From: Pelagomonas calceolata
Taxonomy: Eukaryota
Assembly (NCBI GenBank): GCA_918797485.1
Contig: CAKKNE010000001.1
Location: forward strand, 3,162,001-3,226,000
DNA length: 64,000 bases
Direction: 5' to 3'
Below are positions 1-64,000 of this stretch, piece by piece; the first letter of the stretch is position 1, and each line of letters begins with the position of its first letter. A program made the translations under genes and the position numbers. The notes under the pieces were generated by a model that was given only the letters and a program-made list of their open reading frames with translations, made no database searches and was not told where the DNA came from.

Positions 1-276
1 TGCAAGCCCGAGGCCGCGGCGTTTCGAACGGTGCTCGACGCCGTCGGCGCCGACGCCGCGTCGTCGATCATGTTCGAGGACTCGCTGAAGAATATAAGGG
101 CATGCCGCGCGCTGGGCATGCGCTGCGTCTTCGTCGAGGAGGAAGTGGGGGGCGAGGCGGCGCTGCTCGGGGACGCGGCGAAGGCCGGCGACGCGGATCT
201 CTACGAGGCGAAGGTCCGGCGCATCGCGGACCTCAAGGGCGCCGCGCCGTGGCTCTGGGAGAAAGTTAAAGTCTAG
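1..276 (+). CDS. HAD-superfamily hydrolase (pyrimidine 5'-nucleotidase/SDT1-like), 3' part only
   Basis: Frame open from base 1: CKPEAAAF...SIMFEDSLKNIRACRALGMRCVFV, which gives HAD motifs III (KP) and IV (FEDS..N). Confidence 0.8.
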   Translation, partial: CKPEAAAFRTVLDAVGADAASSIMFEDSLKNIRACRALGMRCVFVEEEVGGEAALLGDAAKAGDADLYEAKVRRIADLKGAAPWLWEKVKV

Positions 277-285
277 GTTAGTGTT

Positions 286-1062
286 CTAGAGCACCATCAG
301 CTCGTCCGCCCGGAAATTATCGACGCCTCCGAACTCGAACTTGACCGTGTACCACCCGGACCCCGTCTTCGTCACGACGCCCTCGAGCGGGTCGAGCGTC
401 AGGTTGACGCGGTCGCCGACCCTCGGGGCGGCAATTTTCTGGCGCTTGGGCAACGGCGCCACATCAGCATCGTCGGCATCTTGGTAGCTTCCGGCGAAGG
501 TCGCGGCGCGGAGGTCGACCTCCCGCATCGGAACTGGCGTGGGCGGTGCCCAGGTGCGGTCCTCCTCGTCGTCGTCGTCGTCCTCCTCCGAGTCGTCGCT
601 GTCCTCGCTATCGACAATTGGTAGCATGACCCGCGGCGGCGAACGCGGTGCCACGTAATGGGGCGGCGTCACGGCCTTCGCGTCGAGGCCTAGGTCCTCG
701 ACGTCGCCGCGAACGGTGCCGTCCAGGTAGCAGATGCGGTACAGCGCCGCCGGCCGGCCCGCGCCGTCGACGTAGTCGGAGACCGACGCCGGTAGCCAGC
801 CGATCACCTTGGCCTTGACTTGGGCGGTCGGCGCGCCGGTCGCGTCGAAGACGCTCCGCACGAGGTCGAGGCCGAGCAGGACGCTCCCCTCGCTGCGCCA
901 CTCGGTCGCCGGCGCCGGCGCCGCGGCGGCCGGCGCCGGCGCCGCGGCGGCCGGCGTCGGCGCCGTGGTTGCCGGCGCCGGCGGCGCCGGGTGACCCGGG
1001 TCGCCCGGCGTCGCCGCGGGCGCGCTCGGCGTCCACCCTGCCGGCGGACCCAGAGAGACCAT
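286..1062 (-). CDS. Hypothetical protein: Pro/Ala-rich N-terminus, Tudor-like segment, acidic tract, C-terminal SH3/Tudor-like barrel
   Basis: 258-aa ORF containing VKAKVIGWLP...LYRICYLDG...GDVEDL, a DSEDSDDSEEDDDD tract, PKRQK (NLS-like) and RVGDRV...GVVTKTGSGWYTVKF. Confidence 0.55.
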   Translation of the reverse strand: MVSLGPPAGWTPSAPAATPGDPGHPAPPAPATTAPTPAAAAPAPAAAAPAPATEWRSEGSVLLGLDLVRSVFDATGAPTAQVKAKVIGWLPASVSDYVDGAGRPAALYRICYLDGTVRGDVEDLGLDAKAVTPPHYVAPRSPPRVMLPIVDSEDSDDSEEDDDDDEEDRTWAPPTPVPMREVDLRAATFAGSYQDADDADVAPLPKRQKIAAPRVGDRVNLTLDPLEGVVTKTGSGWYTVKFEFGGVDNFRADELMVL

Positions 1063-1563
1063 TATGCTTTTGACGATGTCGAGGAGGAGTAGCGGTCGCG
1101 CGAGAGAGACCCCGCCGCGCGCCGCGTAAACCTGTTTTGCTGTTTCAGGTCAATTTACCTGAACAACTCGCACGCGCGTGTCCGCTCGCCGCAGAATTTT
1201 GCGCGACGTTTTACTCTGGTCTGAGTCGTACGCGCGGTGCGGTCTCGCCTCCGGATGGCCGCGATAGCAAGAGGATAGCTCGCTTTGACTGCTTGACTCG
1301 GCTCGTAAAACCTGTTTTGTTCGACTCCACGTCTCGCCCCACACAGATATAAAGTAGGAGCCCTCAATATGGACTCCAAACCACGGGCAGGCATATGGTG
1401 CGGGGTACCATCCCGTGGCAGGGCTCAAAAGTGGAAGACAGCCCAGGAGCGCCCGCAAAAGCTAAGGGCTGCCCGCGACGTTGCGCCGCCGTCGGAGCGA
1501 CTCATGCCTTGAATTCTGCGCCCCGAAACCGGCTGCCGAACGCCGGCGCTGACAGCACCAGTC

Positions 1564-2805
1564 ATGGCAGCCCCGCCGCCCGCGCCCGCGCCCGGAGCGC
1601 GCGCCGAAGATGGCGAGGAAGAGCGACGCTACGTCATCAGCGACACGCCGGGCGGCCGGCCTCGGACGCGACGCGAGAGCTCGGTTTTGAGTTCGAAGCC
1701 GTTCCGCGATAGAGTATTGGACTCCATGTTCTTGCTAGGGAAGGGCGACCGGGAGACCGTACGACTCTTGATGCGGGGCATGCCCGTGCCCGTGACCTAC
1801 GGGTTTCCGAACACGAGTGGAGGGTGGTGCGGGAATTTCTCAGGGTTCGTGCGGAATTTCCACCCTCTGCTGAGCGTCTGGATGGTGCACCCCCTCTGCC
1901 CCTTTTCTGGACGGGAGAGATTTGTGGTCTTCATCTGCTCGGTAGCGTTCAACTTCCTCTGGACGGCTTGTACCACATACAATGCAAGACGAGTAGAGAG
2001 AAACGTCTCGGACGTCCTCAAGTGCAAGGGCGTGTGCTTCTGGTGGTTCTATTTTATTTCCAAACATACGGTGACCGTGATTTATGCTGTCTTAATCAGG
2101 CAGTTGGTGATCTGCCCGTGCCTGTACGAACCAGTGATAAGAATGGCGTGCGGCGACCATACGCATGGCTGGCGCCAGGAGTCGACGAAGGATTTGTTGT
2201 CGAGGGCTCGGAAGTTGCGACGGTGGAAGGTCCGGGGCGACCGCGTCATTTTAGCTTTATTGGTCACTCATCTGGTCGTCATCGTGCTCATGATCATAAT
2301 CATAACCACAGAAAACTGGCGGCACCTCGACGAGTATTCTTCATTAGATGAGATTTTTCTGAATCGCATTTTTGGGAGTGAAGTGGTCAATTTCTTCATC
2401 TGGTTCCCGAAGTTCCTGCCGCTGTTTTTATTTTTGTTCCCGATCCATCGGGCGATGTGGTTCCAGGGCGGGAAGGAATGTGATTATCTCAAATGTAAAA
2501 AATCAATCTTCTCCTACACGCGGTCCTATAATTATCTAGATGCGGACTTCCCGCGCTGCGTCCGGCCGGAGACGTCCGCGCTGCCGCGGAACCTGCCCTA
2601 CCTGTCGCCGACGACGGGTTTATCGAATTTTCGGCGGGGCGCGACCTTCGTCCTGGACATGACGTCGTCCGTGCGCGACAGGACGCGGCGCGTGTTCTCG
2701 CCGCGGTCGGCTCCAGCACCGGCGCCGGCGACGGATAATTCGCGCCATAGCGAGGATGCCGACGGCCAGCTGCCCACCGTTCCGGAAAACACGGCGACTC
2801 CTTAG
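1564..2805 (+). CDS. Multi-pass membrane protein of unknown function; probable paralogue of 43586-44698
   Basis: 413-aa ATG ORF with about 4 hydrophobic helices and the motif NFHPLLSVW..HP..PFS.RER. Confidence 0.7.
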   Translation: MAAPPPAPAPGARAEDGEEERRYVISDTPGGRPRTRRESSVLSSKPFRDRVLDSMFLLGKGDRETVRLLMRGMPVPVTYGFPNTSGGWCGNFSGFVRNFHPLLSVWMVHPLCPFSGRERFVVFICSVAFNFLWTACTTYNARRVERNVSDVLKCKGVCFWWFYFISKHTVTVIYAVLIRQLVICPCLYEPVIRMACGDHTHGWRQESTKDLLSRARKLRRWKVRGDRVILALLVTHLVVIVLMIIIITTENWRHLDEYSSLDEIFLNRIFGSEVVNFFIWFPKFLPLFLFLFPIHRAMWFQGGKECDYLKCKKSIFSYTRSYNYLDADFPRCVRPETSALPRNLPYLSPTTGLSNFRRGATFVLDMTSSVRDRTRRVFSPRSAPAPAPATDNSRHSEDADGQLPTVPENTATP

Positions 2806-2829
2806 CCTTAATTAGTAAGTTCACATAAA

Positions 2830-5382
2830 TTAAAATTCCTCGCCCTGGCTCGCCAGTCTCACGGTCTCCCGTGCGCGCTTGCGGAGCTCCTCGAGGCGCG
2901 TTTCTTTGTCTTGAGGGACGCCTGCATCAATGGCCGCGGCGACGACGGGCGCGCCGGCCGCCTTGGCCTTCTCGCGAGCCTCGGCGGCTTCCGCGCGCGC
3001 GAACGCCGCCTCCCACGCGCGCTCGCGCTCCTGCGCGGTCCGACCATCCTGTTCGGTCGTCGCATCGTCTGCCTTAGACGCCTTGTCCGTCGTCTCGGCG
3101 GCAGTAGGGAACGCATCGGCAGCGCGGAACTGGTGCGACTCCGGCAGCGCGTCGGCGTGCCAGTCCTCCGGAGCCTCACGATGTTCCGACGACGCGGCGC
3201 GCCTCGCGGAGTCCTCCGCCGGAGCCTCGCCTCGCACATCGCGAGACGACGACGACGCGCGCCCCCCGGAGTACCGATCCCGCATGGAGGTAGCTCTAGC
3301 TCGCGCCGCCGCGACGCCCGCATCGATCTCCGCCCGCCGATCGGCGAACTGCTGCGAGCGTCTCACACCATCATCGTAGGAGTTCAGGCGTTCCGCCTCG
3401 GACGGCGTATTATCATGACGGTCCATGAGCTCCTTTACCCTATCCACGCCCTTCCGCACTTCGGCCATGCGCGCCTCGGCGTCGTCGCTCCGCGCGTCGA
3501 TCCTTCGACGTCGCTCGCCCGACGCCTTCAGTCTTACAGCGGCATCCCGCGTGTCCTCGGCCTTGCGTCTTTCTTTCTCAGTGGTAGCATCCCGTACTTT
3601 CGACGCCTTCTCCTCGGCGAGTTCCGCATCCCTCAGAGCCTTCGCGGCGTCGTCGGCGTCGCGCTTCGCCTTCTGTTCAGCCTCTTTAGCTGCTTTTTTG
3701 GCAGCTTCCGCTGCATCCAACTCGGCCTTCTCGGCAGCATCAACTGACTCAACAAAGTCGGCGACCTGCTGCGTCCAGTGCGACCGCCGAGTAGCGTACA
3801 TCGCCTCGACCACATTTTTCTGGCTCTTCTTCTTAGGGTCATCGATCTTCTTCCGGAAGTCCTTGAGCCTGTGTGGAAATCAAAATTTTACGGCGCGTTC
3901 GTGCTGAATCATCGCGTCGTCCTCCACGCCATCTTCATGATATCTGCTCGATGGCGTGGCGATGCCGGTTCCTCACCGCTGTGCACCCGACGCACTGGTT
4001 GATTTCCACACAGCCTTCAACTTCTTGCCGCCCCCACTTCGAGCCAGCTTCCGCTCATTCCGATCCCGCTCCCTCCGCATCTCCTTGAGCATATCGCTCC
4101 CGATGTCGTCGTCCTTCTTCCTTGAACGAACCGGCCCGCCCTTGCGCTCGTCGTCCTGCAGGAGCTTCTGCCAGGGCCGCACGTCGCCGCCGAGCCACAG
4201 TGTCGCGTCGTCCAGCGCACGAGATAGAGCCAAGTTCGCCGCAGACGCGCCGCCGCACGTCGGCTCGAGGTCGCATTCCTCCGTGGTTGTTCTTCCCTCC
4301 ATTTCAGACCACAGTTGCATCGAAGCGACATCTCTCAAATTTGCTGGTTTCGGTAACGAGCCTTCCAACGCATTGCCGCCCAATCTCAAATTCTCGAGAT
4401 TTCGACGCGGCATGTCTCGTAAATCGCCTCTCAATTTGTTGGAAGTGGCGTCGAAGGTTCTTAGGGTGGAGGACGCCTTGTCCAGGAAGAGAGACGCGTC
4501 TCCCTCAAAAGCGTTGCCCCAGACCGAGACGTTCGTTAGGTTTGATAGTTTGGCGAGTGATGACGCGGGAAAGGGCCCATCCAGTCGATTGCCGCCTATT
4601 CTAAATGCTTCCAGGGATTTCAGCTTCTCCAGTGAACCGCCGGGCAGGTGGCCCGTCAACATATTTCGCGACAAGCCCAGGCGTCTCAGATTACTCGTCG
4701 CGAGGCTCCTCAACAAGCCACCGAGCGTGCCCGAGAAGCCGTTCCCATCTAAGTGTAAAGCTCGTAACTGCGTCAGGTCGTCGAGCTCGGGCAACGAACC
4801 ACTTAAAGAATTCTCAGCGAGGTGGAGCTCTCTCAATGAAGACAGCGCGTTCAATGATTGCGGGACGGTTCCCGTCATGTTCAGACCTATGAGAGACAGC
4901 ACCTCGAGCCTTTCGAGTTTCGCGAGAGCTCTATGCGGAAAGACCGGCCGTTTCCTACATTGCCTCAGGGAGGGCTCGACGAAGGGCTCGGGCTCTTTCT
5001 CTTCCACCTCATCCCGCTTGATAAGCTGCCGCGGCACCTCCTTCCTTAACCTTTTGCCGCGTTGCATGTGACTGTCGCTCTTGCCTTTTGAAGGCTCGCG
5101 CTGCTTCTCCTTGGCGTTGGACTTGAGGTCCATGTCTCTCAGACTGAGCGCTATTACCCTTCCGTCGTCGCCGCAGAGGACCCCCGGCCACCCACAAAAG
5201 GACTCGCCCGTCGCCCAGCCCGCGACGCCGATATTGTCGTTGAGGGCGACGAGCGCCTCGCAATCAATCGACGGGTCGCGGGGGCCGCAGGAGAGCTCCA
5301 CAAACAAGTGGGTGTGGGGCCTGCTCCTTTCTGGTGGCGCGGCGGCGGCGAGCGTGAGCGCCGCGGCGACGAGGCGAAGCAT
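2830..5382 (-). CDS. Secreted/ER leucine-rich-repeat protein with charged coiled-coil C-terminus; exons 5382-4022 and 3868-2830
   Basis: Signal peptide MLRLVAAALTLAAAA, LRR N-cap (DCEALVAL...FCGWPGVLC) and plant-type LRRs (LxxNxLSGSLP). Removing the 153-nt GT-AG introner intron 4021-3869 joins ORFs 3973-5448 and 2830-3813 in frame (GGKK|LKDFRKK). Confidence 0.85.
3869..4013 (-). mobile_element. Introner element (non-autonomous TIR transposon forming an intron), copy 1
   Basis: Terminal inverted repeats CTGTGTGGAAATCAA...TTGATTTCCACACAG; degenerate 8-bp TSD CCTTGAGC (3861-3868) / CCTTCAAC (4014-4021); internal similarity to 49947-50130. Confidence 0.9.
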
Positions 5383-5660
5383 TTTATGTGTTACGGCATC
5401 TGTGGCTGCCCCCAACGATTGCGGGACGGCGCTTGGGAGGCTGCCCAAGTCCGCTGCTTTTGCTAGTGTCTTATTCGCACGCTAGCTCGAGCAGATTCTC
5501 GAGATCGAGTCCTTCCGCGGCGCGGGGCGGTCTACGGGCGAGCCTCAGAGGACCACTGGTAGCCCCGCGGACGACGGAAGCCCATTAATTGATTTATAGG
5601 GGTCGTTAGGCTACGTGCGACGGCTGCCACCGCGTCGCTTCCAACGCTGCCATCGCAGCC

Positions 5661-7496
5661 ATGCCGGCCGCACAGTATCCGATGCATGTGCTGCCCGTCG
5701 CGCGTCTGCTACAACTCCAACGCTTGCCGACGCACGAGGAGATCAAGGACGAGCTGGTTCTGCAGCGCGACGGCATGGCGACGGTGTTTGTGTCGCAGAC
5801 CTGGCTCAGTCGTTCGCACCCTGACACGGCAGACAATGTAAAACTAACGCTACTCCAAAGCTTTCTGCGGGACGCGAGTGCAGGCAAAAAGGACGTCCGT
5901 CCGTCGCTCCTCTGCGAGATATTCTGGGGCGGACGCCTGAAAATCAAGGCCCGAGCACTCCGCAAGATACAATACGTATGGCTCGACGTGTTTTCCATAC
6001 CACAGGCGGACCGCGAACAACAGGGCGCGGCAATCGCCTCGATCCCAAATTACGTCTCGAGCGCCGCGTTTTTTGTCTGCGTCGCCGGCGCGTGGCGTCA
6101 CGAGAGCGGCGCACTCCGCGACGTGCGTGCCTGGTGCGCGCGAGGGTGGTGTCGGATGGAGCTGTTGTGCAACCTGCTCTCGCCCGAGGCCAAGCCGCTT
6201 ATCGTGCTCCAGAGTCCGACGGACGTACGCAGTCATGGGCCGGCCGGCCTCTTCGGCCGCAACTGGATCATAAGCCCCGTGGGCCGCGGCGAATTTACAG
6301 TGGAGGCGGATCGTGTTGCCCTCGGCCCCGTCATTGAGCGATTGATCGACGAGCGGATGGCGGCGAAGCGGGCGGAGGGCACCGAGGCCGCGCTGCGATG
6401 GTATCGCTTCCTCCACGCGCACAAGGCCTCGTTACTTCTCGGTACCGGTATCAAGGTAACACCGTACGATACACTTGAGGCCTGGATGCGGCGGCTGGCC
6501 TTCGCCTCGGCCACGCAGCGCGACGGCCAGGGCTGGAGCCCGCTGTCATATGCCATCCTCGAGGGGCGAGTTGATCTGGTCACGGCGTTGCTCGACGCTG
6601 GGGCGAACGCGACGGGCGTGCTCAGGCGTGACGAGCCCGCATTCCTCGTGACCAAGGGTATGTCTGATTTGCACCTCGCAGCGATGCGGTGCGACGAAGA
6701 TGAGAGCGAGACGACACGCGTCGAGTCAATAATACAGGTACTCCTCGCGCGCGGCGCCGACGCCGGCCAGAGGGACACGAGTGGCAACTCGTGCCTCCAC
6801 TTCGCTTGCACATTGGGTCATATTTCGTGCATCGAGGCAATTCTCAAGCATCTCCCTGCCCTCAAGGACGAGCCGATGAGTTTCGGAGTGGCACCGTTCG
6901 GCTACCTCGCGCTGAACGGCCATACAGCGGCGCTCGAGCGCTACATGGACCGGTTCCCCGACGACTTCCGGGACGACAACACTGGTGCCCCCGCCGGCTG
7001 GGTCAACTACGCATGCGAGCTGGTCGGTGATTTGGACCTCATTTCCATGTTAATCGCGCGTGGCCACGCCGTCGACTACTTTGACGTGTCCAGAGCCGTC
7101 CCGAAACTAAAAAAGATCCTCTGGGTCAGCAAGCTCGTGAATCGGCTCATGAACCGGCCGCCCACGATTCTGGACCACTACGCCGTGGGCTATGCGACGC
7201 CGCTCCATTTGGCGGCGTATAACGGAAACATCGGTGCGGTTGACCTGTTGCTGGGCGCGGGGGCAGACGTCGCCTCGACGCGGCATCCGCTCAGGATGAC
7301 GCCGTTGGCCGCCGCGGCGGCAGCGGGGCACCGCGAGGTCTGCGCGCGCCTGTTGGCGGCCGGCGCGCCCGTCGACGCACGCGATGGTCGCGGGCGCACG
7401 GCATCCGCGTGGGCAGCGCGTCGCGGTCACACGGAACTCGCTCGAGAGGTATCCCGCGCGCCCGAGTCGGGCCAGCGGGTGTATTGTGAAGAATAA
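5661..7496 (+). CDS. HET-like domain + ankyrin repeat protein
   Basis: N-terminal FVSQTWL..HPD, YVWLDVFSIPQ, AIASIPNYV, RGWCRME; ankyrin repeats GWSPLSYA, TPLHLAAYNG, TPLAAAAAAGH. Confidence 0.85.
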   Translation: MPAAQYPMHVLPVARLLQLQRLPTHEEIKDELVLQRDGMATVFVSQTWLSRSHPDTADNVKLTLLQSFLRDASAGKKDVRPSLLCEIFWGGRLKIKARALRKIQYVWLDVFSIPQADREQQGAAIASIPNYVSSAAFFVCVAGAWRHESGALRDVRAWCARGWCRMELLCNLLSPEAKPLIVLQSPTDVRSHGPAGLFGRNWIISPVGRGEFTVEADRVALGPVIERLIDERMAAKRAEGTEAALRWYRFLHAHKASLLLGTGIKVTPYDTLEAWMRRLAFASATQRDGQGWSPLSYAILEGRVDLVTALLDAGANATGVLRRDEPAFLVTKGMSDLHLAAMRCDEDESETTRVESIIQVLLARGADAGQRDTSGNSCLHFACTLGHISCIEAILKHLPALKDEPMSFGVAPFGYLALNGHTAALERYMDRFPDDFRDDNTGAPAGWVNYACELVGDLDLISMLIARGHAVDYFDVSRAVPKLKKILWVSKLVNRLMNRPPTILDHYAVGYATPLHLAAYNGNIGAVDLLLGAGADVASTRHPLRMTPLAAAAAAGHREVCARLLAAGAPVDARDGRGRTASAWAARRGHTELAREVSRAPESGQRVYCEE

Positions 7497-7580
7497 GCTA
7501 TCTAAATTAGGACTAAGTGTCGGACACTTAGCAGGAGCCAACTAGCTAGAGAAAGTAATTAGGCCTCACCGCGAAGAAAG

Positions 7581-8852
7581 CTACGCGCCGGCCTCGCCGC
7601 CGCCGCCGCCCCCGGCCCGCCGCCCGCGCCGCCCGCGTCTTTTGGAACTGCCCTCGCCCTCCTTCTTCTCCTTCTCTCCACCTGAAGGAGCCTTGTCCTT
7701 GTCCTTGCGGTGCGCCTTGCCGCCCCGCCGGTTGCGCGAGCGCCGCCCGGTCCCCGGCGGGTTCTCCTTACCTCCTCTGCCGCCCCGCCGAGACGCCGCG
7801 GTGGGGAACTCGAGCTTGAGCTGGGCCACCACGTCCTTCACGCTGCTCCCTTCGACGATCTGCACCAATGCAGCACAAGCGGCGTCGACGTTCTTCTCCC
7901 CTCCCCTCACCATGAACCCAATGCGATCCTTCGACGGTTCTGTCGGAACCTCCTCGATCTCCTCGTCGTCGTCCTCATCAGTCTCGCTCTCGGAGGAGGA
8001 CTCGTCCTCGCTACACCCAGGATCCTCGAAATCATCGTTGTCGATATTTTCATCAGGTAACACATGTGAGATAACAGATGAAGTGATCTTCGTCGGCTCC
8101 TCCGTGCAGGCCTCTACTACGCTTTCTACCGTTAAAGCGGCTTGCGAGAGGGCATCTTCCGGCTCCCTCGCGATGATGGCGTCCTCCGGGATAGGTTGAT
8201 CTCTAGGTCGCTTGGCCACCTGTGTCCCGGAGTACCTCGCTACTACTCGATAGACCGGTTGCTGCTGGCCCCGTCTGGCGACCGTTCGTAATCTAGTAGC
8301 CGGCACGGAGACGCATTTCTCGACTTGCGGCACTTGCGGCTCTTGCGGCCTTTTCTCGACTTTCCGGGACGCGATCTCGACCAAAGCTTTCAGTGCTTTT
8401 TTCACACCATCTAGAGGACCCTCAAGGGAACAAGGTGCGGCGTCGTCTTTCGACGGTTTGTTGTCGGACTTCGCGTTCCCAGTGGCTTGCGGGATCAAGA
8501 TCCGAACTTTGTGGTCCGCGGAAACTTTTTTCGTCTCCAGCGTGAGGTTACTCGGACCGGAGTTCTCGTCCCGCAGCAACGTCCGCCCCCGCCCGCCGAG
8601 GTGGAACTCGGCGACGCAGTCGTCGACCTCGTCCACGAGCTCCACCACTTGTTGCGCCGCCGCAAACACCCCATCCGGGGCGCCCCGGATATACACGGGC
8701 GCCCACGCACTTGCATCCTGGTCCGGCACGACGTTCAATCTCGACGACGTCCCGCCCTGGATCTTGTTGATCGTCTGGCCGGACCGGCCAATCACGATGC
8801 CGACCTGCTCGACCGGGATCCACAAGGTCAGCTTGAAGCCGGCGACGGACAT
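7581..8852 (-). CDS. KH-domain RNA-binding protein
   Basis: KH motif VGIVIGRSGQTINKIQ (GxxG), further degenerate KH-like units, acidic insert, and basic RGG-rich tail. Confidence 0.85.
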   Translation of the reverse strand: MSVAGFKLTLWIPVEQVGIVIGRSGQTINKIQGGTSSRLNVVPDQDASAWAPVYIRGAPDGVFAAAQQVVELVDEVDDCVAEFHLGGRGRTLLRDENSGPSNLTLETKKVSADHKVRILIPQATGNAKSDNKPSKDDAAPCSLEGPLDGVKKALKALVEIASRKVEKRPQEPQVPQVEKCVSVPATRLRTVARRGQQQPVYRVVARYSGTQVAKRPRDQPIPEDAIIAREPEDALSQAALTVESVVEACTEEPTKITSSVISHVLPDENIDNDDFEDPGCSEDESSSESETDEDDDEEIEEVPTEPSKDRIGFMVRGGEKNVDAACAALVQIVEGSSVKDVVAQLKLEFPTAASRRGGRGGKENPPGTGRRSRNRRGGKAHRKDKDKAPSGGEKEKKEGEGSSKRRGRRGRRAGGGGGGEAGA

Positions 8853-9282
8853 CGCTGGCGACGCGCCGCCGCGCCGGCGGCGTGTCGAGCTGCGGTCGGC
8901 TGCGCGGCGCCGCGCTGCTGTCCGCTTGACCTCTTGCTGCAGGCCTTGGAGCTATCGCTGGGGCACGCTGTTGCTCGCAGATGTGGCGCGCACGTGTGGG
9001 AGTGTTTTAAGCAGCGATAATACGGCCGCCCAAGGGCGCTGCGGCAATCGCGCGGTCGCTTCGCCGAGGTCCGCGACGCCTCAATTATTTTGGTCCGCAA
9101 AACGGGTTTTACGAGCCGCGAAACGACTCCTTCCCCGCCAGCACGCCACCGCCGCGCCCCAGAAAAAGATAGTGTCGGACTGTTAGTAGAGTCCAGACGG
9201 GGTGGACGGCCGGTAGGAGCTCCTACGCGCATGAAGCGTGCAGAGGCCGGCGGTCGGGGCGCAAGGCCCAATCATCAAATAG

Positions 9283-11406
9283 CTAGCGGTCCCAGAGCAG
9301 GCCCGAGCCCTGCGGCTGGCCGGGCTTCTGGGGCGCGCCGAGCAGCCCGGACCCGAAGGCGCCGCCGGGCACGAACTCCGGCGCGCCCGCGGCGTCGAAG
9401 GAGGACGACAGCTGCTGCTCCGAAGCGGCCTCGGGCCGGACGAGGCCGGCGCCGGGCACGAACTCCGCGCCGCCTAGAGTAGACGGGCCGTCGTGGCGCG
9501 GCGGCGCGTCGTCCTGGACGATGCCGATGCCGCCAAAAGAACCAGCACTCGAAGTGCGGGGAATGAACTCGGCCCCACCCAGAGCGGAAACAGCGGCCCT
9601 TTCGGGAGGCGGCGGCGCCGTGCTGAAGCCGCCGAAGGGCGCATACGACAAATTGCCCGGCGCCGCGTCAGATTGAGAGAAGACGCCGAGGCCGCGCGCG
9701 GGCTCGGGCGGGGACTGCTGCGACACGGGGCCCGGGGCTCTCCCTCGGTCGCCGACCTGTGCGTGGAATTGTGAGATTGGTATGAGTATGTATGACTCTC
9801 ACACAAAGACGAAGGGAGCGGTCGGGCTATGGGTGGAAGGTTGTCAGTCAGTAGTCAGACTCGAAAGATGGTGTTTGATTTCTGGGGTCGTCTTCCCGCT
9901 CGTAGTTGATACAACGACACTGAAACACACAGAGCCAGCAGAGGACGATCGCACGGGCGGGCCGGGCGCGAGCCGCTCCTGCTCGGCCTTCGCGGCGGCG
10001 GCGGCGGCGGCTTCCGCCCTTTTACGCCCGCCTCGACCGCGCTTCGACCTACGAGAAGGCTGGCCGTCAGCTAGGACGACGTCGCCGTTCTCGTGCTTGT
10101 ACAGAAAGCCTCGGGTGCGCGGCTGCCTCGCAGCCTTCTCCGCAGCTCTCTCAGCCTTCAACCTTTTGACAGTCTCCGCGTCCGCGTTCGATAGATCTTT
10201 AGGCAGCTCCGCAAGCTTCTTCTTCTCCTCCTTCTTCTGTACGATCGTTCCAGGTGCGGGTTTCGCGTCCGCGGGCCGCGCCAACAAGCGAACCTGCGGC
10301 GCCTCCTTCTTCGGAGCCGCGGCGTCGTCGATGACCCGCAAACCTCTTCCGCGCGTCTTCGGCGCCGGCGGCGGTCGCGACGAAGGATCGACATAACTCC
10401 CAGACTTGGGATCGAAGAGCTTCGGCTTCTCGCGGTTCGGGTGCCTATCATACCCATCACCTACTTTGAGCTGGTCCGGGTTCGGTTCCGAAGGTGGCGA
10501 GAACATGGAGGCGAAGGAGCGGCCGTCTCTAGTCGCCGCCCGTTCGATGGGCACGCCGGCATCCCGCAACGGTTCCCGCTCGACGGGCGGCGCCGGTACG
10601 CGCGCCCCGCGCTGCCACCGGTCATCCTCTTGTTGCTGGACCGGGGGAGGTCGCGCAGGTGGATGCGCCGCGCGCCGCTGGGCGTCCAGGCGCGCTAATC
10701 TTTCCGCGGCGCGCGCGCGTCGGGCATCGTCCTCGGCCTGCTCCTCGGCGCGACGTTTCGCCGCTCGCAACTGCGCCAACCGCTTCATGTAGTCGCTCTG
10801 GGACTCGCCTTGCAGTTTATCGGGCGGTTCACTCTTCGGGGACGTATTTGCGGGAGGCGGCGGCGGTTGCGTCGACTGCTCCATGCGTCGCTCGGCGTCC
10901 TGGGACCGGCGCCACTGGTGCTGCTGCTGGGGCGGCGACTCCGGTTTTACGGGAGGCGGTGGCGGCGGCTCCTCAACAGGAGGAGGAGCAGGCTTGGAAC
11001 TCCAAGCCGGCGCGCGCTCCTCGGGCGGCTTCGCGGCGTCGACGACGGCCTGCTTGGCCCAGGGCGCGACGGGCGGCTCCTTGTTGGCCGGCGGGGCGAG
11101 CCGTCTCGGTTCCGGTTCCGGCTCCGGTTGTTTCTCTTGGGCCCAGCCACCACCGCCGCTCGGAACTAGTTTGACGGAGACGTCCTGGCCGCCCGACTCG
11201 CGCCGCAGCGACGGCGTGTTCATGGGCACGGGCGCGGCAACCGTGTTCGTCTTCGAGGCCGCCGTCGGCTCGGGCCGCTTGCCGAGCACTAGCAATCTAC
11301 CGCCGCCGCCATACGCGCGCTGCGGCCGCGCCTGCTCGGGCTTGCGCGTCGCGCTGTTCAGGTTGCGGCTGGCGAAGGACTTGCGCGGTGGCGAGCGGAC
11401 CGTCAT
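9283..11406 (-). CDS. PRRC2/BAT2-N-like protein with C-terminal PAM2-like motifs; predicted intron 9954-9757
   Basis: APVPMNTPSLRRESGGQDVSVKLVPSGGGGW resembles BAT2_N. A 198-nt phase-0 GT-AG intron joins it to ORF 9283-9726, which carries GAEFIP, GAEFVP and APEFVP. Confidence 0.7.
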
Positions 11407-11962
11407 GGTTTCGGCTTTCGCTTTCGCTTTGCTCTCCTCAGCTCCTCAGGTGCAGCAGGGCTGTCCTCTGCGCGCGCCGCGCGGCGCCCCTCGTCGAGCG
11501 CGCCCCGGCCTCCTCGCACTGATGGGGCCGGGGGAACGCGCGCAGGAGTATTGGTATCGCCCCGTGGGGGCGTGCGCCGCCGTGCTTTGCGCTCGACCTC
11601 GCCCTCTCAGACTCGGCCTGCGCCTCCTTTCCTCTACACTTCCTCTCATCAATCCCGGGACAAGTCCCTGGGCGACCCGCGGCTTGTTTTGGGGGGCATT
11701 CGGGTCATGCTGCCAGTGTTAAGCATACTAGATTTCTTGGCCTTAGCCTCGCATTTTTTTTGCCACGGCACTTCGCGCAGGGCCACACGAGCTAGCACGG
11801 TTCTCACGAGTCGTCCAAATCCACCGCTGCGGCGAGCTGGCATAAGAAACGCCTCGCAAATAGAGCCACTCTCCACGAGCGGCCCAAACAAGCCAGCCTG
11901 CGGGAGAACGCAGCGGTACGAAGCTAGCCTGCGGGAGATCGCAGCGGTGCCGCGAAGAGCCC

Positions 11963-12358
11963 ATGGCCCTCTACACCGACCCCGCGACCGGAATCAGATA
12001 CGATACCTCGAACCCCGACCACAGCGGCTGGCTCACCAAACAAAGCGCGTGGCTCAGGGATTGGAGAAGGCGCCATTTCATTTTGAAACAATCCAAACTC
12101 TTCTTCAGCAAGCACGAAGGGAGTCCGCCCCACGGCATGATTGACCTAGCGCGGTGCATGACGGTGAAGAGCGCGGAGTTCAAAGCCAGGAGGCGCCATG
12201 CGTTGGAAGTCTCAACACAAGACACCACATACTTGATGTGCGCGGACACGGAGAAGGAGAAGGACGACTGGATCGGGGCCATCGGGCGCGCCATCGTGCG
12301 CTGCTCGGCCACGTTCACGAACGACGACGGCATGGACGGCGCGTCGGACGACGACTAG
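11963..12358 (+). CDS. Stand-alone pleckstrin homology (PH) domain protein (AtPH1-like)
   Basis: HSGWLTKQSAWLRDWRRRHFIL...GMIDL...EKDDWIGAI. Confidence 0.92.
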   Translation: MALYTDPATGIRYDTSNPDHSGWLTKQSAWLRDWRRRHFILKQSKLFFSKHEGSPPHGMIDLARCMTVKSAEFKARRRHALEVSTQDTTYLMCADTEKEKDDWIGAIGRAIVRCSATFTNDDGMDGASDDD

Positions 12359-13082
12359 TCCCTGGTGTGTTCCTCCTTTCTCCCCCTGTAAATTGAGTTC
12401 TTCGGTACGCCGTCGGTGCCGCGGCGATGGCGTGGCTACTAGGCTACCCCCTCCCCTTGAATAAGTTGCTGGTCCATCATGTCGCGCGGCCCGGGTATTC
12501 GCGTGTCGTGGTGGAGGCGTAGTCTTTGTAAAGTTTTATAATGCAGGGCTCGCTCCGCACGAGCTCGCGCCGCGCCCTGATTGTTGTTGAAAGTCCCTCC
12601 ACCATGGCTAAAGACAGAGGAGATTAGCTAGCGGCATAAGTCACTAGCAAGCAAACAAGCCGACAAAACGCTCGTCTCGGCCGTGTGCCGCGCGCACCGA
12701 GCCCGCAGCGAGGCTAGGCTAGAAAAAATGATTTTTAGAAAAAATTCAACAATATGGACAACATCGAAGCTGGCTGGCTGTTGCTTTCTGGCGTTCTGCG
12801 CGTGTACGCAGCTCCTCGCGGCGCAGCGCTCAAACAGGCGCGTGGCCCGCGTCCTACAGCCAAGGTCGCCTGCTTGCGAAATTTTTAGCCGCGCGCGTCC
12901 GCGGACGGCGCTGTTTGTGGCTATCAGACTGTTGCTCCTCTGAGCCGCGGCCATGCACGAGAGAGGCAGGACAGAGAGGCCCAGATCACGAACGTACCAC
13001 GCCCGCAGGTCGCGCGCCGCCGTCGTGGGCCGCGTCGCCCTCTCGACAAGCATATACCGAGACGCGCGCGACGACGTAGACG

Positions 13083-15327
13083 ATGTCTTCCTCGGCGCCT
13101 GTTATGGAGACGACCTCTGTGGGCTACTACATCGTCGGGAAGTACGTCCAAGTATTCATCAAGGAGCACGGCTTGGTCACGGGTCTCGTGAACGAGTACA
13201 TCCCCCTGGTGGAGACGTACGAGCTCGTCTTCGACTTCGGCACCACGTACATGAAACTAGAGCCGCCCGTCTATGTATTGAACGGCCCAGTCGTAACCAA
13301 AATGTACGACACCGACTCCGACGACGAGTTACAGGCCGCCGCGGGCCGGCTTCTGGCCCAGCCGGCCGAGGACGGGTGGATCAAACCCACCGAGGCGCTA
13401 CTCGCAGCGAAGGAGCAGAGCCCCTTCTTCTGGCCGTCCGCGGGGGCCGGGAAGTTGTCGGTCGCGGACGAGGATGGGTGGTTCCAGCCCAACATATTTT
13501 TACAGAGGGAGAGACAACGCCCCTCCATCAAAGACGGCGGCGACGTCGTCGTCCAAGTCCCGGGCAAAGCAGCTCTCGTCCGCGGCATCCTGGAGTCCTC
13601 CGAGGACGAGGACGAGGACGTCGAAGAATTAGTGGAGAAAGTGCAAACAATGAAGAAGCCGGCGTTGCGCGCGGCGTGCACCAAACACGAGCTCTGGAGC
13701 TCCGAACTGGTGCAAGCACGTGCGACGGTGCCCGAGATGAAGGAGGCCCTAGTTAGGTTTCTCAAGACCGGAGAGAAGGGTGCCAAGTCGGAACACACTC
13801 AGAAGGCCGAGGAAACCAGTAAAGCCACGGCTGCGTTCTTCCAATTAGCAAGTGTTGTGGCCATCACTTCTACAATCAGCAATTTCAATCCCAAGAACAA
13901 AGATCATGCGGAATGCTTCATGAAGCAGTATCGCAAAAAACATGGTAAAGGTCCGACTCAGAGCAGAAAATAAACTTGAACGTGATGCGGTCGCCGCGAC
14001 GCGTCGAGCGCGGTCCTAGGAGCGTCTGCACGCGTCGTGAGACGCGGTCGTCGCGACGGCCTTCGACGTGGCCGCCGTGATGGCGTCGAGCGGGTCGCGA
14101 GAATATTGTGATTCGTGAGACGCGACCGCGAGAGCGCCTACGCGCGTCGCGAGGGCTGAGGCGGTCCGGGAACGCTTCGTTCCGCGCGCAGGTCCTGCCA
14201 ATAGGTGTGACGCCGTGTCCATCAACGGCCAGTTGTGGAACATGAGCCTCTATAGTAGATGTGGGCTGCTTCTGGAGCGGGCCAAGGAGCGGCGCGCTGA
14301 CATGACGTCCGAGAAGCGCCAGGGAGTTAGAGACGCCTTCAACAAGTATCATCACGAGGTCACGAAACCGAAGCGGGCCCGCGAGGGCAAGCCTTTGCGC
14401 AACGCCGGTGCTGGTAGTCCTAAAGCCAGTGCTGCCATGGACTGGGAGGTCAACAAGATTTGCCAAGAGATGTGCAATGAGGGCGATGACGATTTAGCGT
14501 TCGACTTGTACTGGGGGGTCGCTGGCGCGCCGTCGATAGATCCCAAGGAAAGGACCTTTGGTTGTCGTGATGCTCTTTTCGCGGCGATGGCGTTGTTACT
14601 CGTTACTGCCTACGCTTTGAACTTGGGTCTGGCCATCGTCGATGGCGAGGGCCCTACTATTGGAGACATCGCTATGTTTTATGAAATTGGCGGGTGCTGG
14701 GGTTATTTTCAGGACGGTATGGAGAGCGTCGTCACCGATTTGTTATCTTCTCGCTATCTTCCAAAGACGCCCCATTTCTTTGATGGGGGCCGCACCTACA
14801 ACTTCCGCACCCCATTAGCAGACAATCGCGCCGGAGAATTGGGCGGCTTCTTCTCGCAGCTAGGCGCCTGGCTCGCGAAGGGCGGCTCCATTCTCGGTTT
14901 CTGGGGCGGCGGCGATGGTAAATTCATCGACGCTCATCATCACTCGAATGCTACTGTCCTCAATCTATTGCTCGTCATGCGCTTCATCCTCGGCCTCGAA
15001 TTGAACGGCGCCGTCCCGGTGGGCCACCCCCTTTACTTATGTCGCGACGGTATCAGTCTCTCGACCGATTTAATTGGACGCGTCTTCTGCCCCAAGCTCG
15101 CCCAGTCCGAAAATTTCAAGCCACACTTCGGCGACTACGACGCCGTCGTGACGCGAATTTTTGTTTGCGGTGTTTTAGCGGCGCGCCAGCGGGCCCTCAA
15201 AAACCCGTCGCGCAAGTTAATCTGGAAAGGAAAGGAGTTGGACGTGGTCGCGTTGCGCGCGGCCTGGGAGTCGTCCAAGTACTCCGACTACAAGACCAAG
15301 CGACGAAACAAGCGCCGGCGCACGTGA
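13083..15327 (+). CDS. Orphan protein with SAP-like motif and basic C-terminal NLS; probably two exons (intron about 13951-14191)
   Basis: ORFs 13083-13973 and 14215-15327 join in frame through a phase-1 GT (13945 or 13951) to AG (14191) intron; contains MKKPALRAAC...VPEMKEALVRFL and ends KTKRRNKRRRT. Confidence 0.5.
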
Positions 15328-15730
15328 GCGTCATGGCCTTCGGTTTCTGAATTCGCGGAGCTATTTTCATGCGTTGTCATTACATCGAATTGAAGCTCAA
15401 ATTAGATCATCCGCGACGTGCGTTTCACGTCGCGACGGCAGCCGCTCCGTTCGCGCTGCCGCTCTTAGCGGCCACGTCGGGCCTTCGTCGTTGGCGCTGA
15501 GCATTCAATAGCGCGGAGGATACCGCGTAAAACCTATATTATACATCGCACCTGGTACGCGCCGCGCCTCGTGGCCCGCGGGAGCCGGCGGCCGGCGACC
15601 GCGTCCGACGCGCTCCTCCTCGCGTCCTACGGCGGCGGCGGCGGCGGCGCGGCGCCGCATAGCGCGTGGCGCGCGATAGCGCTGGGCTTCACAGCTGGGG
15701 CATTGGCAGCGGTTCTGAGGCACTAAAACA

Positions 15731-17227
15731 TCATGTCCTTACGTGGTTGGGCGCGTCCAGATCCGGAGCCCACGCGATATCGCGCGCCGCCGCCGCTGCC
15801 GCGACGGCGCGCCACGCGTCGCCCTCGGTCGGCAGGAGCCGCCAGTTCGGGGGCAGCGCCCGCGCGAGCGCCCGGCGCAGGCCGGGGAGTTGTGCTGAGC
15901 CGCCGGCCAGACTTACAGAAGCGACGTCCTTTGTGCAGATACTCCGCGCGAGCCCGACGAGGCCCTTCACTCCTTCAAGGTCTTCGCCCAGGGCGGCCTC
16001 GAGGGCGTCGCCGCCGCGGCGCGGGTCCATCAAGACCTCAACGCAGGACGCGGCCTCGTCTTTTGATTTGAGTGCCTCGGCTCTAGCAAGAGACGATAAA
16101 CCGTAGGGGTCCGCGTCCTCCAAATTCAGCTGCACGAACCGCGTCAGCGCGGCGCCCGCGAGGCGCTGGTGCGCGCATCTCCGTTTCGTGGAGGCGCTAC
16201 ATCGGAACAGCCCGACGTCGATGGCCACGTCGGCGTTTAGTGGAGGGTCCACGACCTGAAACCGTCGGCAGTCGTCCAGGGCCCGCGCCGCGGCGCGCTC
16301 GAAGGCTTGCCTCTCGCAGGCCGGCGGTCGTATCAAGACGACGGAGACGCCCTTGAGTGAACGCAGTCCAATGCTTTCGCGCGCGGCCGTCACGAGCCGC
16401 CTCAATAGAGACGGGTCTTGTAGGAGTAATTCTTGGCGTTTGACGGACGGCGGCGGTAAGGATGAGGCGTCTCCATCTGAAAGTTCGAGCGTCGACCGCA
16501 CCGTATCATAGTAGAGAGGAATATAATGAGGCGCGCCGGTCGCCGCGCCTGCTCGAATACAGCCCATGCCGACCTCGACGACCAACCCGCGATCCCTCAA
16601 GTCCGCGGATAAACGAAACGCGTCCTTGTAGGGTGTTGAAGAGCTTAAATCCGGCGCGACGTCGCACCCACTACTATCACACAGCGACCGCCACAGGCCC
16701 TCGGCCGCGGGCGCGAGCCAGCTCGTACATTGTTTGGACAGCTCCGTCGTGATCTGGAGCACGCGGCGGACGTCCACATCCAGAAATTCGAGCGACAGTA
16801 AGAACGCGTCGGCGTCGGCTTCAAACAGATAACAGGGCGCGCCGGGCCGCGGCTTTCGGGAAGCCCCCGGCGGCGGCCGCGGCGTATTACCTGAAGGCGG
16901 CCGCCAGATTTGTTTTGGCGGCGGCTTTGGGGGTGATGGCGCTTTTTTTACGGCGAGCGCCGGGACCTTGGGTTTTTGGCGCTCGCGCCGCCGCAGCAGT
17001 GGGGTCGGCGCCGAGATCGTAGGTTTACGCCGAGCAGCGACGAGGCCGTCCGGGATCGCCGCTTCGTTGAGCGCATAGTAGGCCGAGGCCCGCTCGACCT
17101 CGAGGCGCGTCGCCTGGGCGCGCGTCTTGCGGCGCGGCCTCGCCGCTTCCAGGCGCTCGAAGGCGGCCCGGCGCCAGGCTGCTCCGGGGCTGCGCTGCGT
17201 CTTCGTCGGGGCGACCTTGGCGTCCAT
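15731..17227 (-). CDS. Divergent actin-related protein with an F-box-like segment
   Basis: Actin-fold motifs LVVEVGMGCIRAG, VAIDVG and VSLAGGSAQLPGLRRAL; upstream FLLSLEFLD...EGLWRSLC; ATG at 17227. Confidence 0.6.
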   Translation of the reverse strand: MDAKVAPTKTQRSPGAAWRRAAFERLEAARPRRKTRAQATRLEVERASAYYALNEAAIPDGLVAARRKPTISAPTPLLRRRERQKPKVPALAVKKAPSPPKPPPKQIWRPPSGNTPRPPPGASRKPRPGAPCYLFEADADAFLLSLEFLDVDVRRVLQITTELSKQCTSWLAPAAEGLWRSLCDSSGCDVAPDLSSSTPYKDAFRLSADLRDRGLVVEVGMGCIRAGAATGAPHYIPLYYDTVRSTLELSDGDASSLPPPSVKRQELLLQDPSLLRRLVTAARESIGLRSLKGVSVVLIRPPACERQAFERAAARALDDCRRFQVVDPPLNADVAIDVGLFRCSASTKRRCAHQRLAGAALTRFVQLNLEDADPYGLSSLARAEALKSKDEAASCVEVLMDPRRGGDALEAALGEDLEGVKGLVGLARSICTKDVASVSLAGGSAQLPGLRRALARALPPNWRLLPTEGDAWRAVAAAAAARDIAWAPDLDAPNHVRT

Positions 17228-17740
17228 GGTTTTGCGTTGATCTGTACAAAATCTGTGGTTGGCAAGCCCCCCTGCTATGTGCTGCTGTGCCAGGGCTGCC
17301 CCCGCCGGTCGGGCTGCCGCCTCAGCGTGACCGCGGGTCGCACGAATGTCCCGCGCGCACGAATCTCGCCGCGTACGGGCCAGGCTAATCGGACGGGCGC
17401 TATTCGCGCTACCACCTTCGGCGCTCGGCGCTCCATGCAACGATGATGGCTCGCGGCACCGAGGCCCGCTCGAGCCAGTACTGCGAGCGGTCCGGCGGGC
17501 GCGGCTGGCCGGGGTATTGGCTGGGGTTGGCCATATATTTTGCGTGCGGGTCTGATGTTAGGCTCGCGCGCGCGTCGCGCGAGCGGCGACGACGCGCGGT
17601 GTGTCTCCCCCCAGGGGCTCCGCCCACTAGTCCTAGCACCGTAAAATTTTAGCGACGGATAACGACGACGACGACGGCGGTGCTATAGCCCAGACGCCGT
17701 CGACGCGACCCGACGAGAGGAGAGACAGGCACGAAGTTAC

Positions 17741-20233
17741 TCATCGAGAGTTGAACGGCAGCTCGATGTTCATGAGCCGGTCAATATTGGACGACACCGA
17801 CGCCATGCAGCCCCGCGCCGCGAAGGACGCGCGGGGAACGACGTCGACCGCGCAACCGCCGCTCCCGCGCTGCTCGTAGTACGCGTTCGACTGCTGGAGC
17901 GCGTCGCACTGCTGGCGCAGGTGCTCGGCTTCCGATCTAGCCCTTCGCAGCTCAATAGCGTGCGCGGCCTCCAACTCTTTGATGCGGCGGCCGTCGTCGC
18001 GTTGCACGGGCGCCGCCTTTGGTTTAGCCGGTTCAGAGGACGCCCCCCACTTCGCCTGGAGGACCGCGGCCTCCTTGTCCGCGCGGTGTCTCAATTCTAG
18101 ATCCTCCCGCGTCGCCCGCAACTCCCGCGCGTGCGCGTCCGCGGCTTGTTTAAGCCTGGCCTCGAGGTCGTTGCACTTCGCTTCCAGGGACTTGCGCGCG
18201 GCGTCCGCTCTATCTATTTTGCTGGAGAGGGCCTCCGCATCACGCTTCTGCGCGGCCAGGGCTTCTTCGTGGACCGCCTCGAGCTTGCGTGTCGAAGCCT
18301 CGTGCGTCTCCTGCAAGGAGTCGGCCTGCGCCTCCAATGCTTTCGTTTGCGCCGCTTGCAAGGATTGCGTCAGCGCCGCCCGCGCCGTCGCCGCGTCGTC
18401 GTTCGCCTTCGTTACTGCCTCGGCCACCTTTGTGGCACTCGTCACGGCGTGCTCCTCTGATGCCTTCGATAACGCTGTCGCGACGGCCTCCTCCTGCGCG
18501 ACGGCCGCGTCGTCCAAGGCCTCGGAGTGCTTCGCTTGGGCCGCCTCCAGGGCCTTCTGACTACTCTCCGCGTCCGCGCGCGCCTTGCCGACTTTTCTTT
18601 CAACATCCGCCAGAACACTCTCGTGCTTCTGCGTCAAGTCTTCGAGGGCCTCCCGCTTCTCGTTCTGGAAGAGGTCGCCGGCCGCCGCGAGGGCGTCCTC
18701 CAGAGCTTTTACTCTCTTGGCCGCTTCACTCAACGCCTTCTCGCTCTCCGCGCTCGCTTCACTCAACGCGGCCGCGACCGCTTGCTCCTTATCATCTGAA
18801 GCCGCACCTAGCTTCGTCTCCAGTTCAGCAATCTTCGTCTTGGCAGCGGCCTCCGCCTTGGACGACGCCTCGGCGGCCGCGGCCTCGGCGGCCGCGGCCC
18901 GCTCTTCCTCAGCCTTAACTCGCGCCGCCTTCAACGCCTCGGCCGCCTCCGATTCCGCCTGCTTGCGACCCTCGGCGAGCGCCTCCTCCCGCGCCTTGGC
19001 TACTTTATCTTTCAACTTGCCCAGGAGCTCGTCCCTTGTTTTCTTGGAGGCCTCCGCCGCGGCTTCTTCCGCCCTCTTCGCCGACTCGGCAGCACAGGCC
19101 TTGTCGAAGTCGCTCTTGAACCCTGCGAGCTGGTCGTCCTTCTCCTTGAGTAGACCCTCAAAGACTTGGGCGGCCTCGCCCTTCTCGCGCTCGAAGCTAG
19201 CGATGGCTTGTTCCGAAGCCTGCTGGATCTCTTGGAGTTTAGCTTCCAAAGCCTGGATTTGAGATTGGGCCTCATCTTTGGCAGCTTGTTCTCGTTCTGC
19301 GATCAATTTCTGGGCGTCGGCAATTGCATCTTGCTTAGCTTTTTGCACTTTTTCTTTCAGCTTGCCGATGAGGTGCTGGCGGACCTCGGCCTCCTTGGCG
19401 TCGACGGCGGCTTTGAGAGCGTCGGAGCCGCCGCCCTCGAGTGCTTTGATGCGCGCCTCGAGTGTTTTCGTTTCGGCTTCTGCAGCAGCAGCAGCAGCTC
19501 GTAACGTCTCCGCTCGTGCCGACGCTTCCTTTTCTTTTTCATCAGCTCTGGCTATGAGCTCGCTCGCTGCCTTCGACTTGGTCTCGAACTGGGCGACGAG
19601 CTTGGCTTCCTTTTGCTTGAGCTTGCCCTTGAACTCCTCGACGAGCGCCGCCCGGATCGCGGCCGCGTCGGGCGCTTGAGCGGTGGCTTTCTCGGCCAGA
19701 CCGCGCTCGCGCATGATGTCTTGGTGGGCCGCCTCCCGTAATTCCGTTTCTCGTGTTGCGGCGTCTCTTTTGAACTGCTCCAGCGCCTCGGACGCGTCGG
19801 CTAGAGCTTTTGCTTTGGACGTCTCTGCAGCATCCAAAGCTGCTTGGAGACGCGATAGCTCCTGCTGGAGCGGCGCGGCTCCCGCCTGGCGCGCGGCCTC
19901 GAGCTCGCTCTGTAAGGACGCGACCGTGGCCTGGTGCGCTTTTGTGACTTTCGCGAGCTGTTCATCTAGAGACGACGCGTCGCCCTCGGCCCTCTGGCTT
20001 AATTCATGAATCTTGGCCAAAGCTTCGGCCTCGGCTTTGCGCGCGGCGGCGTTCTCTCGTTCTAGTTCTTCTATTCTAAGTACAGCGTCGGTGCGCGACG
20101 GCGGCGGCGGCGGCGCGGCGCCGTCGCCCGGCTCGTCGAACGAGCCCTCGGGCGACGCGGTCGCGGGCTCCTTCGTTTTCTTCTTGTTGCGGTTGCGTCG
20201 CGCCCCGCGCCGCACTTTCGCGGCGTCGGCCAT
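17741..20233 (-). CDS. Long coiled-coil protein (830 aa)
   Basis: A/E/K-rich heptad sequence throughout, with the repeated unit L.GKLK(E/D)KV. Confidence 0.8.
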   Translation of the reverse strand: MADAAKVRRGARRNRNKKKTKEPATASPEGSFDEPGDGAAPPPPPSRTDAVLRIEELERENAAARKAEAEALAKIHELSQRAEGDASSLDEQLAKVTKAHQATVASLQSELEAARQAGAAPLQQELSRLQAALDAAETSKAKALADASEALEQFKRDAATRETELREAAHQDIMRERGLAEKATAQAPDAAAIRAALVEEFKGKLKQKEAKLVAQFETKSKAASELIARADEKEKEASARAETLRAAAAAAEAETKTLEARIKALEGGGSDALKAAVDAKEAEVRQHLIGKLKEKVQKAKQDAIADAQKLIAEREQAAKDEAQSQIQALEAKLQEIQQASEQAIASFEREKGEAAQVFEGLLKEKDDQLAGFKSDFDKACAAESAKRAEEAAAEASKKTRDELLGKLKDKVAKAREEALAEGRKQAESEAAEALKAARVKAEEERAAAAEAAAAEASSKAEAAAKTKIAELETKLGAASDDKEQAVAAALSEASAESEKALSEAAKRVKALEDALAAAGDLFQNEKREALEDLTQKHESVLADVERKVGKARADAESSQKALEAAQAKHSEALDDAAVAQEEAVATALSKASEEHAVTSATKVAEAVTKANDDAATARAALTQSLQAAQTKALEAQADSLQETHEASTRKLEAVHEEALAAQKRDAEALSSKIDRADAARKSLEAKCNDLEARLKQAADAHARELRATREDLELRHRADKEAAVLQAKWGASSEPAKPKAAPVQRDDGRRIKELEAAHAIELRRARSEAEHLRQQCDALQQSNAYYEQRGSGGCAVDVVPRASFAARGCMASVSSNIDRLMNIELPFNSR

Positions 20234-20643
20234 CGTTTGGCACTGACTGTTGGGAGGAGCTCTGCTCGGCTGCTGGCGCTGGCGGCTCCTCGCTGGATGT
20301 TGCGCAGGGTCACAGCTACTGCGGGGAAACTGTCTTGGCGACTCAAGGTGGTTCTACGTCCTTAAAACCGCGCAAACGAGTCCCGGAGCCTGGGAGGGCT
20401 AGCGTAGCACTCATACTAGCAAAAGTAGACGGGGGGCTTACGCGGCACAGCTTGCCGCATCAGTCGAGAAGAGCACAGCCAGGTGTTGCCCAGGGTTCCT
20501 CGCAGCAAGGCTGAGCCAGCTGCAGACCCGCCCGCAACGCAGCAGGCCCGCTGCAGCCTGAGCCACAGCAGCCCTCCTGCGTCGCCCGCGGACAGCGGCG
20601 CGCGAACACAGAGCCAGCCGTCGCGGCACGTCACACGACAAGC

Positions 20644-21165
20644 ATGGCCGTCACGCTCCACACGCAGCTCGGCGACCTCAAAGTGGAATTAAGATGCGAC
20701 ACCGCACCTAGATGTTCGTTCAATTTCTTAGCCTTGGCGGCGTCCGGCACGTACGACGGCACGCCCTTCCACCGGCTCATGCCGGGCTTCATGGTCCAGG
20801 GCGGCGACCCGGCCGGCACGGGCAAGGGCGGCCAATCCATCTGGGGCGGCACCTTTGGGGATGAGTTTCACCCGGACAACGCGCACGATTCAAGAGGTGT
20901 GTTATCGATGGCCAACAAGGGGCCCGACACGAATCGGTCGCAGTTCTTTTTTACGTTTGGCCCGCAGCCCCACCTGAACGACAAGTACTCCGTGTTCGGG
21001 CACCTGGTCGACGGTTTTGAAACGTTAGACGCTTTGGAAAAGCTGCCCGTGGGCAAGAAGCACCGGCCCGTCACCGAAGTGACGATCGACCGGGTCACGA
21101 TCCACGCGAACCCGTTCGCGGAGCGGGACATGGTCATCCGGTCGCCGGACGGCGCGGTGGACTAA
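20644..21165 (+). CDS. PPIL3: Cyclophilin-type peptidyl-prolyl isomerase, PPIL3-like
   Basis: MAVTLHTQLGDLKVEL, FHRLMPGFMVQGGDP, GVLSMANKGPDTNRSQFF, VTIHANPFA. Confidence 0.92.
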   Translation: MAVTLHTQLGDLKVELRCDTAPRCSFNFLALAASGTYDGTPFHRLMPGFMVQGGDPAGTGKGGQSIWGGTFGDEFHPDNAHDSRGVLSMANKGPDTNRSQFFFTFGPQPHLNDKYSVFGHLVDGFETLDALEKLPVGKKHRPVTEVTIDRVTIHANPFAERDMVIRSPDGAVD

Positions 21166-21432
21166 GTTTTGTGTGTCATTGTCTAGCATCCCTGTTGTGG
21201 ATTCTGTGTTCTCGTGGAGGTGCCTCGCCTCGACGGCGTGGAGCGAAAGCGCTCCTAGTTAGTGACGGGTTTTTCAAGGTAATCACGGATTGCAAGCGGC
21301 GTCAGCGTGCTCGCGCCTTGGAGAACACCGTCGTATCATACATATATCGTTCCCTCCATCCGTATCGATTTGACGGCAAGAGGAGTGGTTGATCAACAAC
21401 TTTGAGCACTCACTGCAACTGGCCAGTCTTAG

Positions 21433-22203
21433 ATTTTGTTCGCGGAGGCCGAGGCGAATAATTTGGGCGAAAAAATGGTTGAGGGGTGGGTGCGGTGGGA
21501 CAGGTGTAGCTTATGCGAGCAAAATTACTACGGCGTCGTGCGATGCGCGCTCGGGTGGGCGTGCTGGAAGACGTACGTCGGGCGGCCGGAGAGGGACGTG
21601 CCTCGGGTGAACGCGATGACGCAGCTTGGTAACGGTTTATTCCAGGCAAGCCACCACCAGGACGCATTGTCCGTGCAAGAGACCGCGTTGTCTATGCTGC
21701 GGCGCCTTGGCGCACCAGAACACCCCATTCTCACAGCGCAGAACAATCTTGCAGGCACGTATCAATTTCTCGGACGGCTTGAAGAGACTTTAAGCTTGCG
21801 GCAGGAAGTATACTCTGGATATTTGAAGCTCTCTAAGTATGGCGAAGAACATATGGAAACCCTCGTAGCAGCCAACAACTACGCGCTTTGCCTTATGACT
21901 CTAAAGCGCTTCGAAGAAGCCAGGGCACTGCTGCGCAAAACGGTCCGCGTGGCGCGACGAGCTCTCGGGAAGAGTGATCGGATCACGCTCACGATGAGTA
22001 AGGTTTTCGCGGAGGCGTGCTACACGGACCCCGGCGCCACGCTCGACGATGTACGCGAGGCCGTGACGACGCTAGAGGACGCGGAACAGACCACGCGGCG
22101 CGTGCTTGGTGGCGCACACCCGCTCACACCGATAATTGAGCGCCATCTGCGGAATTCGCGAGCGGCGCTCCGCGCCCGCGAGACGCCTTCGGGGAATGCA
22201 TAA
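21433..22203 (+). CDS. TPR (kinesin-light-chain type) repeat protein, apparently 5'-truncated; possibly a pseudogene
   Basis: RWDRCSLCEQNYYGVVRCALGWACWKTY followed by TPR_10/12-like units (EHPILTAQNNLA, EEHMETLVAANNYA, LGGAHPLT); first in-frame ATG only at 21475. Confidence 0.65.
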   Translation: MLFAEAEANNLGEKMVEGWVRWDRCSLCEQNYYGVVRCALGWACWKTYVGRPERDVPRVNAMTQLGNGLFQASHHQDALSVQETALSMLRRLGAPEHPILTAQNNLAGTYQFLGRLEETLSLRQEVYSGYLKLSKYGEEHMETLVAANNYALCLMTLKRFEEARALLRKTVRVARRALGKSDRITLTMSKVFAEACYTDPGATLDDVREAVTTLEDAEQTTRRVLGGAHPLTPIIERHLRNSRAALRARETPSGNA

Positions 22204-22237
22204 GAACGTTCTCCCACACACTAAACTTACACAAAGA

Positions 22238-23092
22238 CTATCGCCGCCGCAGCCGCAGGAACCGCCCCGCCGGCCGCTCCAGCAGGTCCGCGTCGCCGCG
22301 GCCGACGAGGTCGCGCACGTGGAAGGCCTGGCCCAGCGGCGATCTTTCGAGCGACGGCACGCTCCGCGACACGTCGACCTCCTTGTACTTGGCGCGCTGG
22401 AGCGAGTTTAGGAGAGCCTCGCGGCCGGCCAGGACGTCGCGCGCGAAGTCGCCGCCCTGCGGCACGGCGAACCAGTAGGCGTCCTCGCCGCCGCCGCCGC
22501 GCCGCGGCCGGAGGAAGCCCAGGCGCCGCAGATCATCTAAAGCCGCCCGCTTCTCCCTTTCATTATCACCTTCGAGGCACCCCGCCTTGTCTAGTTCTTC
22601 TCGAGTACAATACAACTTGGCCGCATTCCTCAAAGCGAAGTCCGCGAAGGCCGCCTTCTCACTCAACAGGGCGCGGTACTCGTCGCCATCGAGCACGGCG
22701 ACGTCTGCCGATGACGTGGGGAGCTGGAGGTAGGTGATCTTGCCCTCTTGTGCAAGTTTCCTTAGCTCCCTTTCTGCTTTCCCTCGATCCTTCAGCACGC
22801 CGGGCACGTGGGATACCAAAACTAAGGAAGGCGGCTGCCGCGGCTTCAGGAAGTCCAGGGCCACTTCGGCGTCCGTCGGCAGGTGGTCGGGGTCGAACTC
22901 CCAGCCGTCGTCGGCGACCGGTTCTTCGACGCGCGGGCGCTTCCGCGCCTGCTCGTCTTGATGCGAGCGGATGAAGCCGCCCTCGTCGGTTTCTCTGCGT
23001 CTCAGTCGCTCGATCTCGATCAGCGGTCGCCGGTTCGACCACTGCGGCTTCTGCGAGCCGCCGGCCTTCTTGGCACAGCGGCGGCGTTCCAT
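22238..23092 (-). CDS. STK19: STK19-like winged-helix protein
   Basis: LPTDAEVALDFL, DR...EREL..L...G, YWFAVP.GG.F...V..GR..LL..L.RAKYKE, FHVRDLVG. Confidence 0.75.
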   Translation of the reverse strand: MERRRCAKKAGGSQKPQWSNRRPLIEIERLRRRETDEGGFIRSHQDEQARKRPRVEEPVADDGWEFDPDHLPTDAEVALDFLKPRQPPSLVLVSHVPGVLKDRGKAERELRKLAQEGKITYLQLPTSSADVAVLDGDEYRALLSEKAAFADFALRNAAKLYCTREELDKAGCLEGDNEREKRAALDDLRRLGFLRPRRGGGGEDAYWFAVPQGGDFARDVLAGREALLNSLQRAKYKEVDVSRSVPSLERSPLGQAFHVRDLVGRGDADLLERPAGRFLRLRRR

Positions 23093-23311
23093 TGTGTTTC
23101 GCTCGCTCTGGTCCCGGCACCACGCGCCGCGGCGACACAAGTGGTGCTGTCACCAGCTTGAGGCTGCACACCAGCTAGAATGCCGTAACCAGCCGCAGCG
23201 ATGGAGGAGCGCGCGGAGATCAACGTGAACGCTTTGGAAAACGACCGAAAACAAGCTCAGAGCACGCCTACAGCCGCACGAGCATCTCTGCGTAGTTTTT
23301 GCACTTGTCCA

Positions 23312-23334
23312 GCTAGCGGTTGTAAGACACTAGC
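23312..23334. promoter_or_regulatory. Representative copy of the recurrent bipartite 5'-flank motif GCTAGC-N-TAAGACACTAG
   Basis: About 11 copies, all intergenic and upstream of a start codon (see findings). The regulatory function is inferred. Confidence 0.6.
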
Positions 23335-23340
23335 AATCTT

Positions 23341-23470
23341 GCCGGACGGGTGGGCCCGGGGGGAGCGGGAGGGGTACGGGGAACCCTGCGACGTAACTAG
23401 CCTCAGCCTCAGCCTCTTGCCTCAGCCTCTTTGAACCCTGCGACGTAACTAGCCTCAGCCTCAGCCTCTT
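23341..23470. repeat. G-rich dispersed repeat (shared with 45755-45827) plus local 38-bp direct duplication
   Basis: 41 bp (23341-23381) identical to 45755-45795; GAACCCTGCGACGTAACTAGCCTCAGCCTCAGCCTCTT at 23381-23418 and 23433-23470. Confidence 0.9.
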
Positions 23471-23559
23471 TTTCCACGCGTGGACAATGGATCGACGACA
23501 CAGACGAAGAGGAAGACCCTTATGTATAGAGTACGCGCAAAAACGGCGAATAGACGAAA

Positions 23560-25146
23560 CTATTCGGCGGTCAGGTACGAGAGCGGGACGAGGCCCTTCG
23601 CGCCGTCGGCCTCGCGGACGACCTCGACCCAGCCGAGGCCGTCGTCTTCCGTCGTGACGGTGACGCGGTCGCCGGCCGCGCAGGCGAGCTGCCAGTCCTC
23701 CGACGGGACGAAGGCGGCCGCGACGACGCGGACCTGGCCGGCGGGCGTGGGCGCCTGCTCGGCCGGCGGCGCGGCGCGCGGCGGCGGCGGCGGCGGGCGC
23801 CAGCCGGCGGGCCGCTCCGGCTTGGCGGCCGGCAGCGGCGCCGGCCGAGGCGCGGGCGGCGGCGCCGGCGCGGGCCCTGGCGGCGCCGTGGGCGGCGGCG
23901 CCGCGACGTCGCCGGCGAAGCTCTGGTCCTCCCAGGACGAAAGCGCGGGCGGCGGCGCGGGCGCGGGCGCGGGCGGCGACTTGGGCACGGCCGGCAGCGG
24001 CACGTCGCCCGCCGGCACGGCGGTGGCCATGGGCACCTCCGGCACCGCGACGGCCCGCGTCATCTCCGTGTCACTACGCGTGTCACGGTTCCGGTTTCTT
24101 ACAAAAATCTCGGGCCAGATCTTCTGGGCCCGCCGCGCGTGCAAAACCAAAGAAACCAGCGAGAAGACCGAGAGCACCATGGCCAGCGCTGAGAAGCCGG
24201 CATAACTTTGGTAGAAGACGAGCTTGAGGAGGAGCATGACCGCGTCCTGGCCGGCCCTGACCAAACTCGCCTTGGAGTAGCGCGCCGTGGGAAAGCCCTC
24301 GTGCGCGCGGTCGGGCCACGGCAGCGCGAGCGCCAATCCATCTAAAGCAGGCAGCGAAAAAAATAGCGCTAATGCGACAACGGCCTTGTTGCACTTCGTG
24401 AGCTTGGTCAAATCCGCACGGTAGAGCCAGGCGTCCAGGATCGCAATTACGTGGACGACGAGCGGCGCGCAGATGACGCCCACGCACACGAGCCACATCG
24501 TGTTGTTGAGCTTGCGTTTTATTAATATGGACATGGCCGCGTCGCCGCACAGGTTGAAGACGGCCAGGAGCACGACGAGCAAGTTCTCGCCGACGACGTC
24601 GTAGGGCGCGGCGCCGCGGGCGCAGGCGGCGCCGGCCAGCGTCGCGAGGGCGAGCGACCCGAGGACGAAAAAGGCCACAAAGTCCATAACGGCCGCGGAG
24701 GCGGCGTCGGGCTCGTCCTTCTTCTTGCCCTTTCCAAAACCGCAGGTGATGCCGCAGCCAGCGAACGCGCAGCCGTACCAGGCCTCGAGTTCGGCGATGC
24801 ACCCGCCGTTGCACTCCGCGGACCACGTCGCGCAGCTCTCGGCGATCTCGGGTTCCGCCTGGATCTCCTCGCAGGTGTCTTGCGCAAAGAAATAGTCCGG
24901 GTTGTCTTCCATGAATCCATTGCAGTGGTCCTCGCCGCACTGCCGGAGCCCATCCCAGTAGGACTGCCAGGCGATCACGTAGTCGGCATACTCGTCGGAC
25001 GCGAGGTACGCCCGCAATCTTTCGTCGTCGTCGGCGTACAACTCCGCGTTTGTGTCCCACCAGGTAGTCACCCCCGCACGGGCGGCCGCGCAGGAGTTGG
25101 CTGCGGCCCGCGTGAGGAGCAGCAGAAGCAAGTGGGGCGGACGCAT
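23560..25146 (-). CDS. Signal peptide + Cys-rich ectodomain + multipass TM + Pro-rich tail + C-terminal SH3 domain
   Basis: MRPPHLLLLLLTRAAA; Cys-rich N-terminal region; several hydrophobic helices; AAFVPSEDWQLACAAGDRVTV...GWVEV...GAKGLVPLSYL. Confidence 0.8.
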   Translation of the reverse strand: MRPPHLLLLLLTRAAANSCAAARAGVTTWWDTNAELYADDDERLRAYLASDEYADYVIAWQSYWDGLRQCGEDHCNGFMEDNPDYFFAQDTCEEIQAEPEIAESCATWSAECNGGCIAELEAWYGCAFAGCGITCGFGKGKKKDEPDAASAAVMDFVAFFVLGSLALATLAGAACARGAAPYDVVGENLLVVLLAVFNLCGDAAMSILIKRKLNNTMWLVCVGVICAPLVVHVIAILDAWLYRADLTKLTKCNKAVVALALFFSLPALDGLALALPWPDRAHEGFPTARYSKASLVRAGQDAVMLLLKLVFYQSYAGFSALAMVLSVFSLVSLVLHARRAQKIWPEIFVRNRNRDTRSDTEMTRAVAVPEVPMATAVPAGDVPLPAVPKSPPAPAPAPPPALSSWEDQSFAGDVAAPPPTAPPGPAPAPPPAPRPAPLPAAKPERPAGWRPPPPPPRAAPPAEQAPTPAGQVRVVAAAFVPSEDWQLACAAGDRVTVTTEDDGLGWVEVVREADGAKGLVPLSYLTAE

Positions 25147-25410
25147 CGTGGGCTGCCCTGCACGCCTTGGGCAGCAGGTTTCCCGGAAATTGCTAGTGTC
25201 TTACGACGCTAGCTAACGTGAAGCGGCGCCTCCGCCAGCCCAAGACAGAGGCGATCTGGCACACCTCGGGGCCGGCGCCTGCCTTTCTGACACGAGGGAT
25301 TACGACGCGAGATCGCCCGGCGAGCAAGCCACTCAAATCCCTGTGAGCAATTTAAAGATTTTTAAATTTGCCTTGCTTAGAGCCACCTACCCGCCGAGTC
25401 GAAAAAAACC

Positions 25411-26241
25411 ATGGGCGCCTCGCTCTCCAACCCGCATTTCTTGGCCTTTGCCGATCACTACAACGACGCGCAAGCCGCGGGTCGCGCGCCAATGACTTGG
25501 CGCCAGTTCCTGGACACGCGAGTGCTCGGGCCCGGCGACGACGAGGCCGAGCTCCGCTCCTGGGACATGGATGCTCACGTCGCAGAGGCGGCGGCGCAAA
25601 GACGCGCGTCCTCTATCGCGGATGGCCTACTGGATGGCAACCCGGATGCCATGGCGAGGTTCGCCGCAGAACTCATGCGAGGTCCCCCGAGCCAGCGACG
25701 TCTCGGCGGCCGCCCAGTCGCCGCACCGCGCCAGGCCCCCGCACGGCGCGCCACGGCCCCCGCGCGCCCGGTCCGGTCGCCGCCGCGGTCCAGCTCCGGC
25801 ACCGTCGCGAGCCTCGAGGCGCGGCTCGCGAGCAAGGAGGCCGACATCGACGTGTTGAAGGCCCAAGTGCAGTCGCTCAACATGGCGCTCGAGGAGTCCC
25901 GGCAGCAAGCGTCGACGGGCGTCGCCGCGTCGCTCGAGGCGCTCGAGCCGCGGACGCTCGCGGCCTCCGAACTCGCGGCCCTCCGCGCCGCGCTCCCGCG
26001 CGCGGTCAGCGCTGTCGAGACCGAGGTGTCGCGGCGCCTCGTCGCCGCCGAGGCGACGCGTTCCGACGCTCAAGAGGTTCGCGAGGACGAGGCGCTTTGC
26101 GTATGTTGCCTCGACCGGCCGCGCGATATCGTCTTCCTGTCCTGCATGCACGTCGTCGTCTGCGAGCAGTGCGCGCCGCGGACGGCGTCCTGCCCGACGT
26201 GCCGCGTGCCGATCACGGAGAAGCGGCGCATCTTCCGCTAG
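25411..26241 (+). CDS. C3HC4 RING finger protein (IAP/RNF34-type C-terminal RING), putative E3 ligase
   Basis: CVCCLDRPRDIVFLSCMHVVVCEQCAPRTASCPTCR at the C-terminus after a coiled coil. Confidence 0.88.
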   Translation: MGASLSNPHFLAFADHYNDAQAAGRAPMTWRQFLDTRVLGPGDDEAELRSWDMDAHVAEAAAQRRASSIADGLLDGNPDAMARFAAELMRGPPSQRRLGGRPVAAPRQAPARRATAPARPVRSPPRSSSGTVASLEARLASKEADIDVLKAQVQSLNMALEESRQQASTGVAASLEALEPRTLAASELAALRAALPRAVSAVETEVSRRLVAAEATRSDAQEVREDEALCVCCLDRPRDIVFLSCMHVVVCEQCAPRTASCPTCRVPITEKRRIFR

Positions 26242-26300
26242 GCGACTAGTGCTAAGTTCGAGAGATCAAAATTATTACAAGTAGCCAAAAAAAAAAGGCG

Positions 26301-27851
26301 TCAACACCCGAGGCGCCCGCGCCGGTCGCGGCGCGATAACGCGTCTCTCCGTTCGCGCTCAACTGCCGCGTGCTTGAGCGCGACCGAGAACTCGCCAAGC
26401 GAGATCTTGCCGTCGTGGTCGCGGTCGACGGCCGCGAAGATGCGGTCGACGGCAGCTTCGGAGAACACGTCAGCCGGCAGGATCGTCTCCAGCGTCTTGA
26501 AGAGCTCGCCGCGGGCCACAAAACCATCATCGTCCCTATCAAAAAACCGGAACGCGAGGCGTGCCGCGGCATCGACGCCCGCGGACCGCTCGAGCGCCGC
26601 CGTGTGCGCGTGGTGCAGGAACAGGTGCGGCCGCTCGGCGTCGCGCGGGACGTCGATGGCGTCCCGCAATTTATCGACGTCGCCCTCCGCGCACAGGCCG
26701 TTTTTATAGGCGTTCCGCGCCGTCTCCGCCGCCCCGCGACCGCCTAATGCTTCGAAGGCCAGCGCAACCTCGCCGCAGAGCAGCGGCCGCGGCACCGTCG
26801 CCCCGAGGATGTCTCTTACCACGCGCCGCGCGCAGAACAACGCTCGTCGCATCCGATCCGCGAATTTGAACGAGCCGATGACCGGCAGATGGTCGGAGGG
26901 ATGCGTCGCGTCGGGGATGCAGGCCTCTTCCTCTAACGGGGGCGGCGCCCTGTCATCATCAATGGGCTCGAGCAACCCGTTGTCCGAGAAGACGACGTAG
27001 TCGATCCGCGACTTCCGCCGCATCGTCTGCGAGGTCACGGGCGACGGCACCTCATTCGAGGCGAAGAGTAGGGGGTGCACGTCCAAATCCCGCAACCCAC
27101 AGACCGCACCCGCGACGGCCGTGACCTCCTGGAGCGACTCGGCGTTCAGGTCGCCGGCCACGATGGCCGGCACCTCCGCCGTGTCTATATTTTGTTCCTT
27201 GTAGAACGTGTGGAGCTCGCGCATGAGCTGGGCCACCTGTCGGAGGCGCACGCCCTGCTGTTGTAACGATTCGGGGTTCCTCGCGAGATGCGTCGACACG
27301 AACACGAAGCGCTCGCCCGTATCATTCCGTCGCAAGACGCCCATGAGCGCCGCGCGGTCGTGGTCGTCGTACGATATAGTTTTATGAGCGTCGAGCGCCC
27401 AGTCCCGCTCCCGGAACCCGAGGCAGCACCCATCCGGCGCCGACGCCCGCGGCCGCTTGTGCCACACGGACCCGTAGCCCAATTCCTCGAGCCGCCCCCG
27501 CCAGAACGCCTCGTACTCGTCGCACTCGACCAGACTGAAGACGTCGGGGTCCGCTTCTCGAATCACGTCCAGCAACCGCGGCGCGCGGCGCTCGAAGGGG
27601 AAGTCGCGTTCATTTCGTCGCTCGACGGCCTCGAGCTCCTTCGCCGTGAGGATGCCCTCCGCATATTTGGGCCAGCCCGCGTACGCGTAGCTGCCGTCCG
27701 GCCGCCGCGCCGCGTGCCGCGCGAGGATGGCCCGCGCGCGGTCCTCGTCGCCTTCCGTTCGCAGGCCGTCGTAGAGGAACCATGGTTCCATGTTTCTCGC
27801 ATACCTTTTCGCCAGCACGTTGTACTGCATGATGCGGAAGCGGGCTGCCAT
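26301..27851 (-). CDS. EEP-family (CCR4/nocturnin-like) phosphohydrolase with two C-terminal EF-hands
   Basis: MQYNVLA, PDVFSLVECD, STHL, AGDLNA, IDYV, HPSDHLP; EF loops DRDDDGFVARGE and DRDHDGKISLGE. Confidence 0.88.
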   Translation of the reverse strand: MAARFRIMQYNVLAKRYARNMEPWFLYDGLRTEGDEDRARAILARHAARRPDGSYAYAGWPKYAEGILTAKELEAVERRNERDFPFERRAPRLLDVIREADPDVFSLVECDEYEAFWRGRLEELGYGSVWHKRPRASAPDGCCLGFRERDWALDAHKTISYDDHDRAALMGVLRRNDTGERFVFVSTHLARNPESLQQQGVRLRQVAQLMRELHTFYKEQNIDTAEVPAIVAGDLNAESLQEVTAVAGAVCGLRDLDVHPLLFASNEVPSPVTSQTMRRKSRIDYVVFSDNGLLEPIDDDRAPPPLEEEACIPDATHPSDHLPVIGSFKFADRMRRALFCARRVVRDILGATVPRPLLCGEVALAFEALGGRGAAETARNAYKNGLCAEGDVDKLRDAIDVPRDAERPHLFLHHAHTAALERSAGVDAAARLAFRFFDRDDDGFVARGELFKTLETILPADVFSEAAVDRIFAAVDRDHDGKISLGEFSVALKHAAVERERRDALSRRDRRGRLGC

Positions 27852-28349
27852 TTTCGATGGCTTGGATTTTGCTGGATTTTGCTGCGTCTGCCAGGGAGCG
27901 TGGGCTGGCGTGTCTCACCGCTCCGTGGGCTGGTCTAAGTTATTATTGTGGTCACAGTGTTACACGGCAGCTTTTGCTGAATATATACGACCTTCACACG
28001 TTCTGAGGTGGCAAAAATGGCAGGAATCCCTGGCAAAAAAGCCTCTCTGCTTCGGCTGGCTAGTGTCTTACAGGCCGCTAGCTCAACTCCGCCTTAAAGC
28101 TCGAGGTAGAGTTATAAGAGGCTATTATAAAATTGCCGAGGCGCCTTCGCATCGACGGAAGTATGCTGTTATGAATCAAGCCCGATGGCGTCTTCCCTCC
28201 CGCGCTCCGTCCAGCCCGGGGACTAGCACCGTAACAATATAGGGGCCCGGGGACCTCAGGCTCGGACTAGCCAGCGTCCGCGCCCGCCGCCGCCGCGACG
28301 ACAAGTACGAAAAATGTCGAAATTAAAGACGTGGAGGAAGCGGGGATAA

Positions 28350-29351
28350 CTAGTAACCGTAATCTTGGACGGGCGGCATCTGCGGCGGCGACACCGGCGG
28401 CATCTGCGGCGGCGAGCCGGGCGCGGCGCCGCCCGGGCTCACGGCGGGCGAACCGCCCGCATCGAAGGAGGCGGTGCCCATCGCCGGCTCCGTCGAGTTC
28501 CGCACGGGCTGCGGCGCCGCCATCGCCGGCGCGTCGACCTCCCGCGTGGACTGCACACGGGCAGCAGCGGGCGCCACGGGCGCGTCGGCGCCCCGGGGCG
28601 TGACGGCGTTCTCCGAGGCCTCGGTGTAGCCGTTCTTCGTGCGCTCCCAGGCCCGCGCGTAGGCGCGGTAGTCGCTCTCCATGTAGATGCACATTTCTAT
28701 ATATTCAATCATGTCCACGTACGTGCTTCGGTGCGGGTCCTCGGCCGCGTCCGCGCCGAACGTCATGTTGATGGCCCCGAGCAGGGCCTGGGCCGTGAGC
28801 TCGGGCATGCGATTCTGCAGACTGCCCGAGAAGATGCCCGCCGAGATGGGCACCAACCGCAGCTTCTTGCGGCCGTACTTCGAGGCCAGGGCCAAAATCT
28901 TGGCATATAAACCACCTAGTAGATCAACAACCGCATCCTCATCTACATCAGAGCCGCTGCCCCAGGGCCCCGGGCGTCTAAAATCATAACCCACGGCGTG
29001 GATCACGTGCTTCGACGTCGGGTACCCGTACCGGTGGTAGGCACACGAGCCCTCGCCTTTAATTTCGGCCTTGACCTGCTGGGCGAAGCTCGGATCCGTT
29101 TTTATGTTCAGGAATTGATAAATGGCCCCGGCAGCACCCCCCGCATGCTGCGGGCCGCTCCGGTGGACGAAGTCCGCGTTGCACGGGTCGATGATGACCG
29201 TGTCGCCATCCGGCAGCTCGCTCCCCTTCACTTCATAACGGCCCTCGCGCCGCATGCCCAGGACGCCGTAGTGCTCGATGCGCACCTTGTCCTTGACCTT
29301 GTCGGCGAGCGTCGGCGGCGGCGCCTTGTCCTTGCTGGGGCCGCAGCCCAT
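28350..29351 (-). CDS. Macro-domain protein with predicted N-myristoylation/palmitoylation
   Basis: N-terminal MGCGPSK; GGAAGAIY, HVIHAVG, LVPISAGIFSG. Confidence 0.8.
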   Translation of the reverse strand: MGCGPSKDKAPPPTLADKVKDKVRIEHYGVLGMRREGRYEVKGSELPDGDTVIIDPCNADFVHRSGPQHAGGAAGAIYQFLNIKTDPSFAQQVKAEIKGEGSCAYHRYGYPTSKHVIHAVGYDFRRPGPWGSGSDVDEDAVVDLLGGLYAKILALASKYGRKKLRLVPISAGIFSGSLQNRMPELTAQALLGAINMTFGADAAEDPHRSTYVDMIEYIEMCIYMESDYRAYARAWERTKNGYTEASENAVTPRGADAPVAPAAARVQSTREVDAPAMAAPQPVRNSTEPAMGTASFDAGGSPAVSPGGAAPGSPPQMPPVSPPQMPPVQDYGY

Positions 29352-29711
29352 TTTTTTTTGGGTGGTCGATGTGGCTGCCCTTTGCTGGCTTTTTTTTCGG
29401 GGAGGCTGCGGCGCGGGCTCTGCCGAGGTGCGGTCTATGCAGCGGGCAGCCGCTTTTTGGGCTCGCAGCCCAAATAATTGCCTGAAAAGCTTGGAGAGGA
29501 GGTAGGCTGTACGCCTAGATAGGGGAGTTGTGCGTACGTCAAAATGTTTAAGCGTCTGGAGGCTTCCGCGGCCGCGCGAAGGGTCCGCTGCAGGCGTCTT
29601 TGGAGCGATGCTCTCGCTGGTTTAAAAACCCTCTAGCCTCCGGCTGGCGCAAGCAAGCAATTGGCGCGTCGCTGCGATACATACGCCCAAACGCACCCCC
29701 AGACACTAAAA

Positions 29712-31167
29712 ATGGCTCGTATCGCGGCCATCGCCCTCTGCTGTTCCAGCGCCGCGGCGCTCTCCTCGCCGGCGGCGGGCCTGCAGGCCCAGACGGCGGC
29801 GCCGGCGCGCGCCGCCGTCGCCGCGGCGCCGGAGCCGTTCCTCAAGGACTTCACGCGGCCCATGTGCCTACCAGCGTCCCACAGACAGCCCTCCGTCGTT
29901 TCTACGGGCCGCCGGCACCCCAGGATGAAGACGGTCAGGAAATTTCGTCGGCCGGAGAAAACAGCAGGCCTCTGACTCACTTCCCTAACACAGGTCCATC
30001 CCGGAGGAGGGCATCGCCGCCGCCGTCGAGGTCATGCGCGGCGGCCGCCTCTTCCGCTACTGCGCGACGTCGGCCGAGACGTCGCAGGTCGCCCAGGCCG
30101 AGAAGGAGTTCGCCGCGATGGTGAACCAGAAGTACGCCCTGGGCGTGAACTCGTGCTCGTCGGCGATCATGCTCGCGCTCATGGCCGTGGGCGTCGAGCC
30201 CGGCGACCAGGTCATCACGAACGGGTTTACCTTTACCGCTTTACCGTCGACGATCATGCGCCTCGGCGCCGAGCCGGTGCTCGTGGAGGCCACGAAGTCC
30301 TGGATCATGGACTTGGACGACCTCGAGAAGAAGATCGCGGCGTTCCCGGACGCGAAGGTTTTGTTGTTGTCGCACATGCGCGGCAAAGTGGCGGACATGG
30401 ACCGCGTCGTCGAGATCTGCGAGAAGAACGGCATCACGCTCGTCGAGGACTGCGCCCACTCCTGCGGCGTCACGTGGCGGGGCAAGCAGCTCGGCTACCA
30501 CGCGAAGGTGACGGCCTACTCGACGCAGTCGGACAAGGTCATTAATTCTGGAGAGGGCGGCTTCGTGACGACGGACGACGACGAGATCGCGGCGAAGATG
30601 ATCTACCTCTCGGGCTGCTACGAGCGCCGCTACGGCAAGCACGCGGTCCGGCCGCCGGACGACCTCTGCGAGGTCGCCATGGCCGAGATGCCCAACTTAA
30701 GCTGCCGCATGAACGAGGTCACGGCCGCGGTCATGCGCCCGCTCATCAAGAACCTGCCGCAGCGCGTCGAGGCCTACAACCGCCGCTACGACGCCGTCGT
30801 CAAGGTGCTGCGCGAGGAGGCCGGCGACGTCATCGTCGTGCCGACCCAGGACGAAAGAGTGGGCACGGTCGGCGACCACCTCAACTTCTACCTCACGGGC
30901 GTGACGGACGAGCAGAACGCGCTCTTCCGCCAGACGTGCGTCGCCATGGGCGTGCCCGTCTCCTGGTTCCAGTCCAAGGTCAACGCGCGCTGGCACGTGA
31001 ACTGGCGCAAGTACGGCTCGCCGACCTTCGACCTCCCGAACACGGACGAGGTCCTCCGCTTCGCCTACGACCTCAAGATGCCGCCGTACTTCGACGACGA
31101 GGACTTCCCGGCCTTCGCCAAGGTCATCGCGTATGCCTCGAACGTCGCGGCCGGCAAGATCGAGTAG
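29712..31167 (+). CDS. DegT/DnrJ/EryC1/StrS-family PLP aminotransferase with signal/transit presequence; exons 29712-29863 and 29994-31167
   Basis: VNSCSSA, VEDCAHS, YSTQSDKVINSGEGG (PLP Lys). The 130-nt GT-AG intron restores FTRPMSIPEEGIAAAVEVMRGGRLFRY. Confidence 0.9.
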
Positions 31168-31395
31168 ACGCCGGCTGGCGTCGCCCGTTCGGAACCCCCC
31201 ACCATGCGGAGGCCCTCTATGCGGCCCCTCCGTCCCCTTTTCCGAAACGCGCTGCCCATATCCCGTCGAACGTTATAAAAAGAACTATGTGACATCAGCC
31301 TGTCTGCCATTCTGTCGGCGCGGGACCAGGGTGGGGCTGCCGCAGTTGTGAGAGCAACCTGCCAACGCAGCCCAATACGTCGAGCGCGACGATAA

Positions 31396-32189
31396 ATGCT
31401 GGTATAACTTTCAACACCACGCCGCTGCACCGGTCTGGCGCCGGTGCACAGTCGGCAGCGCCACGCGGAACAATTGCGCACCACGCTGCCGGCTTTGCCC
31501 GCCTCTCGGTGTGCATAGCTGCAAGGAACGAGGCGGGCTGCATCGGCCGGTGCATCGCGAGCGTCCGGAGAGCCTTCGCGGCGTGCGACGGCGCGACGCT
31601 CGAAGTAATTGTGGCGGATGGCGGCTCAACGGATGCGACGGCGGACATAGCGCAAGACCACGGCGCGGCGGTCGTCGCGTCTTCCGGAGGCGGCCGCGGC
31701 GGCGCGTTTGTGGATGCCGTGGCCGCTTCGAGCGGCGACGCGCTCCTGTTGCTCCACGCCGACGCGACGCTCTCTGAAAATGCCATCGCGGCGCTGCCGC
31801 GGCGCTGGGCCGTCGTCTGCTACGCGCCTCGGTTCGACCGGCGGGGCCCGCACTGGCGCGCCCTCGAGGCGTGGTGCGGCCTCGACTCGGCCTGGTCGAC
31901 GTTCGGCGACGCGGGGATCGTTCTGCGCCGCGAGTGCTGGGACGCCGTCAGCGGCGGCCCGCGCTGGCCGCTCTTCGACGACGTCGAATTGTTGCGGCGG
32001 CTCCGGAAGCGCGGTTTGCGGGTGGTGAAGCTCCGTTCCGCCCGTACGACCTGCGACGCGCGGCGCTTCGACGCCGCCGGCTTCTACGCCTATTTGTGGA
32101 CGTGCTTCCGGTTGTTGCTGCGATACCGGCTCGGCGGGGACGTGTATGAGCTCGCGGAGGCGTACGCGCGCGGCAATCCGGCCTCTTAG
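31396..32189 (+). CDS. GT2-family glycosyltransferase (TIGR04283-like); predicted micro-exon 31396-31401 and intron 31402-31451
   Basis: LSVCIAARNE, VIVADGGSTDAT, LLLLHAD, FGDAG, PLFDDVEL, DARRF. The main ORF has no ATG; a 50-nt GT-AG intron supplies ATG CTG in frame. Confidence 0.75.
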
Positions 32190-32452
32190 CCTGTAAATCG
32201 TTTTTTTTTGTGGATGAATACTGGCTAGCGGTTTGTAAGACACTAGAAAGCTAGATGCACAAGACATTGACGACGTCGAGCAAGAAAATCCCCGGCCGAC
32301 GGCGCGAGGCTTACAAGACATTATTACAAGCTCGTACTCCGGTCACAGATAGGCGCAGTAAAAGCTCGGCCTTCCGCAGCGCCCGGAATGCTTCCGCAGC
32401 GCCAGCAGGCATCGCGACAGCACTTTGTCACGGACATTTGACCTGTCCAAAA

Positions 32453-34186
32453 ATGGCCACCTGCACGCTCACGTATGGCAACGACACGCACTCCTTCCCC
32501 CTGGATTCCAGCGGTGCGAGCTATTTTAAGCTCTTGCGTGAGGCGCGCGCCGCCTTCGCGCTTGACAACGTTGGGATTAGGATCAAGGCCGCGCCGGGCC
32601 GCTTGAGTGCAGTTCCCATGCTCAAAAAAGCAGAACTCACGGACGGCGCCGTCGTGTTTTTGGACGATTACGGGCTCGATTACGAGCTCTTACGCTCCGG
32701 TTACGGGCTCTACACGCTCGAGGAGTCCCGAGGCACGTGCGTAGAACACATCCACTGGTTCGAATCGCCCCAACTAGTGGTCGAGACCCCCGTGCTCGGG
32801 CCGCCGGACCAGTCGGGCTCGACCCTCCACGCCACCTCCGCCCCGACCTCGTCGCCGGTGACGGGCACCTTTCAGATCTACGTAAAGACGCTGACGGGCA
32901 AGGCCCTCACGCTGCGGGTGACGAGCTCGTCGACGATTGACGACGTAAAGCAGAAGATCCAGGACAAGGAGGGCATCCCGCCCGACCAGCAGCGCCTCGT
33001 CTTCGAGGACAAGCAGCTCGAGGACCGCGGGACGCTGCGCGACTACAACATCCAGCCGAAGTTGACCCTCCACCTCATTCTCCGCTTGCGCGGCGGCATG
33101 TACACCCCGCCATCGGCGCAGGGCGGCCTCCCCAAGACGTTCACGGTCATGACTCCGAGGGGCGGCGAGCACGAGGTCACGTGGACCTTCGAGAGCCTGG
33201 ACGACGTCATCGAGCGCGTGCGGAAGATGGACGAGGAGGAATACGCCTGCGAGCGGCGCGCGGGCGAGGACGACGCGGCCTACATCGCGCGGCTCAAGGC
33301 CCTGGCGGAGGGCTGGCGGCGGGAGGCGAGGGAGATAGGCGCGGAGGAGGCGAAGAGCGCGTGAGGCGCGGCGCCGGCCTTGGCGGAGGCCGAGCTCGTG
33401 GCGCTGCTGCGGCGCGAGGACGCGGCGCGGCGGGCGCCGGAGACGCAGAGGCGGATGGAGGAGGCGGAGCGGCGCGGCACGAGCGACTGGATCGAGGTCG
33501 CGACGGCGGTGCAGCGGCGCGTCGCGCGCGAGTCGTTGCCGGCCGGCGCGAGCGAGGGAGACGTGGACGCGCGGGTTACGGCGGTGCGGTACGCGGCGCA
33601 GCGCCACCCGGAGTGTTGTCATTGGGTGCGCTTCAACCGCGCGCGTGTCGGCGATTTGCGGGAGGGCGACGCGGCGCCGGATTGTAAGCTTTGGCATCTC
33701 GATGGCGCGGCGACGTCGCTGCTCGCGGACCGTGACGAGGCTAAGCCGCTCGTCGTGGTCTCGGGCTCGCTCTCGTGACCGCCCTTCCGGCGCATCGCGC
33801 CGGAGATCGACGCCATGGCGCGGTCGCCGGCCGGTGCCGCGGCGGCGGACTGGCGCTTCGTGTACGTGGCGGAGGCCCACGCCCAGGACGAGTGGCCGCT
33901 CCGCTCGGCGCGCTTTTCGGCGGACGGCCAACCGGTGGTTGTCGACCAGCCGAAGACGCTCGACGCGCGCCTGGGACTCGCGCGGCGCTTCAAAGCCGAC
34001 TACGGTATCGAGTCGCCGCTCCTCGTGGACGACCCGGCCGACGAGGCGTTCGAGCGCCTCTACGCGCCGTGGCCGCTGCGCCTCTACGTCGTGCGCGGCG
34101 CGACGCTCGCCTGGATCGCCGAGCCCGACGGCGCGACGTTCGAGCCGGCCGTGGCCCGGCTCCGCGCCATGTTCAACCTCGAGTGA
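32453..34186 (+). CDS. Ubiquitin-domain / iodothyronine-deiodinase-like selenoprotein; in-frame TGA at 33362 and 33776
   Basis: ORFs 32255-33364, 33380-33778 and 33815-34186 are one frame separated only by TGA codons. Ubiquitin unit at 32870-33097; deiodinase motifs [38 protein letters not shown]. Sec at 33776 is well supported; readthrough at 33362 is inferred. Confidence 0.8.
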
Positions 34187-34199
34187 GGCTTCCTCTCCC

Positions 34200-34259
34200 G
34201 CGCGACCCGTGACGGCGCGCGGCGGCTACATCCTGGCCGCCGCGGGCCCGAATCCGCGC
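34200..34259 (+). promoter_or_regulatory. Eukaryotic SECIS element (GUGA core)
   Basis: GTGAC (34209-34213) / CGAA (34249-34252) quartet; helix II 34214-34226 pairs with 34236-34248 (12 of 13 Watson-Crick); helix I GCGCG (34200-34204) / CGCGC (34255-34259). Confidence 0.8.
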
Positions 34260-34301
34260 CCCTGTGTGCTATCTAAGAAAGAAGAAGATATATCACAAGT
34301 C

Positions 34302-35717
34302 TTACAATTCCTCCCCGCGCTGCAGCTTTATCAACGCGGCCGGCACGTTGTCCTCCGTGTCCCCGTCGTCGTAGTCGATATCATACGACCCGTCCCCATG
34401 ATCCGAGACGACGCGGCCCGGGTAGTAAACTAAACCTCCTTTCCACCGCGCGGCGATCTTCGCCCCGACCTTGAGGCCGGGCGGCCCGCGCACAGCCGGC
34501 AGGTCCTCGTCCTCCTCATCTTCTTCATCCTCCTCGTCGTCATCATCCTCATAGTCGTAGTAGTCCTCCTCCTCGACTTCTTCTTCTTCACTGTCCTCCA
34601 CAGGGTCCAGCGCGACGCAAGTCACGGGTCGCGTCGGTTCATCTTTGACAAAAGCCGCATGGCCGCAGAGCACGGGCGTGGTCACCTTGAATAAGTAGTG
34701 GCACGTCCGGTCTTCGACGATGCTTACAAGTGCATTCGTCTCGCCGCAAACGAGCCGCGCCGTCGTCGACCGCTTCCTGATCACACCATCACCTTCCACA
34801 TCGACATCACACGCTGTACCACCTTCATAAGTAACCTCGACGCGCGGCTCGTCGCCCTCGACCACGACCACGTCACTTGTAGACGGTTTCCGCCTTTTTT
34901 CCATCCTATCCCCAAGCGAGAACTCGGCGGCGACCTTGGCCTTCTTCCGGCCGTCAGAAGCTTCGACGGTCTCGACGTGGAACTGGCGCGCATGCGTCCC
35001 GTAGCACAGCTCGAACGACCACCAGCCCTCGTGGCGCTGCAAACACGTGCCATCCAGAGCTTTTAGTAACTCAGACGCAGAGGCGTTCCTCTTCTGTGGT
35101 TCTGGTTGCGTACACAACGAAGGTGAACAGACGACAACCTCATAATTACATAAAGACGTCTCGTCGACGCTCACCAGGTACGTCCTATGACGCCTTCGTT
35201 TGTCGGGCTCGCAGCACTTGAACGTGACGTTTGTCTGTCTCAAAGTGTTGGTCTCGTGGCAGATCTGGCCCTTCTGGTCGAACACGTCGCGCGCCAGGGC
35301 CGGATCGGCCGGTGCGTCTTGTGGACCAAGGTTGCCCTTCACCACGGTGCGGGAATAGCCGCCCAGCGACCAGTCCGGATCTATTTTAGACCCCTGCGCG
35401 TGGAACTGCCGCACGTGCCGCCGGTGGCACCACTCGTACGTCCACCAGCCTTGACTTAATTTGGCGCACTGGCCGTCTAGAGCTGAGAGTAAGGTGGTGA
35501 GGGTCTCGGGCTTCTTGTCCGGTGTTTTCTGAGCTACTTGACTGGCCAGGCGCGCCTCGCCGGCCGAGCACTCGTAGCGCGCGCCCGACCGGCTCACCAT
35601 TTTCATTCCTGACCAGCTTTCACGAGAGCTGAGGAGCTCTAACGTTAATTCGCGGGGGTCCTTGCCGGCCGCCGCGAGGAGGAGGAGGGCCGCGACGGCG
35701 GCGTGGAGGCGCGGCAT
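34302..35717 (-). CDS. OS-9/ERLEC1-like ER lectin with two MRH domains, acidic linker, Tudor-like domain and EEL retention signal
   Basis: Signal peptide; GWWTYEWCHRRHVRQFH and GWWSFELCYGTHARQFH; C-terminal VGAKIAARWKGG..YYPG.V......YDIDYDDGDTE; ends GEEL. Confidence 0.88.
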   Translation of the reverse strand: MPRLHAAVAALLLLAAAGKDPRELTLELLSSRESWSGMKMVSRSGARYECSAGEARLASQVAQKTPDKKPETLTTLLSALDGQCAKLSQGWWTYEWCHRRHVRQFHAQGSKIDPDWSLGGYSRTVVKGNLGPQDAPADPALARDVFDQKGQICHETNTLRQTNVTFKCCEPDKRRRHRTYLVSVDETSLCNYEVVVCSPSLCTQPEPQKRNASASELLKALDGTCLQRHEGWWSFELCYGTHARQFHVETVEASDGRKKAKVAAEFSLGDRMEKRRKPSTSDVVVVEGDEPRVEVTYEGGTACDVDVEGDGVIRKRSTTARLVCGETNALVSIVEDRTCHYLFKVTTPVLCGHAAFVKDEPTRPVTCVALDPVEDSEEEEVEEEDYYDYEDDDDEEDEEDEEDEDLPAVRGPPGLKVGAKIAARWKGGLVYYPGRVVSDHGDGSYDIDYDDGDTEDNVPAALIKLQRGEEL

Positions 35718-36102
35718 GTTTCTGCTGGCCGACAGCTCTGTGGCTGGGCACTGGTCAGGAACTGGGTGACAGGAATCGCGGTTGGCCGAGGCGCAAGGGG
35801 CTGGCTGGCGGCTGTCGCCAGCGAATCTGGCGGGGCTCCGAGCGCCGCTCTACGCGCGTACAGCTAAGTTCTCCGGAGAGTTGCGCTGCGGAGCTAGCTG
35901 TAAGGCACTAGGAAACGAGGTCTCCTCCTTTACAGCGGCCGCGTTGCCCAACAAACTCATCCGGAGAGGGTAATTTTGCATTTTTGGCGCCGACGGACCC
36001 AACGTGCGTGCAGCGTAGCCGAAGACCGGGCGCAAAACGAGCCAGAATAGCAAAACACGAGAGCCCCACAGCGCTCGAGTACCACAGCGCTCGAGCGCAA
36101 GT

Positions 36103-37434
36103 ATGTGTGGCCACGCCGGCCTCACGGTGGGAGCAGGTGCCGTCGGAGAGCATGTAAGAAAAGCAGGCTGTCCAGTCGACCAGACGAAGCCGGCAAGCTA
36201 CGACACCGGCACGAACAAGACGGCCAAGAAAGGCGCGAACTACCCGGCGGTCGTCCAGAAGCGGGACTCGCTCTCGCTGGAAACCAGGACCTTCGGCGTC
36301 GCCCGCCTCCGGGGCACGCACTGCGTCTTCGACGGCTGGATGCAGAAGCCCACGTGGGCCAAGGCCGCCAAGAGCGCGACCGGCCGCTGCGCCGTCGTCG
36401 TGACGTCGTTCGTGGAAGGCATCACGTGCCGCCGACCGGATGACAAGGTGTTTTTCATCCTCGCGCTGGCCATCGGCGACGACAGCTTTGTGATTCTCAC
36501 GACGGACGCCAAGGAAACAGCGCTCCTCGGTGAGCGCGCGAAGAAGAGCGACGGGTTCGGGTCTGGCCGGTGCCCGCTCTACGCCAGCGGCGAGCAGGCG
36601 GCGAGGTGGTGCGCGTCGGCGTCGGCGGAGGATCCCACCGCCGTCGCTGCCGAGATCGAGGCCGCGGCGCAAACAAACGCGCTCGGACTCGTCACCGGCG
36701 CGGCCAAGCGCGGCGCCGTGACGCAGTCGCGGACGCTCCAGGACTTCTGGGGCGCCGCGCCCAAGAAGAAGGCCAAGGCGGAGTCGGCGTCGCCCCACTT
36801 TGCAAAAACGCCCGGGGCGCCGCCGCCGCGCCCGCGGCTCAAGGAAACGAGGCTCGGCCGTCCGATGGCCGCCGGGCGACGCGACTTTGGTCTAAACCTG
36901 CCGGCCAGCGCGTCGCGCGAAGCCTACCGGAACGCAGTGGGTGCGTTCCCGGGCATGGCGGCCCACCGGCGCTCGGCTCAGGCCGACCAAGGCTTCGAGT
37001 TAGTAGGCGTCCAAACGGCGGAGGAACGCTCAGAAGCGAACCGCCAGCGAGCGGAGCAGGAGGGCAACGTGCTGGAGGTCGACGACGACTCGAGCGCGGT
37101 AGCGGCGCCGCCGAGCCAGCCGGGGCTTAGCGCGGTGCAGCAGGCGAGAAAATCGGCCTGGAGCTCGCGCTTCGATCATACCGAAGATGTGCCGCCGGAC
37201 GTGCGGCGGGCGCGCGAGGCCTACGACACCGCCGACTACAACATCTTCGTAAACACGGGTCGGCACATGACGGCCGAGGAGCACGCATCGTTGACGGAGC
37301 TCGACATCGCGTTCGCGCGGCCCCACGAGGCGTCCGCCGAAGCCCTGGAGCGCGTCGCCCAGGCGCGGCGCGCGGCACGGTCGGCAAAGGTCGTCGGCAA
37401 AGGCGAGGACTCGGAGGTCATCGAGATCGACTAG
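36103..37434 (+). CDS. Divergent SRAP/HMCES-like abasic-site processing protein
   Basis: N-terminal MCG(H), GRCAVVVTSFVE, SFVILTTDA, GRCPL; tail with PIP-like SRTLQDFW and SIM-like EVIEID. Confidence 0.6.
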   Translation: MCGHAGLTVGAGAVGEHVRKAGCPVDQTKPASYDTGTNKTAKKGANYPAVVQKRDSLSLETRTFGVARLRGTHCVFDGWMQKPTWAKAAKSATGRCAVVVTSFVEGITCRRPDDKVFFILALAIGDDSFVILTTDAKETALLGERAKKSDGFGSGRCPLYASGEQAARWCASASAEDPTAVAAEIEAAAQTNALGLVTGAAKRGAVTQSRTLQDFWGAAPKKKAKAESASPHFAKTPGAPPPRPRLKETRLGRPMAAGRRDFGLNLPASASREAYRNAVGAFPGMAAHRRSAQADQGFELVGVQTAEERSEANRQRAEQEGNVLEVDDDSSAVAAPPSQPGLSAVQQARKSAWSSRFDHTEDVPPDVRRAREAYDTADYNIFVNTGRHMTAEEHASLTELDIAFARPHEASAEALERVAQARRAARSAKVVGKGEDSEVIEID

Positions 37435-37475
37435 GCCCCCAACAACCCCCTGTACGTACGTAAGTGAATGTGTGC

Positions 37476-40124
37476 TTATTGCGCCGGCTGGAGGATGGCC
37501 GACCCGTCCGGCGCGTCGCACGCGCCCTGCACGCACGCGAGCGTCCGCAGCAGACTCCCCGGCGTCGACTTCGCGGCGAACCACCCGTCCTTCCGCTCGC
37601 CGCACAAGCCCCGCGCTGATAAGGCGCGCTCCGCCGCGCCGACCAACATGTCGTCGCCCCTTGATGCCGCGAGCCGCACACTCAACAACCCGTCTGCGCC
37701 TATCAAACCCGCTCGTTCGAAGCCCGCCGCCGGGTAGCCCCGGGCCACCCTAAATTCCACCCTCAAACCGGCAGGCCGCACGGAAGACGCGACTCGACAA
37801 TCGACCACACAATCGGTCTCACCGAACGCGACGCCTCGCACGTCGCAGCGGTGCTCCAGCCGAAACAGCTCCTTGGCGAAGCGCGCTAACTTGGAAGCGA
37901 ATAATGATAACACTTCAACATCGTTGCCCATGACCTCGAAGGACCGACCGCCCGACGCCCGCGGGTGCAGCCACGTCGCCGGCGCGTCGAACAGCGCCGT
38001 GGCACACGCGTCCGTACCTCTAGCTTTTCGTAAAGCTTTCAGCATCAGGTCCTTGTCGTCGTCGAGGCGCTCCCTCCGTCCCATCAATCTGTCGGCAGCA
38101 ACTTCCACCGAGAGCCAAGTGCCATACAACGCGTGCGGGAAGTCCAGAATACCATCGGTACGCGGCGTCCAGGGCTCCAGGCCCGCTGCGAGTTTCGCCG
38201 CGATCGTCGCATCCCAGGTCTCTTCACTAATACCGGATCGCCTCCGTTGCTGGATGGTGTGCTCGGCATCTTGCCTTAACCGCTCCGCCTGGGCATCTAT
38301 GTTATCCCCGGCCTTCTCCTGCTCGCTAAGAGCCGTAATCGCGTCCATGCACTCGCGTTCGCGCTGCTCCACATCCACCCTAGCCATATCAAAGGCCCGT
38401 GTGATGCGCTGGTCCGCGTCCGCACTAGCAGCCAGTACGACGGTCCGCCCAAACGTCTTCGCGGCCTCGACCACGGAACTCGCGACCTCCGGCGCCACTC
38501 TTGCAGCTAGCTCCACGTCACTAGCGGAAGTACGTAATATGTTCGCGGATCTTCGTCGGCACTCGTCCGCGGCCTCGCGGATCTTCGCAGCGGCCTCCCG
38601 TAGCGCTTGCGCTTCGCTTCGCGCCGCGAGCGTAGCCGCAACCAACGCGCCGTCGTCGTCGTCTCCTGTTAACTCCGCCGCGGCCAGCGCCGCCGCCAAT
38701 TGTCTGCCAGTCTCGTCGTCCGCGGCGACATCGCCCGGAGCGTCTTTTGAGAGCGACGCATCATCTAAGCCTAGGGAAGCGAGTAGTTGCGTCGTATCTA
38801 GCGCCGCGTCCTCCATCGTCACGTCCTCCTGGGGCGGCGGCGCCGGCCGGACCGCCTCCAACATCGCCCCGAGGTCGGCCTCGAGCTGGACCGTCTCCGA
38901 CGGTCTTGCGCGCTGATGCGCCGGCGGTAGAGCGAGTAGATCCCCCAAATGATCTTCGAGCGGTATGGTCGGCTGCGGCGTGCTCCGGTCCGAATCCGGG
39001 CTCGACTCCTCGACGACCGGCGATAGTTCCGGTCTCCTCAAGTCACCGGTGAGCTCCATGGCCTGGGCCCAGGACCTTCTAGGTGCTTGGCATTCTTCCG
39101 AATCCGCCGAAGACGTGTCCGACGCGTCATCATGATCAAAGCGGCCCGAGGCCCGTCTTGGACTCGTGAGCGGCCGCGGCCCGCGCGTGTCCCCGTGGGC
39201 GATGGTCCACCTTGCTAGTGCTGCCGAGTTCTCGATCGTGTGTCTCCTTTCTTGTGAAGGAGGTGGCGGACTAGTAGCGCGAGAAGGAGCAGAGGACCTT
39301 CTCTCAACGTCGACGGTCTGGGGCCTCCTCGATTTGAGGGCCGACGGCGGGTCGCTCCGCTCGAACTCCATGGTAGTAGCTCCAGCAGCAAATGTCACGT
39401 TCTGGGGCGAGGCCGACGGCCGCCGCTTCTTCGACGACGAGAGGCACGATTTGAGGCGCGGCGGCGGCGCCTCCGGAGAGCGTGGGGCTAGATCAGCCTC
39501 CAACGCGAGAGCTTCGGCCCTACGTCTAGCTGCGACCGCATGGGCGTCCTCCGCGGGCGGCGTCCCTGCTGGTAATAAAGCATCACCCTCGTCAAGAGCC
39601 TGGCCCGGATAGGGCAGGTGCGCCGCCGCGCTCACGAACTCCAGACCGGTCCGCGCCGGCTCGCCCGTGTCCTCGTCCAGCAGCTCCGCGCGCGTGCCCA
39701 GCAGCTCCTCGTAGGCGCGCGCGCCCGTGCCCTTCTTGGGTGGGGCTATAGATTGCCGTCGTTGGGGCGGCTGCGAGACCGTCCTCCTCAATGCTTCAAT
39801 TTCGCCCTCGGTCGCCGTGCGGTCATTGTCGTCTCGCGGGAGCGCGGGCCCGGCCCAGGTGCGGTCGTCGTCGCCACCAGAAGGGCCGAGGCAGCGCTCC
39901 AATGCCCTTACGGTCTCGACGTCCGCGGTCTTCCTTCTCCCGGAGTCTTCGCCTCCCACAAAAGCCTCGAGCGCCGCCGCGGCCGACGGGCTCAGCGTCT
40001 CGCGCGGCGTCTGGGTGGACCGGCGGCGGCTGTTTTGTGGTGAGGCCGCGGCGCGCTTCCGCTTGCGCGCGTCGGTGGTGTCGTCTCTCCTCTCGGCGTT
40101 CTCGCCGAGGGGGCGTGCCTCCAT
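37476..40124 (-). CDS. KNL1/Spc105-like kinetochore scaffold
   Basis: LKSCL...NVTF (SILK/RVxF-like PP1 docking pair), AMELTGDL (MELT), disordered N-half, coiled coil, RWD-like C-terminus (LRVEFRVARGYP). Confidence 0.6.
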   Translation of the reverse strand: MEARPLGENAERRDDTTDARKRKRAAASPQNSRRRSTQTPRETLSPSAAAALEAFVGGEDSGRRKTADVETVRALERCLGPSGGDDDRTWAGPALPRDDNDRTATEGEIEALRRTVSQPPQRRQSIAPPKKGTGARAYEELLGTRAELLDEDTGEPARTGLEFVSAAAHLPYPGQALDEGDALLPAGTPPAEDAHAVAARRRAEALALEADLAPRSPEAPPPRLKSCLSSSKKRRPSASPQNVTFAAGATTMEFERSDPPSALKSRRPQTVDVERRSSAPSRATSPPPPSQERRHTIENSAALARWTIAHGDTRGPRPLTSPRRASGRFDHDDASDTSSADSEECQAPRRSWAQAMELTGDLRRPELSPVVEESSPDSDRSTPQPTIPLEDHLGDLLALPPAHQRARPSETVQLEADLGAMLEAVRPAPPPQEDVTMEDAALDTTQLLASLGLDDASLSKDAPGDVAADDETGRQLAAALAAAELTGDDDDGALVAATLAARSEAQALREAAAKIREAADECRRRSANILRTSASDVELAARVAPEVASSVVEAAKTFGRTVVLAASADADQRITRAFDMARVDVEQRERECMDAITALSEQEKAGDNIDAQAERLRQDAEHTIQQRRRSGISEETWDATIAAKLAAGLEPWTPRTDGILDFPHALYGTWLSVEVAADRLMGRRERLDDDKDLMLKALRKARGTDACATALFDAPATWLHPRASGGRSFEVMGNDVEVLSLFASKLARFAKELFRLEHRCDVRGVAFGETDCVVDCRVASSVRPAGLRVEFRVARGYPAAGFERAGLIGADGLLSVRLAASRGDDMLVGAAERALSARGLCGERKDGWFAAKSTPGSLLRTLACVQGACDAPDGSAILQPAQ

Positions 40125-41430
40125 GGTCTGAATCGGGTGTTTGTTTGGCTGGGTCTTTGATTGTGTCGCGGCGCGGACTCGGAGGGGACGTCGACGTCGC
40201 GCGAGGCAACAACTGCCTACTCAGTGCTCCAGTGTTTGCGACGGTTCCCGCGGCTCCCGCGCGGCGTTCCTGCGCAGGGCTGGCGCAAGAGCAACTCAGC
40301 GCAGCACTGCGCGTGTGCAGGCGCGGAGCCAACGCCTAAGCGCGGTAAAAAGCGGCCCTTTGGCGCCGAGTTTTTTGCTTTTTTGGCTTTGCCCAAATAA
40401 ACGGGTTGCATCGACGCGTCCCCGCCGCAGCCCTCCCTAGGTGCTCCATGTCCCCGCCACGGCTCCCGGCGCCGCCCCAACCGACCCTTACAGCGGAAAA
40501 AGCACCATCTGGGTTTGACTTGATTTTCGGTGTCGGCGGGCAGCCCCTCGCACCCCGGAGACGTCTCCGCCACCCCTTCAACACCCAAGGCGCCCGCAGC
40601 GAGGCCTCGCGCGCGGGCCGCCTGGCAACCCGACTCTTACTAGAACCCGGACGAAACGCTTGCTAAATTTAGCTAAACAAAGCGACGCAATTGGCAGCCC
40701 GCTATCTCAGCCGGATCGTCGCGTACACAAAAAAGTCCACTTACACAATGACGCGCGCGCGCGCGATCTCCCGGAGTTGCACTGGGTGCGTTGCGCGCCG
40801 ACGTCGGCGTCGCGAGAAAATGCCCCATTTGGCTGCAGCAGCCCTTCGATGCCCCCTCCCCCGCCCGATACCGGACGCTGTGTGGCCCTCTCCTCCGCAA
40901 TATCGCCGAGCAGCTGGGGTAGAACGATAATCCGCAGTCAGCTCGTTCGCAGCCCCAAAATTCGTCGAATGGTGTGACCCATTCGATCTCGCTCGAAACG
41001 AATGAGGCGCACCATTCGTTCAATATTCGGTCGCCGACACCCCTTTTTTCGACCGCAGCTCGTCCCTGACGTCGTCGGGCAGCAGCTCGCTCACTGCTAG
41101 ATTTTAGGCACCTCGCGCCGAGATTTCGTGCCTCGAAGACGAGAAACGGCCTGATTTTCGTTGCGCTGCCCCTGGGCAATAATCTTGCCCAGTGGACGAG
41201 ATGCAGGCTCGTGCGGCTGCACGAAGCTCCGAACCGAGCCACTGGGCAGGATTATGCAACTCGGACTGAGTTATCGTGCACGCCAATTCCCCCGACTGCC
41301 AAAAGCCGGACCTCAGTAGAGTTACCCTAGCTACATTATTAGCGTCCGGGTATCGGTAAGTGCCCGAAAACATAGGGAGTGCGCGAGCAGCATAGAGCGC
41401 AAGCCGTCGCAGCTGCCCTGCGGCCGACAA

Positions 41431-43080
41431 ATGTCCCGCGCGGGCGTTCGATCCCCCGGCGCGGCCAGGCAGGCGCCCCCGCCGGCCGCGCCGCGCGCGC
41501 CGGCCGCGGCATCGGAAAGCAGCGGCCCGGTCCTCGATTCGGACGGCAGACCTATTAGAGCGCGCCTCACGCAACCGCTCGACGCGGCGAGCGCGCCCCA
41601 GGCCATGGACACGTCTTCCTCACAACTCCAACCGCCGCAAGTGCTCATCGACGCGGGCGCGTTCGCGGCGCTCGCGTGCGAAGTTCATAGGAGGGTGGAC
41701 GCCGTCGAGCGGCGGCTCGATAGGACGTTGCGCGACGACGGCGCGGCGCTGCGGGTCTGGCTGCAGATGGCCGTCGACGCGCAGAGCCAGCGGATCCGCG
41801 CCGTGGAACGCGGCCTCGGCGCCCTCGTGGAACGGGTGGAGGCGCTCGAAGGGAGACCGTCGACGAACGGTCGAAGGTCGGCCAAAGCGAGGGAAGGTTC
41901 ACGAGTGCGCCTGCCCGAGACGGCTAGACTGGCGCGAAGGGCTTTACTAGGTGGAAGCCCGGAGGAGCCCAAAGGAGACGAGGCCGAGTGGTCCGACGAC
42001 GATGGGGATTTCGAGTACGTGGGCCAGCCCATCGCGCGCAGTTTTGACGGGCGACTCGTCCTGGGCAAGGTCACTGGTTTTTTGAGACAGTTGGAAGGGC
42101 CCGTGCTGTGGCACGCGGCGCACGACGACGGCGATTCTGAGGATTTGGAACATGACGAGGTCGTGCAGGGGCTGCGGGCCTTCGCCGAGCACGCCGCCGA
42201 GACTTCTCGCAAAGCGCAGCGCGACCGGTTCGTGAGTGCGTTGCACGGCACGGGGCCGCTCGCTTCGCAAGTGCCCGAGCAGTTGGGAAGTGATGGCGAG
42301 GGCGCACAACAAGTGTGGGCGTCGTCGACGAGGTCGCGCGTCGTTTTACTGGAGAGACTCCGCTCCCACACGTCGCGCCACGAGGGCTCCGTCGTGGCCA
42401 CGTCCTTCTTCTTCGAGCTGCCGGTCGACACGGAGCGCTACGGCGACTACGAGGCTCGCGTCAGTTCGCCGCCGATATGCTTGCGGGACATCGGCGACAA
42501 GCTCTATGCAGGAAGGTACCGCACGCCGGAGAGCGTGGATAGTGACTTGCGGCGCGTCTTCCAGAACTGTCGCGACTACAATCCTGAAGGATCTGTGGTG
42601 AGGGAGTTCGGCGATTCTCTCGCAAGAGTCATGGAGCAGTGGGTCGCCGACTACAACGCGTGCGCGGAGTTGGTGGGCGAGACGTTGCTCTGCGCGGACG
42701 CGCGGCCGTACGCGTCGCTCGTCGCAACCGGCTGTTCCCGGTGCCGCCAGCGCGGCTGCCCCGATTGCATGCGGGGCCTCCCGGACCTCTGCGTGTCTCG
42801 ACCGTGCGCGGAGACCGGCTCCAGCTTACATGTGTGCGCCTTCCTGCCGACGGCCGGACTGGCAGGCGTGTGTGCGGCGGCGCGCCGCGCTTCCGATTTA
42901 GGAGGGCCGGACTCGGCCGCGGCGCGGGCCTCGACGCCCTTCAGCGGGCCGCCGCCGGCGCCGCTCCTGGCGCCGGCGCGGCCGGGGAAGAAGCGCGCGC
43001 GCGTCGCCGACGCGGCCGTTGTCGCGAACGGCGAGAACGGCCACCGCCGGCCCAAGCGCGCGTTCTCCGCCGACCTCTAG
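41431..43080 (+). CDS. Chromatin protein with Tudor-like domain and bromodomain
   Basis: YVGQPIARSFDG...GKV...WHAAHDDGDSEDLE; FFELPVD...DY...VSSPPICLRDI..KL..G.Y.....DLRRVFQNCRDYN. Confidence 0.82.
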   Translation: MSRAGVRSPGAARQAPPPAAPRAPAAASESSGPVLDSDGRPIRARLTQPLDAASAPQAMDTSSSQLQPPQVLIDAGAFAALACEVHRRVDAVERRLDRTLRDDGAALRVWLQMAVDAQSQRIRAVERGLGALVERVEALEGRPSTNGRRSAKAREGSRVRLPETARLARRALLGGSPEEPKGDEAEWSDDDGDFEYVGQPIARSFDGRLVLGKVTGFLRQLEGPVLWHAAHDDGDSEDLEHDEVVQGLRAFAEHAAETSRKAQRDRFVSALHGTGPLASQVPEQLGSDGEGAQQVWASSTRSRVVLLERLRSHTSRHEGSVVATSFFFELPVDTERYGDYEARVSSPPICLRDIGDKLYAGRYRTPESVDSDLRRVFQNCRDYNPEGSVVREFGDSLARVMEQWVADYNACAELVGETLLCADARPYASLVATGCSRCRQRGCPDCMRGLPDLCVSRPCAETGSSLHVCAFLPTAGLAGVCAAARRASDLGGPDSAAARASTPFSGPPPAPLLAPARPGKKRARVADAAVVANGENGHRRPKRAFSADL

Positions 43081-43122
43081 GTTGTGTCCTCCCTCGGCCT
43101 ACACAAGCATCTTTCTCTCTCC

Positions 43123-43154
<32 letters not shown>

Positions 43155-43155
43155 G
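43123..43155. repeat. (TTG)11 microsatellite
   Basis: Eleven perfect TTG units in the 3' flank of the bromodomain gene. Confidence 0.95.
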
Positions 43156-43585
43156 GGGGGCTCCTTCCAGCTCGTGTGTCTCGTACTCCAACGGTACTCG
43201 AGTAGCACTCTCCTATGAGGTCGCCCCGGACCGCTCCGGGGGTGAGCCCGGATGCCACTATCGCCATCTAGCCCGGTGCAGCTCTCGTCACCCGTCCGTC
43301 TGCGGTTTGAGGCCATTGTGTTTCAGGCTAGTGTCTTACAACGCTAGCAGCTCCCGGGAATTTTGCTGAATTTTTGCCATAGTGCTCGCACAAGTGGCGT
43401 TACGTTAAAGTCGGCAATCGATTTCCACAGCTCATCGTAACGCAGATCCAGCACCACTAACGTGAGACGGCCTAAGCTGCTGTTCCTTGCCGCACCTGGA
43501 GCAACAGCTGCACGCCTGAACGCGGTGCGCACGTTCGTCGACGCGGGGTTGAACAAAACGCAACTGACGCCGGTCGACGCGCGAC

Positions 43586-44698
43586 ATGGACTCGCCGGAC
43601 CACTGGGAGCGGCCCGGCGCGCCCGCCCCGACGAGCAACTGGGACCAGCCCGCCGCGGCCTCGCAATCGAGCAGCCGCCCGGACTGGGACCAACCAGAAG
43701 AGCCGCAGAACGGCGGCGCTTCAATACCAGAGGACTTCCGCCGACCATCCAATTCCAATGGAGGCACGAACGAACAAGCACTAAGAGAAGGATTCACGCG
43801 AGGTCGAGTCGTGTGGTTCGGGGGCCGGGACGCGTGGGAGGAGGACTGGTGGTTCTACGTGTCCAACGAGCACACGCTCATCAGTATTTGCCGGGGCCAC
43901 GCGATGCACCACTTCGAGCGGTTTGATCGGATCTGTTACCTGATGTGCGTGATCTGCTTCACACTGTTCTTGTCAGCTCTGGTGCAGAACCGGCACCCGC
44001 CGCACAACGGACTCGTGACCTATGGACTGTGGGTCTGCGTCGCGTCGATCGCGCTGGTAGCGTACGATTTTCTGTTGAGATTCATGGCGACGTCACCGTG
44101 CCTCCAGCCGGGCGGTTGTTTGCACAAGGTCTGCTGGTTGTGTCGCGATTGTTGCATCGACGCGGGCAAGCAGGGTTTATATATTGTATCCATCCTATCC
44201 TTCGCGTTTTTCGTCGCTGGTATTATATTAGCGGCCACCGCGGACCTCGATCCCGGCATGTACTTCGTGACCTTCGCGCTCATGCGCGTCGGTAATTATA
44301 TCTGGGAGTTCGCGCCGCTGGGCTACTACTTCTACACGCGGCGCGAGAAGCAGAAGAAGTATTGGTTGGATGGCGTCGCGGGCGGCGCGTACCCCTACGG
44401 CTTCGCGCTGCCGGACCCGGGCTACGTGCGCGACACGCGCTTCAAGCGCGAAAGCTCCGAGGGCTTCTGGCCCGACGACGTCGAGAACCCCCTCGCGCGG
44501 CGCTCGGCGAAGCAGCTCCGCGCGAAGCGCGCCGAGTCCGCCGCGGCGCGCGCGCGCAAGGTCGAGCTCCTCGAGCGCGCGCGGGCCCAGGTCCGCGGCG
44601 ACGTCGAGGCGCGCAAGCCCGGGGGCCTGGCCCCGCCGTCGCGGTCGCGGACGCCGCCGCGCGGCGACGACGCGCTCGACGCGTTCGGCCGGCGCTGA
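43586..44698 (+). CDS. Multi-pass membrane protein of unknown function; probable paralogue of 1564-2805
   Basis: 370-aa ORF with about 4 TM helices and the motif NEHTLISI...H..HHF.RFDR. Confidence 0.72.
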   Translation: MDSPDHWERPGAPAPTSNWDQPAAASQSSSRPDWDQPEEPQNGGASIPEDFRRPSNSNGGTNEQALREGFTRGRVVWFGGRDAWEEDWWFYVSNEHTLISICRGHAMHHFERFDRICYLMCVICFTLFLSALVQNRHPPHNGLVTYGLWVCVASIALVAYDFLLRFMATSPCLQPGGCLHKVCWLCRDCCIDAGKQGLYIVSILSFAFFVAGIILAATADLDPGMYFVTFALMRVGNYIWEFAPLGYYFYTRREKQKKYWLDGVAGGAYPYGFALPDPGYVRDTRFKRESSEGFWPDDVENPLARRSAKQLRAKRAESAAARARKVELLERARAQVRGDVEARKPGGLAPPSRSRTPPRGDDALDAFGRR

Positions 44699-44787
44699 GG
44701 AGGCCCTTTGTGCGTAAGTCTATATCTATATACACCTTTACGCGCCTCGCGAGCGGGAGGGGCGTGTTTCCTGGTTCGCAGAGTGGT

Positions 44788-45596
44788 TCATGACGAGCAG
44801 ACCTCGGGTGTGTCAGAGACCGCGGTCGCGTCCTCGCCGTAGCACTGGAAGGTGATGTCTACACCAAAAGCCTGCGTTTCGGTTCCTTCGCTTTCGTGCG
44901 GGCGGGCGTTATGGACGCGGGTCGCGCACGCGGACCTCGGCCGCGCCCGGGTCGCTCACCGTGATCTCGGTCGTAGCCGACTGGACCTGCGCGCGAGGGA
45001 GGCGTCGAAAATCTTCGGAGGCGGAGGGACGCGGCGTGCGCGCGTTGATGATGACGGGGTCGCCGTCGTTCCTGATGCCGGTGTTCGTGATCTTCGTTCC
45101 GACTGCTATATCATCGACCTGCGCGATGTAGTGATCAATGCATGAGTTAGTCTAGCGTTCGTGATGATCGCTAAGTACTCCCACGCAATTTAAGCAACGG
45201 ACGCGGAAGGCGCGCGTTAATGCCGCCGAGCAGACCTTCGTTGACGATCTCCGTGTTCTCACCGTTAACCTGCGCGCGCCGCGTCTCAGTTTCGCGGCGC
45301 GGGGCAGACGGCGGACGCGGGAGGTGTGCGAAAATGCCGCTTACGCGGGAGCCGCTCGGGATCGTGATCTTCGCACACTTGACCAAGCTTGAGACAAAAA
45401 GTGCGTCAGCGGGAGAGGGGAACGTGCCTTCAATCACGTAACAAGTATCGGATTCAATCGTGCCCAGGGGGAAGGGCAGCGAGTTGAGAGTTTCGACCGC
45501 TAAGCAGGTCTGGCCGCACCCGTTCTTTTCGCCGCCATAAATACCCATGGCGTTCGCGCCGAAGAGGAGGCAGAGGGCGACGATGAGCTTCGCCAT
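44788..45596 (-). CDS. Small secreted protein (163 aa), 5 exons: 45596-45345, 45269-45216, 45118-45044, 44986-44960, 44871-44788
   Basis: Signal peptide MAKLIVALCLLFGANA; four phase-0 introns (two GT-AG, two GC-AG) give a continuous frame ending EVCSS-stop. Confidence 0.7.
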
Positions 45597-45754
45597 GGTT
45601 TTGCTTGAGGAGGGGTCTAGTCTTGTCTGCTTGGGATCTGATGGTTGGAAAGCCGTGAGAAACTCGAGCTAGGCTAGCGCCCTGTAAGACACTAGCAAGC
45701 AAAAGGGGGGGGGGCGTGCGAGTCCCTGCGACTCAGCAATTGCGTCCTAGTCCA

Positions 45755-45827
45755 GCCGGACGGGTGGGCCCGGGGGGAGCGGGAGGGGTACGGGGGACCC
45801 CGCGACGAAGCTAGCCCGAGCCTGAGC
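45755..45827. repeat. G-rich dispersed repeat, copy 2
   Basis: First 41 bp identical to 23341-23381, then similar through CGACG..CTAGCC..AGCCT.AGC. Confidence 0.9.
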
Positions 45828-45838
45828 AAAAAAACGTC

Positions 45839-47764
45839 TTACCCGTACCACCACTCCTCGCGCGCGCGGCACTGCCTCGGCACCTTGCGGCCCCGCATAT
45901 AGCCGTTTATATCCCTTTGACGGGACCGGTCGCGCGCGTCGAAGACCTGGCCGACGTGCTGGTAGTTGTCCGGGCGCTTCGTCGGAAACGGACGAGAGTT
46001 GGGGTACTTGCGGCACGTGTAGGCGTCGTGGGCCATCTGGTCGTGCTTCACGCGCGGCCAGACGACCTCGTTCAGAAATTGTAAATCGCCGCCGTAGCCC
46101 TGCTTGTTGCTGAATTTGCGGACCTCCTCGGCGAGGCCCCCGGGGACGCACCCGCGCACACCGCCCCACAATCCGCCATTCAAGGGTCTATCATGGTTCG
46201 GGTGGTCGCGGATCGTGTGCACCTTCTTTCCCGATTTCATCCACTCGGCGACGGCGTGCGCCTCTCTCGCATTCAATCTTGAATCGGAGTCGCGCACGAT
46301 GAACCGCTCCACTTCCTGATCATCGGCGACCAGAAACCGCCAGAACATGCCCGCGATCGCGCCGCTCGTCGTCCGCGAGCCCCGCGACATCAGGACCAAC
46401 TCGGCACCATTATTTCTCAATTGATTCAAAATATCCTCGGGCACGTCCTCGCGATGATAGAACCGCGCCGTCCAGCCCGGGAAGACCTTGTGGATCAACT
46501 CCGAGTTCCGGACCGCGCCCTGCGTGTATTTTGGATCTGATCCATACAAGCCGTAGCTCACGACGCACTTGCCCTCGCATTTCACGTCGGCGGGCGCCGT
46601 CATGAGCTCGGTCTGCTCCCTTTCTACCCTCGCTTGGGTGGTCTGCGCTTTCCGTAACGCGTCTTCATCTAGATAATCCACCTGAAACTGCGCGTACCGA
46701 TCTCCAGCAGACCCACCCTGCTTGTTGTGGGGCTTGTTGCCGTGGCCCCGCACCGGATTCGAGTCCCTCAGACTACCGTCGACGATGACCGTGATGGCGC
46801 CGCCACTTGCAATAGCCTTGAACGCGTTGCCCTCTCGCCGAAAGTCCGCCGTGGGCACGTTTCGAGTTGACGGGTCCGCCACGACAGCTCTCACGACCCA
46901 GCCCAGTCTTCTTGTGGGAGGCACCATCTCCACAAATAACGCGTTGGCCATGCTCTTGAATCGAATCGTGTCCGGTGTGTTACCTTGCGTCACCTCGAAG
47001 ACCGCCTCGACGCCGTCGGCCTGGACGGAGTCGCACCGCAGCCACGTCGACTCGTCGCCCTCGGCGTCGCCCTTGTTGCCGTCCTTGGCTCTTACAACAA
47101 GAAAGCAGCCGGCCGCCGCGTTCCGCAGCCGCGCGTGGCGCCGCTTGGCGACGCCGCGGAGCTCGCGCTCCGCGGGCGGCGGGGCCGCGGCGGCGGGCGG
47201 GGCCGCCTGCCGCCGCGGCGCGGCTGGGGCGGCCGCGGGGAGCTCCTCCGCCGGCAGGCCCGCCGGCGCCGCGGGCGGCCGCGCTGGCGCGGGCGGCCGC
47301 GCTGGCGCCGCGGGCGCCGCCGGGGCGGCGGGCGCCGCCGGTGCCGCCGCGGGCGCTGCCGCGGCGCGCGCCTTCGCGCCTTCGAGGATGCGCGCCTGCT
47401 CGGCCTTGAGGGACGCCGTCTGGGCCCGGAGCCGCTCGATCTCCGCTCTTTTCTCGGCGAGCGCCCTGTCGAGCGACGCGTGGCCGCGGTCGCCCGCGCC
47501 CAGGACCGTCGCCGTCGCCGCGTCGTATGCGTGCGGCAGCGTCCGCACCGCGCGCCAGAAGGACCACCACGTCGCGTCGCCCGCCGTCGTCGCGCCGGCG
47601 TCGCTTCCTTGCGGCGCCGCCATGCGCGCCATGCCCTGCTCGTGGCTGAACGCCTGCGACGCCTGCGTCGTCTGCACGCTCACGACGCCGCACAACAGAA
47701 TCACGCCCGCGACGCTCGCGACGAGGGCGTGGTTCTGGGGCGACCGCTGATGCCGGCGCCGCAT
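45839..47764 (-). CDS. Type II membrane protein with beta-trefoil-like middle and C-terminal putative glycosyltransferase domain
   Basis: N-terminal TM anchor and Pro/Ala stem; VVSYGLYGSDPKY, MFWRFLVADD, FIVRDSDSR (DxD), HTIRDHPNH, GGLWG, DLQFL. Confidence 0.7.
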   Translation of the reverse strand: MRRRHQRSPQNHALVASVAGVILLCGVVSVQTTQASQAFSHEQGMARMAAPQGSDAGATTAGDATWWSFWRAVRTLPHAYDAATATVLGAGDRGHASLDRALAEKRAEIERLRAQTASLKAEQARILEGAKARAAAAPAAAPAAPAAPAAPAAPARPPAPARPPAAPAGLPAEELPAAAPAAPRRQAAPPAAAAPPPAERELRGVAKRRHARLRNAAAGCFLVVRAKDGNKGDAEGDESTWLRCDSVQADGVEAVFEVTQGNTPDTIRFKSMANALFVEMVPPTRRLGWVVRAVVADPSTRNVPTADFRREGNAFKAIASGGAITVIVDGSLRDSNPVRGHGNKPHNKQGGSAGDRYAQFQVDYLDEDALRKAQTTQARVEREQTELMTAPADVKCEGKCVVSYGLYGSDPKYTQGAVRNSELIHKVFPGWTARFYHREDVPEDILNQLRNNGAELVLMSRGSRTTSGAIAGMFWRFLVADDQEVERFIVRDSDSRLNAREAHAVAEWMKSGKKVHTIRDHPNHDRPLNGGLWGGVRGCVPGGLAEEVRKFSNKQGYGGDLQFLNEVVWPRVKHDQMAHDAYTCRKYPNSRPFPTKRPDNYQHVGQVFDARDRSRQRDINGYMRGRKVPRQCRAREEWWYG

Positions 47765-48052
47765 GCTGCCCTTGCCTGCTTCTTATGGGCGGGGCAGCCC
47801 GCAGCGCTCCTTGTGAGGCGTGTTTGCTAGCACGGCGGCGCGAAGCCCGTCGAGCTAGAGACCGCTGAGCCTCTAGTTTCCCACGGCTCGATATCCACGG
47901 CGGCGCGGAGGTCGATTTTTTACGCTAGCTCGGGGCTCTAGCTCGGGGCTCGATCTTGGCGCGTGTGGATCGGGGCTGCCTTAAACGCCGCGTCCTGCCC
48001 CAGTAGTAGAGCCTGCTCCAGTAGAGCCTGCCCCAGTAGTAGAGACGCTAAC

Positions 48053-48871
48053 ATGGCGGGCGAAGGAGACAACTACTCCGTCTGCCGGACCTGCGGCGAG
48101 GAGTGGTCCAAGGAGCGGCGCGAGTTCTGGCTGACGGAGTACGATGGAAGGTGGGTGAGGTACTTCGGCAGCTCGCGCATCATCAAGGACCGCGGGCAGT
48201 ACCTCGCGTTCCGCGGCATCCTGTTCGCGGGCATGCTGTCGATCCTGGTGTCCTCCATCACGATCGAAAGCTTGGATGGGAAGGGCCGCTGCTGGCCTAT
48301 CTACCTCACGCACCAGGGCGCGCTCATCGAGACCGTGTATTTAGGATTGGCCTTCTCCACCACCGCCAAGGCGTATTACTACCGGGACGTGGAGGGCACG
48401 AAGGATGCGCCCGAGCGGACGCCGTGGTACTGCCGCGCGGCCTGGATTCTGCAGGGCATCACGCTCCCCGCGTCCTTCCTCATCTTCGTGTTGTACTGGG
48501 GTCTCGTGTATGACGGCGGCAAGATCTACCCGATCTCGCCGTGGACGCACGGCGTCAATTTTGTATTGATGGTGCTCGACCAGGCCGTGAGCAACCAGCC
48601 CATGTATTTGGTCCACGGCCTGCTCTTCATGGTGTACGCGTTCTTGTACTGCCTCTGGTCCTATATCCACTTCGCCAGCGGCCTGAAGAACTGCGAGAAC
48701 GACCGCTACATCTACGCGACGCTCAACTGGAAGTACCACGGCAAGGCGTCCAAGCTCGCCGCCATGATCCTCCTCGTCGTCGCGCCCTTCTTCAACATCG
48801 TCTTCTGGTGCCTGTTCTTCCGGCGCGTGCGCGGCGTCACCGAGACGCCCAAGGCCGCGGACCGCGTCTGA
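48053..48871 (+). CDS. Rolling-stone / FAR-17a-AIG1-like multipass membrane protein
   Basis: IYLTH, LYWGLVY, HGVNF.LM.LD, IYATLNW; about 6 TM helices. Confidence 0.8.
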   Translation: MAGEGDNYSVCRTCGEEWSKERREFWLTEYDGRWVRYFGSSRIIKDRGQYLAFRGILFAGMLSILVSSITIESLDGKGRCWPIYLTHQGALIETVYLGLAFSTTAKAYYYRDVEGTKDAPERTPWYCRAAWILQGITLPASFLIFVLYWGLVYDGGKIYPISPWTHGVNFVLMVLDQAVSNQPMYLVHGLLFMVYAFLYCLWSYIHFASGLKNCENDRYIYATLNWKYHGKASKLAAMILLVVAPFFNIVFWCLFFRRVRGVTETPKAADRV

Positions 48872-49204
48872 GCGCCCGCCGACCGCCGAAATTCGACATT
48901 TCCACTCCCCCGTCCCGGGCCGCTCCTACTTCGTAACAGTCTTGCTTTGCTTGGAGCTCGGCCACCTAACTTATATGGTTACGGTGCTAGGACTGGTGGG
49001 CGGAGACACCGCGCGTCGCCGATTCATCGGCGACGGGCGCGGGCCGCGTTCGCCTCGCCACCCAGCCGGCGCGGGGCCTGCAGTCGCCCCGTGATCGCGT
49101 GTGGATCGACGACACATAGAATCCGCGCGCTAGCGGCTGGTAAGCCACTAGCAAGCTCGTGTGTGGAATCGGGGCTGCCCTCCCGGAGCCCGAGGCAGCA
49201 AGAA

Positions 49205-50379
49205 ATGGACTACGACCCGGGCATCCTGGCCGTCCCGCGGCGCCTCTTCAGCCAAAACTACGTCGACGGCGGTTGCCAGGGCGATCCGCCCAAGAACACG
49301 ACGACCGACGACACGCTCGGGTGCTGTGCGTCCGCCGGCGTCTCACAACACGCGCGCGCGCGCCGTCGCCGCGACGACGCGTACCCCACACAGATGCGAC
49401 GAACTACCTGATCCTCGTTATCGGCGTCCTCGCGGCGTGCGCCTTCGTCCGGGCGCGCGAGCGGCTCGAGCGCGCCGGCGCGAGCGGGGTCGAGCGGGGG
49501 CTCGCCGCGGCCTACGCCGCGTTCTTCGCGCTGACCGGCCTGGGCTACGGCGCCGCGGGCGTGCTGCACCACCGCTTCGCGCTGGCGGCGCCGGGCTACT
49601 GGGCGGCCGCGTACGTCGTCGTGTTGCTCGGCAACGCCGGCCTCTGCGGGGTCGGCGCGCTGCTCACGCGCGGCGACGCGCCTTCTACAAAATGGAAGCT
49701 CGGCGTCGCGGCGACGGCGCTGGTCAACGTCGCCGTCATTTTGTTGGTCGCCGCGACCCAGAACATGCTCGCCTGCGGCGTCTTCACGGCGGTCACTTTA
49801 CTGGTAATGATCGGCGTGTGGGGCAAGCACGCAATGAGGCCATGTGGCTGCGGCGAGGCGGCGGGCCTCGACCTCGCGCGAGCGTGCTGCAAGGGCGCGC
49901 GCGTCTGCGTGGCCGGGGCGGTCAAGGTGGCGGCCGGCGTGGTGATCTGTGTGGAAATCAACCAGTGCGGCGGGTGTACACTAAGTCATTTCTCGGCAAT
50001 GACGTGGCCGTCCTGGCTCGGTCGAGCGGCGAGGAACCGGCATCACCACGCCATCGAGCAGGCGTCGCGTCGATGGCGTCGAGGACGACGCAAAGATTCG
50101 GACGCGCCGTAAATTTTGATTTCCACACAGGTGGTGATGATCGGTGGCATGCTTATCCAGGTCGCGCTCGCCGACGTGTGCGGCGACCCGGGCTACGAGG
50201 ACTGCTGGGAGGACTGCCCGCTGCCCGACCCGATGGAGTTCAACCACAACGCGCTGTTCCACGCGCTCTACGCGGCCGGGCTGCTCGCGCTCGCCGTCGG
50301 CGTCCTCTGCGACACGGCGGACAGCTGGACGGCGACGAAGGAACCGACGGACCCGGCCAAAGAGCTGGAGCGCGTCTGA
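49205..50379 (+). CDS. Multipass membrane protein with C-terminal FNHNALFH motif; exons 49205-49325, 49394-49938, 50131-50379
   Basis: A 68-nt GT-AG intron and a 192-nt introner intron restore one frame (DTLGCYATNYLIL...AAGVVMIGG...FNHNALFH); about 7 hydrophobic helices. Confidence 0.8.
49947..50130 (+). mobile_element. Introner element, copy 2, with perfect 8-bp TSD
   Basis: TIRs CTGTGTGGAAATCAA...TTGATTTCCACACAG; GTGGTGAT at both 49939-49946 and 50131-50138. Confidence 0.95.
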
Positions 50380-50456
50380 GCGGTCGGCGCCCACCAAAAT
50401 TCGACATTCCCACCCACTGGGCCACTCCTACTTCTACTAGTCGATTTAAGATATAG

Positions 50457-51764
50457 TTAGACCTTCTTGAAGACCAGCGCGCCGTTGTGCCCCCCAAAAC
50501 CCAGGTTCTGCGTGATCGCCACGTCCACCGAGCGCTGCTCCGCGCCGTCGGAAACATAATTCAGGTCGCAGTCCGGGTCCGGCGTCTCGAGGTTTATGGT
50601 GGGCGGGCAGACGCCATGTTTCACCGCTAAACACGTCAGGACGGCCTCGATGCCGCCGGCGGCGCCCATGGTGTGGCCCGTCGCGCCTTTTGTCGACGAG
50701 ACCCGTAAGTTATACGCGTGGTCGCCGAAGACCGTTTTCAAAGCCATCGTTTCAAATTTGTCGTTGTACGCGGTCGACGTGCCGTGCGCATTGACATAGA
50801 CGACCTCCGACGGCTCCACACCGGCATGTTTGAGGGTGACGTCGAGACACCGCGCGAGGCCGGCACCTTCCGGTGCGGGAGTCGTGATGTGGTGCGCGTC
50901 GCAGGTGGCGCCGTAGCCCGCGAGCTCCGCATAGACCGACGCGCCTCGCTTCTCCGCGTGGTCCGCGGACTCTAAGACAATAACGCCGGCCCCCTCGCCC
51001 ATGACGAAGCCCGCCCGGTCCGCGTCGAAGGGCCTACTTGCTTTGTCTGGTGTGTCGTTAAACTTCGTACACATGGCCTTCATGGCCCCGAAGCCGCCGT
51101 ACATGAGCGGCGTCATCGCCGCCTCGCTGCCGCCGCATATGACAATGTCGGCGTCTCCTCTCTGAATGGCCAGCATGGCTTCACCGATCGCGTGCGTGCC
51201 GCTCGCGCACGCCGAGACGACGCCAAAGTTCGGGCCCCGGCAATTGAGCTCAATCCCAACAACGCCGGACGCCGTGTTGCCCAGTAAAGCGGGGATGGCG
51301 AAGGGCGAGACCCGTCTCGGCCCCCGCTTCTGCATGCGCTCGTACTCGCTCTCGACGGTGCCAATACCCCCGAAGGCGCTTCCAATCATCACGCCCACCC
51401 GATCGGGGTCCGCGTTCTCACCGATATCAAGTTTCGCGTCGTCGTAGGCCTGCCTCGCCGCCGCCATCGCGAGGTGCGTATACCGGTCGTTCGCGTTCGC
51501 CGTCTTCGGGCTCGCGAACCAGGCCTTGCCGTCAAAATCTCTCACTTGACAGCCGACCGTACTCCCAAACCGCTCCGGCTCGTCGAAGGCATCAACAGGC
51601 GCGATGCCCGTCTTGCCCGCGCAGATGTTGGTCCAGGTCTCCTCGTAGGTGTTGCCCACGCCCGTCAGGGCGCCGACGCCGGTGACGACCACTCTGGGTG
51701 GTGCCAGGGCATGCGTCGCGGTGATGAGGAGCGCTGACGCTATCCGTCGCCGTTGCCGAGCCAT
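50457..51764 (-). CDS. fabF: Beta-ketoacyl-ACP synthase II, probably plastid-targeted
   Basis: RVVVTGVG, SACASG (catalytic Cys), VNAHGTST, STKGATGHTMGAAG, NLGFGGHN; hydrophobic presequence. Confidence 0.95.
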   Translation of the reverse strand: MARQRRRIASALLITATHALAPPRVVVTGVGALTGVGNTYEETWTNICAGKTGIAPVDAFDEPERFGSTVGCQVRDFDGKAWFASPKTANANDRYTHLAMAAARQAYDDAKLDIGENADPDRVGVMIGSAFGGIGTVESEYERMQKRGPRRVSPFAIPALLGNTASGVVGIELNCRGPNFGVVSACASGTHAIGEAMLAIQRGDADIVICGGSEAAMTPLMYGGFGAMKAMCTKFNDTPDKASRPFDADRAGFVMGEGAGVIVLESADHAEKRGASVYAELAGYGATCDAHHITTPAPEGAGLARCLDVTLKHAGVEPSEVVYVNAHGTSTAYNDKFETMALKTVFGDHAYNLRVSSTKGATGHTMGAAGGIEAVLTCLAVKHGVCPPTINLETPDPDCDLNYVSDGAEQRSVDVAITQNLGFGGHNGALVFKKV

Positions 51765-52254
51765 CTCTGCGAGGCTGGGTCCAGCAGGGCTATTTTAGGC
51801 CTTTTTGTTGCGCAGTGCTGTCGTACGCTTGCAAGCTCGGTGCGCTGGTGCCTTGGATGCCGGGTCAAGCGTTCTCGCTAGCCTACCTGCACAGATTGGG
51901 CCTAGCGGCGCCGCTCAAAAACGCATGCGTCGAGGCTTTTGATGCTGCAAAGGCCTCGCGCGATGGCGCCGAAAACCCGTCGGGGGGGTGCTTGGACGTC
52001 TCTGTAGCGGTATGAGGTCGCTTCCATCAGACAGCCGGGCGACTTGTAAAACCCGTGACCCAAAACTGAGCTCGAGCACTCGCGCAGCCCGCTTTGGCCG
52101 CATTCATGCAGCCAGGCTCTGCCAGTGCATCCTGAAGATCGCATACACCCACTGATCAAGATCAGCTGCAGTGCCGCATCGATTGCATCGATTAGTGCAC
52201 CTGCTTGCCTGTACCCACTGAGTCCGCGTGCCGCCGCGCGCAGCAGTGCGATTC

Positions 52255-53739
52255 ATGGAGCGAGGCAGCAGCCGAGGACGCAGCAGAGGCAGAGGCCCAC
52301 GAGGCCGCAGCAGAGGCAGAGGCAGAAGCAGAGGCCGAGGCCGAGGCCGTGGCCGCGAGTCCGACATACGTGCAGCCCTCACCGCCTTCGCACAGCGGCT
52401 CCCGCCGCCGCCCGGGCCGAGCCTGCTGGAGCGCGTCGACGACGACACCGCAAGATTTCCCACGTCGCTCTCGGCGCGGGACCGCAGCGCGGCGCACGGC
52501 GCCTGTGGAGACCTAGGCCTGCACCACTGGAGCGAGGACGTGCGCGACGGCGGCCGGCGGTGCGTCGCGTCGCGACAACGGCGGCCGGACCCGCACGGTT
52601 CGCGGGCCGCGAGCGAGGTAGCAGCGCTGGCGTCATCGCGCCTCACGCGGCCGCAAGCCGCGTGGCCGGCGCCGCGGAACGATCTGAGGCGCGTCGCCGA
52701 CGACGCGTGGGAGCGATTCGACGGGAGCACGTGGGCGCCGTGCGCCCGGACCGGCGCCTTCGAGCACGCGGCCGCGAACACGGCGCTCGTCGCGGCCGGG
52801 CCGCCGCGCCCCGCGCCGGTGGTGCGACCACCCCAGGTCCCGGTCGAGGTCGTCGATTCGCCGGACGCGCTCCGGGCCATGGCCGCGGAGCTCGCCCGGT
52901 CGAAAACGCCGATCGCCATCGACGTGGAAGCCCACGCGGAGTTTTCGTTCGAGGGCTTCGCGTGCCTGCTGCAGGTCTCGACGCACAGCAAAGACTACGT
53001 CGTCGACTGCCTCAAATTGAGAGAAGAGGTCGGGCCGGCGCTGCGCGCGGTATTTGCCGACCCGGCGGTCCGGAAGGTCTTCCACTCGTGCGAGGGCGTG
53101 GACATCCCGCGCCTGGACCGCGACTTCGGGATCCGCGTGGTGAATTGCGCGGACACGCAGATCGCCGCCGCGGCGCTGGAGCTGCCCCTCGGCCTCGTCG
53201 ACCTCCTGGGGGCCTGCGGCGTCGTGGACGGCGCCTGGGCCGCGCGCGCGGCGATTCTCAAAAAGCGGTTCCAGAACTGCGACTGGCGGAGGCGTCCGCT
53301 CTCGTCGGACCAGGTTGACTATGCGCGCGGCGACGCGACGCATCTGCTCGCGCTGGACGCGGCGCTGTGGACTCGGTTAGCGGACTCGGGGCTCGAGCGG
53401 GCCGCGTTCGCCGACTCGCAGGCGGCCCCTCAGCGCGCTCTGTGGCGGCCGCCGCGCGCCTCGTTCCTCGCGGCCGAGCGGGACAAGCGCCTCCCGCGCG
53501 ACGACACGCAAGCAAGACGCTTCGTCGATTTGTACGCCTGGCGCGACGCCGCCGCGCGCCGCGTCGACGAGTCGCCGCACGCGGTCTGCCCCGCGGCGGC
53601 GCTCGTCGAGTTTGCAAAGCGCGCACCGCGTGACGCGGACGCCCTCGGGATCGCCTTCGAGCCGCTGCCCCCGTACGTTGCCTGCGACGCCTTCGGCCTG
53701 CGCAGCGACCTGCTCGCGCGTATTGGGTTGTGGAGTTAG
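52255..53739 (+). CDS. RRP6/RNase D-like DEDDy 3'-5' exonuclease with RG repeats, R3H-like and HRDC domains
   Basis: IAIDVEAH, CLLQVST, KVFHS...DIPRLDRDF, DWRRRPL...YARGDATHL, LYAWRD..AR..DESP; RSAAH...LGLHHWS. Confidence 0.88.
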   Translation: MERGSSRGRSRGRGPRGRSRGRGRSRGRGRGRGRESDIRAALTAFAQRLPPPPGPSLLERVDDDTARFPTSLSARDRSAAHGACGDLGLHHWSEDVRDGGRRCVASRQRRPDPHGSRAASEVAALASSRLTRPQAAWPAPRNDLRRVADDAWERFDGSTWAPCARTGAFEHAAANTALVAAGPPRPAPVVRPPQVPVEVVDSPDALRAMAAELARSKTPIAIDVEAHAEFSFEGFACLLQVSTHSKDYVVDCLKLREEVGPALRAVFADPAVRKVFHSCEGVDIPRLDRDFGIRVVNCADTQIAAAALELPLGLVDLLGACGVVDGAWAARAAILKKRFQNCDWRRRPLSSDQVDYARGDATHLLALDAALWTRLADSGLERAAFADSQAAPQRALWRPPRASFLAAERDKRLPRDDTQARRFVDLYAWRDAAARRVDESPHAVCPAAALVEFAKRAPRDADALGIAFEPLPPYVACDAFGLRSDLLARIGLWS

Positions 53740-53755
53740 ATTGTTGTTTAACACA

Positions 53756-54391
53756 TTACAAGGTTTGCTCGATCGCGTTCTCCACGTACAGACACTCGTG
53801 CACGAGCCAGCAGCCCTGGTCCGGCGGCCGTCGTTGTTGCTGCAGCGTCCATAGGAACTTGCGTTCCTGGCCGCGATTCGTCTGCACCGTCACCATATTG
53901 GTAGTGAGCGCGCCGCGCGTCTGCGTCGCGGGGATGCGGTTGCCGAGCTTGCCGCTCCACGACTCGTGGTCCACCAGTTGCGCGAACGTTGGATTCCTCG
54001 CATACTTCAAAAAATCCGCCAGCGAGCCGCCGACGGCCGCGCGACACATGTCGCTCCTGTGGGCAAATCAAACAGTGGGTCGGGTGCCGCCACCACGAGA
54101 CGCGCCACGACAATTTGATTCATGCACTGGTCGGCGCGAGAAGTTCCAGCACGTCCGCAGGCCCGCGTCGGGGACCGGGTCGTCGTTGCGACCCAGGGCG
54201 TTCATGCAGAGCGCGACGACAGCTTCGTCCGAGTAGATTGGATCCGGCCGCGGCACGCTGTCGTCCTCGCCGGCTTTTCGTCGCACGCCGCGGCGTCTAC
54301 TGCAATGCGTTGCTTGCAGTGCGTTTGTGCATATGCTCAGGGCTGCCAGTTGCAGCAGAGCCAGGCGCAGCAGAGCTGTTGCACCGATCAT
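53756..54391 (-). CDS. Conserved hypothetical protein with signal/transit presequence; predicted GC-AG intron 54137-54057
   Basis: PRPDP......VV...MNAL..ND.P..DAGL...WNFS joined to SDMCRAAVGG...GCWLVHE by an 81-nt intron. Confidence 0.7.
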
Positions 54392-54757
54392 CGGACCTCC
54401 TTTCACTGATCTCTGTGCCAGAAGCGCCTGCACAGCCCGCGATTGCGGATGCAGACAACAAGCCGAGCTAGCGTCACATCGATACTAGACTTACACGAGC
54501 TTTTTAGCTCGGCTACGCGCTGCGCAGCAATAACCGAACAGATTCCTGTAGCAGAGCGCCGTCGCGCAGCCAGTAGCCGTTCGAAAACCCTGCAGCGACG
54601 CCTAGCGACGCCAGCGCTCCACGCCCACAAAACCGCTGGATAGCAGCTATTGCAGATAATTGAGACGCAGCCGCCGCGGCGACGCTGCGAGGACAGCTGT
54701 AACCGCTGAGAAAGCAGCTAATTCAGACGCCGCCGGCGCGAGACAAAAAACGCACCC

Positions 54758-55960
54758 ATGGCCGTCCGCAAGAAGGTCGAAGCCTTACTAAAACTCCCCG
54801 GAAATAATGAATGCGCCGACTGCACGGCGCCCAAGCCCAACTGGGCGAGCGCGTCGTGCGGCGTCTTCGTCTGCTTTAACTGCAGCGGCCTGCACCGTGG
54901 GTTAGGAACCCACCTGTCCTTCGTTAGATCGGTGAACCTGGACGAGTGGACGGAAAAACAATACAAGAAGATGAAGGAGTGGGGCAACCTCAACGCGAAC
55001 GCGTACTTCGAGGCGCGGCTCGACAAGAAGAAGCCCGACCAGCACGCGAGCGTTAACGAGATGAACCGCTACATCAGAGACAAGTACGAGATGGGCAAGT
55101 GGGTGCCCGACGGCGGCGAGGGCGATCCACGACGGGGCGGCAAGCCCTCACGGTCGCCGCGGGCCGCCGCGCCGGAGCCGACGCCCGAGCCCCGCAAAGC
55201 TGCGAAGCCGCGCGTCAAGGTATCGAGCCGCTCGAAACCGAAGCCCGCGGCGGCGCCGGCGCCCGACTTATTGTCCTTCGACGCGCCGGCGCCGGCGGCG
55301 GAGCCGGCCTTCGCGGCCTTCGGCCAGGCGCCGCCGCAGCAGCAGGCGCCCTTCGACGCCTTCGGCACGCAAGCGACGCGCGCGGCGCCCTCCTCATCCT
55401 TCGACGCGTTCGCCGGCGCGCCGGCCGCGCCGCCGCCGCAGCCCGCGCCGCCGCCGGCGTCGAACGACGCGATCCTCTCCATGTTCAACGCGCCGCCGGC
55501 GATGCCGCGCGGCGGGCCCATGCCCGGTGGCTTTCCCATGCAGCCGGCGCCGTCGATGCCGCCGCGGGGCCCGCCCATGGGTTTTAGTCAGCCGCCGCGC
55601 CCCATGGGCTTCGGCCAGCCGCCGATGATGCAGCCGCAGCAGGGCTTCGCGGCGTTCGGCCAGGCGCGGCCGCCTCAGCCGCAGCAAGGGATGATGATGG
55701 CGCGGCAGATGCCACAGCAGATGGGCTTCCCGCCGCAACAGCAGCAGCAGATTGGCATGGGGATGGGCTACGCGCCGCGGCCGCCGATGCCGCCGCAGAT
55801 GGGGATGATGGGCGGCGGCTCGATGCCGTCGCCGATGATGTCGCCGCGCGGCATGATGTCGCCGCGGGGCATGATGGCGCCGCCGCGGCCGCCGTCCTCG
55901 ATGCCGCCGAAGCAGGACTCCATGCCCGGCGGCTTCGGGCCGAACGGCTTCACCTTCTAG
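54758..55960 (+). CDS. ArfGAP (SMAP/AGD5-like)
   Basis: CADC...PNWAS...GVFVCFNCSGLHRGLGTHLSFVRSVNLDEW; DLLSF clathrin-box-like motif; P/M/Q-rich tail. Confidence 0.93.
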   Translation: MAVRKKVEALLKLPGNNECADCTAPKPNWASASCGVFVCFNCSGLHRGLGTHLSFVRSVNLDEWTEKQYKKMKEWGNLNANAYFEARLDKKKPDQHASVNEMNRYIRDKYEMGKWVPDGGEGDPRRGGKPSRSPRAAAPEPTPEPRKAAKPRVKVSSRSKPKPAAAPAPDLLSFDAPAPAAEPAFAAFGQAPPQQQAPFDAFGTQATRAAPSSSFDAFAGAPAAPPPQPAPPPASNDAILSMFNAPPAMPRGGPMPGGFPMQPAPSMPPRGPPMGFSQPPRPMGFGQPPMMQPQQGFAAFGQARPPQPQQGMMMARQMPQQMGFPPQQQQQIGMGMGYAPRPPMPPQMGMMGGGSMPSPMMSPRGMMSPRGMMAPPRPPSSMPPKQDSMPGGFGPNGFTF

Positions 55961-56029
55961 GTTTCGCTCTCTCTCTCGTTAACTTCCAAGTTAGTGTACG
56001 CGTTCCCTTGCTAGAGCCAGGCTACCCGA

Positions 56030-57268
56030 CTAGTACAGCACCGGCCGCGCCTCCTCGAAGGCCTCGATGAGCGGCGCGCGCGCGGCCTGGCGCGCCTCGC
56101 GCGTCTCCGCGTCGTCGCCGCCGCCCTCGATCAGATGGTCTATGAGGTCCGCGAGGCGGAGGAGCTCGTTCGCGGGCGCCGTCTTCTCGAGCGCCTCGCA
56201 GGTCCGCGCCCTCAGATCGCTCTTCTCGACGCAGTCGCCGTGCGAGAGGCCCGCGCGCGTGATCAGCGCCCTCATGTCCTTGATCTTCAGGTCCGCGACG
56301 GCGGTGCGGAGGGCGTCGGCCTGGTGCGGCGGGCCTTCCGCGGTGGCCCAGCGGCGGAGCATCGCCTCGGGCGTCGCGGGATGCGTTCGCGACGGCGCGC
56401 CGCGCGGGACGAGCTTCGACCCGAGGCGAATCATTTCGCGCACGGTCGCGATCTTGTCGACCAGGGCCGTCCCGCCGTAGCGGGCCACGAGGTGCGGCGG
56501 CATGCCGTTCCACGCGCACGCGAACGCGAGCGGCGGCGTCATGTAGCTCCCGTCCGGCGGCCCGGGCCCGTACTCCGTGTCCGCGCCGCGCGCCACGACC
56601 GCCTCAACGACCTCGTGGAGGCTCGCCTTGGCCAGCCCGAAGAGCACCGTCGCGCCGTCGAGACATTTGGCGTTCACGTTGCAGCCCGCCTCGACGAGGA
56701 GGCGGACGATCGCGATCTTCCTGTCCCGGTCGCCGACGCTTGAACTTAACGCGCAAAAGAACGGCGACGCGTAGCCCATGTTCCCGGCGTTCGGATCGCA
56801 TCCGGCGTCGAGCAGCAGGCGCGTGCACTCGAGCGAATTCGCCCCGATAGCGAGCGTCAGCGGCACCCGAGGCACCACGAGCATCATGCTGCCCTCCGGC
56901 TTGGCGCCGCCCATACCCTTGAACTCGCGCTGGTCCCGGGAGGCCTGATGCAGGGCCGCGGTGTCGGCGTCGCCGTCGGGCGGCGCGCCCTTCGCGAGGC
57001 ACGCGGCCAGGACCTTCGCGTGGCCCGCGGCGGCGCTCTCGGTCACGAAGGGCGCCAGGGCGCTCTCGATGCTCGCGTGGCCCGCGGCGGCGGCGATGCT
57101 CTCGTCCGTGCGCTCGACGACCGCGAGCATCGCCGCCTCGTCCGTCTTGTCGTAGGCAGCTCTTTGGGCCTCTACGGCGTCGCCTCTCATCGAGGCCTCG
57201 TCCATCGTCGTGACAACCATGCGCCTCACCTCCTCACTGAGGTCGTGACCTTCTCCATCCCGCGCCAT
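56030..57268 (-). CDS. Ankyrin repeat protein with C-terminal SAP/ARMET-C-like motif
   Basis: LLLDAGCDPN, LLVEAGCNVN; LKIKDMRALITRAGLSHGDCVEKSDL. Confidence 0.8.
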   Translation of the reverse strand: MARDGEGHDLSEEVRRMVVTTMDEASMRGDAVEAQRAAYDKTDEAAMLAVVERTDESIAAAAGHASIESALAPFVTESAAAGHAKVLAACLAKGAPPDGDADTAALHQASRDQREFKGMGGAKPEGSMMLVVPRVPLTLAIGANSLECTRLLLDAGCDPNAGNMGYASPFFCALSSSVGDRDRKIAIVRLLVEAGCNVNAKCLDGATVLFGLAKASLHEVVEAVVARGADTEYGPGPPDGSYMTPPLAFACAWNGMPPHLVARYGGTALVDKIATVREMIRLGSKLVPRGAPSRTHPATPEAMLRRWATAEGPPHQADALRTAVADLKIKDMRALITRAGLSHGDCVEKSDLRARTCEALEKTAPANELLRLADLIDHLIEGGGDDAETREARQAARAPLIEAFEEARPVLY

Positions 57269-57513
57269 GATCGATCTTTGCAGATCCTGTAAAATCTGTG
57301 GCCCTGGACGGCTATATGCTGTGCTCGCGCAGCGAGAGAGATGAAAATATAGACTTCCTTGACGCGTTGATCGCACCTGCCTGCACCGCGCGGCGTCAGC
57401 GGCCGCAAAATCGACTTGAAAAACCCGTCTGCAACTCTGTCTGCTAGCGATAGCCGCCGTAGGCGTCCTACGTAGTGACGCAGTCTACCTTAATAAAGGC
57501 GACTAAGACAAGA

Positions 57514-58977
57514 TTATTCCCCCGCGGCGGCGGCGGCCCCCGGCGAAGAAGCCTCCGGAGGAGGCGGCGCGACAACCGCCGCGTCAATAGTCCTTTGCAC
57601 CAAGCCCTTCCGCGCGCGCGCGTCCCGATCTAAATGGCACGTCGCGATCAACGTGTCCAGGAACTCGGCGTTGCGCGCCGCCGTCGCGTCGAGCGACACG
57701 ACGCGCTTCCGTAAAGCTTCGGCCGCGTTCGCGACGGCGTCGTGGTCACTCGAGACCGCGTCGCCACAGATTGAATGGAGCGCGGCCACTGCACATAAAA
57801 GAGCGTAGAGCGTCGCGTGCGCGCCCAGGGGCGGGTCGCCGCCGGGCACGGCGCGCAACGCCGCCGCGCAGGCCTCTATTGGACTCACGTCGGCCGCGGG
57901 CGCTTGCTCCTTCAGCGTGGCGGCGAAGATGACCCGGCAGCATCCCTGAATCGCCGCCCATCTCAAATCGGACGTGGGCGGCGGCAGTGCCCGCAGGATG
58001 GAAATGCAGCGCCGCGCCGCGTCGCGCGAAGAACAAGGGTCGCCCGCGTCGATACTGCCACCGGCGTCGGCGAGCGCCGCCAGCGCACTTTCTACGCACC
58101 GCCTTGCTGCTGCCGCGCCGCCACTCGACGTCGCGACGTTTTCGTCGTGTGCCAGGTCAATGCATCGCTCCGCGACGCGCTGCAGCGCCTCGTTTGATAA
58201 GCCGCCGTGTCCAAATGAGGCGCTCCAGGCCTGGAACGCGCGGTCGAGGCGCCGGCAGGCGTCCTCGTCCTTGGGCACGTCCGCGTCGGCGACGTAGAGC
58301 GCGAGGACGTCGTCCACGATACCTTCGTCGAGGCTCCGCTGGTCCATCTCGACCAGTGTCTCGAGCGCGCCGCGCGCCACGGCCGGCCGCGCGTCGAGGG
58401 CGGCGGTGAGTTGGAGCCACCTCGTCAATGATTGAGGCACTTCGTCGGGGTGGCGCGCCGCGTAGCGGCCGCCCAGCGCCTCTAGTAAAGCGTTCCGCGC
58501 CGCCGGCGTTTTTTTGGAAGCATCATCATTGATCAGAGAAGCGAAGGCCGTGGCCAGCTCGCCCTCCGTGCTCAAGCCATCGCGCGCGTCACGTAGCAAT
58601 CGCTCAGCTTTATCTTGATCAGGCACACGGACGCGACGCACCGACGAACACCCCAGCACGACCTCCACGCCGGTATCACTGGGCCTTTCGTCGACAGCCC
58701 GGACGGCCGCCTCCGCGCGCGCCGCGATCGAACCGGGCTTCCTCCGAATGTAATCCCAGTCGATGGCCACGCCCGTCGACGGTGCCTGCTCTCCTAGATC
58801 TTTCCGCGAGGCGGCGTTCATCTCCTTGAGCTGGTTGACCCTTGCCTCGGTCTTCGCGTCGGCCGCCATCACTTGATCTAAGATCGACGTCGTCTTGGCC
58901 TTCTTCTTGGGCGGCGGCTTGGCTTTCTTCGTGGTTCGTGGCGAGCAGAAGAGGTCGTCGTCGGAGGAGTCGGTCAT
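57514..58977 (-). CDS. Hypothetical nuclear alpha-helical protein
   Basis: Long ORF with ATG at 58977, NLS-like PPKKKAK, and a helical Ala/Leu-rich body. Confidence 0.6.
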   Translation of the reverse strand: MTDSSDDDLFCSPRTTKKAKPPPKKKAKTTSILDQVMAADAKTEARVNQLKEMNAASRKDLGEQAPSTGVAIDWDYIRRKPGSIAARAEAAVRAVDERPSDTGVEVVLGCSSVRRVRVPDQDKAERLLRDARDGLSTEGELATAFASLINDDASKKTPAARNALLEALGGRYAARHPDEVPQSLTRWLQLTAALDARPAVARGALETLVEMDQRSLDEGIVDDVLALYVADADVPKDEDACRRLDRAFQAWSASFGHGGLSNEALQRVAERCIDLAHDENVATSSGGAAAARRCVESALAALADAGGSIDAGDPCSSRDAARRCISILRALPPPTSDLRWAAIQGCCRVIFAATLKEQAPAADVSPIEACAAALRAVPGGDPPLGAHATLYALLCAVAALHSICGDAVSSDHDAVANAAEALRKRVVSLDATAARNAEFLDTLIATCHLDRDARARKGLVQRTIDAAVVAPPPPEASSPGAAAAAGE

Positions 58978-59217
58978 GGTTTGATTGGCTCCGCGGCGGC
59001 GTCGCGGCACAGCTGCCTTTTGTAGTGTGGAGTACAGCTAGCCCCTGCAGTTGGTAGGAGCCGTGCGATGCTGAGAGGCTGCGGATGCTGGGAAGCTATT
59101 CAATTCGCCGCAGAATTACCACAATTGCCGCTACAGATTTGAACGCCAAGCCAATACGCGGCGCGCCTCTACGAGCTAGCGGCTCTGTAAGGCACTAGGG
59201 CTGTTTTCGCAGGACTA

Positions 59218-60003
59218 CTACCCCGCATTACTCGCCCCGGGCAGCGCCGTCGCCACCCCCACAACCGCGTCGGCGAGCGACGCCTCCGCCGCCGCGACCG
59301 CCTCGAGCGCGCCGACGAGCGCCGACGCCTCGCGGAGCGCGGTCTGGCGCTCGTTCTCCCAGTCCGCGTCGAAGCCGTCGATTGTAGCCTTCGTCAGGAG
59401 AGCTACCGCCCGCTGCGCCTCCCGCAGGGCGTCGTCCCGTTTTCCGGCACCCTTCAGCGCCTCGGCCAGGCGTAGGACGTGGAAGCCCGCGCCGTCGTCT
59501 AGACCCACAAGCGTCGTCAGCGTCGCCACCGCATCCAGATAAAGGCCCTGCTTCGTCTGGTCGCCGCCCAGGTTAAATAGAGCGTCTCTCCGGACTTGCA
59601 GGTCGGCGCTCTTGTCCAAATCGGCAGCTAAATGGTAAGCTTTCGCCGCGTCCGAGAACTGCCCCAGTCTTCCATAAATCTCGCCCAGATTGAAATGGAC
59701 CAGGGCCTCCTCGGGCTGTCTAGCTGCAAAACTATTGTACGCGTGGATCGCAGCCAGTAAATCGCCGCTCGCGTCCAGCGCTCTTCCATCTTGAAACAGC
59801 GCCTGGTCCGTCAGCGCATTCGTGATATTAGCTTCGTGCAGCGTCTTCCAGGCCTCGTGCGCTCCTTTATAATCACCAATCGCGTAGCGGCAGTCTCCTA
59901 GGGTATAAAAGCCGAAGGCTGTTTCCAGCGTGCAGACGTGGCCGACGAGCATCCTTTCTAATTCGGCGGCCCGGTCGGCGGGGTCCTCGTTGAAGGAGGC
60001 CAT
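59218..60003 (-). CDS. TPR repeat protein
   Basis: FYTLGDCRYAIGDY..A, HFNLGEIYGRLGQF..A, LFNLG......GLY..A. Confidence 0.85.
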   Translation of the reverse strand: MASFNEDPADRAAELERMLVGHVCTLETAFGFYTLGDCRYAIGDYKGAHEAWKTLHEANITNALTDQALFQDGRALDASGDLLAAIHAYNSFAARQPEEALVHFNLGEIYGRLGQFSDAAKAYHLAADLDKSADLQVRRDALFNLGGDQTKQGLYLDAVATLTTLVGLDDGAGFHVLRLAEALKGAGKRDDALREAQRAVALLTKATIDGFDADWENERQTALREASALVGALEAVAAAEASLADAVVGVATALPGASNAG

Positions 60004-60084
60004 CGCTGCGTACTTGCGGGCAGCGCGGCCCGGGGCAGCCCCGCAAACCGATACAAAAAATGGCTGCTCAAAACGGGTTTTCGC

Positions 60085-62786
60085 TCACAGCTGCTTACTC
60101 TCCCCGACCTCGTCCAGATGGGCCGGCGTCGACGGCTTCGAGTCCGGCGACGGCGGCGGCGGCGGCAAATCGGACAGCGTCCGCCGCCGCGCGGCGTCGC
60201 GCCGCGACCGATCATCAGGAGAACCACCACGCCCAGACCAGGACTTGGCTCTTTTACCAAGAGAAGTAGAGGCAAGAGGCAACACCGTCCCCGCGTCGTC
60301 GGCCGTCTCCACGTCGTGCTGGTGCCACTCCTTCGTCTCGGACTCGTCGAGCGACGCCATCGATCTAAAGGAGGCCATCCGTCGCAACGACGTCGAGGAC
60401 GGTAACTTCGACCCGAACACGAGCTCATCTTCCTTCTCGTGGTCGTCGTCGTCCGGCAACGCGAAGGGGTGGTGCGCGCCGTGGTGCACGAAGCCGTCCA
60501 ATTCATGATGAGGTTCGGCGTGCAACGCCCCGCGCGTGCCGCGCTCCGCCTCCAACCCATGATCTTTTTCAGAAGGGTCGAGGACGTGTCGCGCGAACGC
60601 TTTCAATCGGTTTTCCTTCCGTACCGAACCCTTCTGCGAGCTGACCTCGTCGAAGCCCTCGAGGCACTGCTCCTGGTCGATCGTGTCCTCGACGCTATGC
60701 GTGAGGGTTTCTTTCGCCGACTTCGCCTTCCTAGAGTGAGAAGTAGAGCGCCAGGGCCCGTAGGACTTGCCATGCAACTTGCCGTCGGCGCCCCTATACA
60801 CGTTCGTATCCGAGGCTAGGACCTCGATCCGTTCCTTCGCGTCCTCGTTCGCGACCAAACGACTCCCTTCCAAGTGACTTCCAGGTAACCATCTCTGCAC
60901 CCTAATCTCCGCGCCGTCGTGCTCGTCCTCGTGGAGGGCCGCCCGAGTAGCGTCCAAGATCGCGTCGATCCGCTCTCGTAACTTCACATTCTGCTCGGCG
61001 GACATGTCGACGGCCGTCGGTAAGCGAACGTGGTCGTCGCGCACGTACATCTCGTTGACGCCTGCGTGGTCCGAACGGCCTCGAACTCGAAAAAGAAACA
61101 CGAGTCGTATCAGTGAAGTGAAGGCACCGCAACACTTCAAAACGCGGAGATCGCACAGTGCGCGAGGCCGAAATGATCGTTCGGATGCCACTGGCGGTAA
61201 TCAATAACGTCGCAGCCGAGCTTCTGCATCATCTTCTGGAGCGAACCGGACATGTCCCAGTGGGCGTGGGACTTCGTCTGCAAGCAGAAGTAGGTCGCGT
61301 GCTCGCGACCGGACGTGTCCGCCGTGTCGGCAATCGCCTGCGTGGGAATCAAAGTTCAACTTGTGCTTCAATTTGAGGTTTGTTGGGGTCGGAGTGCGGT
61401 GTTTCTGTCTATCCCTCGGAGATCGTGTCCAAGTTTGAGCCGAGATAACGAGACGCGGGTACAGGCCTCGGCGATCTGGTACTTGGCCTTCTTCTCGTAC
61501 TCTTCGAGCTTCCGTCGTAGACCGGCGGGACACACCAACATCGACACAAGTACCGCCAGACAAATGGCGTTATGGGTGTCCTTCGAGATGATCCGGCCCG
61601 ACTTAATTTCAGTAGCCGCGACACCGGCGATAAAAAAAGACATCTCGCCCCACTCGCCCCAGGCCCAGGCCAGGATCCAGAAGTGGTCGCTGTCCAGCGG
61701 CTGGGCGAAGGCGCCCATCGCCAGTTTAGCGATGGATACGGTGCATAGGATACACGCCTTGGTTAAAGATTGCGTGTTCATGTGTTCGATGGGTATTTCG
61801 AACCCAATCGTCGCCGCAAAAAACAAGCGCATCAACCACGCATAGACTCTTTTTACCTGGCGGTCCCACGTCGCGTGGACGACGTGGTCGCTACAGAAAC
61901 ATAGACCAGCTAAGAAGGCTCCCAATAACTCCGAACTACCAGAATATTTACAGACCGGTATCAAGATGATGGCCGCCGAAAACAAACATAAAAGGACAGC
62001 GTTCGGTCGATGGTGCTGCGGCACTCTTGGTAAAATATGCTTCTCGAGCCACCGCGGCACGATCTTGACCGCGGCCCAGCCCACTATGAGGACCAGTAAA
62101 ATCATACTACCCAAAGGTAGCGCGTAGGCCATCGGTTTTGCTCGCCGCATCATGTTGTCGACGCAAGTCAACAACGTGATATTCACCAATTCATTCACCG
62201 ACGCCGCGGCGATGATCAACTGGCCGATGGGCTGGTTGATGACCGAACCGGCTTTGAGGACATTAAGGGCAATACCAGTCGACATCGTCGCCGTGCACGC
62301 GCCGACGACAAAGGCCGGCGTTAATTTGGCGCCCCAGGCCAATGCTACTAATAGTCCAAGTCCTAAAGGTGCGGCACTCCCGACGAATCCGACAGCTAAA
62401 CCTCGCGCGCCCACAATTTCCAACATCTCGACGTCGACCATCAGACCCGCTTCCAACGCATGTAAGCACAGACCCACTTCTCCTATACTCTTAAGAGCGG
62501 AGGGGAAAGGCACGAAGTCCACGACGTGGGGCCCTAGGATCACGCCGACCAGGATCTCGCCCACGAGCGACGGCGCGCCTGCCGCGGCCGCGATCTTGCC
62601 GCTGATCCACACGAGAATGATGAAGATGACCGTGTAAAAAATCTCCGTGAAGTGAGTGAACTTGTCTTCTTTTTTGTCATGGTCATTTTTGTCGCATGGT
62701 GGTACAGCAGTGGCCTCCTCGGCCTTGGCGGCGAGAGCTAAAAGGAGGAGCAGCCCGCTCAGGCAGTGGTAGCGCAGGCGCCCCAT
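60085..62786 (-). CDS. Cation/H+ antiporter (CPA2/Na_H_Exchanger) with long cytosolic tail; exons 62786-61467, 61337-61157, 61061-60085
   Basis: PSLVGEILVGVILGP, SELLGAFLAG, LFFAATIG, WGEMSFF; a 129-nt GC-AG intron and a 95-nt GT-AG intron join three ORFs in frame. Confidence 0.85.
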
Positions 62787-63225
62787 GGGTGCGCCGGAGG
62801 CTGCGTTTCCACTGCTATGCGGTGTGCGCCGACTACAACAATGCGGCCATCACTTTATGCTTGACATCACAGTGCGAACCGTGCGGGCTTTGTACGCGAG
62901 GTCTCGGGGACTCCGTGCGGAGGGTCCCCGACGCATCGACGCGGCCGGCTACGGTTGCTGGGCCTAAGATTTTGAATTCGGGTCCGCGGACCGCGGCGCG
63001 GTGCGGGGGAGTTTGCTCTGCTTTGCTAGAGCTTGGCCGCCTAGCCACCGCGACCGACGCGAAGTCTGCTTGACCGCACGCCCGCCCCGGCCTCATGCGC
63101 TGTCGCCCCGAGTGTTAGCTCGGAGGCGACGATGGCGAGGGGGTAAAAGGCGCCCGCCGCCGATGAATCGGCGACGCGCAACAGCAAAGTCACGGTACCA
63201 CATTCTTAGTAGCTACAAAGGTTCA

Positions 63226-64000
63226 TCACGACGCCCCGAGCGCGAGGAGCGACGCCGCGGCGTCGAAGGCCGCGGGCGGCGCGCACGCGACGCGCACGCG
63301 CTGTTTCGGCGAGGCGGGCGGCTCGTCGCGCCCGCGCTTCTTTACGCCGCCCGGCGCCGGGCGCACGGGGCGCAGCGCGAGGAGGTCGTCCAAGTTTTCC
63401 GAGGCACCGGCCCGTTCGTAGACCGTCTCCGCCTCCTGCTGATCAGTAGACCTCCGCCGGTAGCCGAAGTTGTTGAGCTGGCGCTGGAACGACGCGTACT
63501 TCGAGTGCTTGTAGTACTTCGACAGGTTGCGCTCGAGCGCCGCGGGGTCCGGGATCACGATCTCGCCCCGGCGCCAGCGGATGATCTCGGGCCGCTCCTC
63601 GATCATGCGCTTGAGCTGGGCCACGAAGGGGATCGCGCGCCGCTGCTGCTCGTGCGGCGGCGTCACGGGCGGCGTCACAACAGGCGGCACTACCACAGGC
63701 GGCGGCCGCGCGAAGCGCGGCAGCGCCCGGCCCGGCGGCCGCACGAAGGGCAGCGCCCGGCCCGGCGGGAAGCCGCGTGGCGCCGGCAGCGCCAGCGGCA
63801 CCCACCCTGCCGGCGCGGGCGCGGGCGCGACGCCGCGCGGCGCAGGGAGCGGGACCCAGCCGGCCGGCGCTGGCGCCGCGGCGCCGCGCGGCCGCGGCAG
63901 CGGCACCCACCGCGCCGGCGCCGGCCCGGGGACGACGCCCCGCGCCGGCGCCGCGCCGACGACGGGCATTAGTGGCAGCCAGCCCGCCCCGGGCGGCGGC
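63226..64000 (-). CDS. HSF-type DNA-binding domain protein, 5' end outside the window; Pro-rich tandem repeats
   Basis: PFVAQL..MIE....IIRW...LSKYYKHSKYASFQRQLNNFGY; repeats of PAPAGWVPLP.PRG. Confidence 0.9.
   Translation of the reverse strand, partial: PPPGAGWLPLMPVVGAAPARGVVPGPAPARWVPLPRPRGAAAPAPAGWVPLPAPRGVAPAPAPAGWVPLALPAPRGFPPGRALPFVRPPGRALPRFARPPPVVVPPVVTPPVTPPHEQQRRAIPFVAQLKRMIEERPEIIRWRRGEIVIPDPAALERNLSKYYKHSKYASFQRQLNNFGYRRRSTDQQEAETVYERAGASENLDDLLALRPVRPAPGGVKKRGRDEPPASPKQRVRVACAPPAAFDAAASLLALGAS

What the first reader, a model, noticed from the sequence alone, without database searches (positions are those of the whole stretch)
32453..34186. Ubiquitin-deiodinase-like fusion frame punctuated by two recodable UGA codons
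Seen: one frame runs from ATG 32453 to TGA 34184-34186 (577 codons before the stop), interrupted only by TGA at 33362 ([17 protein letters not shown]) and 33776 (SGSLS*PPF). It contains an exact 76-aa ubiquitin unit ending LRLRGG followed by Met. After the first TGA there is no AT-rich or promoter-like spacer. The protein-like segment [14 protein letters not shown] lies before the next ATG (33455). Established: SxUPPF and YxxEAHxxDxW define deiodinase-family selenoproteins, and deubiquitinases cleave after LRGG. Inference: one mRNA with one SECIS yields either a short ubiquitin-domain protein (stop at UGA1) or, when selenium is available, a two-Sec fusion. UGA1 could act as a selenium-dependent gate, and DUB cleavage could release the enzyme. 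I do not know of this architecture being described.
Basis: partly seen in the sequence, partly recalled or inferred. Interest (0 to 1): 0.92.

Follow-up and report, generated by a model that had tools for sequence, protein, structure and literature searches.

The report
Selenoprotein gene with extra gating stop

Summary
Observation confirmed. UGA2 (33776) is the catalytic selenocysteine codon of a deiodinase-like (PF00837) domain, with a covarying SECIS-type hairpin at 34200-34259. The ubiquitin-linker-deiodinase-like fusion is an old eukaryotic architecture: 9 of 150 distant hits (glomeromycete fungi, green algae, unnamed sources) carry it with no stop in the linker. UGA1 (33362) is special to one clade that includes an Aureococcus-type locus. 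It is TGA and in frame in 14 of 15 fetched loci (three separate lineages), with spacers of 12, 18 or 21 nt and no ATG before a conserved helix. It lies in a flexible linker and is not a cysteine site (2 of 19 relatives). One assembled contig spans the junction unspliced. Against: raw reads nearly vanish over 33387-33468 (78-80% GC), depth is about fourfold lower downstream, and one lineage has a broken ubiquitin part with an intact enzyme part. Best reading: one mRNA, partial recoding at UGA1, probably to selenocysteine (0.55). The gate function is inferred.

The parts
32256..32283 (+). Likely transcript 5' ends
   Evidence: Pile-ups of molecule ends at 32256-32283 in 4 of 4 raw poly(A) RNA runs of one sample (table 6); strand assumes the usual stranded protocol
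32453..32869 (+). N-terminal part (residues 1-139), no Pfam family; low-confidence strand-helix model; variable among relatives
32870..33097 (+). Ubiquitin-like domain, 76 residues, ending LRLRGG; predicted deubiquitinase cleavage site before Met216
   Evidence: PF00240 E 3.8e-24; Foldseek to ubiquitin, rmsd 0.5-1.8 A; cleavage inferred
33098..33361 (+). Linker: short strand-strand-helix piece, acidic stretch, helix; in 7 of 14 related loci it ends in a basic KKQRR-type motif, which the window allele lacks
33362..33364 (+). UGA1, clade-conserved in-frame stop in a flexible linker; likely recoded part of the time
   Evidence: TGA in 14 of 14 loci that have the ubiquitin part; pLDDT under 50 at residues 296-307
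33386..33631 (+). Helical domain typical of this deiodinase-like family, beginning 69 nt upstream of the first ATG (33455)
   Evidence: pN/pS 0.16-0.43 in 6 of 7 pairwise comparisons for the pre-ATG part, 0.78 in the seventh; helix present in 41 of 150 distant hits; pLDDT mostly 82-97
33632..34186 (+). Deiodinase-like thioredoxin-fold catalytic domain with terminal TGA at 34184-34186
   Evidence: PF00837 54.8 bits, cut-off 27; DIO3 4TR3 E 3.9e-9; Foldseek DIO2 9H48 E 5e-12
33776..33778 (+). UGA2, catalytic selenocysteine codon in S-L-S-U-P-P-F
   Evidence: Aligns with the Sec-to-Cys position of DIO3; relatives have C, W or a stop here; TGA in all 11 of 15 loci that reach it intact
34200..34259 (+). 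SECIS-type hairpin, core GUGA 34209 and GA 34250, no apical AA
   Evidence: 5 of 20 pairs with changes on both sides in 6 sequences; only hit of my pattern in 64 kb; no Rfam SECIS match

Best explanation
This is one gene of an old ubiquitin-deiodinase-like fusion family whose mRNA carries two in-frame UGA codons and one SECIS-type hairpin; UGA2 is predicted to give the catalytic selenocysteine, and UGA1, gained in the linker in one pelagophyte-type clade, is likely recoded part of the time (most likely to selenocysteine), so it would gate synthesis of the whole enzyme part. Shown: the frame, the conservation of both UGAs, the covarying hairpin, and uninterrupted fusions in distant relatives. 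Inferred: ribosomes that stop at UGA1 make the 303-residue ubiquitin module alone; those that pass both UGAs make the 577-residue protein; a deubiquitinase would cut after Gly215 and release an 88-residue tail or a 362-residue two-Sec oxidoreductase. Inferred purpose: two recoding steps make enzyme output fall more steeply with selenium than one would, and stopping at UGA1 avoids making a dead helical half-enzyme, while the ubiquitin module is made regardless.
For: UGA1 is TGA and in frame in 14 of 15 loci; the 15th (L015, 41% identity) has no ubiquitin part and no stop there. These are three separate lineages (DNA identity of the enzyme part to the window 91-94%, 84%, 78%). Spacers of 21, 12 and 18 nt all keep the frame, and none has an ATG in the first 80 nt. 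In L010/L011 the terminal stop is TAG while UGA1 and UGA2 stay TGA. TGA is only 11 of 35 ORF stops in the window. The segment between UGA1 and the first ATG evolves as coding sequence and is a family-wide helix. 9 of 150 distant hits carry ubiquitin-GG-Met, linker and deiodinase-like part with no stop in the linker; five were named as glomeromycete or chlorophyte proteins or not named (Ambispora, Cetraspora, Edaphochlamys, Chlamydomonas sp.; P0146 and P0148 unnamed). BLASTP runs ungapped across UGA1 against P0146. On a 46-row tree the four UGA1 rows fall in one group (100/96) with five proteins that were all called from the same Val/GTG position, and uninterrupted fusions lie on several branches outside it. 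Run X5 gives one 1311-nt contig over 33100-34287 with no differences, ending where RNA depth ends; no joints in 7 different runs. SECIS covariation. One SECIS can serve distant UGAs in some genes (PMC3737529, passages read).
Against: No Sec/Cys pairing at UGA1: Cys lies in the matching 12-residue window in 2 of 19 relatives, about 15% expected, and P0146 has Leu there; only L015 aligns a Cys to it. Raw-read depth is 0-0.38 over 33384-33457 in 4 of 4 runs of one sample, and in X21 it is 66-81 upstream against 10-23 downstream at similar GC. X5 is only guessed to be RNA, and a contig does not prove one transcript. None of the shown X16 or X18 pieces has 31 letters on both sides of UGA1 (17 of 59 pieces shown). 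L007/L009 have a stop and a frameshift in the ubiquitin part while the enzyme part stays under purifying selection (dN/dS 0.17). 20 of 42 anchored rows have short N-termini, so the enzyme part may exist alone. Some SECIS elements serve only UGAs near the natural site (PMC3737529). No conserved stem-loop follows UGA1. Rfam found no SECIS.
Confidence: 0.55

Rival explanations
1. One mRNA and one protein, but UGA1 is passed by ordinary leaky read-through with a near-cognate tRNA (Trp, Cys or Arg), independent of selenium; it only throttles the enzyme to a fixed low ratio against the ubiquitin module.
For: All the evidence for translation through UGA1 applies equally. The site is not a Cys position and sits in a low-confidence linker. 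Conserved non-Sec UGA read-through has precedent in insect SPS1-UGA (PMC4561486, passages read).
Against: A SECIS is present on the same mRNA and is needed for UGA2 anyway. The context is UGA-G, and the hexanucleotide reported for SPS1-UGA is absent. No conserved downstream stem-loop.
Confidence: 0.15
2. UGA1 is a true stop: the ancestral fusion has been split, and the enzyme is made separately, by re-initiation or a second transcript, from GTG 33398 or ATG 33455.
For: Near-zero raw depth at 33387-33468 and lower depth downstream. The Val codon is GTG in all loci whose DNA was printed that far, and ATG 33455 has an equivalent in 14 of 14. L007/L009 keep an intact enzyme part behind a broken ubiquitin part. 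Many distant relatives are called with a Met inside the same helix.
Against: The four residues before the GTG are conserved out to L015, and the L007 and L010 spacers hold no start-like codon. Depth rises gradually downstream with no pile-up of molecule ends, and at most 3 of 203 X21 reads had an unfitting part, so no poly(A) junction shows. Wild metatranscriptome contigs tile across the gap, which points to GC dropout in the raw runs. The frame is kept through two length changes (chance about 1 in 9). P0158 is called from the Met although its near twin P0146 is fused, so short calls can be truncations.
Confidence: 0.22
3. An intron starting at the GTGAG that overlaps UGA1 (33361) removes the stop in mature mRNA.
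For: GTGAG is kept in all 14 loci and the window. An Aureococcus gene model joins the N-terminal part to the enzyme while skipping both UGAs (P0268).
Against: No joint in 7 different runs; the X5 contig is unspliced. No pyrimidine tract follows, and the nearby AG sites end in-frame GAG codons, which would shift the frame. The P0268 model also deletes the catalytic motif, the usual artefact at Sec codons. Caveat: raw depth at the site is too low to exclude a minor form.
Confidence: 0.05
4. UGA1 is a sequencing error or a private nonsense allele.
For: Distant homologues have sense codons in the linker.
Against: Same TGA in 14 loci from other assemblies and three lineages; no other letter at 33362-33364 in any run laid.
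Confidence: 0.01

Closest known systems
DI-like (deiodinase-like, PF00837) selenoproteins of protists, invertebrates, fungi and bacteria
   Same: S-x-U-P-P-F and E-A-H-x-x-D-x-W motifs, thioredoxin fold, Sec codon at the catalytic position, 3' SECIS. The class is named in bioRxiv 10.1101/314781 (passages read).
   Different: N-terminal ubiquitin module and helical domain; a second UGA far upstream in a non-catalytic linker. That paper has 0 occurrences of 'ubiquitin'. Substrate unknown.
Vertebrate iodothyronine deiodinases DIO2 and DIO3 (PDB 9H48, 4TR3)
   Same: Catalytic core fold and motifs.
   Different: About 23% identity; a soluble helical domain and ubiquitin module sit where the vertebrate enzymes have a membrane anchor (anchor recalled, not from a call).
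Ubiquitin-fusion precursors (UBA52, RPS27A, FUBI-S30)
   Same: Ubiquitin-like domain ending in GG fused to an unrelated protein; deubiquitinases process such precursors (PMC4522658, PMC10611586; search listing and abstract start only).
   Different: Here the domain is internal, about 70% like ubiquitin, fast-evolving, and present in 1 to 6 copies among relatives.
Selenoprotein P (several UGAs, short and long forms)
   Same: Termination at upstream UGAs gives short forms, regulated by selenium (PMC5133445, passages read).
   Different: SELENOP has two SECIS elements, a catalytic first Sec and a storage tail. Here there is one SECIS, and the non-catalytic UGA comes first and separates two unrelated modules.
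Insect SPS1-UGA
   Same: Conserved in-frame UGA inferred to be translated from conservation on both sides (PMC4561486, passages read).
   Different: SPS1-UGA sits at the ancestral Sec position and lacks a SECIS; UGA1 is a newly gained codon in an mRNA that has a SECIS.

Membership tests
DI-like / PF00837 selenoproteins | Profile match above the curated cut-off | tested here: met
   54.8 bits against cut-off 27; NCBIfam NF038285 matches at 87.3 bits but below its 250 cut-off
DI-like / PF00837 selenoproteins | UGA at the catalytic S-x-U-P-P-F position with Cys in homologues | tested here: met
DI-like / PF00837 selenoproteins | Thioredoxin-type deiodinase fold with E-A-H motif | tested here: met
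   AlphaFold2 pLDDT 79-98 over the domain; Foldseek DIO2 TM 0.80, DIO3 TM 0.77 by target length
DI-like / PF00837 selenoproteins | SECIS in the 3' UTR | tested here: met
   RUGA and GA core invariant in 6 of 6 sequences, 5 of 20 pairs compensatory; no apical AA, which is not universal; Rfam gave no SECIS hit
Iodothyronine deiodinases proper | Removes iodine from iodothyronines | not testable with these tools
   needs an enzyme assay
Iodothyronine deiodinases proper | N-terminal membrane anchor | not tested
   no transmembrane predictor run; no long hydrophobic stretch is evident
Standard Sec site (criteria applied to UGA1) | In-frame UGA conserved, with coding conservation on both sides and a SECIS downstream | tested here: met
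Standard Sec site (criteria applied to UGA1) | Aligns with conserved Cys in homologues | tested here: not met
   2 of 19 relatives, about 15% expected; Leu in P0146; one Cys match in L015
Standard Sec site (criteria applied to UGA1) | Selenium found at that residue | not testable with these tools
   needs 75Se labelling or mass spectrometry
Ubiquitin-fusion precursors (UBA52 type) | Ubiquitin fold ending in a GG motif before the partner | tested here: met
   GG-Met kept in 9 of 9 distant fusions
Ubiquitin-fusion precursors (UBA52 type) | Near-invariant ubiquitin at the very N-terminus | tested here: not met
   internal, about 70-73% identical to ubiquitin, 60-94% among close loci
Ubiquitin-fusion precursors (UBA52 type) | Cleavage by a deubiquitinase | not testable with these tools
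   inferred from the motif only
SELENOP-type multi-Sec proteins | Two SECIS elements and a Sec-rich tail | tested here: not met
   one hairpin by my pattern in 64 kb; two UGAs only

The most novel reading that the evidence does not exclude
UGA1 is a purpose-kept, non-catalytic selenocysteine codon that works as a selenium sensor: one mRNA always makes a fast-evolving, GG-ended ubiquitin-like module, and makes the deiodinase-like oxidoreductase only when Sec-tRNA is plentiful, with deubiquitinase cleavage freeing the enzyme. It would be a regulatory Sec codon gained inside an old and apparently undescribed ubiquitin-deiodinase-like family, in bloom-forming and open-ocean pelagophyte algae.
Probability: 0.33. 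Interest if true: 0.85.

Novelty: new variant of a known kind. Interest (0 to 1): 0.66.

Why it matters
Selenocysteine codons are normally found by their match to a catalytic cysteine. A conserved UGA that fails that test, yet must be passed to reach the real Sec codon, would be a regulatory use of recoding that current selenoprotein finders miss. It gives a two-codon, one-SECIS natural reporter for how selenium supply sets enzyme output in marine algae. It also exposes a ubiquitin-deiodinase-like family, with Sec forms in algae and Cys forms in mycorrhizal fungi, that public annotation splits or mis-splices and whose substrate is unknown.

Tried and rejected
No whole genome is held for this window, so Sec machinery, paralogues and genome-wide stop usage were not checked. 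A word-based search for longer fused relatives found none among 7995 candidates; the unfiltered search then found them. Rfam: no SECIS family, four weak unrelated matches at E 0.8-9. ESM Atlas: hits at 0.82-0.83 only, a lead at most. Viral and prokaryote genome collections: no relatives. The idea that UGA1 is a hidden Sec/Cys site came from L015 and was rejected on the wider set. A conserved recoding stem-loop after UGA1 was not seen in 7 loci. A general UGA reassignment is unlikely: the other 10 TGA-ending ORFs score 0.20 or less for coding after the stop. I suspected a natural sense-codon allele because one 90% cluster mixes ubiquitin-part and enzyme-half proteins; none appeared among 14 loci, and the cause is unexplained. 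The ORF set used as background (35 ORFs of 200 codons or more) was picked by a simple GC3 rule and may include pieces of spliced genes. The SECIS pattern was written after I had seen the hairpin. In one search one row (P0181) was anchored about nine residues off and three rows had no anchor. A full multiple alignment view of the linker against P0146 was not obtained; that claim rests on the pairwise. Papers: the ISME J 2013 Aureococcus selenium paper is not held and the supplement of PMC7539508 could not be read; either could list this gene, so the claim of novelty is limited by that.

Full report
Observation. The frame is as described: ATG 32453 to TGA 34184-34186, 577 codons, interrupted only at codon 304 (TGA 33362, UGA1) and codon 442 (TGA 33776, UGA2). 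Residues 140-215 are a 76-residue ubiquitin-like domain ending LRLRGG before Met216 (PF00240, E 3.8e-24), and the part after UGA1 matches PF00837 at 54.8 bits. Public annotation holds the ubiquitin part (303 or 369 residues) and the last 123 residues as separate proteins. The region after UGA1 is 78-80% GC and has the best in-frame codon score after any of 35 ORF stops in the window.

Organism. No genome is held. Close relatives are abundant in marine assemblies, and the cluster that matches locus L010 contains a protein named from Aureococcus anophagefferens. The window is 78% identical to L010 over the enzyme part, so I infer a different pelagophyte alga. This was not tested further.

UGA2 and the SECIS. 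UGA2 sits in S-L-S-U-P-P-F and aligns with the Sec-to-Cys position of mouse DIO3. In distant hits this position is Cys, Trp (read-through calls) or the end of the called protein. An AlphaFold2 model on a 35-row alignment is confident for the ubiquitin, helical and catalytic domains, and Foldseek ranks DIO2 first and DIO3 ninth. A hairpin at 34200-34259 has an invariant RUGA/GA core in 6 of 6 sequences, with 5 of 20 pairs changed on both sides, 0 of 500 shuffles reaching that. It lacks the apical AA, which bioRxiv 10.1101/314781 notes is not universal (passages). Rfam did not detect it. The terminal TGA is 22 nt from the core, too close for recoding by the spacing rule I recall.

UGA1 in close relatives. 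A metagenome scan gave 15 loci. In 14 of 15 a ubiquitin-module frame ends in TGA directly in frame with the enzyme part; the 15th (L015, 41%) has a short N-terminus and no stop. The 14 reduce to three lineages: the window group, L007/L009 (99.9% alike, 84% to the window) and L010/L011 (98.7% alike, 78% to the window). The spacer from TGA to the conserved helix is 21, 12 or 18 nt, always whole codons, and the first ATG lies 82-91 nt on. The last 13-20 codons before UGA1 differ in length and sequence between alleles, yet the junction stays. L010/L011 end in TAG but keep both internal TGAs. The 23 codons between the spacer and the first ATG show pN/pS of 0.16-0.43 in six pairs and 0.78 in one, much like the codons after the ATG (small counts).

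The family. An unfiltered search found 1559 relatives; of the best 150, 41 carry the N-terminal helix and 9 carry ubiquitin-GG-Met, a linker and the deiodinase-like part with no stop in the linker. Named ones are from Ambispora and Cetraspora (Cys forms, some relatives with a ZZ finger and up to six ubiquitin domains), Edaphochlamys and a Chlamydomonas. BLASTP against P0146 runs without a gap across UGA1, which faces a Leu. Cys lies in the matching window in 2 of 19 relatives with a long enough N-terminus, no more than the 15% expected; only L015 offers a Cys match. On a tree of the helical half (46 rows; three unanchored rows and P0181, P0055 left out; midpoint root for drawing only), the four UGA1 rows group with P0049, P0051, P0052, P0054 and P0119 at 100/96, and fusions without the stop lie on four branches outside. 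Those five proteins were all called from the Val/GTG position, which suggests a stop just upstream, but their DNA was not seen except for the twins of L009 and L010. The simplest history is an ancestral fusion and one gain of UGA1; no root test was run. UGA1 lies in a low-confidence linker, residues 296-307.

RNA. Four raw poly(A) runs of one sample show a plus-strand transcript with 5' ends at 32256-32283, no joints, and depth of 0-0.38 over 33384-33457. At finer scale X21 falls from 66-81 to 0.4 at 33387-33468 and recovers slowly to 10-23, with no pile-up of ends and at most 3 of 203 reads partly unfitting. The hole coincides with the GC maximum. Run X5 (guessed RNA) gives one 1311-nt contig covering 33100-34287 without differences and ending where RNA depth ends. 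Two wild metatranscriptomes tile across the site with no change at 33362-33364, though no shown piece has 31 letters on both sides (17 of 59 pieces shown). GC dropout is the likelier cause of the hole, but the fourfold lower downstream depth at similar GC is not explained, and a short mRNA form cannot be excluded.

Against the reading. Besides the depth and the lack of Cys pairing, L007/L009 carry an in-frame TAG and a one-base frameshift in the ubiquitin part, while their enzyme part has dN/dS 0.17 and their SECIS shows compensatory changes. Either the gene died recently or the enzyme can be made without the ubiquitin frame; an in-frame ATG just after the frameshift would still have to pass UGA1. 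Also 20 of 42 anchored rows have short N-termini, although P0158 shows that such calls can be truncations of a fused gene.

Mechanism. Most likely one mRNA is read from ATG 32453. Termination at UGA1 gives the 303-residue module; recoding at both UGAs gives the 577-residue protein. With a SECIS on the mRNA, selenocysteine is the likeliest residue at UGA1 (0.55), against plain read-through (0.15), a true stop with separate initiation (0.22), splicing (0.05) and error (0.01). PMC3737529 (passages) shows that some SECIS elements serve any UGA and others only nearby ones, so one SECIS for two distant UGAs is possible but not assured. PMC5133445 (passages) gives the precedent for short forms by termination at upstream UGAs; PMC4561486 (passages) gives the precedent for non-Sec read-through. 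Cleavage after GG is inferred from the motif, its conservation in 9 of 9 distant fusions, and known precursor processing (search listing). The gate function, with a steeper selenium response and no dead half-enzyme, is inference only.

Novelty. Deiodinase-like selenoproteins are known. Paper searches returned no description of a ubiquitin-deiodinase-like fusion or of a linker UGA; the fusion passages of PMC7539508 (passages) list other fusions only, and PMC2874816 (passages) was not relevant. The Aureococcus selenium paper and the PMC7539508 supplement could not be read. Earlier scan notes had nothing by sequence and nothing with all the words. Verdict: a real, conserved feature; a new variant of a known kind; interest 0.66.

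Noticed in passing
L007:411-560 and L009:3693-3840: Ubiquitin part broken by an in-frame TAG and a one-base frameshift in both assemblies, with a stop overlapping an in-frame ATG; enzyme part and SECIS intact.
   Followed up: partly
L006:412-1947: Allele or paralogue with two ubiquitin-like domains and a SAP domain (PF02037) before UGA1.
   Followed up: partly
L010:1587-2272: Two ubiquitin-like domains, the second apparently split by an intron.
   Followed up: no
window 32453-33361 against L002, L006, L008, L012, L013: The ubiquitin module varies far more (74-85% DNA identity in the ubiquitin domain) than the enzyme part (91-94%) in the same loci; L002 shows dN/dS near 2 on few codons. Possible diversifying selection or module swapping.
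   Followed up: partly
L002, L006, L007, L009, L010, L011, L012, last codons before UGA1: Basic KKQRR-type motif resembling a nuclear localisation signal (label recalled, not tested); replaced by another sequence in the window allele and 7 other loci.
   Followed up: no
window 32388-32441 (+): 17-codon out-of-frame upstream ORF between the transcript 5' ends and ATG 32453. The public 369-residue model starts at 32255, at or before the RNA 5' ends.
   Followed up: no
window 31293-32189 (+): Family 2 glycosyltransferase most like TIGR04283 (126.6 bits, below the 182 cut-off); not found by tblastn in the otherwise syntenic L009.
   Followed up: partly
protein cluster 4: One 90% cluster mixes 303-residue ubiquitin-module proteins with 127-residue enzyme halves, hinting at an unseen fused member; not found.
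   Followed up: partly
P0003: Enzyme half joined to an N-terminus resembling APC6/Cdc16 (label recalled, not tested); single contig, probably chimeric.
   Followed up: no
P0149, P0163, P0177, P0206, P0218: Cys-form ubiquitin-deiodinase-like proteins, two named from glomeromycete fungi, three with a ZZ zinc finger, with 1 to 6 ubiquitin domains.
   Followed up: partly
P0268: Aureococcus gene model that skips both UGAs and loses the ubiquitin domain and catalytic motif, probably a prediction artefact.
   Followed up: partly
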